A stretch of 64,000 nucleotides of DNA, from NCBI RefSeq assembly GCF_003334305.1, contig NZ_QOWS01000019.1; one strand, written 5' to 3'. The notes under the pieces were generated by a model that worked only from the letters and a program-made list of their open reading frames with translations, ran no database searches and was not told where the DNA came from. The stretch comes from Escherichia coli (GTDB lineage: Bacteria; Pseudomonadota; Gammaproteobacteria; Enterobacterales; Enterobacteriaceae). A program made the position numbers and the translations under genes. Shown here one piece after another: positions 1 to 64,000 of this stretch. Position 1 is the stretch's first letter. Each line of letters opens with the position of its first letter.

Positions 1-1
1 T

Positions 2-1546
2 CTGCAGACGGTCTTCGCCGCCAGAGCGGCGGAATCAGTTCAGCATTCGGTGCGCTTGCGCAGCTTCGGCCATATGCTGCGTCTTGGACTCCCCTGGCAT
101 GAAAAGCATGCCGATTCGCGTCTTACCCGCATGACCGTTGATGTGGACTCTCTCGCCCGCTTTCTGCAAAACGGCCTTGCCGGTGCGGCCACCAGTCTGG
201 TGACGATGTTCGCAATCGCCGCCACCATGTTCTGGCTCGACCCGTTCCTGGCGCTGACGGCATTAAGCGCAGTGCCAGTGGCCGCACTGGCAACCATGAT
301 TTATCGCCGCCTCAGTACCCCTGCTTATGCACAGGCACGGCTGGAAATAGGCAAAGTCAACAGCACCCTGCAGGAAAAAGTCTCTGGCCTGCGTGTCGTG
401 CAATCGCATGGTCAGCAGGAACTGGAGGGCGCCCGGCTGCGCGCGTTATCGGAGCGTTTCCGCGCAACCCGTGTGCGAGCACAAAAATACCTTGCAGTCT
501 ATTTTCCGTTCCTGACATTCTGCACCGAGGCCTCCTATGCCGCTGTTCTGTTAGTGGGAGCTTCGCAGGTCGCCGCTGGAGAAATGACTGCCGGGGTACT
601 GGCGGCTTTCTTCCTGTTGCTGGGGCAATTCTATGGGCCAGTGCAGCAGTTATCAGGGATTGTCGACGCCTGGCAGCAGGCGACAGCCAGCGGCAAACAT
701 ATTGATGAACTACTGGCGACAGAAGGCACTGAGAACCTCGGGTCCTCTTCGGTCCTCCCTGTCACCGGTGCACTGCATCTTGATGAGGTCACGTTCAGTT
801 ATCCCGACAGTCACGAGCCAGCTCTGAACAAACTTACCCTGACGATCCCAGAGGGAATGGTTGTCGCGGTCGTCGGTCGCAGCGGTGCGGGTAAGTCGAC
901 GCTGATTAAGCTGATTGCCGGGTTGTATTTCCCCACGCACGGCAACATCAGAATCGGTGTGCAAATGCTCGATGATGCCTCGCTCACTGAGTATCGTCGC
1001 CAGATTGGGCTTGTCGATCAGGATGTAGCACTGTTTAGTAGTGATATTGCAGAAAACATTCGTTATTCACGGCCATCCGCCACCAATGAAGACGTTGAAA
1101 TTGCCTCACAGCGGGCAGGGCTGTATGAGATGGTGTGCAATCTGCCGCAGGGATTCCGGACACCGGTGAATAACGGCGGAGCCGATCTGCCCGCAGGTCA
1201 GCGCCAGTTGATTGCGCTGGCCCGCGCGCAACTGGCGAATGCCCACATCCTGCTGCTCGACGAAGCCACGTCATGTCTGGATCGCACATCCGAAGAACGA
1301 CTGATGTCATCGTTAACAGATGTCGTGCATGCCGGGAAGCACTCGGCGCTGATTGTTGCACATCGTCTGACCACCGCGCAACGCTGCGATCTGATTGCCG
1401 TTATTGATAAGGGGTTACTTGCGGAATACGGAACCCACGAACAGCTGTTATCTGCGGGCGGCCTCTATACCCGCTTATGGCATGACAGCGTCAGCAGTAC
1501 TGCTCTCCATCGCCAGCACAACATGAAGGAGGAAACCCCGGGATAG
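2..1546 (+). CDS. iroC: Salmochelin/enterobactin ABC exporter IroC, C-terminal part (5' end lies outside the window)
   Basis: Open frame runs from the window edge with no upstream stop; translation shows a membrane domain followed by an ABC nucleotide-binding domain (Walker A GRSGAGKST, Walker B ILLLDEAT); sits immediately upstream of iroD-iroE with convergent iroN. Confidence 0.8.
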   Translation: MQTVFAARAAESVQHSVRLRSFGHMLRLGLPWHEKHADSRLTRMTVDVDSLARFLQNGLAGAATSLVTMFAIAATMFWLDPFLALTALSAVPVAALATMIYRRLSTPAYAQARLEIGKVNSTLQEKVSGLRVVQSHGQQELEGARLRALSERFRATRVRAQKYLAVYFPFLTFCTEASYAAVLLVGASQVAAGEMTAGVLAAFFLLLGQFYGPVQQLSGIVDAWQQATASGKHIDELLATEGTENLGSSSVLPVTGALHLDEVTFSYPDSHEPALNKLTLTIPEGMVVAVVGRSGAGKSTLIKLIAGLYFPTHGNIRIGVQMLDDASLTEYRRQIGLVDQDVALFSSDIAENIRYSRPSATNEDVEIASQRAGLYEMVCNLPQGFRTPVNNGGADLPAGQRQLIALARAQLANAHILLLDEATSCLDRTSEERLMSSLTDVVHAGKHSALIVAHRLTTAQRCDLIAVIDKGLLAEYGTHEQLLSAGGLYTRLWHDSVSSTALHRQHNMKEETPG

Positions 1547-1649
1547 TTACTGGACACGTAATGTATTAAAAACACAGTCAGAAGCGGCGGTACCGTGAAT
1601 AGCCGCTTTAATTATTTATACTGACATCCTTAATTTTTAAAGAGTATGA

Positions 1650-2879
1650 ATGCTGAACATGCAACAACATCTCTCTGCTATCGCCAGCCTGCGCAACCAA
1701 CTGGCAGCGGGCCACATTGCTAACCTTACTGACTTCTGGCGCGAAGCTGAGTCGCTGAATGTTCCTCTTGTGACGCCAGTCGAAGGAGCGGAAGATGAGC
1801 GAGAAGTGACCTTTCTGTGGCGCGCCCGACATCCTCTGCAGGGCGTTTATCTGCGTCTGAACCGGGTGACGGATAAAGAGCACGTAGAAAAAGGAATGAT
1901 GAGCGCCCTTCCCGAAACGGATATCTGGACACTGACACTGCGTTTACCCGCAAGTTACTGCGGCTCCTATTCGCTGCTGGAAATCCCCCCCGGCACTACG
2001 GCTGAGACGATTGCACTGTCCGGAGGCCGTTTTGCCACCCTTGCCGGAAAGGCCGATCCGCTAAACAAAATGCCGGAGATCAACGTTCGGGGAAACGCAA
2101 AGGAATCAGTGCTGACACTTGATAAAGCTCCCGCCCTGTCGGAATGGAACGGCGGCTTCCACACCGGACAACTGCTTACCTCCATGCGCATTATCGCCGG
2201 GAAATCTCGCCAGGTTCGGCTCTATATTCCGGATGTTGATATTTCTCAGCCCCTCGGGCTGGTCGTGCTGCCCGATGGTGAAACCTGGTTTGATCACCTT
2301 GGCGTATGCGCGGCAATTGACGCCGCCATAAATAATGGGCGCATCGTGCCCGTGGCTGTACTGGGCATTGACAACATTAATGAACATGAACGCACTGAGA
2401 TACTCGGCGGGCGCAGCAAACTGATAAAGGATATCGCCGGACATCTGCTGCCGATGATTCGCGCTGAACAACCGCAGCGTCAGTGGGCAGACCGTTCGCG
2501 CACAGTGCTGGCCGGGCAGAGCCTCGGCGGGATCAGTGCGCTAATGGGGGCTCGTTACGCACCGGAAACGTTCGGTCTGGTGCTCAGCCACTCTCCTTCA
2601 ATGTGGTGGACGCCAGAAAGAACCAGTCGACCAGGCTTGTTCAGCGAAACCGATACCTCATGGGTGAGTGAGCATCTGCTTTCTGCCCCACCGCAGGGCG
2701 TACGTATCAGCCTGTGCGTGGGATCGCTGGAAGGTTCGACAGTGCCTCACGTTCAGCAGCTTCACCAGCGGCTGATTACCGCTGGCGTCGAAAGCCATTG
2801 CGCAATCTACACCGGTGGTCACGATTACGCATGGTGGCGCGGTGCACTGATTGACGGGATTGGTTTACTACAGGGTTGA
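1650..2879 (+). CDS. iroD: Salmochelin esterase IroD (Fes-like enterochelin esterase)
   Basis: 409-aa ORF with esterase serine motif GQSLGG; position between iroC and iroE matches the iroBCDE operon. Confidence 0.85.
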   Translation: MLNMQQHLSAIASLRNQLAAGHIANLTDFWREAESLNVPLVTPVEGAEDEREVTFLWRARHPLQGVYLRLNRVTDKEHVEKGMMSALPETDIWTLTLRLPASYCGSYSLLEIPPGTTAETIALSGGRFATLAGKADPLNKMPEINVRGNAKESVLTLDKAPALSEWNGGFHTGQLLTSMRIIAGKSRQVRLYIPDVDISQPLGLVVLPDGETWFDHLGVCAAIDAAINNGRIVPVAVLGIDNINEHERTEILGGRSKLIKDIAGHLLPMIRAEQPQRQWADRSRTVLAGQSLGGISALMGARYAPETFGLVLSHSPSMWWTPERTSRPGLFSETDTSWVSEHLLSAPPQGVRISLCVGSLEGSTVPHVQQLHQRLITAGVESHCAIYTGGHDYAWWRGALIDGIGLLQG

Positions 2880-2963
2880 GTTGACCCACAAACACTTTCA
2901 GGAAACGGTACAGACTTCCTGAATAAATCAAATAGTCACCTGCGGAAAAGGAATAATCATCAG

Positions 2964-3920
2964 ATGTATGCCCGCGAGTATCGCTCAACACGCCCGCATA
3001 AAGCGATTTTCTTTCATCTTTCTTGCCTCACCCTTATCTGTAGTGCGCAAGTTTATGCGAAGCCGGATATGCGGCCACTGGGGCCGAATATAGCCGATAA
3101 AGGCTCCGTGTTTTACCATTTCAGCGTCACCTCTTTCGACTCTGTCGATGGCACACGCCATTATCGGGTATGGACGGCCGTGCCGAATACAACCGCACCG
3201 GCATCGGGTTACCCGATTTTATATATGCTTGACGGTAACGCAGTTATGGATCGCCTGGATGACGAACTGCTCAAACAATTGTCAGAAAAAACACCGCCAG
3301 TGATCGTGGCTGTCGGGTATCAGACCAACCTCCCTTTCGATCTCAACAGCAGGGCTTACGACTATACGCCAGCAGCAGAAAGCAGAAAAACAGATCTCCA
3401 CTCAGGGCGTTTTAGCCGTAAGAGTGGTGGCAGCAACAACTTCCGCCAGTTACTGGAAACGCGTATTGCCCCAAAAGTGGAACAGGGACTGAATATCGAT
3501 CGGCAACGCCGCGGCTTATGGGGGCACTCCTACGGCGGCCTCTTCGTGCTGGATTCCTGGCTGTCCTCCTCTTACTTCCGGTCGTACTACAGCGCCAGCC
3601 CGTCGTTGGGCAGAGGTTATGATGCTTTGCTAAGCCGCGTTACGGCGGTTGAGCCTCTGCAATTCTGCGCCAAACACCTGGCGATAATGGAAGGCTCGGC
3701 GACACAGGGTGATAACCGGGAAACGCATGCTGTCGGGGTGCTGTCGAAAATTCATACCACCCTCACTATACTGAAAGATAAAGGCGTCAATGCCGTATTT
3801 TGGGATTTCCCCAACCTAGGACACGGGCCGATGTTCAATGCCTCCTTTCGCCAGGCACTGTTAGATATCAGTGGTGAAAACGCAAATTACACAGCAGGTT
3901 GTCATGAGTTAAGCCACTAA
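2964..3920 (+). CDS. iroE: Periplasmic salmochelin esterase IroE
   Basis: 318-aa ORF with hydrophobic N-terminus and GHSYGG esterase motif; last gene of the iroBCDE operon. Confidence 0.8.
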   Translation: MYAREYRSTRPHKAIFFHLSCLTLICSAQVYAKPDMRPLGPNIADKGSVFYHFSVTSFDSVDGTRHYRVWTAVPNTTAPASGYPILYMLDGNAVMDRLDDELLKQLSEKTPPVIVAVGYQTNLPFDLNSRAYDYTPAAESRKTDLHSGRFSRKSGGSNNFRQLLETRIAPKVEQGLNIDRQRRGLWGHSYGGLFVLDSWLSSSYFRSYYSASPSLGRGYDALLSRVTAVEPLQFCAKHLAIMEGSATQGDNRETHAVGVLSKIHTTLTILKDKGVNAVFWDFPNLGHGPMFNASFRQALLDISGENANYTAGCHELSH

Positions 3921-3923
3921 ACA

Positions 3924-3945
3924 CTGCCCGCTTTTACGCGGGCAG
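3924..3945. terminator. Hairpin between convergent iroE and iroN (likely bidirectional terminator)
   Basis: Inverted repeat ctgcccgc-ttttac-gcgggcag lying between the stop codons of the two convergent genes. Confidence 0.5.
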
Positions 3946-3964
3946 TACGCCTGAAACACTACGA

Positions 3965-6142
3965 TCAGAATGATGCGGTAACTCCGGCATAGTAAGCCCG
4001 GCCTGGCTCGTTATAGGTATTCGCCCCTTCAGAAGATCGGAAGATCTGTTTATTGAGGATATTACTGACGCCGACATTAAGACGCAGATTTTTATTAATA
4101 TCGTAATTGAAGTTCGTCCCCACCAGTGAATAAGCGCCCAGCTCTTTACCTGACAGACCGCCAGTATCTTCACTGCGGGTTTCCGCATGAGTACGCGGTT
4201 TTTGTCTGCCATATAACGTCCAGTTGACGCTGGCAGAAAACGCCTGGGTGATGGTCCAGTTAAGCGAGTTATTGATAGTATATTTCGGGATGACCGACAG
4301 AGGATTACCGGTGTCTTTTTGCTCCGAAGTGATCATCCATGTGGCATTGGTATTCCAGTTCAGACGATCTTTCACCAGTGGGAAAGACATACTGGCTTCG
4401 ATACCGTCCACCAGAGCTTTCCCGCCATTCTGCCACTTGAGGATATATGCGCCTGAAGCGGTTTGCCCGATAACGTTATCCCCGGCCACGATCTTATTCT
4501 GGTAATCATTGCGGAAGTAGGTCACACTTGCGTGGTAATCTTCCCAGGTGAACTCCAGCCCAATTTCTTTATTGACGCTGATTTCCGGATCGAGATCTTT
4601 ATTACCGATCAGGTAGCACCCGCCTGATGTAATATCTTTTGGACAGCCATTGCCTTTCGAGTAGAGCAGATAGCCTTCACTGGATTGATACAGGTTTGGG
4701 GCTTTAAAGGTTCGGGCAACCCCTGCTTTGACTTTGAAATAATCGCCCAATTCCTGCGAAAGATTCAGACTGGGGCTGAAGTTCCCGCCGGAGTCGCTGA
4801 GATAATCAAAGCGCAGGCCGGGAATGATATTCGTGCCAGGAACCGGCTCAATGTTATCTTCAATATACAGCGCACTGATTTGAGAATGATTTTTACTGCT
4901 GCGATCCGCAGCAGAGCCAGAAATACCGCTGATATCACTGTCATTCACCGTCAGGCTGGTAGAGGAAGGATCATCGAGCTTATCGCGGTTCCACTCTGCA
5001 CCAACGGTCAGCGTTTGATCAACCATCACATTCAAAGGAATATTAAGCTCGCCGCTGGTTCGCCAGGAACTCAGGCGATTGGTCGTAAACTTTTCACCCG
5101 CTAAAATACGCCCTTCACCACCGCCGGATAATCCTTCATTCATGCGGGTATTATTGGTTTTCTCGTAATAAACACCAAAGCGACTTTGTCCCCAGTCCCA
5201 GATACCATTATGCGTAATGCCATAATTCTGTCGGTACAGGCGGTTCGTCTCTTTGCCGGATTTTGCCAGGCTTTCGGTAACTGCACTGGAAGAACTGTTT
5301 TGCGTATCGCCCGCATAGATATTCCCCTGGCGGCTATATCCGGCTTCGAAATCGAGAATCTGCTGCGGATTTAATTTCCACGAGACAACGCCGTTAATAT
5401 CTTTGTTACGTACCCCTTCATGCCCGGCTGCGTTTTTCGTACCGACCGGAGAATTAATATCCCAACTGTCAGCATCCGTTTTATTCAGGTTACCATACAA
5501 ACGCGTGGTAAGAGCATTACCAGCCAGAGGCCCACTAAGGCTGAAATTGGCGCGACGCGTAGCGCCCTCATCGCTACTTTCCGGCTGATTGGTGTATAAC
5601 GACAGCGAACCGTGCCAGTCGTTGGTGGGACGTTTGGTAATGATGTTCACCACCCCCCCGGCTGCCCCCGAACCGTAGCGCGCCGCCGCAGGGCCGCGGA
5701 TCACTTCAATACGCTCAACCTGTTCCGGTGGCACCCAGTTGGTGTCACCGCGGGTATCACGCTCTCCACGCCAGCTATAACGCACGGAGTTACGTGACGT
5801 CACCGGTACACCATCAATTAAAATTAAGGTGTTTTCCGGCCCCATACCACGAATATCGATCTGGCGGTTGTTACCGCGTGTGCCCGAGGCGCTATTGCCG
5901 GTAAGATTGACGCCAGGCATTTTACGAATAATATCTGAAAGGTCGTTTACCGGAGGGGTCTTTTTAATATCCTCGCTGGTAATAACCGACACGCCCGGCT
6001 GCTGTTTTAATACCTGCTCAGCGGTGGCTTCCACCACCAGAGTCTCGTCATTATCATCGTCGGAGGATTTGGCTACTGATACCTGGCTATTCAACCCAAC
6101 CAGGAGCACAGTTAGCGACCAGAGGATTTTGTTAATTCTCAT
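3965..6142 (-). CDS. iroN: TonB-dependent salmochelin outer-membrane receptor IroN
   Basis: 725-aa ORF with signal peptide, TonB-box-like N-terminus and C-terminal beta-barrel ending in an aromatic residue; convergent with iroBCDE as in known iro loci. Confidence 0.9.
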   Translation of the reverse strand: MRINKILWSLTVLLVGLNSQVSVAKSSDDDNDETLVVEATAEQVLKQQPGVSVITSEDIKKTPPVNDLSDIIRKMPGVNLTGNSASGTRGNNRQIDIRGMGPENTLILIDGVPVTSRNSVRYSWRGERDTRGDTNWVPPEQVERIEVIRGPAAARYGSGAAGGVVNIITKRPTNDWHGSLSLYTNQPESSDEGATRRANFSLSGPLAGNALTTRLYGNLNKTDADSWDINSPVGTKNAAGHEGVRNKDINGVVSWKLNPQQILDFEAGYSRQGNIYAGDTQNSSSSAVTESLAKSGKETNRLYRQNYGITHNGIWDWGQSRFGVYYEKTNNTRMNEGLSGGGEGRILAGEKFTTNRLSSWRTSGELNIPLNVMVDQTLTVGAEWNRDKLDDPSSTSLTVNDSDISGISGSAADRSSKNHSQISALYIEDNIEPVPGTNIIPGLRFDYLSDSGGNFSPSLNLSQELGDYFKVKAGVARTFKAPNLYQSSEGYLLYSKGNGCPKDITSGGCYLIGNKDLDPEISVNKEIGLEFTWEDYHASVTYFRNDYQNKIVAGDNVIGQTASGAYILKWQNGGKALVDGIEASMSFPLVKDRLNWNTNATWMITSEQKDTGNPLSVIPKYTINNSLNWTITQAFSASVNWTLYGRQKPRTHAETRSEDTGGLSGKELGAYSLVGTNFNYDINKNLRLNVGVSNILNKQIFRSSEGANTYNEPGRAYYAGVTASF

Positions 6143-6237
6143 ACCTATTCCCTAATAAATGCCTAACTTAAAATGTTTGATCGTTAAGCTCACATCCTTG
6201 CCAGATATTTTTTACTGCCATTATTGTTTTTATATAA

Positions 6238-6259
6238 GAATGATAATTAATATCATTTA
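6238..6259. promoter_or_regulatory. Candidate Fur box in the iroN promoter region
   Basis: Sequence tgataattaatatcattta, made of GATAAT-like hexamers, about 100 bp upstream of the iroN start; about six mismatches to the 19-bp Fur consensus. Confidence 0.4.
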
Positions 6260-6996
6260 GCAAAAAAAAAAGCAATCCCTCACAAGATAAATATATCGAT
6301 TTTTCATAAATATCAAATTGATATATAACATATGTTTTTTATTTCATTGCACTTGTCGATCATCGGGAATTTTGTCACAATTTCTCACGGATAGTGTTCA
6401 CATTGTTTCTGACCTGCATTTCAGGCGCGGGCGCTGCTTATGTATATAAGGGCCTGTGGTCGACGAATCAGCATAATCAGATCTTCCTGCGAGCAATTTC
6501 TTTCAGCGTATCAGGCAGCACTATCGGATTATCTACGTGCGTTTTTGATTCACATTGTGTGTGAAACTTCATACATCATGATTCGCTTTCCCTACTCAGT
6601 TCTGATGATTGTTTTTTATTCTATTAACACGGAGTTAAGATTCTACCCTCGGTGTCCTCATTATTAATGAGGAATGCTACCTATCTAAAAACTGACCGAA
6701 ACTTTGGGGCATCCCTGGAGGTTTCCAAGGAGAAAAAGGTGACAGTGATAGTGCCACATTGTGAGGAAATTCCTGAGAAACTCCTGGTTCACACACATAA
6801 TTCAGGAGTTTGCCATAGATAGTAACCAATTGTTTTATATTTTAAGACCATTAAATACGCGGCTACGATAGCGCTTTATATAATCATAAACTGTAGAGAT
6901 AAAATATCTGCTTCTCTGATAACACTAATTGAGTGTCTTAAACTAAGTAATTTCATTTTTCCCCCTTTAAAAGCAATATATGTGCAATAGTTGAAG

Positions 6997-8031
6997 TTAA
7001 AGCTGTGCTGCCAGAGTTGATAATAATTGTTCTGTCTGTTGCCATGATATGCATTCATCAGTAACAGACTGACCATACTCTAGCGGAAAACTATCGGATT
7101 GTTTTCCATCTTGTAAAAAGCTTTCCACCATAATGCCAGCTACATATCCTGGTATTTTTTTCCGATTATCTATAACTTGACGTGCAACGGAAATTTGCCG
7201 TTTAGCCACTTTACCGCTATTACCATGGCTACAATCAATTATCAGACGATGGTTAATACCCTCATCATGCATTAATTTCACTGCCTTAGTTATATCAGAC
7301 AAACCATAGTTAGGTTCTCTACCTCCACGTAATATTAGATGTCCATGTGGATTGCCATCGGTTAATAGTGTAGATATACTATTTGTTAAAGATGTCATAT
7401 ATACAATATGTTGTTCACGGGCTGCAATAATAGCGTCAATAGCTAAGTTAATATTTCCATCAGTACTGTTTTTAAATCCAACTGGACAATGTAAACCAGA
7501 CGCAAGTTGACGATGCGTTTGTGATTCAGTGGTTCTGGCACCAATAGCACCCCAACATATTAAATCAGCAATATAGGGAGTAAGAAAAGGATCGAGGAAT
7601 TCTGTAGCGGTTGCGACACGCATCGTTGTGATTGAAGCCAAACACTGGCGAGCATATCGTATCCCTTTCTCAACATCATAACTTCCATTTAGATCAGGAT
7701 CGTGCATTATTCCCTTCCAGCCTTTACGGGTTCGAGGTTTCTCAAAATAAGTGCGCATTACAATGTACATTTTCGATAAGTACTTATTCTGTAATACGAA
7801 CAATCGCTTCGCATAATCAACTGCGGCCTGAACGTCATGGATTGAGCATGGACCAACAATCACAAGTAAGCGAGGATCTTTTCCCAGCAAAATATTCGCT
7901 ATAATATCTCGTTGCAGAGAGATCCATGTTACGGTTTCTTCCGATACTGCGATTTCTTTATGAATCTCGCCCACAGTGGGTAAACTGCCAAGCAACTTCC
8001 CGCGGTAGATTAATTTACTAGCTGACTGCAT
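6997..8031 (-). CDS. Class I 3-deoxy-7-phosphoheptulonate (DAHP) synthase, AroF/AroG/AroH family
   Basis: 344-aa ORF aligning by eye along its length with E. coli AroG (IVGPCSIHD, YFEKPRT..GWKG, WGAIGARTTESQ.HR.LASGL, GFKN.TDG, ILRGG.EPNY); AGGAGA ribosome-binding site 4 nt before the ATG. Confidence 0.85.
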   Translation of the reverse strand: MQSASKLIYRGKLLGSLPTVGEIHKEIAVSEETVTWISLQRDIIANILLGKDPRLLVIVGPCSIHDVQAAVDYAKRLFVLQNKYLSKMYIVMRTYFEKPRTRKGWKGIMHDPDLNGSYDVEKGIRYARQCLASITTMRVATATEFLDPFLTPYIADLICWGAIGARTTESQTHRQLASGLHCPVGFKNSTDGNINLAIDAIIAAREQHIVYMTSLTNSISTLLTDGNPHGHLILRGGREPNYGLSDITKAVKLMHDEGINHRLIIDCSHGNSGKVAKRQISVARQVIDNRKKIPGYVAGIMVESFLQDGKQSDSFPLEYGQSVTDECISWQQTEQLLSTLAAQL

Positions 8032-8080
8032 CTTGTCTCCTAAAAGCGCTATTTCAGACCATCAGTTGCACACAGTAGAT

Positions 8081-8099
8081 GATAATGATAATCATTTAC
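8081..8099. promoter_or_regulatory. Fur box upstream of the DAHP synthase gene
   Basis: gataatgataatcatttac matches the Fur consensus GATAATGATAATCATTATC at 17 of 19 positions; about 50 bp upstream of the start codon at 8031. Confidence 0.6.
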
Positions 8100-8244
8100 T
8101 GTATAATTGGCAATATATGGGGATTCATAGTCATTTCTGAGATAATATACGTTAGGCCTTCTCTCCCGTACGGAAATCACTTGTTTTCCGTAAATTACCT
8201 GAATCTTAATCCCTGAGCTGCGGCTAGCTGTGGAACTCACAAAA

Positions 8245-8590
8245 GCTGACCGGGCCGTGGCACAGCCTCTCTGCTGGCAGAACAGCGTACTGCAGAAGTC
8301 GTCGTACTGCCGCTGGTCCCGGCATCAGGTCTGCCCGCAGATGGCACTTCTGCCACTGATCTGCCGGTGGAGCTGAACGGCATGACATATCAGGCCTGCC
8401 GTGGGGATTTTGTGGTGCGCCTCGACGGCAGCACCTGTCTGCAGTTATAGAATAAAGAAGGCGGGGAGGTACGCAGGGAGGGCGATCCGCTGGAAGTGGC
8501 GTAGTGGCTGTAGGCCTGTAATGATGCAGGAATAGAAGTTCGTGTACAGGTTAATGAAAGCATCACCCCGTAAAAACATGCCGGCACGGT
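8245..8590 (+). pseudogene. Pseudogene: 3' portion of the 196-aa backbone gene at 16644-17234, interrupted by stop codons
   Basis: Homologous to 16890-17234 but with CAG-to-TAG and TGG-to-TAG changes and a 20-bp deletion. Confidence 0.6.
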
Positions 8591-8899
8591 TTACACATCA
8601 TTCCATGGTGGCAGCCGGTTAACTTTCCTGCGCCACCAGTGGAAAGAGGCCATGAGCAGTCCGAACAAAAAACCACTCGTGATACTTATAATAATGGCCT
8701 CACCTGCTACCATTCCTGACGGCCCCCAGTACATAAACCACATTGCACATCCCCAGGAAATACCCCATAAGCCCCCCATCAGCAGCGTAACCTGCCAGAA
8801 CGGCATAAAGGGCAATGGCGGAAGCCGGATACCCAGCCGCCAGAGAATACGCAGCAGAGGAGGAGCATAATTACTCCGCCACATCTTTTTGCTGTCCAT
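8591..8899 (-). CDS. Small membrane protein of unknown function (longer paralogue of 17254-17472)
   Basis: 102-aa ORF with two hydrophobic segments; N- and C-termini nearly identical to the 73-aa paralogue but with about 30 extra internal residues. Confidence 0.45.
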   Translation of the reverse strand: MDSKKMWRSNYAPPLLRILWRLGIRLPPLPFMPFWQVTLLMGGLWGISWGCAMWFMYWGPSGMVAGEAIIISITSGFLFGLLMASFHWWRRKVNRLPPWNDV

Positions 8900-8997
8900 C
8901 AGGGCAATTGCCCGGGCTTTTTTTGCTCAAAAGTCACAGGAGCACCTCCGTTCCATGATGTAAACGTGACACAACTTATTGTTATTGATTATTATTA

Positions 8998-9440
8998 TCA
9001 TACCGTGATTATGTTGTCATGCACCTGTACACTGATAAAAGAAAGGGAGAACAGGAGGCTGGCTGAACAACCAATCCGTTCGTCCAGTTCAATGGCGGCT
9101 ATCAGGTTCTGCTCCGCAATGTACTCACGAATGCGCTTCCTGTCCTGGCTGGCCAGCATGGTCCAGAATATCTCCATCATTTACCGGCGACTTTCCTGCT
9201 CATTTCATCCCGCCATGCAGCAGCGGAAGATTCGACCATGTCATGGGGAAGCACATCGCCGCGCTCGAGTTGCTGACGTCCTGCCTCAACCTGGTCACGG
9301 AACCAGGTATTATGCTGCCGTTCCACGGTCTGGCGCATAAAATCCCGGATTAACTGAGAGCCATTACGGTCCATGCTTTTTGCAGGGCCATAAAAGCATC
9401 CTTCAGTTCAGCGTCAATTCTTAAACTCATATTAACCTGT
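8998..9440 (-). pseudogene. Remnant toxin-antitoxin module: truncated ParE/RelE-like toxin and frameshifted RHH antitoxin
   Basis: Toxin frame matches the first ~38 residues of the intact 93-aa toxin at 20957-21238 then diverges at the deletion join; the antitoxin frame lacks one base (gcagggccat versus gcagcggccat in the intact copy). Confidence 0.6.
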
Positions 9441-9509
9441 GCCATTTATCACCCCGTCATTACCACGTATATACACAGTATATAACGATTCAGATATCGT
9501 CACTAGGAT

Positions 9510-9600
9510 ATGCCGCGCCAGCGGCATGGAAGGCGGCACTCCGCTGTTTCATATGATACCGCCGAAGCCCGATGTAAGCCGCTACAGTCGTCCGAAAGTC
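9510..9600 (+). repeat. Conserved hairpin module, copy 1 of 3 (candidate single-strand initiation site)
   Basis: atgccgcgccagcggcatggaaggc ... catatga ... gccgaagccc; the same module recurs at 21569 and 57311. Confidence 0.5.
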
Positions 9601-9735
9601 ACCAGCCTCCTCCCCCCTGCCGTCATCCGTGCATCAGCTATGCACTGAGTATGCCTGCCCTTCCCTAGAGAATCCTGCTAGGCTTGCCACACTGATATAT
9701 CTTGACTTTATGTAAACGATATGACACTTTAACAT

Positions 9736-9754
9736 GATAATGATTACCATTCTC
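9736..9754. promoter_or_regulatory. Fur-box-like sequence upstream of cvaA
   Basis: gataatgattaccattctc, about 16 of 19 matches to the Fur consensus; it lies ~300 bp upstream of cvaA, so the link to that promoter is uncertain. Confidence 0.3.
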
Positions 9755-10088
9755 TTTTAATATACAGAGAAACTAGGAAATAGATGAATGAGTTATGTTA
9801 CTTTAATATTCTCTGACAATAACCTAAATCAGTTAGATTATTGTCATTTAATAAATAATGACATTCTTTCATCATAAATAAAAAGACTATTGTTTATAAT
9901 ATTGTTCTCAGCATTATATGATTATTTATCCTGATAACTCTCCTATGCTGTATGTTTATATGATTTTCCTTGAAACATATAATGCAAATTTTCGATTTAT
10001 TTTCCATCATTAATCCAGATAAACAACAAACTAATAGTATGCAAGGAGACATTATTTGTTTCGCCAGGATGCTTTAGAAAACAGAAAA

Positions 10089-29200: not shown

Positions 29201-31520
29201 AGCCGCTCTCCAGCTTCAGTGCCGTGAACGGTGAATCAGCCACAGGCAGGGAGGCCGGTTCAGCCCGTCCCGGCACAACAACCGTCATCGCGTCCTCGCT
29301 GACGGATGCCACCTGCAAGCGGTCACCGCCGGAGACGCGGAGTCCGGGAATTTTCCCGGTCACCCTCAGACGCTCGCCGTCTGCCACCGGCATTTTTTCC
29401 GGCCGGAACAGCGACCAGCTGCTGTCCAGAGAAGAAATACGCACCACCTGCGTTTCACCCTGCGCATCCCGCAGGGTCAGGCTGTGACTCTGCGCCGTCA
29501 CCCGGTCTATCACATAGCGGTCATGACTGCGTGTCTCCGGGTTCCACTGCTCCATCACCATCCCCGGGCGGTACATATCCCGCAGATAACGGCTCCGGCT
29601 GTCCAGCCAGACCGGTGACAGGGCGGTCATGGTCACCTCCGGGTGTCCGAGCACGCCCTGTGTTTTCAGCTCACTGCGAATGGCCTGTGTCAGTATGACC
29701 TGTTCCCGTACCCCGCTGACCTGTGCCACGCTCTCTTCTCCGGCTTTCACGCTGGCCGCAAAATCTCCCGCCAGCCGGGCATAACGGACATTGCGGTCCG
29801 GTTCACTGATGATGGTGGCCGGTCGCTGTTCTCCCCCCTGCCAGCGATATGTGTTCACCCCGGCATCCTTCATGGCCATAAGTGCACTGCCTGTACCGGT
29901 TCGCTGCCCGCTGTCGGTTATCAGGACCTGTACGTTATGACGTGCGGCACCATCCAGCAGGGTTAACGTCTCTTTCAGGGAGAGTTTTTCGCCCTGGTCA
30001 ACGATAACAGTATTGCCCGGCGTGAAGGCCATGCCTTCCAGCAGCTGACGACGTCCGGTTATCAGCTCACCGGACAGCCGTTCATCCTGCTTCAGGTTCA
30101 TCTGCGAGCGACGGTCAGCAGCGATAATCTGCACCTCCCGCCCCTGCTCCCGGGCCATCATGACCAGTTCAGCCACCCGCTCACGCTGCCCGGCTGCACC
30201 GCCCTGCCCGGACACAATGGCCAGCGACGGGCGATCCTGTGCCAGAACACTGACGGCATCGCTGTAACCGGCCGTCCGGGGGACACTTTTCTCCGGATGT
30301 ACGGTCACCCGGTTCTGTTTCATGATGTCACGACTGAGTGCCCGGACTGACAGCTCATCGAGCACATGAATCCCGGACGTGAACAGCCCCTTCTCACGAT
30401 CGAGGGGGATAAGCTGCTCACGGCTGATGGCCTCATCGATACCGGCGCGTGCCCGTTCAATCACACCATTTTCCGGCGGCAGTATGCCGACCGTTCTGGC
30501 CAGCACGTCCGTGTACGTAAACTGCACTTTTCGTTCACTTAATCCGGCAATGGCCTGTGTCACCGCCTGCTGCACATCCGGCCCCTCCTGTGAAACAGCC
30601 CCGGGCGCCTGCGTGCGGGTCTCCGCACGCTGATCCGCCGCGTCACGATATGCCCGGATGTCGAACCCGGTTTCCTTCAGCGTCTGCATCCATTCAGCCA
30701 TTCTGACTTCAGGATCGACGTGCTGTTTGGATTTTCGCGTATCCAGTGCCGCCACATCCCGGGATTTCAGCGAGGCATCTTCCCCGACGGCCTCCCGGAT
30801 TGCCTGTGAGCGTCCGGAAAAGGCCTCCACCGGTACGCCCGGCATCTCCCACATACCGTGCTTACCCACCACTTCGGTTTCATAGCCCAGCGCCTCAACC
30901 TGCTCTTTCAGTTTTTCCCGGTAGAGCCTGCCAAAGGCAATCTGATTAGCGTACACATTCTCAATGAACCCCGTTTTCCCCACTTTGTCACTGCTCAGTG
31001 TCTTCCACTCACCGTTATGCTGCGTGACATTAGCCACCACCGCATGCGTGTGTAACTGTGGTTCCTGATCGCGACTGGTGTCGTGGTTAAACAGTGCCAT
31101 CACCAGATTACCGGTCAGTACCGTTTCTGACTGTCCGTCCGTCATCACCCGTGTGGAGGCCAGCGCCTCCACCTGACGAACAGCAAAGTCCACGGCCTGG
31201 TTATGTGCATCAATCAGGCGCTTATCGCCACCTAACATGGCCATCATGGAGACACTTTTGGGGGCGGAGAAGGTCAGGTCGTAGCCGGGACGATGCCTGT
31301 TACTGCCATCCTGCATGCGGCTTAGATCCGCTCCGTCCGGCAGCCTTCCCTCCAGAAGACGGGTAAAAACATCCTTATCGACACTGCCCTGCAGTCCCAG
31401 CTGTTCAGCCCCCCTGCCGGCCCAGCGTTCTCCCATGCTGCCCAGTACATAGTAATTATCCTTGTCGGTATAATAGTTACCGGCACTTCCGGCCGATCTG
31501 ACCTGCGCGATACTCATCAT
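26250..31520 (-). CDS. traI: Relaxase/helicase TraI
   Basis: 1756-aa ORF with N-terminal relaxase domain and helicase motifs. Confidence 0.95.
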   Translation of the reverse strand: MMSIAQVRSAGSAGNYYTDKDNYYVLGSMGERWAGRGAEQLGLQGSVDKDVFTRLLEGRLPDGADLSRMQDGSNRHRPGYDLTFSAPKSVSMMAMLGGDKRLIDAHNQAVDFAVRQVEALASTRVMTDGQSETVLTGNLVMALFNHDTSRDQEPQLHTHAVVANVTQHNGEWKTLSSDKVGKTGFIENVYANQIAFGRLYREKLKEQVEALGYETEVVGKHGMWEMPGVPVEAFSGRSQAIREAVGEDASLKSRDVAALDTRKSKQHVDPEVRMAEWMQTLKETGFDIRAYRDAADQRAETRTQAPGAVSQEGPDVQQAVTQAIAGLSERKVQFTYTDVLARTVGILPPENGVIERARAGIDEAISREQLIPLDREKGLFTSGIHVLDELSVRALSRDIMKQNRVTVHPEKSVPRTAGYSDAVSVLAQDRPSLAIVSGQGGAAGQRERVAELVMMAREQGREVQIIAADRRSQMNLKQDERLSGELITGRRQLLEGMAFTPGNTVIVDQGEKLSLKETLTLLDGAARHNVQVLITDSGQRTGTGSALMAMKDAGVNTYRWQGGEQRPATIISEPDRNVRYARLAGDFAASVKAGEESVAQVSGVREQVILTQAIRSELKTQGVLGHPEVTMTALSPVWLDSRSRYLRDMYRPGMVMEQWNPETRSHDRYVIDRVTAQSHSLTLRDAQGETQVVRISSLDSSWSLFRPEKMPVADGERLRVTGKIPGLRVSGGDRLQVASVSEDAMTVVVPGRAEPASLPVADSPFTALKLESGWVETPGHSVSDSAKVFASVTQMAMDNATLNGLARSGRDVRLYSSLDETRTAEKLARHPSFTVVSEQIKARAGETLLETAISLQKAGLHTPAQQAIHLALPVLESKNLAFSMVDLLTEAKSFAAEGTSFTDLGGEINAQIKRGDLLYVDVAKGYGTGLLVSRASYEAEKSILRHILEGKEAVTPLMERVPGELMEKLTSGQRAATRMILETSDRFTVVQGYAGVGKTTQFRAVMSAVNMLPESGRPRVVGLGPTHRAVGEMRSAGVDAQTLASFLHDTQLQQRSGETPDFSNTLFLLDESSMVGNTDMARAYALIAAGGGRAVASGDTDQLQAIAPGQPFRLQQTRSAADVAIMKEIVRQTPELREAVYSLINRDVERALSGLESVKPSQVPRQEGAWAPEHSVTEFSHSQEAKLAEAQQKAMLKGEAFPDVPMTLYEAIVRDYTGRTPEAREQTLIVTHLNEDRRVLNSMIHDAREKAGELGKEQVMVPVLNTANIRDGELRRLSTWETHRDALVLVDNVYHRIAGISKDDGLITLQDAEGNTRLISPREAVAEGVTLYTPDTIRVGTGDRMRFTKSDRERGYVANSVWTVTAVSGDSVTLSGGQQTRVIRPAQVRAEQHIDLAYAITAHGAQGASETFAIALEGTEGSRKLMAGFESAYVALSRMKQHVQVYTDNRQGWTDAINNAVQKGTAHDVFEPKPDREVMNAERLFSTARELRDVAAGRAVLRQAGLAGGDTPARFIAPGRKYPQPYVALPAFDRNGKSAGIWLNPLTTDDGNGLRGFSGEGRVKGSGDAQFVALQGSRNGESLLADNMQDGVRIARDNPDSGVVVRIAGEGRPWNPGAITGGRVWGDIPDNSVQPGAGNGEPVTAEVLAQRQAEEAIRRETERRADEIVRKMAENKPDLPDSKTEQAVREIAGQERDRSAISEREAALPESVLRESQREREAVREVARENLLQERLQQMEQDMVRDLQKEKTLGGD

Positions 31521-33682
31521 CAGAAATCATCTCCCGGCTCAACATCCTCCCCACGCTCCCGGTGCACATTAATGTTCACCTCTTCACGACGCTGCATCTG
31601 CTGCTGGATGTCCGGATGATTTTCCTGTTGCCATGCCTCATAAGCGGCCATATCCACCACTTCACCGGATTCACTGATCCCGGGTGGCAGTTGCTGTTCC
31701 ATCTCTTCTTCCGGTTTCATTTTCAGCTCCTGCTCGATCCCCCCTGCCGGAACATTCACACCTGAATCTGACTTCTTATCGTTTATGGCAGGAGACACCG
31801 GCTGTTGCGGCTGTTGCGGCTGTTCAGCCTGAGTCACGTCTTCTCCGGAAACAACTTCCGGCACATCCGGTTCGAAGAGGCTGGCCATCTGACGACCTTC
31901 TGCTTCCCTTGCGGCAAGTACGGCACTCAGACGGTTCTCCATTTCTGGGTTGATGTCACGCGGAATAAACTCAGGGGCAACCTTCGGACGTGCCTGATAT
32001 TTCAGTGAGAGTTTTACTGCCGGATACGGTCCGGGCAGGGTGACATAACAGGTCAGATCCGGCAGAGACTGAATGTCGGAATAACTGACCAGCGTCTGGC
32101 GCTCCATATCCTTACCGGTCGATACCCCGTCACGTACCGGATCAGCACCGTAGGAATACTGCTCGCTGGCTTTCAGGTGCTCTTTCTCACCAATCTCACC
32201 GGCAGCGAACTCTGCAATCTTATGGCTGGGAGAACGGAAAAAGGCACGAGTGTTCATGACGTCAAACAGCGTGGCAGCCGCTTTCTCACCGTAGATATCT
32301 TCCAGCTGGGCATAGGACTGGATACCAAACACATAACAGCCACCGAACTTACGGGCTTCCGGCAGGATCTCCACCAGGTCCGGCAGTTTGTGTAACGTGG
32401 GTAGCTCATCACAGAAAAACCACACACGACGGTTACGGTTTTCTCCCATTGCCAGCAGACCACGAATGGCAATGGACAGCCACATGGAGATCACCGGCTT
32501 CAGGGAGGCATGGGTGTCGGCATTCGACGAGATAAACAGCCAGCCGTTTTTCTGATCTTCCCGGACACCCCGCATCCAGTCACGGATGGTAAAAGACTCA
32601 CCGTTATGCTCAATCCCCTGCAGGTAACGGATGGCTTTCACGTAGTTGGTCAGCACAGCACGGATGGAAATCGCCGTTTTCTCAATTTTCTCTTCCACCA
32701 GGTTGGCCGCCGGTGAATTACGCAGGAAGGTACGCAGTTTTTCGATTTTGATGGAAAGCAGTGTGTCCACCAGTTTGCTGTAGCTGCGGTTGGGGTCATT
32801 ACGCATCAGGTACGCCGCTTCCGCAAAAATGGTACGTCCTGAACCCTGCCAGAACGGGTCCTCTTTTGTGCCCATCGGGATCAGAGTATTTGCGGTATTA
32901 TCAAAATCCGGCTGTGTCAGGCACTCCTTCCACAAATCCCAGGCGGCACAGCGGGCATCCAGCGGATTCAGGATTTTATCGATGGAGGGATCATAGTAAC
33001 TTTTAACAAATTCCCCTGAACGGTCATAAATCACCACCATATCTCCACGCTGACGGGCGTAGTTGGCCAGACGACGGATAACTTCCGACTTACCGGCCCC
33101 GACCGTGCCGTGCAGACAGAAGTTCTGGATTTCGGAATCCCGGATAATCGGCAGGTCGCCAATCCGTATATCGGAGTCCTTGCCGTCTTTTTTCAGCATC
33201 CGGGCAACGTCTTTCGGGTTCTCCGTCAGCTGACGACCACCTGTGACTTCATTTTCGCTCTGTTGTTTACCCTGACGCCCCAGAATCCAGGAGACAACAA
33301 AGAAGGTAATCAGGCAAATAACCAGTGCCACAACTGTAGCCAGGACGAATGCGGACCATAGCTGCTCTCCGCACCAGATCATATATTTATCATGCAGTAC
33401 CTGAGCAGCGTTCATCCGGAAGGTTTTGCCGTAATACTGGATCTCATAGACCGGCTGGGACTTGATTAAATCCCGCATGCCCTCCAGCGTGGTACACCAC
33501 CAGTAAATACAGCCGTTCACAAACGTCTGCCAGCTTATTTTTACCCATAAAACCAGACCAACGAGTATCCAGAAAAAAATAAACAGGCAGTAAAGCATGA
33601 TATTGGCGATCTGGCTGAACATGCGGATACGCATGGACGCAATCTGACCGCCCTGGGTCATATCCTTTGCGTTAAAACTCAT
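31520..33682 (-). CDS. traD: Type IV coupling protein TraD
   Basis: 720-aa ORF with N-terminal membrane helices, Walker A (GTVGAGKS) and C-terminal QQP repeats. Confidence 0.95.
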
Positions 33683-33933
33683 GATGATATTCCGAAGAAA
33701 AAAGTCAGTCGGACTGATTATTAATGATGAAAAGATTAATAACCGTTAAATTCCGGCTTCGCCGGCAACACTTCACGGTCGCACAAAGAATTTGCACAAC
33801 CGCTCAGTGTTTTCATATTTATTTCGGAAACGCCGGGGAGAAATAAAATTTATTTTATTTCTTTCCGGGGTTGGACAACGAGCAAAGCGAGGCGTCAGTC
33901 AGGAGGCCGGTCAGACCAGCCTCCGGAAGATAA

Positions 33934-34665
33934 TCAGAGAATATTTGCGATTGATTTGGCCAGTTGGTCTTCGAGAACAGGCTTCGCCTCTTCAAATTTC
34001 AGGTTAACCTTGTTCGCATTTGAGACCACACGGGTCTGGTATTTATGCTGGTTACCTGTTTCAGTACTGGTCTGAATTTTCGCACCTGATGTGCCCTGAC
34101 GCAGGGCGGCAACATTATCCGTTGTCACCGTTGCCTTAGTACGCTCTGCAATCTGCACATCCGTGATCATGGTATAGTTCACATCTTCCACCATCGCATC
34201 TGCAGCCATACCCACCAGACCGGCAGCAAGGCCCACACCGAGTGTGGCACCGGCAGAACTGGAATTATATCCGGTGATACCGGCACCTAACGCTGCACCA
34301 ACTGCTGCGCCCTCATAACCACGGTTCAGCCATCCCTGAGACTCCCGCAGATCCATCTTATCGGCCTTCAGCACATTCGCCTGAATCCAGTAGTAGGCTT
34401 TATCCGGAGAAGTCACCACCTGATATCCTTTTGCTTTCACAGCATCAGCAATTTTGCCCTGCAGCCCACTCATGTCTTTATCAGACGTGTTTTTGATCTG
34501 CAGAAATACCGTGCGTTCGCTGGCGGGTTCAAGCCAGATGGTCTCACTCATCTGAGTCTTCACCTCAAGGTTACGCTTCTTGATTGCTGTGCTCATCGCA
34601 CCACACCCTGAAAGGGCCAGAGTGGAACTGACCAGTGCAACCGTCATCAATTTTTTTGTTTTCAT
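33934..34665 (-). CDS. traT: Surface exclusion / serum resistance lipoprotein TraT
   Basis: 243 aa from ATG 34665; lipoprotein signal peptide (LALSGC). Confidence 0.95.
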
Positions 34666-34696
34666 CAAATTACCTTTATTACAAACCACAGTTTTC

Positions 34697-35212
34697 TTAT
34701 CGCCTGTCATCATAGTCCTGCCAACAAGTCCCAAAAGTATTTCCTGCTGAATCAAATCCTCCATGCATAGCTAATCCTGTTGCCGGATTAGTACGATAAA
34801 AATCCACATAATCAAAATTCACATCATCAAAATCCAGATGCAAATCTTCATTAGTTTGTTCATTTACCTGAGATTGCATCCATTCTCTTACACTTACACA
34901 ACCACTAATTCGCCTTAATTCGTATAGTGTACCAATGATAAAAACCATCAGGCTTAATAACGGAGAGAGTAAGGAAGATACTGGCATCAGTATATACCAA
35001 ACGCCTTTACTGAATTTAAACTCATCCGACACATGCCGTTTTTTTCGTATTTGAGAAAATAACCATATAAACAATCCCTGCCATAGTACAATAAAGCACA
35101 GGATAAAAACTGTTTCGGCACTCCCCCAATCAGCCAGATAACAGGCAATGAACTGTATCACCGTCACCAGAGCAATATGAGCTAAATTTTTCATTATCAT
35201 CTCCCCATACAA
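34697..35212 (-). CDS. traS: Entry exclusion inner-membrane protein TraS (start uncertain)
   Basis: Hydrophobic ORF between traG and traT. Confidence 0.6.
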
Positions 35213-35214
35213 TA

Positions 35215-38037
35215 TTATTGCTTGTGCTTATCCTGATACTCCTTTGCTCTTTTCATCAGTTCCTGTGGACTGTCAGCCCCGGGCATTCTTTCCTGACCCG
35301 ATTTTTCTTCATTATATTTATTATTCTGAGATAATGCCTCTGTTTTATGGTGATTTTGTAGTTCAGAATACTGTCTTCCTACAATATTTTCTTCGCCACG
35401 TATGCTGCTCTGAGTATCTCCGATATTGCCTCGGTATTCTGTGACCATATTATCAACCTGATGTTTTACATCATTACGGATATTACTGTCCTGCGTTCTT
35501 TGCTCAATAATGGCCTGATGCCCCTGATGATCAGCAATAATATCCTGGCTGCCCCCCCCCGAAGGTACGCTCTCCATTCCTTTACCGATGTCCCCACGGG
35601 ATTCACGCCAGGCATTATCAACACCAGGCTGCACCTGTTCCTGAACAAAAGACCACGCCATAGCCCGACGGCGTTCTGCAATCTCCGGGGAACTGGTGTT
35701 TGTCAGAATAGCTTCGGCATCCTGCGGCGCGTGTTTCATCACATACTGTGCAAACTGTTGCGACAGGTCTTCACTCATCTGCCCACTCATGCTTTCAGTA
35801 CGGGATGCCATTTCAGCATATTCATGGCTGCGGGTCATATTCGTCGTGTACTGGTCGTAACTCTGTTTTGCTGAGTTCAGGGCTGCAGACAGCTGGTCCA
35901 CACGGGAATCGGCATTATTGTCCGTATGGCTGCCGGATTCACTGACCTTGCGACTGGTAAAGTAATCGCTGGCCTCTTTAAAGTCTTGTGTAGCCCTGGC
36001 ATCGATATCATGGCGAGTATCATGGCTGGCCCGTGAACCACTGCTGGCCTGATGCGCATCCTCATCACTCCAGTCAATACTTGCCCGACCACCACCTCTA
36101 ACACCTACGCCACCACCAACACCAAGAATTTTAGGTTTAACCCCCCATTCAGCATGAGCATCGCCATACATCCCCGCAGAACCTCTCGTACTTCTTGATG
36201 CCAGTTCTCTTGTCGCCTGCTCATTACTGATATTATGCGCCTTCGCATAGCTTTCCACTGCGCTGCGCATACGGCTGGCCATCATGGAGTCCTGTGCGCT
36301 CATCGTGCTGTCAGCACCACCGGTGACAGAATCACTGCTCCCCCGGTTAGAACCAAACTGACTGAGCGAGTTCCAGGCACTGGCAATACTGCTGCTGAAC
36401 CCATGCAGGGCGCTTTCTGCTCTGTTCGACGCCTCCCGGGCCATTTCCTGTTGTGCCGCCGCAATCTGACGCGTTGCATTGATACCGACCGGTAAACGGG
36501 ACATCGCCCCGCTCGCATCCATCACCATATTACCGTCACGAGTCTGTGTGGCGGTTGCGCCACTGCCGGTCTGGTACATCATCTGACCAAACGACGTGGT
36601 GCTGTTGGTGCTCCAGCTGAATCCGTTCACGTTTTCCGTCTGCATGTTGCCGTAGGAGTAATTACCGTCAACCACACTACCTGCCGCACTGGCAGTCGGG
36701 CTGATAGCAGAGGAAGCGAAATGGCTGTACACACTGGAAAATCCGGCCCCGAGTCCCCTGACCATCATCCAGGATAATGGCGGGATCATCATGGAAAGAT
36801 ACCCGGCAGTGGAAGCCAGATCGGAGTATTTCAGCTGTATCTGTGAAATTTCCGAGAGCACCACCGGTGCACCATTCTGCTTCGCATAAAATGTCATGGC
36901 GCTGTTCAGAATGGCGTACAACATTGGCCATGACTGCAACCACATCAGGGCAAACACATAGCCTTTCAGGACGGACAGCGTCAGTTTGTTGAAGACAGCC
37001 GCCAGTACCAGAAGCGGGAAAATACCGATGGCGATCCCCGTCAGGATGGTCTGCGTCATGGGCAGTGTCCGCATCGCCACATGACCGATGGAGACATGTG
37101 CCAGACGTTGCTTCTCCATCGATGACGTGGTGGCCAGATTCACCAGGCTGGCTGAATCACCATTACGCGCGGCATAACTGGTGATCCCCTCCTTCAGCGC
37201 ATTGATGGTGACATTCTGGCGGATGATCTGGCTGGCTGATTTACTTGAGCCATAGAAGTAACTGTAACTGTCGCCAATCAGCGTACTGAACAACAGGTTC
37301 GGATCAGGGCGTCCACCAAATAGCTGCTGGGCATAATAATGCCAGGTTTTTCCGCCACTCTGTGTATCCAGATTCAGCTTGTCTTTCAGCAAAACCGACG
37401 CGTCCTTACAGGTCACGAAATTATTATTGCTGTCATAAACGCCCCGCAGCGGGCTGGGGCGGGAAAAAATCAGCGTGTAGGGATCAGCGGAGGCCATCAG
37501 CTCCTCCAGCGTGTATTTGTGGTTCAGGTAAATATCCCCCATCACGCAGTTCTGCACATAATCCTGGAAAAGATTGGCGATTTCCGGATTGCGGGACAAA
37601 AAGTCGGTGCTTTTTGATACCAGTTCTGCGCCAAACAGCATCCCCGTTTTGCTGTAGGTGACACTGTCCGGTTGCGTGAAGATCATCTCGTAACTGGCCA
37701 CCATTGCATGCCCGATACGGGTCGTCAGTGAAAGTGGCATCGCCAGTCCGACCGGTACATTATCCACCCGGTGAACTTTGACCAGGTCACTGTTATCAAT
37801 AATCTGCACCGATGTGCGGACATTAACCAGCAGGCTGATAAGCACAAACACGGCCACCCAGCCCAGCAAATCCATCACGTTGTGCCGCTGTACCCACATC
37901 ACGGCCACCGCGAGAACAGACAATGTGAGCGCAATTTTTTCAATGGAATCCCACGTCCTGGTTCCCATAAAGGCGGCAATGGCGTTCAGGTTATTCCGCA
38001 ACCACTCACCACCGGCAATCACATAAACTTCATTCAC
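35215..38037 (-). CDS. traG: Mating-pair stabilisation / pilus assembly protein TraG
   Basis: 940-aa ORF, position and size as in F. Confidence 0.95.
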   Translation of the reverse strand: MNEVYVIAGGEWLRNNLNAIAAFMGTRTWDSIEKIALTLSVLAVAVMWVQRHNVMDLLGWVAVFVLISLLVNVRTSVQIIDNSDLVKVHRVDNVPVGLAMPLSLTTRIGHAMVASYEMIFTQPDSVTYSKTGMLFGAELVSKSTDFLSRNPEIANLFQDYVQNCVMGDIYLNHKYTLEELMASADPYTLIFSRPSPLRGVYDSNNNFVTCKDASVLLKDKLNLDTQSGGKTWHYYAQQLFGGRPDPNLLFSTLIGDSYSYFYGSSKSASQIIRQNVTINALKEGITSYAARNGDSASLVNLATTSSMEKQRLAHVSIGHVAMRTLPMTQTILTGIAIGIFPLLVLAAVFNKLTLSVLKGYVFALMWLQSWPMLYAILNSAMTFYAKQNGAPVVLSEISQIQLKYSDLASTAGYLSMMIPPLSWMMVRGLGAGFSSVYSHFASSAISPTASAAGSVVDGNYSYGNMQTENVNGFSWSTNSTTSFGQMMYQTGSGATATQTRDGNMVMDASGAMSRLPVGINATRQIAAAQQEMAREASNRAESALHGFSSSIASAWNSLSQFGSNRGSSDSVTGGADSTMSAQDSMMASRMRSAVESYAKAHNISNEQATRELASRSTRGSAGMYGDAHAEWGVKPKILGVGGGVGVRGGGRASIDWSDEDAHQASSGSRASHDTRHDIDARATQDFKEASDYFTSRKVSESGSHTDNNADSRVDQLSAALNSAKQSYDQYTTNMTRSHEYAEMASRTESMSGQMSEDLSQQFAQYVMKHAPQDAEAILTNTSSPEIAERRRAMAWSFVQEQVQPGVDNAWRESRGDIGKGMESVPSGGGSQDIIADHQGHQAIIEQRTQDSNIRNDVKHQVDNMVTEYRGNIGDTQSSIRGEENIVGRQYSELQNHHKTEALSQNNKYNEEKSGQERMPGADSPQELMKRAKEYQDKHKQ

Positions 38038-39410
38038 AGCGTGCTCCCTCCGAAGTGATAGTTGTTCTGGTAACGACTGAGCATGCGGGCGGAAAGCTGC
38101 TGACGCATGTAGCTCATCTGACGATCGACAACCAGCAGCGCATCCTGCTGTACCTGCACCTGCGACTGAAACGCCGCAATCTGCCGGGTGGCATCATTCA
38201 TGTTGTCGTTAATATGTTCGATAACTGCTTCGTCATAATTTCCTGTGGCCACCATCGCCCGGGCCTGCTGTATCAGCTCCTGAATGTACTGCAGCAGGAT
38301 GTCGTAACCGATATAGTCCGTCAGCTGGTAAATCATACTGTTGGAAACACCGAGCATCTGCGGGTCAACCAGGTATTTGAAGACGGGGATGGTGGTACTG
38401 GAAATAAAGCCTTTTTCCTTGTCATCCAGAGGCGTGTCACTGACCGCCTTGTTCTGAATGCTGGCCAGAAGTTTAGTAATCTGAGACTTCAGTGCATTAT
38501 CCCGGCTGATGGTCACCGGTGTGTCTGCCACCACTTTCAGGCATTTATCAGAATCGTTGCAGTGATAAATTTTTGCTGTGCCGCCTTCCATCATGGCCCG
38601 GATAATTGAGCGGTCAGTGGTTCTGGCTGACAAGGGTGTGATTTCGCCGTTAGGACCAAACACCAGTGAGCCGGTCAGCGTCATCACAAACTCTTTCAGC
38701 TCTTTGTTGCCGTCAAACATTCTGTTTTTGGAAAGCGCATTCCACATGATGTTGATGTTTTTGGTCACCCGCTCCTTATCCTTGTCGCTGGCTTTATCCC
38801 TGACACTGTCAGATTTCCCGCCAACGGTACATCCCTGCCGGGAAGCCGCCCAGTCAGCAAAAATATTGCTCTCACCGGCAATGTCCTGACAGACTTTCTG
38901 CTGGGACACCTGCGTCCGGGGGAAGAGCCCGCCGATAATCCCCTGTGCCGCCTGGCAGGAACTGAGGTTCATACTGTTAATGTCGCTTGCCATTTTCTGC
39001 AGGAAGTCTTTTGCGGTTTTGATTTCCGGCACCGTTGTCTGCAGGGCAAGGTCAAAAAAGTAACCGGCAGCATTGCTCATAATCTGCTTAACAAAACGCT
39101 GCAGCTGCTCGCCATTAATAAAACTGAACGAGCCGAGATAGGCGTCGATGCCGCCACATCCGGCATTGATATCCGGCAGCGTCATGGAAATCAGCTGAAC
39201 ATTTTTGACCTGAGTACGGGCATACAGGGAGCCACCGTAAGCATAACCGGCGGCCTGCCCCTGCCAGACGCCCGGCTGTGTGGTATTGGAGGCGAAGCCC
39301 AGCTTGTTAAAGAACTGATTCATGTCGCTGTTCACATCCGCTGACGCTGCGGGTGTGACCGTCAGTAAAGCAGCACAAAGAACCAGAAGAGGTTTAATGC
39401 GTGGCATCAT
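38034..39410 (-). CDS. traH: Pilus assembly protein TraH
   Basis: 458-aa ORF with signal peptide. Confidence 0.95.
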   Translation of the reverse strand: MMPRIKPLLVLCAALLTVTPAASADVNSDMNQFFNKLGFASNTTQPGVWQGQAAGYAYGGSLYARTQVKNVQLISMTLPDINAGCGGIDAYLGSFSFINGEQLQRFVKQIMSNAAGYFFDLALQTTVPEIKTAKDFLQKMASDINSMNLSSCQAAQGIIGGLFPRTQVSQQKVCQDIAGESNIFADWAASRQGCTVGGKSDSVRDKASDKDKERVTKNINIMWNALSKNRMFDGNKELKEFVMTLTGSLVFGPNGEITPLSARTTDRSIIRAMMEGGTAKIYHCNDSDKCLKVVADTPVTISRDNALKSQITKLLASIQNKAVSDTPLDDKEKGFISSTTIPVFKYLVDPQMLGVSNSMIYQLTDYIGYDILLQYIQELIQQARAMVATGNYDEAVIEHINDNMNDATRQIAAFQSQVQVQQDALLVVDRQMSYMRQQLSARMLSRYQNNYHFGGSTL

Positions 39411-39709
39411 TCTTGCCCTCCCTTAATGTGTTCTCCCGGCGCATACGACATTTCAGCAGGAATATCCCCATATTTCCGTCCAGTCCTGCGGCTGTAATAT
39501 ATTTCAGACACCGAAATCCATCCCACAATTGCCACCACAAAAAACACAACAGAAACAGAAAAGGTAAGGCACAGCGAAACGACAATTTCTACAGGGCTGG
39601 CGGGATAAAAAAGCCCCTGATGGATAAAGGGGATATTCAGGCTGACGATTATTCCCGTCGCGATGCCGGATATTCCGGCAATGAGTAACACCACCTGCTT
39701 ATTTCGCAC
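39407..39709 (-). CDS. trbJ: Small membrane protein in the trbJ position
   Basis: About 100-aa hydrophobic ORF between trbB and traH; start tentatively at GTG 39709; the gap is too short to also hold trbF. Confidence 0.4.
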   Translation of the reverse strand: MRNKQVVLLIAGISGIATGIIVSLNIPFIHQGLFYPASPVEIVVSLCLTFSVSVVFFVVAIVGWISVSEIYYSRRTGRKYGDIPAEMSYAPGEHIKGGQE

Positions 39710-40244
39710 CTTTTTTCCCTCCGTACATCTGCAGAACGGTATCCATCCGCGCCATAAAACCGGCAGCATCCGTTGCCCCCTGTAAAAGCGGTAATGCCTC
39801 AAGCGTGTTGACGTTGACCAGGAAGGTGGTCGGTGTGGCCACCGGGATATTCGGGAAGAAGGTCTGCATCACGTCCGGTGGCACCGGCAATGCCTCCGGA
39901 AAGGCGGTATCCCCCTGACCATCCAGGGTGTAGGGAAAAACGGAAAAGCCGTACTGCTGTGCCAGCTGTTTCAGTACCGGGTCAAACTGGTGACAGTAAG
40001 GGCAATGCCCCTGCATAAACAGCACCACCTTCCAGTCGGCCAGGTTAACCTGCCTGCCGTTGCTGAGGCGGAACCAGCGGGGGGCTGGCTTTTCTGTCCT
40101 GGCTGACGTGCCTGCTGCCGGTTGTGCAGGCTGCGCGGCCATGCCCTGCGGATTCCAGAGTCGTTCAATTTCATCCCGGGTGGAGGCCTGCACGGCAGCG
40201 GCTGCCAGCAACAGGGTGAACAACAGTGATTTAATGAGAGACAT
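39699..40244 (-). CDS. trbB: Periplasmic thioredoxin-like disulfide isomerase TrbB
   Basis: 181-aa ORF with signal peptide and CPYC active site. Confidence 0.85.
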   Translation of the reverse strand: MSLIKSLLFTLLLAAAAVQASTRDEIERLWNPQGMAAQPAQPAAGTSARTEKPAPRWFRLSNGRQVNLADWKVVLFMQGHCPYCHQFDPVLKQLAQQYGFSVFPYTLDGQGDTAFPEALPVPPDVMQTFFPNIPVATPTTFLVNVNTLEALPLLQGATDAAGFMARMDTVLQMYGGKKGAK

Positions 40245-40515
40245 GTCTGCCCTCCTGCTGCCCTTCCATCATGGCCTGTTGCCTGGCTTCCAGTGCCTCA
40301 CGCTCTTCCCGGCTGACACGGGCAATCCATGCATCCAGCACCTGGTATGCGCCGAACAGCACAAGGATGGCCGCAATCAACTCCGCCAGAAAAAAAGCCA
40401 TCCAGGGTTTGCTGTAAACAAGACGGGCGACGATATGAAACCAGACACCCAGGGAAAATACCCACATTCCCGTAATATCAAGCCGGGGTAAAGAGAATCT
40501 GCGTTTACTTATCAT
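40231..40515 (-). CDS. traQ: Pilin chaperone TraQ
   Basis: 94-aa membrane protein in the conserved position. Confidence 0.85.
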   Translation of the reverse strand: MISKRRFSLPRLDITGMWVFSLGVWFHIVARLVYSKPWMAFFLAELIAAILVLFGAYQVLDAWIARVSREEREALEARQQAMMEGQQEGRHVSH

Positions 40516-40633
40516 GTTAAACTCCGGTTATTATTTACATGAGAGTATTTATGTCTGTAATATTCGCGTTTGTGTGATATTAATCAGATCAACCTCATTA
40601 TTTTGTATGGTTTTTATTACCGTTTTATATGAC

Positions 40634-40981
40634 TTAGCCTGTCATAAGCCCCCTTATAAAAAACCACATCACTCCGGACCATACTGATGACAACATAATA
40701 CAGATAAATATTCTTCTGAACCCGTCGAAGCTCGTAACGTTCGGTAATGAGCAAATAACCATTGGAACAACCATTGCTGCGCCCTGATTCATAATTGCAC
40801 CACACAGAAACCAGAGACTGGCAGTCAGTACATATAAACACGCGATATTAATAACAAGGAAAACCAGTGAGCTCAGGAGAAACATTTTCCTGTCATTACG
40901 CTCAGAAAAGAAATAACCGGCAATAATGACAAATATTAACAGAACAACACCTGTAAACATTTTCAAACAATCTTCACTCAT
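40634..40981 (-). CDS. trbA: TrbA
   Basis: 115-aa hydrophobic ORF between traF and traQ. Confidence 0.7.
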   Translation of the reverse strand: MSEDCLKMFTGVVLLIFVIIAGYFFSERNDRKMFLLSSLVFLVINIACLYVLTASLWFLCGAIMNQGAAMVVPMVICSLPNVTSFDGFRRIFICIMLSSVWSGVMWFFIRGLMTG

Positions 40982-40996
40982 AAATCAAATCCGCGA

Positions 40997-41740
40997 TTAA
41001 AAATTGGGTTTAAAATCTTCAGAAACGTTCAGGAATTGTTTTGCCAGGTAGTCCTGCGAAATAAAACCGTATGATAACGGGCGAACACTGCCCTGTTTCG
41101 GGTCAACCAGCATCATGGCCGGGAAATATTTCACGCCGAGGCGCTGCGCCTGCCCCTGGTCAGTCCTGGAATCCGGCAACAGCGGATTAATCACGCCATC
41201 CACGGAAACGGGAATAACACTCAGACCATAGGTATCCCTGAAGCCATTAATGACCTGCGCCAGCTGCCCGTCGATGGGGTCCTGCCCCCGGTAAAAGAAC
41301 ATGATGCCGTAGTGTTCAGCCAGTTTCGCAATGGCCTGTCGCTGCTGCACCTGGTCTGCCGCCAGCTGGTTCCGGACCGTGCCGTTGTAATGGCTGTACT
41401 GCAGGTTATAGTCCAGTTCGGGATGCGCCAGCATGGCTTTTTTGGCGCTCATGGTGAAAAGCCCGGCCTGCTGAGTCCAGTAATTCTGCAGCCGGAAATA
41501 TTTCACAAAATTATCCACGCCGGGATACAGAATAGCTTCATACAGCGCCCGCTTTGTTGCCGTCTGCAGTGCGGCCAGTTTCTGCATAATGTCCGGCTCC
41601 TGACGGGAGGCTGCAGGTACTGGTTTATTTTCTTTTTCCTTCGGATTTATTTTCTCGTTATACCACTGCCAGCCTGCATCTTTTCCTGACGCCGGAAAAA
41701 TAAAGCAGCAGAGTAACAGTGGCAGTAATGCTTTATTCAT
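40997..41740 (-). CDS. traF: Periplasmic pilus assembly protein TraF (thioredoxin-like fold)
   Basis: 247 aa from ATG 41740 with signal peptide. Confidence 0.9.
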   Translation of the reverse strand: MNKALLPLLLCCFIFPASGKDAGWQWYNEKINPKEKENKPVPAASRQEPDIMQKLAALQTATKRALYEAILYPGVDNFVKYFRLQNYWTQQAGLFTMSAKKAMLAHPELDYNLQYSHYNGTVRNQLAADQVQQRQAIAKLAEHYGIMFFYRGQDPIDGQLAQVINGFRDTYGLSVIPVSVDGVINPLLPDSRTDQGQAQRLGVKYFPAMMLVDPKQGSVRPLSYGFISQDYLAKQFLNVSEDFKPNF

Positions 41741-41993
41741 CTTCATTCCTTTCATCACTTTTTCTTTCATCAGGTTTCTGCAGGTCAGTCAGGGCAGAAA
41801 AACAAAAATACAGAATAAACAGGAGCACACCGGAGTAAAAAATAACGAAAGCAGCAGCAAGTATCTCACCTGCAGTGGTTTCTTTTACCGTATCCCACGA
41901 CCAGATAATTACCGGGGAAATGACAATCGCTGTAATCAAAAGCCGGATAAGAAAATCAATAAAACGGTTCGACGTGAATATGACTTTCATCAT
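41733..41993 (-). CDS. trbE: TrbE
   Basis: 86-aa membrane protein between traN and traF. Confidence 0.75.
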   Translation of the reverse strand: MMKVIFTSNRFIDFLIRLLITAIVISPVIIWSWDTVKETTAGEILAAAFVIFYSGVLLFILYFCFSALTDLQKPDERKSDERNEDE

Positions 41994-42016
41994 TTTCCCC
42001 GGTTATTTTCCCTACC

Positions 42017-43825
42017 TTACTGTCCTGCCTGTTTCAGCTGGTCAGCAATCTGCTCTTTCACTTTCTGCGTCAGAACACCACTGTCCGGGATTTTCTGGTT
42101 ATTCATCAGGTCTTCGTAGAAGTTAGTGAAATCCAGTCTGTCGAACTGAATTTTCTGCAGCTCATCAACCGTAATCCCCCGACAGTCAGGATGCTTCGCA
42201 CTGCCAAAACTGATACGCAGCTGTCCGTTGCGCCCCTGCTGCTGGACTATCTGCGCCAGCTTCGAATCAAACTGACAGTAACTGCGTTTTTTCTCCAGGC
42301 AGACACCCAGCACTTTCTTCGAACAGAACTCTCCGACACTGACGGTCAGTTTGTTTGATTTTGCTTTAGCCAGGGCTTTTTCATCACTGCTGCATTTGGC
42401 CAGCCCGATATCCTGTCCCCAGCCGCTGTCCTTACAGCAGTTGCTGTATCCGGCTGCAGCCTTCTTACAAAATTTCGCCTGACCGGTGAAAGCACGGACA
42501 TCCACCCCGTTCAGCGCCGCAACATCCTTACCTGCTGCGGCCAGTGCCGCCAGCTGAGAAACGGCTTCGGCAAAATCATTACTCTTCCCGCTCTGAGCCT
42601 TATCGCATTCGCCATCGAGACAGAAGACGTCTCCCCCACAGACCATCACTTTCCCGGATGTTTTTGACTCACAGGAGTACGTGGCATATTCATGCAGACA
42701 GGCACCTTCTTCGGAGTAAAAGGTGCACTGGTGTGACACCAGGGTACAGGCAGGATTGTCGGCGTAGGTCTGACAGGTTCCCTTGTCTGCTGACTGTGTG
42801 ACATACGTGTCCCGGTATGCCCAGCAGCTCTGGTACATGCTGTATGACTGACCGTCTTTCACCAGCGTCCTGTTCCCGCCAGCCTCCGTACATTCTGTTT
42901 TTGTCAGTTTCCCCAGCTCCTTGCTGAACGGGCAGCTTTCAGACCAGACAACATACGGGGTGTACGAGGCTTTTTTTACCCTGACAACCAGACGCAGCTT
43001 CATTGCCGTATGACGTTTGAATTTTGTATTCCCGACCCGGACGGGGTGAGATGACGTAAAAGCAACACCGGCAGTCAGTGTTTTCTGTACTGGTGTAAAT
43101 GAGGCATCTGCTGAGTATTTGGCATTCCAGCTCAGTGGGGTTCCCAGTACTGTAATTGTCATAGGTACACTCTTCTGCAGGTAAGTACGACTCCAGCTGT
43201 AATGCGCATTGACAATTTCACCGGTAACGGGAGAGGTAATGGAGACAACATACTGACCATTCACTTCACGTGCAGGTAGCTGACTCATTTCATACTCCAG
43301 CGTCCGGGTTTCCCATGTGGTACTCCCCTGCAGCTCCATACGGGCAGTTCGTGTGCAGTACTGCTCCACCTGTAAATCCCGCTCACAGGTGTAATTCGTG
43401 TATTCACTCCGGCTAATCTCCTGCGCACTGCACTGCTGCCCGGTGTTTCCCACAATGCTGTCAGCCCGGTTCACCACATCCCTGCCGGTCTGGATAAACG
43501 GTGCATCCGGTGAAAGAATGTCTTTCGGCTTGTTCATGAATGACTCTGTGATGGTTTTTCCGGTTTCACCGGTCGCCCATTCCGTGGTGCCGTCATTTTT
43601 CAGGCCGCCATCCCCGCCGGCAGTCACGCCACCGTAGTATTTTGTCTCGTCCGGATTCGCGTTATAGCCGGGGATACTCTCCTGTGGCTTAAAGCCCTGA
43701 ATACTGCTGCTTCCCTGCCCTTTGATCTGGTGAGCAAAATCAGAACCGGCCCGGTAATCACTGTTGCTGTCAGCCTGTGCCATGCCGGCAACCAGAGCCA
43801 GTATCAGAGGTAAAATACGTTTCAT
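42017..43825 (-). CDS. traN: Mating-pair stabilisation outer-membrane protein TraN
   Basis: 602-aa cysteine-rich ORF with signal peptide. Confidence 0.95.
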   Translation of the reverse strand: MKRILPLILALVAGMAQADSNSDYRAGSDFAHQIKGQGSSSIQGFKPQESIPGYNANPDETKYYGGVTAGGDGGLKNDGTTEWATGETGKTITESFMNKPKDILSPDAPFIQTGRDVVNRADSIVGNTGQQCSAQEISRSEYTNYTCERDLQVEQYCTRTARMELQGSTTWETRTLEYEMSQLPAREVNGQYVVSITSPVTGEIVNAHYSWSRTYLQKSVPMTITVLGTPLSWNAKYSADASFTPVQKTLTAGVAFTSSHPVRVGNTKFKRHTAMKLRLVVRVKKASYTPYVVWSESCPFSKELGKLTKTECTEAGGNRTLVKDGQSYSMYQSCWAYRDTYVTQSADKGTCQTYADNPACTLVSHQCTFYSEEGACLHEYATYSCESKTSGKVMVCGGDVFCLDGECDKAQSGKSNDFAEAVSQLAALAAAGKDVAALNGVDVRAFTGQAKFCKKAAAGYSNCCKDSGWGQDIGLAKCSSDEKALAKAKSNKLTVSVGEFCSKKVLGVCLEKKRSYCQFDSKLAQIVQQQGRNGQLRISFGSAKHPDCRGITVDELQKIQFDRLDFTNFYEDLMNNQKIPDSGVLTQKVKEQIADQLKQAGQ

Positions 43826-44463
43826 TTCCCGGAAACTCCTTTCCCTGCCAGTAAATCATGAGCCACCTGCCGGCAGTCACCCGTGGCGGCCACTTTCTCC
43901 AGCGCCTGGCCGACCCGCAGGTTTCCCCGGATGATGTCGTATCCCTGACTGCAGAACACCACCAGTGCCGGTACACTGCGAATGCCGTACTGTGAAAACA
44001 GCGTCGGGTCGATCTGAACACCATCAGTCGCGCCGTCTTTCACCAGGGACAGCACGGCTTCAGCGGTGGTCTTCAGGTCATTGTTCACCATGCCCCGCAG
44101 TGTGGCGGGTATACCGTAGTGCCGGGTTTCGCCCAGCATTCGTTTCAGCCCCTCTTCGGGAATGGAAAACGACACAAAATACAGAGCACCCTGCCGGGGT
44201 TTCCCGTCCTGCGAAGCCTGCTGTTTACGAACCAGCTCATCCAGGAAATGGTTATCTGAACGCTGAAGGGGGTTTTCCAGCACCTGCTTCTCCGCCCAGG
44301 CTTTCAGCTGATGGTCAGGTTTTTCACGCAGTTGTCTGCTTAAATTTTCCTGCTGCTTCAGGAACTGGCGGTTTTCAGGAGTGTTCACGTTTTCTGACGC
44401 CATAACCGCCCCGTTCAGCATCATCAGCAGTGCTGCCAGAGATTTCATACTCAGCTTCATCAT
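43822..44463 (-). CDS. trbC: Pilus assembly protein TrbC
   Basis: 213-aa ORF with signal peptide. Confidence 0.9.
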   Translation of the reverse strand: MMKLSMKSLAALLMMLNGAVMASENVNTPENRQFLKQQENLSRQLREKPDHQLKAWAEKQVLENPLQRSDNHFLDELVRKQQASQDGKPRQGALYFVSFSIPEEGLKRMLGETRHYGIPATLRGMVNNDLKTTAEAVLSLVKDGATDGVQIDPTLFSQYGIRSVPALVVFCSQGYDIIRGNLRVGQALEKVAATGDCRQVAHDLLAGKGVSGK

Positions 44464-44468
44464 TCACC

Positions 44469-45461
44469 TCACAGGAAGACACAGTTACGTTTACGCCACA
44501 TCAGGTAGCCGAAGTTTTTCTTTGTATTGGGCGGATTTTTCCCGGTTTCCCAGCGGGTCACACTGCGCCCGAACGGGTGGCACTGTCCGCTGTCCGGGTA
44601 CATATTCACCATCTGGTAACGCCAGCGTTCTTTGGGCAGGATTGGGGACGGATATTCATTACAGACGGCGTTATTTTTCCCGATGGTTTCCATAATCATG
44701 CCCTGACGGTGCAGCTTGAACGCCATGCGTTCACTGACCAGCAGGGAGGACTGCAACGGACTGGACTCATTACTCACCCAGCCATTGAACGGGTACATAC
44801 TGCCCTGCGAACCGGCACACCAGAACAGAACATCGAGAGGCATATTAAAGGCGCTGGCAATGGCATCTGCTGCACAGGCCCCCTGTGCTATCGGATTGGC
44901 AAAGATGACAGCTTCCGGATTGAGAATGGTGGTCAGGCTGCTGTCCGTCCAGGTGGGGTCGATTTCAGAAAGATAAGCGATATCCAGGTCACCACCTTCC
45001 AGACAGCCCAGCGATGTGATGATGTTAAGCCAGTACGTCAGCGGGTATTTGTACCAGTGAACGTGATAGAACGCCCCGTTCACCTGCTTCTCATCCTTTT
45101 TCGCCGTTCCCTGTGCCGTTTTACCAAAAGCCGGCAGGCTGAAGCCTAGGTTAACCATGCATCCCGGTGATCGGGTGACGTCCGTCAGCGCCATCGGCTC
45201 CCAGTAACCAATGGCCAGCCCGATACGCCTGAACAGCGGCGGCGGTGCCGGACAAATCTGAATGGGCATCGACGGGTTCGCCGTGTCGGGGACCTTACCC
45301 TGACTGACTTTGATACTGCCCAGCGAGAGCGGGAAAATACAGCTCCAGCAGATATCCGTGATCGGGTTTACAAAACGCCCCTCACAGGCAGAATCCGCAG
45401 ACGCTGCAGGGACATGACCGGCGAGAAGGAATAACATCAGCAGCCACAGGCTTCGCTTCAT
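44469..45461 (-). CDS. traU: Pilus assembly / DNA transfer protein TraU
   Basis: 330-aa ORF with signal peptide. Confidence 0.95.
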   Translation of the reverse strand: MKRSLWLLMLFLLAGHVPAASADSACEGRFVNPITDICWSCIFPLSLGSIKVSQGKVPDTANPSMPIQICPAPPPLFRRIGLAIGYWEPMALTDVTRSPGCMVNLGFSLPAFGKTAQGTAKKDEKQVNGAFYHVHWYKYPLTYWLNIITSLGCLEGGDLDIAYLSEIDPTWTDSSLTTILNPEAVIFANPIAQGACAADAIASAFNMPLDVLFWCAGSQGSMYPFNGWVSNESSPLQSSLLVSERMAFKLHRQGMIMETIGKNNAVCNEYPSPILPKERWRYQMVNMYPDSGQCHPFGRSVTRWETGKNPPNTKKNFGYLMWRKRNCVFL

Positions 45462-46090
45462 TTTCTGCCCTCCTCTGCCGGAATAAATTCCACCTTCAGG
45501 AAGCGATCGCCGGGAACGGCGCTCACCCGTGCCGGGACCTGATCAATGCCGAGGCGCTGGCAGAGCACACCGTTCTGGTCAAAGTAAACACGGCTGTCCA
45601 GAGACTTCTGCATCTCCGGGATACTGCCCTGCACGAGGATAATTTTGCTCTCCAGTGTGGGCGGCGTCTGGCGTTTCATCCAGGCCACCTGCGCCGGATC
45701 ATCGCCATTGATGAAATACAGCGTCTGGTTAAAAGGAACATACTGCAGCGGATTCATCACTTCACCCTGACGGGCAAACACCCGCCCTTCGTTATCCCGG
45801 ATATCCGCAGCCAGTCTGACGGACGGGTCAAACAACCGGCTGCCGTATTTCTCCGTGCGTCCGATACCGGGCACGGCAGGGGGCCGCAGACTGTTGCGGA
45901 TCACCCGCTCCTTAAAGGCATCCATTTTCCGGCCCATCTCACCGGACTGCTCCAGTGCCGTCAGGCGCTGCATGATCACCGTCAGCATGTCCGGCTCCTT
46001 TACCGGCCACAGATCGCCCCAGGTACCAAGATCGGCGGCGGCCACACTCTGCCCCCATATCAGCAGGGCAATCAGCCCCCGGCATCTCAT
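45458..46090 (-). CDS. traW: Pilus assembly protein TraW
   Basis: 210 aa from ATG 46090 (signal peptide MRCRGLIALLIWG...). Confidence 0.9.
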   Translation of the reverse strand: MRCRGLIALLIWGQSVAAADLGTWGDLWPVKEPDMLTVIMQRLTALEQSGEMGRKMDAFKERVIRNSLRPPAVPGIGRTEKYGSRLFDPSVRLAADIRDNEGRVFARQGEVMNPLQYVPFNQTLYFINGDDPAQVAWMKRQTPPTLESKIILVQGSIPEMQKSLDSRVYFDQNGVLCQRLGIDQVPARVSAVPGDRFLKVEFIPAEEGRK

Positions 46091-46473
46091 GGCTCCGCCC
46101 TCATTCGCCGGGCGATATCCTGCTGGATTTCCCGGGTGATATCCGGAGCCCCCTGTACCACGGCAGGCGACACCAGAATGACCGCGTGGTGTTTCTGCTG
46201 CCATGCCTGCAGGCTGGCTTCCAGTGCCGTGTTAAAACGCGCTGAAAGGGCTTTTGACTGTGCTTCTGACAGTTGTTTCTGACTGGCGCTGTCAAAAAAC
46301 GCATCCACGGTCTGTTTCATGTTGAAGGCGGCAGTCACCGGTGCGTTCAGTCTGACAATGCCGTAACTGATGGCTGCGTTCAGTAACACCATTGCCAGGC
46401 ATCCCGGCACCGTCCACCACCAGTGGCTGCGTCGGGGGGCTGTAACGTCAGTCGTTTTTTGCGTTGTGGTCAT
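46087..46473 (-). CDS. trbI: TrbI
   Basis: 128-aa ORF with one membrane helix. Confidence 0.85.
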   Translation of the reverse strand: MTTTQKTTDVTAPRRSHWWWTVPGCLAMVLLNAAISYGIVRLNAPVTAAFNMKQTVDAFFDSASQKQLSEAQSKALSARFNTALEASLQAWQQKHHAVILVSPAVVQGAPDITREIQQDIARRMRAEP

Positions 46474-49097
46474 GCAACACTCCTGTATTTCTCATGTTCT
46501 TCCAGCCAGGCTTCCAGCGAAGCCATCTCCGGCCCTGACTTCTTCCACGCCAGCTGCCACACTGCCTCATGAATACTCAGCCCCTCTTTACGTTTCTGCT
46601 GCACAAACTCAAAATCCGGGCCGTCAGAGCTGTACATGGCGCGGCTTAACGGGTCCACAAACAGGCGGTGCCAGGAGGAATGGTTTTCCACCTGCAGCAG
46701 GAAGGAACTGAACCACTGATCTTTGGCCGCACCGAACTTACCAATCATGTCACGCTGCAGTGGCAGGAACTGGTCCGGATACAGCTGGTTGTATTTCGCG
46801 AACTCCTTCGCACTCTGTTTGAGGATAATTTTGTAGGAGGAGTTACCCCATGCTGCACGGGCCGCACTGGAGGCCTTGTCAGAGTCAAAGTCGACGATGT
46901 TCTGGGTGATGGTGATATAGGCACCGGTATGACGGCGGGCGGTACGGTAGCCTTTCTCAATAAATTCACCGACCTTGTGATTTTTGAAGTCCAGCAGACG
47001 CCAGCCTTCATCAATGACGTTCAGTTTCTTGAGGTTACGCGGCGTGCGGTACATCCGGTTCTCAATGTAAATGATAAGGCTGAACATCACCGCAACCAGC
47101 AGGGACGGACGGTCTTCCAGTCCGCCCAGCTCCAGCACCACCATTTTCGCATCATCCCGCAGGGACGGCTCATCGGAGTTGAAATACTGGCCATAAGTGC
47201 CGTTAGCAGTGTACTGGTCAAGCAGCACAATCATTTCGTCCAGACGGCTGCGGATGGTCGGTGACTCGGCATACTGCTCGCTGTCACTGGCGTTTTTCAG
47301 GAAATCCACCACGTCATCAATACGTGCCCTGTTCTCTTTGGCCAGCCATGATGCCCTGACTGCCTGCAGCAGCAGACCTTCATGCACTTCATCCAGGTTA
47401 CCGTTGGGGCTGGCCATCACCGACAGCTGGTCACGGACACGCTCCGCTGACTGGTCAATATCGGTGATGTTCGCAAACGGGTTAAAGCGCAGGGTTTCAC
47501 CGTCCAGATACACCCCGCCCATGTTCTCACACAGGGACTTGTATCCATCCCCCATGTCGAACACCACGGCAAAGCCTCCGGAGTCCAGCACGCTGCGGAT
47601 AAGTGGCTGTATCAGCCCGGTTTTACCGGCCCCGGAGGTGCCACAGACCGCCATGTTATAGTTGGTGTTATTCATCCCCCGGAAGAAAATATCGATAAAC
47701 GCCAGCTGGTTACGGTAGGTGGGTGCCAGCAGACCTGCCGGTGTCAGGGGGTTATCCGCCACTAACGGCATCAGGTTGGCCACATTAAAGCTCTCTGCGC
47801 GCTGTACCACTCCGGCCTCTTTCAGCTGTTTAAACAACCCTTTCCCGGCCATAAAGGGCAGACAGGTCAGGAAATTGCGCATGTGGTTAAAGCGCGGTGA
47901 AATCAGCTCAAAACCGTTTTTACGGAAGCTGTTCAGGATGTCCTGCTCCACTTCCAGTGCCGTTTCATTATTGTCCTTGCAGAAGGCTGTGATGTTGAGG
48001 AAGTAGGACACGACAGAGGACTGACCGGAGCCCAGCCGCTGACGCAGTTCCCCCCACTCCTTCGCTTCTTTCTCCACAGACGGAAACCATTTGGCATAGG
48101 AGGTCTTCGACTTTTTCTCCAGGTCCATGTACTTCAGGTTGGCTTCGCTGTGGGTTTTCACCTGGTCTTCCACCACCAGAGTCAGCGTCAGGATGAACGG
48201 GCAGGAGATGGACAACTCCGGGTTCAGCAGGTTGCTGTAGTTGTCGGCCATGTTCCACAAAAAAGCGATTTCCGGGTTACGGGCCAGATGGAAATTCAGG
48301 ATGCGGGCCGTACTGTTCCTGCCGCTCTCACGCAGGCCCAGCGTCAGGTAATCAGCCCGGACTTTCAGGTCAAAACTGTCCTCCACACACTGATAATTCA
48401 GATCAGAATACGGGTCCAGCTGGCGTCTTTTCGGGTACAGGGAGTCCGGGTTATGGTTAATCATCTCCCCGACAATATCGATAAAGGCCTGTGCATCCAC
48501 CGTCTGTGTGGTGATACTGGCCCCCTGTAACGACGCCCGGATGATTTTCACCAGGTTTTCCATTTCCAGAATGTCGGCCCGGCTTTTTTTCTTCGAAGGA
48601 GAACAGTACGAGATAAACACCCGGTAATGGCGCAGGGTCAGGGGCAGATTCATCCCCTCCGGCAGCGGAAACTGTGTCGCTGCCGCTTTCATATAATAGG
48701 CCCGGGTAATGGCGTTAAACCGTTCAGCCTGTTCACCTGACCAGGAGAACTCACGCAGCCCGTATTCAATCCTGTCACCAACCAACTGACTGGACATCAG
48801 ATGGATACACAACGGAATACCGCGCGGCAGTTTGGTGCGCAGCATGTGATCGAGGGCCTCCACAATGGACTCATTCGCCCCATTGATGGGAATGGCTTCC
48901 AGCATAAAGCCCATCGTGGTGTCATTCATGAACAGACCGGATTCCTGGTTGTAATCACGGTACGGCAGCAGACGGCTGAACTGCGGGAAGCTCATTTCGC
49001 CCAGAACTTCATTGGCCTTTGCGGATTCGTCAGGCAGTTTCAGTGCTGTGACGAGGGAGTTAACCGCCTGAGTGACGGCCTCAAGTGGGTTATTCAC
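46470..49097 (-). CDS. traC: Type IV secretion ATPase TraC (VirB4 homologue)
   Basis: 875-aa ORF with Walker A (GTSGAGKT). Confidence 0.95.
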   Translation of the reverse strand: MNNPLEAVTQAVNSLVTALKLPDESAKANEVLGEMSFPQFSRLLPYRDYNQESGLFMNDTTMGFMLEAIPINGANESIVEALDHMLRTKLPRGIPLCIHLMSSQLVGDRIEYGLREFSWSGEQAERFNAITRAYYMKAAATQFPLPEGMNLPLTLRHYRVFISYCSPSKKKSRADILEMENLVKIIRASLQGASITTQTVDAQAFIDIVGEMINHNPDSLYPKRRQLDPYSDLNYQCVEDSFDLKVRADYLTLGLRESGRNSTARILNFHLARNPEIAFLWNMADNYSNLLNPELSISCPFILTLTLVVEDQVKTHSEANLKYMDLEKKSKTSYAKWFPSVEKEAKEWGELRQRLGSGQSSVVSYFLNITAFCKDNNETALEVEQDILNSFRKNGFELISPRFNHMRNFLTCLPFMAGKGLFKQLKEAGVVQRAESFNVANLMPLVADNPLTPAGLLAPTYRNQLAFIDIFFRGMNNTNYNMAVCGTSGAGKTGLIQPLIRSVLDSGGFAVVFDMGDGYKSLCENMGGVYLDGETLRFNPFANITDIDQSAERVRDQLSVMASPNGNLDEVHEGLLLQAVRASWLAKENRARIDDVVDFLKNASDSEQYAESPTIRSRLDEMIVLLDQYTANGTYGQYFNSDEPSLRDDAKMVVLELGGLEDRPSLLVAVMFSLIIYIENRMYRTPRNLKKLNVIDEGWRLLDFKNHKVGEFIEKGYRTARRHTGAYITITQNIVDFDSDKASSAARAAWGNSSYKIILKQSAKEFAKYNQLYPDQFLPLQRDMIGKFGAAKDQWFSSFLLQVENHSSWHRLFVDPLSRAMYSSDGPDFEFVQQKRKEGLSIHEAVWQLAWKKSGPEMASLEAWLEEHEKYRSVA

Positions 49098-49256
49098 ATG
49101 AATTCCTTAGTTGAAAAATAAAGCGAGAAATGCGGTAGCCATGAAGGGAATACCTGTAATTAACGCGCCATTTCCCGGCGCATATACAAAGATTTCTGTT
49201 TTCTGAATATCCACTCATGTTCATCCGGAATTAAATCACTATGTTCTGCGACTGAC

Positions 49257-49478
49257 TTATGCATAATGTTTTCTCTGTCTTTCCTGATACGCCTGACATT
49301 CAACGCACAACGTCACACCGGGAAATATTTTCCGCCGGGCTTCCGGAATAGGATTTCCGCATGCTTCACAGAGATAAACAGGAATACCATGAGCATTTAT
49401 TTTCTGGCGTATCCGGTTTATTCCTGTCATGGTCAGTTGTTCTGTCACTGAATATGCTTCATCGGCTTCATCACTCAC
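49257..49478 (-). CDS. traR: TraR (DksA-like zinc-finger protein)
   Basis: 73-aa ORF with C4 zinc finger (CEACG ... CVEC). Confidence 0.85.
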   Translation of the reverse strand: MSDEADEAYSVTEQLTMTGINRIRQKINAHGIPVYLCEACGNPIPEARRKIFPGVTLCVECQAYQERQRKHYA

Positions 49479-49612
49479 GGAATATTCCTCCCGACATATT
49501 CTGACACGCTACCGCCCATCCCTTTTCACGCACAGGGCACTCGTTTTACAGGCAGATTTTGAATACAGAAAGCCCGCCGGCATTGCCGGCTGATATACAA
49601 CTTCAGGGCCAG

Positions 49613-50128
49613 TTAATTAATACGTGGTTTTCCCCACGCAGACGGTTTAATAACAAAAAACACGCTGGATGGCTGATGATAAACATCCTGGTTATCAATA
49701 TAAGGCGCTATCCATAATGCTGCCGTCTGCTCACCCGTTCTTAGCGGACGAGGAGGTGTTACCGGCGTAACTGAACTGACCGGAACAACCGTTTTCACTT
49801 CCCGGGCAGCGGTAAACAGCGGGCGAGGTGCCAGCAGTTTCTGCTCCGGATGTGCTGTCACCGCAGGTCTGCTGCCGGACGGAGTGGTCGCGGTGACGGT
49901 CTGCACCGGCATTGTCCGGAAGTTCCCTTCAGCCAGGCGCGGCAGTGATGCCGCAACCGGCTTTGCTTCTGAGGACCGCTCCAGTTTTTTGGCCTTCTCA
50001 TTGGCCTGCTCCATCGTCATACAGGTATCGGATGTGGTGGCGTTACACTCAAATTCCGTACTGGTTCCGGCACAGCCGGAAAGTAATAAGGTCCCCAGCA
50101 GAGGAATAAAGAAAGAAATCTGTTTCAT
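49613..50128 (-). CDS. traV: Outer-membrane lipoprotein TraV
   Basis: 171-aa ORF with lipobox (LLLSGC). Confidence 0.9.
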   Translation of the reverse strand: MKQISFFIPLLGTLLLSGCAGTSTEFECNATTSDTCMTMEQANEKAKKLERSSEAKPVAASLPRLAEGNFRTMPVQTVTATTPSGSRPAVTAHPEQKLLAPRPLFTAAREVKTVVPVSSVTPVTPPRPLRTGEQTAALWIAPYIDNQDVYHQPSSVFFVIKPSAWGKPRIN

Positions 50129-50376
50129 TGTCCCTCACCTTTCTCATCGCAGTTCACAAAATCCTTCTTCAAATCCCTGACCGTACAGGTTTTTACAATG
50201 TCAGGATTTTCAAAAACCGTACTCCGTGATGATTTATAAACATATGCCACAATGCGTTTCCCACCCGCATCAGGTTCTGGTGCACTGACTTCACATAACG
50301 GAGGTGTTATTCCGGACTCATACAGCACCGGATAATTTATTTTTTTGACGCTGCCATCAGAAACCAGCTTATTCAT
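50125..50376 (-). CDS. trbG: TrbG
   Basis: 83-aa ORF overlapping the traV start. Confidence 0.7.
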   Translation of the reverse strand: MNKLVSDGSVKKINYPVLYESGITPPLCEVSAPEPDAGGKRIVAYVYKSSRSTVFENPDIVKTCTVRDLKKDFVNCDEKGEGQ

Positions 50377-50387
50377 CGAAGGGTTCC

Positions 50388-50585
50388 TTATATTTCTGAA
50401 TTCTTCATCACACCGACAGCAGTCATATTAAAATTGTCCGGCAATGACTCAGAACCGAATTTCTCCGGTGCAGGAAGTACGATTCTTGTGGCGCAGTTAC
50501 TGAGAACAGCATGCATAAAATCATCTGACACGGTTTTACCCGGCACAGAGAGGGCTGTAATAACATTAATATTACGCATGTTCAT
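50388..50585 (-). CDS. trbD: TrbD
   Basis: 65 aa from ATG 50585, in the conserved position between traP and trbG. Confidence 0.65.
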   Translation of the reverse strand: MNMRNINVITALSVPGKTVSDDFMHAVLSNCATRIVLPAPEKFGSESLPDNFNMTAVGVMKNSEI

Positions 50586-51162
50586 TTTTATCTCCGTTGT
50601 TTCTGTTTGTTCTGTCATCAGGAAGATAAACAGGGCATTTCCTGATTTTTCCCGGCAGGGAAGCGTCTTCCGTATAAACTTCCTTCAGATGTTCATCTGC
50701 GGTTACCACCCGGATACATTTCATTTTTCCGGGTCGCACCGGATATTTCCCGGTGATCGCTGCCAGCGAGACATACATCAGTGCCAGTGTTGCCCATAAT
50801 GCGGTGACCAGTTGCATCAGTGACCGGTCAGTCTCCCTGACATAATCTGCAGCATCAGCCGCGCGGTAATGGCAGATACCCTGTATTTCTGATCTGCCTG
50901 AAGAATCAGAGGAAGAAAACCAGCATTCACTGACCGGGAACTGTCCGGCAGGTGCTGTTTGTCTTACGAAGTTAATCTCCTTAACCAGTAATTTCCCCGG
51001 CGTGGTGTTGTCCTTCCATAAAACAAACAGAGTCATCAGGGCCATTGTGGCCAGTGGCAGAATGACGGTGTACTTCAGACACCAGAACAGTCCTCGCAGA
51101 ACCCGGGCGACAACATACCGGGCGGCATGGCACGCCTGACGGGACGACATATTATTTGCCAT
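50572..51162 (-). CDS. traP: TraP
   Basis: 196-aa membrane protein. Confidence 0.85.
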   Translation of the reverse strand: MANNMSSRQACHAARYVVARVLRGLFWCLKYTVILPLATMALMTLFVLWKDNTTPGKLLVKEINFVRQTAPAGQFPVSECWFSSSDSSGRSEIQGICHYRAADAADYVRETDRSLMQLVTALWATLALMYVSLAAITGKYPVRPGKMKCIRVVTADEHLKEVYTEDASLPGKIRKCPVYLPDDRTNRNNGDKNEHA

Positions 51163-61346: not shown

Positions 61347-63305
61347 TCAGGCGGCATCAGCCAGGTTATCGGTGCGTTCAGTGGTATCCGTCTGTGGATG
61401 TGGTGCACACATCCAGCCAGGCACCCAGCGGTTGTCTTTCATATGGTGCTCTGCATGTTCAGCCGCATCACCTTTCTTCATCTTCTCTGCATCCCGTGCG
61501 GCACCGGACAGTCCGGCATCATTCAGAGCTGCGATAATCTGCGGCTTTTTCAGGTGTCCGAAGAAGTTTGCTTTTGTCGGCTGCCACCAGTCACGCATGT
61601 GAAAACCGATGGCGCTCTCCAGCGTGTCCAGCGGGCTGCGTGACGTGTGACCACACTCGCGGGTCTGAACGCCGTGGATGCTGCACGCGGTGCAGAAACT
61701 GAGCAGGGATAACAGCACCTCCTGACTGAGTGACAGGAACGTCGTCATGTCCCGTGACCATCCCTCCGGTAACAGGGCCGCAAGACGGGCTTTTTCTGCC
61801 ATCATCGCCATGAACGCGGCACCTTCCTTCCCTGACGGCGCATCGCTGGTCAGCGAATAATGTTTACATTCCAGGCTGATTTGTGCTGGTTTACTGTACG
61901 CTCCGCTGCCAAACACATTCAGGCAGAGCGTCCATGCCAGCAGTGCCAGGGATTTGTCCGGTTGCTGCATGAGTGCCGCCTGGACTGCCAGCGTGCGTTC
62001 GGAAGACATTTTCGTCAGCAGTGGCAGACTGATTTCCTCCACTGATGCTTTCTCCTGCACCTGTTCCGTGCGGTCAGCGTCGTCAGCCGCGTCATCCTCG
62101 CTGCGCAACTGCACACCACGCTGGACACACACATTACCGTAACGCCAGGACACCACCACACCGCTTCCGGTACGCATCTCCGGCGTCCACGCTCTGACCT
62201 TCGCCATGCAGCGCATCAGCTTCATTTCTGCTTCCAGCAGGTCGGATTCCTCACACTGGTTTTCCAGCGCGTCGTAACGCGTCATCAGTTCGTTCAGGCG
62301 TTCTTCTTCCGCCTCCGTCAGCACCGCGTCCGGCTCCGGCAGACAGCGGTATGTTCCGGCATCCTCACGGCACTCACCGACAGGCTCCATGCGTCCGGCG
62401 CACCATTCCCAGCCTTCGGCTTCCCGAAGGTGTTCAGCGACAGCCTGGAGTTTTTCCAGCAGGGCAGCATCGAGCGCCACGCGGTCGACATAACCGTCCC
62501 CGTCATCGCTGAACAAATCAGTACGCAGTTCGTCAGGTGAGAAAGCATCAGCCCCCACGAAGCGGAATTTACTGTTCCCCGCCACCGCCACTTCACTTTC
62601 CGTAATCAGATTGCGGATAACCCGCACATCCGGTTTTCCGCCCCATCCCGACTGACAGGCGGCTTCAAACACCTGTACCTGACGCGCGGTGTCGTTCTCC
62701 AGCGCCAGCGCCTGACAGTGTTCGGTAGTGATGCGGTCTTCTGCCAGCGCATCGAGGATGACAGGCGCAAGGTCAGCCAGTTTCAGCATTCGCTGGACAT
62801 AGCGGGGTGAATAGCCCAGCAAATCACCGATTTGTGCAGGTGTTTTGCCTTCCTGCGCCATTGCGCGGAATCCGGCAATCTGTTCAGCAGGGTGCATATC
62901 CCGACGATGACCGTTTTCAGTCATTGATGCCGCCGTCGCCAGCTCCTGCGGAATGACCTTCACACGGACAGGCCAGTCAGCCGGAATGATGCCACGCTCT
63001 GCCAGCATGTTGAGTGCAGCCAGTCGGCGACCACCTGCGGCGACACCGTAACGGTCACCAGGCAGGGTATGCACGACCAGATTCTGCAACAGGCCAACGC
63101 CCTTAATGGACTCCGCCAGTTCGCTGACAGACTCCGCAGAATACGGCACCGTGCGCACATTCAGTGGTGATTTAATCAGTGAGGCCAGCGGCACGCTCAC
63201 TTCCGCCGTCTGCGCCAGCAGGGCAGACAGGGCAGTCTCCTGCTCTTTTGACGGTTTACGGCTGGATTTACGCTCCGTTTTTGTCTTAGACTCTGTAACC
63301 GACAT
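61347..63305 (-). CDS. ParB-like nuclease-domain protein of the leading region
   Basis: 652 aa from ATG 63305; N-terminal ParB/Srx-type motif (GVAAGGRRLAAL) and HTH region; function of the C-terminal two-thirds unknown. Confidence 0.8.
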   Translation of the reverse strand: MSVTESKTKTERKSSRKPSKEQETALSALLAQTAEVSVPLASLIKSPLNVRTVPYSAESVSELAESIKGVGLLQNLVVHTLPGDRYGVAAGGRRLAALNMLAERGIIPADWPVRVKVIPQELATAASMTENGHRRDMHPAEQIAGFRAMAQEGKTPAQIGDLLGYSPRYVQRMLKLADLAPVILDALAEDRITTEHCQALALENDTARQVQVFEAACQSGWGGKPDVRVIRNLITESEVAVAGNSKFRFVGADAFSPDELRTDLFSDDGDGYVDRVALDAALLEKLQAVAEHLREAEGWEWCAGRMEPVGECREDAGTYRCLPEPDAVLTEAEEERLNELMTRYDALENQCEESDLLEAEMKLMRCMAKVRAWTPEMRTGSGVVVSWRYGNVCVQRGVQLRSEDDAADDADRTEQVQEKASVEEISLPLLTKMSSERTLAVQAALMQQPDKSLALLAWTLCLNVFGSGAYSKPAQISLECKHYSLTSDAPSGKEGAAFMAMMAEKARLAALLPEGWSRDMTTFLSLSQEVLLSLLSFCTACSIHGVQTRECGHTSRSPLDTLESAIGFHMRDWWQPTKANFFGHLKKPQIIAALNDAGLSGAARDAEKMKKGDAAEHAEHHMKDNRWVPGWMCAPHPQTDTTERTDNLADAA

Positions 63306-63368
63306 ATATTTCTCCTTTGACCGGGATGGTTGTATGTCTGCCGGACGCATTCCCGTCCGGCACCTCTC

Positions 63369-64000
<632 letters not shown>

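Follow-up and report, generated by a model that had tools for sequence, protein, structure and literature searches.

This analysis indicated that the interval between iroN, which encodes the salmochelin receptor, and the DAHP synthase gene on a virulence plasmid of ColV type, within the window (the whole stretch of 64,000 nucleotides of Escherichia coli DNA that was analysed), is very probably an ordinary non-coding composite spacer, made of the iroN control region and of neutral debris that includes the stump of an IS110-family element. Under this reading, the functional part of the gap would be limited to the first ~130 bp next to iroN, the other ~720-740 bp being neutrally drifting debris. 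The analysis showed where the segments begin and end, their homology to IS110-family elements, how conservation is distributed and that the divergence is neutral, and Fur and RyhB control of iroN is taken from the literature. Such a control region has already been published for orthologous loci, and the finding is an ordinary one, suggesting no new kind of element. The new details are a base-level map of the joins (6260, 6770 and 6886) between the iro module, the IS110-family stump and the DAHP-synthase cassette, as well as evidence for neutral drift of the remaining spacer. The IS110-family stump at 6770-6885 was previously unannotated. Both are useful for the annotation of ColV and ColBM plasmids, for retracing the assembly of their iron-acquisition region, and for understanding the spacer as a recurrent breakpoint in the IS1-mediated loss of DAHP synthase and colicin V genes.

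From a mechanistic point of view, we propose that Fur would repress the iroN promoter through a box lying over its -10 element and transcription start and that, with a ~98-nt leader carrying a RyhB pairing site, expression of iroN would be restricted to iron limitation at the level of both transcription and translation. The ~720 bp of distal debris would be a by-product of the way in which the iron-acquisition region of the plasmid was put together and would comprise old iro-flank DNA with a lineage-specific deletion, an IS110-family stump that lost its 5' portion as the DAHP-synthase cassette became its neighbour at 6885/6886, and the 3' flank of this cassette. This debris would drift neutrally and tolerate indels, and in related plasmids IS1 and IS3 would often insert into it or have their deletions end there. 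The order of these rearrangement events is the one that we infer. The segments concerned are as follows.

3965-6142, minus strand: iroN open reading frame (ORF).
6143-6240, minus strand: predicted 5' leader of iroN, ~98 nt, near-invariant in five iro lineages; its transcription start is a predicted one.
6188-6204, minus strand: candidate RyhB pairing site; the mRNA reads CUGGCAAGGAUGUGAGC, which complements RyhB GCUCACAUUGCUUCCAG.
6236-6254, strand unspecified: Fur box, 15/19 to GATAATGATAATCATTATC; 7-1-7 core TGATAATTAATATCA.
6247-6275, minus strand: predicted sigma-70 promoter of iroN; -35 TTGCTT at 6275-6270, 17-bp spacer, -10 TATTAA at 6252-6247.
6276-6769, strand unspecified: decaying iro-flank DNA, non-coding, with no constraint detectable in lineage comparisons.
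6347-6353, strand unspecified: deletion scar of the ColV lineage between short direct repeats TGYRCTT, from lineage comparison.
6770-6885, minus strand: remnant of an IS110-family insertion sequence, 3' end, from blastn and tblastn.
6770-6788, minus strand: 19-nt right terminus of this remnant, from the shared start of homology.
6789-6791, minus strand: stop codon of the remnant.
6792-6882, minus strand: last ~32 transposase codons of the remnant, with one frameshift near 6841/6842.
6886-6996, minus strand: 3' flank of the DAHP-synthase cassette, from homology with the copy in a UPEC island.
6997-8031, minus strand: ORF of DAHP synthase (3-deoxy-7-phosphoheptulonate synthase), 344 aa.

Since both flanking genes are on the minus strand, the gap itself (6143-6996, 854 bp) precedes iroN and follows the DAHP synthase gene in the direction of transcription, and the annotated order of the neighbourhood is iroBCDE, iroN, gap, DAHP synthase, cvaAB-cvaC-cvi. 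The first-pass annotation had described an AT-rich, gene-free gap of about 850 bp with an A10 run at about 6262-6271 and no convincing ORF, and this description proved accurate. Its GC content is 35.4%, against 50.9% for the whole window, and only 1.7% of 854-bp windows are as AT-rich. The A10 run occupies exactly 6262-6271 on the plus strand. The longest ORF within the gap reaches 75 aa (6440-6667, plus strand) and is interrupted by a stop codon in the copy of E. coli RM13752 (83-85% identical), a diverged relative in which none of the gap ORFs is conserved. No feature is annotated in the gap in any RefSeq or PLSDB record, and hundreds of IncF ColV/ColBM plasmids from E. coli and Salmonella share its sequence at 100% identity. 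In some ColV plasmids the DAHP synthase gene is frameshifted, and PGAP then gives a shortened enzyme together with a 44-aa 'hypothetical protein' at the gap edge; the latter is an annotation artefact and does not amount to a gene in the gap.

Conservation was found next to iroN. Five iro lineages were aligned, namely ColV, the UPEC chromosome HB37, E. coli RM13752, plasmid pSCU-115 and the Klebsiella virulence plasmid pV; an exact-pattern scan of genome contigs for the iroN leader sequence, aimed at Salmonella, returned zero matches. Across these five lineages, Klebsiella included, conservation was limited to 6143-~6275, from the ATG to just past the Fur box, and the Klebsiella sequence upstream of this stretch is unrelated to that of ColV. 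Both the iroN ATG (6142) and the Shine-Dalgarno sequence immediately upstream of it are conserved. The Fur box is the only such site in the gap, any such site being obtained in 1.4% of gap shuffles, and it is kept in all five lineages whereas the DNA upstream of the box is not. Its core overlaps the predicted -10 element (6247-6252) and the predicted transcription start, and the box is a weaker match than the other Fur boxes of the window with their 2-3 mismatches. The TTG of the -35 element and the 17-bp spacing are retained in 5/5 lineages despite differing spacer sequence, the Klebsiella counterpart reading TTGAAT-17-TAATAA, and the A10 run corresponds to the T-run of this predicted spacer. 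A consensus promoter scan in which T is required at position 6 of the -10 element did not call the predicted promoter, and it is from the sequence that we infer the two hexamers and a transcription start near 6240. Taken together, the consensus match and the conserved overlap with the operator point to a Fur-repressed iroN promoter, here predicted on the ColV plasmid, in line with the first-pass proposal that the gap holds the iroN promoter and a candidate Fur box. ChIP-seq and RNA-seq in UPEC CFT073 have identified iroN as a direct target of Fur, with iron-dependent repression (PMC7157518), and Fur control of the iroN promoter has been demonstrated in Klebsiella (PMC10470599).

The leader would add a second level of iron control. 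Its block CTGGCAAGGATGTGAGC (6204-6188, minus strand) is complementary to the RyhB core GCUCACAUUGCUUCCAG, with which it forms a duplex of 16 bp with one bulge on each side, as computed with the core only, the fold of a duplex with the whole of RyhB being uninformative. This duplex was equalled by 6/1000 shuffles, but its energy is not exceptional against the window, where 210/1726 other segments do as well, so that the case for the site rests on conservation and on published work on homologues. The site is indeed unchanged in 4/5 lineages and carries a single change in pSCU-115, and the RyhB sequence was confirmed in 5425/5426 E. coli genomes. In Salmonella, activation of iroN by RyhB and Hfq has reportedly been established with compensatory mutations (Balbontin 2016, as cited in PMC11347178). 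RyhB also positively controls iroN in CFT073, in which the Salmonella pairing site is conserved (PMC7157518), and Hfq-dependent activation of Klebsiella iroN by RyhB-1 has been proven with compensatory mutations (PMC11347178). Complementarity and conservation thus argue for a RyhB-activated leader, predicted on the ColV plasmid.

As a whole, this control region resembles those of CFT073-type UPEC and Klebsiella iroN in the position of the Fur box, the -35/17 bp/-10 geometry, the RyhB-complementary block and the Shine-Dalgarno sequence. Over the iroN-proximal segment that they share with the window (6144-~6327), the CFT073-type UPEC chromosomes sampled (HB37 and clone D i14) show ~97-98% identity, and the Klebsiella upstream copy is ~89% identical to ColV over the first 116 bp. 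ColV differs from UPEC by having A10 where UPEC has AAAAGAAAAA and by lacking 124 bp further upstream, with no functional difference. On the other side of Klebsiella iroN, a 222-bp ORF located 61 bp downstream is iroP, which encodes a repressor of type 3 fimbriae (PMC10470599). It was considered as an occupant of the gap and rejected on account of this downstream location; in the ColV locus, by contrast, iroE is convergent with iroN at the iroP position, and iroP is lacking.

Beyond the control region, homology with the gap ended at different points in different lineages. The HB37 chromosome is 96-97% identical up to 6474 and weakly similar to ~6520, after which sfaX follows; in CFT073-like genomes ISEc40 breaks the homology at 6327; pSCU-115 is ~75-82% identical, with weak homology as far as ~6545; and RM13752 is ~79-85% identical throughout 6276-6769. 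A SfaX/PapX-like remnant beyond 6474 was sought by tblastn and rejected, as there was no match. At the 6347-6353 scar, HB37 has 124 bp, RM13752 ~87 bp and pSCU-115 a related longer segment; since all three carry sequence at this point, it is the ColV lineage that underwent a deletion between the TGYRCTT repeats. The main comparator was the RM13752 chromosome, where an island (NZ_CP044311.1, 3065976-3084912) has iroBCDEN, gap and DAHP synthase gene in an arrangement collinear with the ColV plasmids. Its iroN is ~99% identical to that of ColV (15 differences in 2178 bp), and beyond iroN the two agree at 112/117 positions (96%) to ~6259 and then at ~80-85% over the remaining gap; identity is ~83-88% for ~6260-8115 and 88.5% overall for 6359-8115, the DAHP synthase gene included. 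The RM13752 island is a clear recombination mosaic, with a breakpoint near the iroN promoter. Its DAHP synthase part is 88.5% identical to ColV and 96% to the UPEC copy, and past this gene the island carries Tn3 and IS110 debris with frameshifted hydrolase and omptin genes.

Further from iroN, the first-pass statement that no transposase remnant was visible at the junction was overturned, and an insertion-sequence end, whose detection had been named beforehand as evidence against its picture of the gap, was indeed present. In a sensitive blastn search, 6770-6885 aligned over 116-118 bp with the 3' ends of transposase genes of the IS110 family, at 72-76% identity (E 3e-10 to 1e-11); these genes lie in 92 Citrobacter, Enterobacter and Klebsiella plasmids and also in E. 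coli chromosomes. By tblastn, 6882-6792 (minus strand) matches residues 415-446 of a 446-aa transposase (...YIKRYRSRVFNGLK / KTIGYYLWQTPELCV*), and this reference protein scores 258 bits, for a cut-off of 140, on NCBIfam NF033542, 'IS110 family RNA-guided transposase'. The homology begins at the same base, 6770 (TTCCTGAGAAAC...), against three unrelated left flanks, namely IS30 in Citrobacter, an IS3 remnant in two chromosomes of E. coli and, in the window, the iro flank, and 6770 is therefore the terminus of the element. In comparison with the 446-aa IS110 element of Citrobacter and Enterobacter IncF plasmids (WP_008786676.1), the position of the terminus is alike, and it is the ~32 codons, the stop codon and the 19-nt terminus that show this 72-76% identity; however, only 116 bp of ~1.5 kb are left, the DEDD/RuvC-like domain, the Tnp domain and the bridge-RNA region are missing, and the frame is broken. 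The retained coding part corresponds to the frameshifted C-terminal tail beyond the NF033542 profile (residues 15-405). With neither the DEDD (RuvC-like) nor the Tnp catalytic domain intact, the remnant would not be capable of transposition, and it is an inert scar. No other fragment of this element was found within the window, and an IS110 pseudogene 1.6 kb past the RM13752 DAHP synthase gene was rejected as its missing part. An 11-bp tandem unit, GAAAYTCCTGA, present in 1.9 copies at 6766-6786, straddles the IS110 terminus, and the pW224N allele has one more copy.

On its other side, the stump gives way abruptly to the cassette. A four-way alignment showed that IS110 homology switches to cassette homology at 6885/6886, and the copy of a UPEC island (A1.S1.65) is ~90% identical to the window from exactly 6886 to 8193. 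The DAHP-synthase gene thus behaves as a discrete ~1.3-kb cassette. This cassette adjoins the IS110 stump and iroN in ColV and RM13752, whereas in UPEC some 24 kb separate it from iroN, and its neighbours are remnants of IS3 and ISL3. That the gap marks the junction of the iro module with the neighbouring block, as had been supposed, was borne out, the IS110-family stump marking the seam. A strong Fur box with 2 mismatches to the 19-bp consensus lies at 8081-8099, ~50 bp upstream of the DAHP-synthase start codon (8031, minus strand), and would imply an iron-regulated supply of precursors for catecholate siderophores. It agrees with the Fur regulation of c1220, the DAHP synthase isozyme of the CFT073 pathogenicity island (PMC7157518), CFT073-like UPEC islands carrying a ~90% identical copy of the ColV cassette (6886-8193). 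No convincing intrinsic terminator was found for DAHP synthase, the 6886-6996 segment folding less stably than shuffles (z = +2.1), and read-through into iroN may therefore be possible. A terminator-like hairpin at 6739-6757 (minus strand) was rejected, as it is weak and destroyed by a 6-bp deletion in RM13752. When 100,044 species genomes were searched for a donor of the DAHP synthase and its flank, the matches reached at most ~52% identity, besides one contig at 100%; the nearest other relative, ~52% identical, is from Vibrio anguillarum. The contig, SFGN01000235.1 (2.6 kb), belongs to a metagenome-assembled genome labelled 'Lachnospiraceae bacterium' and encodes a DAHP synthase protein 100% identical to that of ColV; it is almost certainly a misbinned fragment of an E. 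coli ColV plasmid.

Two other histories of the gap were weighed against a composite spacer. The whole gap could be one native intergenic region that has always lain between iroN and the DAHP synthase gene, with no mobile element involved. The collinear order of iroN, gap and DAHP synthase gene in the diverged chromosomal copy of RM13752 means that the arrangement is old, and significant inverted repeats are lacking, both of which fit such a history; we nevertheless grant it very little credence in view of the sharp-edged IS110-family 3' end at 6770-6885, of the UPEC-island cassette, which has no adjacent iroN and whose homology starts exactly at 6886, and of the quite different upstream neighbours of iroN in UPEC and Klebsiella (sfaX, ISEc40, iroD). 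The first-pass remark that no inverted repeats are visible was upheld, since the best one, with arms at 6363-6388 and 6751-6776 that are complementary at 20/26 positions, was matched or beaten in 34% of region shuffles and is not conserved, its arms being complementary at only 12/26 positions in RM13752. It is this repeat that would delimit a miniature inverted-repeat transposable element at 6363-6776 with 26-nt imperfect inverted repeats. Such an element is scarcely credible, as its right arm straddles the IS110 terminus and as 5,426 genomes of E. coli and 72,556 plasmids contain no copy of it outside the iroN-DAHP synthase context.

The other question is whether the distal gap (6276-6996) holds a gene for a small protein or RNA, or a site at which some unknown factor would act in cis, and here again the answer is most unlikely to be positive. 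Between ColV and RM13752, divergence is 0.169 over 6260-6996, against 0.174 at the 4-fold degenerate sites of the DAHP synthase gene (25/144), and differing sites number 43/289 in 6475-6769 and 16/121 in the IS remnant; this test relies on a single diverged comparator, has limited power, and could be blurred by the mosaic history. The distal gap thus appears to evolve at the neutral, synonymous rate. The substitutions show no codon periodicity, and every gap ORF is interrupted in RM13752. An 86-aa ORF annotated at the homologous position of pSCU-115, upstream of iroN, would speak for a gene, but was rejected as a conserved one: a comparison with 5.8 billion proteins gave homologues in a single E. 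coli cluster only, and the frame is disrupted in ColV, HB37 and RM13752. At the RNA level, an Rfam search of the gap at E <= 1 gave no matches, and its folds are nothing unusual against shuffles (z-scores -0.7 to +2.1). The distal gap moreover tolerates changes of length in natural ColV alleles, with 11 bp duplicated in tandem at 6770 and 10 bp missing at 6417-6426, and some plasmids that are otherwise intact carry an IS1 insertion in it. There is also a direct repeat of 16 bp, TTCACATTGTnTnTGA, at 6397-6412 and 6549-6564, whose copies fall within the two longest stretches that ColV and RM13752 share without a difference (32 and 21 bp); however, runs of this length are roughly what chance predicts, and the repeat is probably due to chance. 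It is very unlikely that the two islands that contain it (6384-6415 and 6548-6568), the most conserved of the distal gap, are operators of an unidentified regulator, or part of a short transcript, coupling the expression of the Fur-regulated DAHP synthase with that of iroN; if true, such coupling could, for example, control read-through across the terminator-less spacer. A small protein or RNA gene would be expected to be conserved beyond the neutral rate and to keep its ORF, or its RNA structure, in diverged copies, and nothing of the kind is apparent in the gap; a conserved small gene, which had also been named beforehand as evidence against the first-pass picture, was looked for and none was found.

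A composite spacer that drifts in this way appears, from comparisons of related plasmids, to be a recurrent site of IS1 and IS3 insertion and a recurrent deletion endpoint. In plasmid pYuKOS15-1, the gap carries a simple IS1 insertion with a 9-bp duplication of 6806-6814, and in other related plasmids IS1 or IS3 is joined to the gap at 6322, 6403, 6462 and 6726. At the first three of these joints, the sequence resumes in cvaC/cvi at 13702-13884, DAHP synthase and cvaAB being deleted, and the IS1 joint at 6726 leads to sopA, outside the window. These gap-to-cvaC/cvi deletions, seen in ColBM-type relatives with a copy of IS1B or IS3 at the gap position, are recurrent, independent events with differing endpoints. 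With respect to the IS1-mediated adjacent deletions of ColV and ColBM plasmids, the version in the window is intact and uninterrupted.

Besides the Fur boxes of iroN and DAHP synthase, five further Fur-box-like sites with 2-3 mismatches were observed in the first 20 kb of the window (8981-8999, 9736-9754, 14163-14181, 17555-17573 and 19988-20006), against 0.02 expected by chance, which indicates a dense cluster of putative iron-regulated promoters.

Follow-up and report, generated by a model that had tools for sequence, protein, structure and literature searches.

SsbL of a ColV-type Escherichia coli plasmid: a DAHP synthase gene preceded by a Fur box, and its relatives in siderophore loci

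INTRODUCTION

The closest described counterpart of the gene studied here is ORF 123 of pS88, a plasmid of the meningitis strain S88 (Lemaitre et al. 2012, PMC3438092). No other pS88 gene was induced as strongly: its expression rose more than 100-fold in human serum, in urine and in iron-depleted LB. A Fur-box-like sequence precedes it, and its product is 45–50% identical to the three DAHP synthases of K-12 (PMC3438092). The same study found ORF 123 to be restricted to genomes that carry iro, pointed to chromosomal homologues in CFT073 (c1220) and 536 (ECP_0281), and proposed that the gene raises the supply of chorismate for enterobactin and salmochelin (PMC3438092). The name ssbL was given in 2014, and, as two later articles relate, the gene boosts catecholate and phenolate siderophores as well as virulence (Lemaitre 2014, J Bacteriol 196:1343, pmid 24443535, via PMC6918656 and PMC4723317). 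The chromosomal copy c1220 belongs to the direct Fur regulon; its expression rises in urinary tract infection, and it adds to fitness when infection is systemic (Banerjee et al. 2020, PMC7157518).

The inhibitor site of the housekeeping enzymes is covered by a review of DAHP synthase engineering. Two conserved residues, AroG Gln151 (AroF Gln152) and AroG Ser180 (AroF Ser181), touch the main chain of the bound inhibitor, and inhibition is relieved by S180F, P150L, D146N, L175D, L179A, F209A/S or V221A in AroG and by P148L or Q152I in AroF (PMC9529685). In the literature that we searched, neither the allostery of SsbL nor the amino acid that might inhibit it is addressed, and we found there no paper on a wider clade of DAHP synthases in catecholate clusters with Fur boxes. 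The principle of an extra, pathway-dedicated DAHP synthase feeding a chorismate-derived secondary metabolite is the same in PhzC of the phenazine clusters; unlike SsbL, which is of class I-alpha, PhzC is a class II enzyme; it is not known to be under Fur control, and the two lack homology at the level of the family.

RESULTS AND DISCUSSION

The DAHP synthase gene upstream of iroN is ssbL

The window, by which we mean the whole stretch of 64 000 nucleotides that was analysed, is from a ColV-type IncF plasmid near-identical to pCS0010A of Salmonella Kentucky and to many avian E. coli plasmids. Its features around ssbL are as follows:

6997-8031, minus strand: ssbL coding sequence, class I-alpha DAHP synthase (3-deoxy-7-phosphoheptulonate synthase), from profile matches, catalytic residues and identity with pS88 SsbL
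8037-8041, minus strand: Shine-Dalgarno AGGAG, 5 nt before the ATG, by direct reading of the sequence
8081-8099, no strand assigned: Fur box, 17/19 consensus match, from a consensus scan with shuffles; its core is kept in the alleles and similar sites occur in relatives
8085-8113, minus strand: predicted sigma-70-like promoter, -35 TTGCCA (8113-8108), 17-nt spacer, -10 TATCAT (8090-8085), a consensus match only
6886-8193, minus strand: 1.3-kb ssbL cassette, in which the promoter and the gene are followed by some 110 nt of 3′ sequence, from blastn against the ATCC 25922 locus (L005) and a survey of E. coli genomes

The original prediction, that a full-length class I DAHP synthase lies between iroN and the colicin V genes, is borne out by the ORF, the profile scores and the gene order. 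Starting from the first ATG after a stop codon, the minus-strand ORF encodes 344 amino acids, and it is placed between iroN (3965-6142, minus) and cvaA (10056 onward, plus); iroC′DEN, at 50-6142, is immediately downstream, so that ssbL is linked to the iro (salmochelin) locus. The product matches Pfam DAHP_synth_1 (PF00793) with an E-value of 9e-76 and scores 420 bits, for a cut-off of 173, with the NCBIfam equivalog TIGR00034 (aroFGH), which makes it a member of class I-alpha. Its fold is beyond doubt, since it is 43–49% identical to solved DAHP synthases. All the catalytic and metal-binding residues are kept (AroG numbering): the metal ligands Cys61, His268, Glu302 and Asp326, and the PEP-binding residues Arg92, Lys97, Arg165, Lys186 and Arg234; the same nine are conserved in each of the 24 aligned sequences.

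Identity with the published gene is nearly complete. The protein differs from pS88 SsbL (WP_001190234.1; ORF 123 of pS88/pECOS88) at one position out of 344, S132A, and the nucleotide sequence is identical over 200 of 200 upstream positions, Fur box included, and over 1306 of 1308 across the cassette. The site is also the same, upstream of iroN and beside the cva genes; what distinguishes the window from pS88, apart from S132A, is a plasmid backbone matching ColV plasmids of Salmonella Kentucky and APEC, pCS0010A being an example. Codon 132 specifies Ala in the window and Ser in the chromosomal allele, in pS88 and in pCS0010A; it is away from both the catalytic and the pocket residues.

A Fur box overlaps the promoter and travels with the gene

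Comparison of 8081-8099 with the Fur consensus GATAATGATWATCATTATC reveals two mismatches, i.e. the very 17/19 count previously claimed for this promoter, where shuffling gives an expectation of 0. Over the whole 64-kb window, six matches with at most three mismatches were found, for 0 expected from 100 shuffles. The box overlaps the spacer and the -10 hexamer of the predicted promoter, which is the usual layout of a Fur-repressed promoter. A small correction applies to the end coordinate formerly given, 8110, which leaves the -35 hexamer (8113-8108) just outside. Neither a TyrR box nor a trp operator was found in the ssbL promoter when searched with the consensus sequences.

We considered whether the box might serve a divergent gene and rejected this, there being no credible plus-strand gene start upstream; the next gene, which encodes a DUF6404 protein (8591-8899), is on the same strand as ssbL and outside the conserved cassette. 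On the other side, iroN has overlapping Fur-like sites of its own (15/19 and 14/19, at 6236-6260, about 95–115 nt upstream of its start at 6142) and therefore, though on the same strand, need not rely on read-through from ssbL.

Among 5426 complete E. coli genomes, 626 contain ssbL. It is found at 454 plasmid places, nearly all with an identity of at least 99%, and at 188 chromosomal places with an identity of about 90%. The chromosomal allele, of the type of c1220 (CFT073) and ECP_0281 (536), was compared through ATCC 25922 and not through CFT073 itself. Its protein is 93% identical to that of the window and it comes as the same cassette, with an identical Fur-box core; it differs in being chromosomal, in the microcin H47 / iro pathogenicity island, in its flanking IS fragments and in about 10% DNA divergence. 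The two cassettes are 89.6% identical, and nothing beyond the cassette is common to both locations. When the upstream regions of the plasmid and chromosomal alleles are aligned, over 176 nt of the window and with columns 86% identical on average, neither the Fur-box core TAAATGATTATCATTATCA nor the -10 hexamer differs. The promoter, being part of the cassette and keeping these two elements, therefore travels with ssbL and is under constraint.

In ATCC 25922 (coordinates of locus L005), the allele is located at 8159-9193 and surrounded by IS fragments. The microcin genes are at 12227-17283: mchI/mchB, for microcin H47, at a distance of about 3 kb, and mchE/mchF, of which ssbL is upstream, at about 6 kb. 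On the plasmid, cvaA/cvaB are 2 kb from ssbL and have about 95% DNA identity to mchE/mchF. Thus, with mchE/mchF near the chromosomal copy and cvaA/cvaB near the plasmid one, ssbL adjoins a microcin exporter in both settings.

Sampled relatives of SsbL in other genera are encoded beside siderophore-type genes

Outside E. coli, the nearest relatives, at 70% identity, are from Citrobacter amalonaticus and Morganellaceae; next, at 49–55%, come those of numerous Vibrio species and of further marine gammaproteobacteria. All seven non-E. coli contexts that we read adjoin siderophore-type genes, and the proportion is eight out of nine sampled loci when the two E. coli alleles are counted. The Citrobacter locus has NRPS genes, an iron-siderophore ABC importer and a TonB-dependent receptor, the Morganellaceae locus NRPS genes and a receptor, that of V. 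coralliilyticus a receptor, an MFS transporter and NRPS genes, and that of Psychromonas NRPS genes and ABC exporters; the Shimwellia relative is beside an isochorismate synthase gene. In V. vulnificus and V. fluvialis the gene is part of a complete catechol cluster, with isochorismate synthase, DHB-AMP ligase, isochorismatase, DHB dehydrogenase and NRPS.

A Fur-like site scoring 14–17 out of 19 ends 30–54 nt before the start codon in eight of the nine loci (again counting both E. coli alleles); it was looked for and found absent in the case of the Shimwellia relative, and the Citrobacter and Morganellaceae sites score only 14/19, a value reached by 12–21 of 500 shuffles. As controls we used five housekeeping genes, K-12 aroF, aroG and aroH and the aroH genes of Providencia and Xenorhabdus, the latter two retaining the ppsA-ppsR-aroH synteny. 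Their best scores are 11–12 out of 19, within shuffle expectation, and aroH itself is not preceded by a Fur-like box. Beyond their aroH, Providencia and Xenorhabdus have directly a TonB-dependent receptor gene and a HemS/ChuX haem-utilisation cluster, and K-12 has ydiE; adjacency of aroH to haem or iron genes may be recurrent.

The enzymes of the V. vulnificus and V. fluvialis clusters resemble SsbL: they belong to the clade with Pro at the position of AroG Gln151 (the Pro151 clade, see below) and a Fur-like box is found 47–54 nt upstream of their genes, which adjoin those for isochorismate synthase, DHB-AMP ligase, isochorismatase and NRPS. They differ from it by being 356 amino acids long, about 50% identical, and encoded inside a biosynthetic cluster, whereas ssbL of E. 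coli stands alone as a cassette, with genes for transport and modification nearby. This siderophore-linked, Fur-preceded Pro151 clade, which we describe from computation only, appears to be new.

Iron control and siderophore supply

The explanation that we hold, with high confidence, to be the best is the published one: SsbL is a DAHP synthase repressed by Fur and derepressed by iron starvation, which raises chorismate for siderophores. We found no direct contradiction of it. In detail, ssbL encodes an accessory, fourth DAHP synthase of E. coli. Under iron-replete conditions, Fe2+-Fur is expected, from the position of the operator (8081-8099), to block RNA polymerase at the -10 and spacer; iron starvation leads to strong derepression, as reported in the literature. 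The enzyme probably condenses PEP and erythrose-4-phosphate into DAHP, judging from its conserved catalytic residues and from the published siderophore phenotype. The increased chorismate flux would benefit 2,3-dihydroxybenzoate and salicylate, the units from which enterobactin, salmochelin and yersiniabactin are built; the effect on siderophore output has been shown in the literature. Finally, the gene travels together with its promoter as one self-contained cassette of 1.3 kb, and the loci that harbour it contain iro or microcin genes as well. Chorismate reportedly restored an ssbL mutant, of which the virulence is said to have fallen in neonatal rats.

Every part of the earlier reading is supported, and each is already published, the gene being the known ssbL. 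That the isozyme is iron-derepressed agrees with the more than 100-fold induction in iron-poor media (PMC3438092) and with c1220 being a direct Fur target (PMC7157518). Its anticipated role, an extra isozyme feeding siderophore precursors, is the siderophore boosting by ssbL that is mentioned in PMC6918656 and PMC4723317. The published point is that a virulence plasmid carries a metabolic booster together with its siderophore system, and that precursor supply keeps up with demand in infection.

DAHP synthases being metalloenzymes, one could also think of an iron-sparing replacement: SsbL would use another metal, e.g. Mn2+, when the Fe2+-dependent housekeeping enzymes fail, and serve general aromatic upkeep. 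Fur control would fit here too, as it follows the pattern of Fur-derepressed isozymes. However, Cys61, His268, Glu302 and Asp326 are identical to those of AroF, AroG and AroH and, since these are the four metal ligands, the sequence gives no hint of a change of metal. Moreover, the presence of the clade in siderophore clusters of several genera points to precursor supply rather than to general upkeep, and the published phenotypes, as described in PMC6918656 and PMC4723317, concern siderophore yield. We regard this replacement as unlikely.

Another possibility, to which we give slightly less credit still, is that ssbL mainly serves the catechol-microcin and colicin V export islands, by providing DHB-serine for microcin modification, with the iro link being secondary. 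It would account for the proximity of the chromosomal copy to mchI/mchB and mchE/mchF and of the plasmid copy to cvaA/cvaB. But colicin V is not known to carry a siderophore moiety, and ssbL was reported solely from iro-carrying genomes (PMC3438092). Because the biochemistry would be the same, namely more chorismate, such a role would shift the selective context slightly and leave the mechanism as it is.

SsbL is distinct from AroF, AroG and AroH

SsbL is 49%, 43% and 44% identical to AroH, AroG and AroF of K-12, respectively, and shares their fold family and catalytic residues. Its best NCBIfam subfamily is AroH (NF009396), with 442 bits, below the curated cut-off of 463; the score is also under the curated cut-off for AroG. 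The sequence departs from the AroH subfamily by Q151P, S180H and G150T (Thr is thus found at the position of AroG Pro150) and by absence of the N-terminal D-E, and ssbL does not adjoin ppsA/ppsR as true aroH orthologues do. That ssbL is simply aroH was consequently ruled out, on the sub-cut-off score, the missing synteny and the different inhibitor site. With respect to all three housekeeping enzymes, the differences are Gln151 to Pro, Ser180 to His, Phe209 to Val and Ser211 to Met, the absence of the acidic N-terminal residues, and a promoter with a Fur box in place of a TyrR or TrpR operator. A passive, Trp-sensitive AroH paralogue with a fortuitous AT-rich Fur match, for which the AroH score and the 49% identity could be invoked, is refuted and deserves practically no credence, given the departures just listed, a box that beats every shuffle and is conserved across alleles and genera, the published induction (PMC3438092) and the ChIP data (PMC7157518).

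The inhibitor site in the Pro151 clade

Residues were surveyed in the 120 best database matches together with SsbL and the K-12 reference sequences. In a neighbour-joining tree, the 36 full-length sequences with Pro151, including SsbL, constitute one monophyletic group. None of these 36 has Ser180, the residue found there being P, H, D, R, Y, T, A, N or L; in the housekeeping group of the surveyed set, Ser180 is present in all sequences and Gln151 in all but one. The catalytic residues are invariant across both groups. With a list of 18 pocket positions drawn partly from the AroG–Phe structure, the pocket of the Pro151 clade is more variable than the protein average (1.94 vs 1.33 bits), an excess matched by only 52 of 5000 random position sets, while that of the housekeeping group, which differs from the clade in divergence, is more conserved than average (0.32 vs 0.60 bits).

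As the Gln and Ser that anchor the inhibitor are lost in all 36 members, SsbL probably escapes feedback by aromatic amino acids. Whether the whole Pro151 clade has lost the canonical feedback, its former pocket now drifting, is in our judgement about evenly poised. Since Pro151 is invariant, the site may have been remodelled rather than be dead; it is less likely that a remodelled pocket senses a different ligand. We give the same even weight, from sequence comparison, to the broader proposal of a fourth class I-alpha subfamily, not described to date, which would unite SsbL with its relatives and would be controlled by Fur, encoded in loci for aryl-capped siderophores in Enterobacterales and Vibrionaceae, and naturally insensitive to Phe, Tyr and Trp.

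SsbL would probably escape, on these sequence grounds, both the TyrR/TrpR repression and the Phe/Tyr/Trp feedback that throttle AroF, AroG and AroH in amino-acid-rich host fluids. If so, its insensitivity would explain the benefit of a fourth isozyme in serum and urine, which are rich in amino acids and where the other three are repressed and inhibited, and natural feedback resistance would complete the explanation of the fitness gain in host fluids. Metabolic engineers would also gain a class I-alpha DAHP synthase that resists feedback by nature, and a siderophore-dedicated enzyme subfamily would be useful for the annotation of gene clusters.

Other features of the window

The colicin V operons are bracketed by two direct copies, 85–95% identical, of a segment of about 1.4 kb, one at 8218-9585 and the other at 16857-17615 and 21110-21655. 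This segment carries the above-mentioned DUF6404 gene (8591-8899, minus) and a toxin-antitoxin pair of the RelE/ParE, yacA/yacB type (8998-9374, minus). Some 3.5 kb of inserted DNA (17616-21109) interrupts the second copy, encoding a 626-aa coiled-coil protein with a weak SMC-like match only (17997-19877, minus) and a 282-aa 3′-5′ exonuclease of the DnaQ/DEDDh type (20063-20911, minus); an exonuclease fragment is also present in the chromosomal ssbL island. Between these two genes, at 19988-20006, there is a Fur-box-like site matching the consensus at 17 of 19 positions. Two further 17/19 matches are found at 9736-9754, about 300 nt upstream of cvaA (start at 10056), and at 14163-14181, about 50 nt upstream of the start of cvi (around 14114, minus); both fit the known control by iron of the production and export of colicin V.
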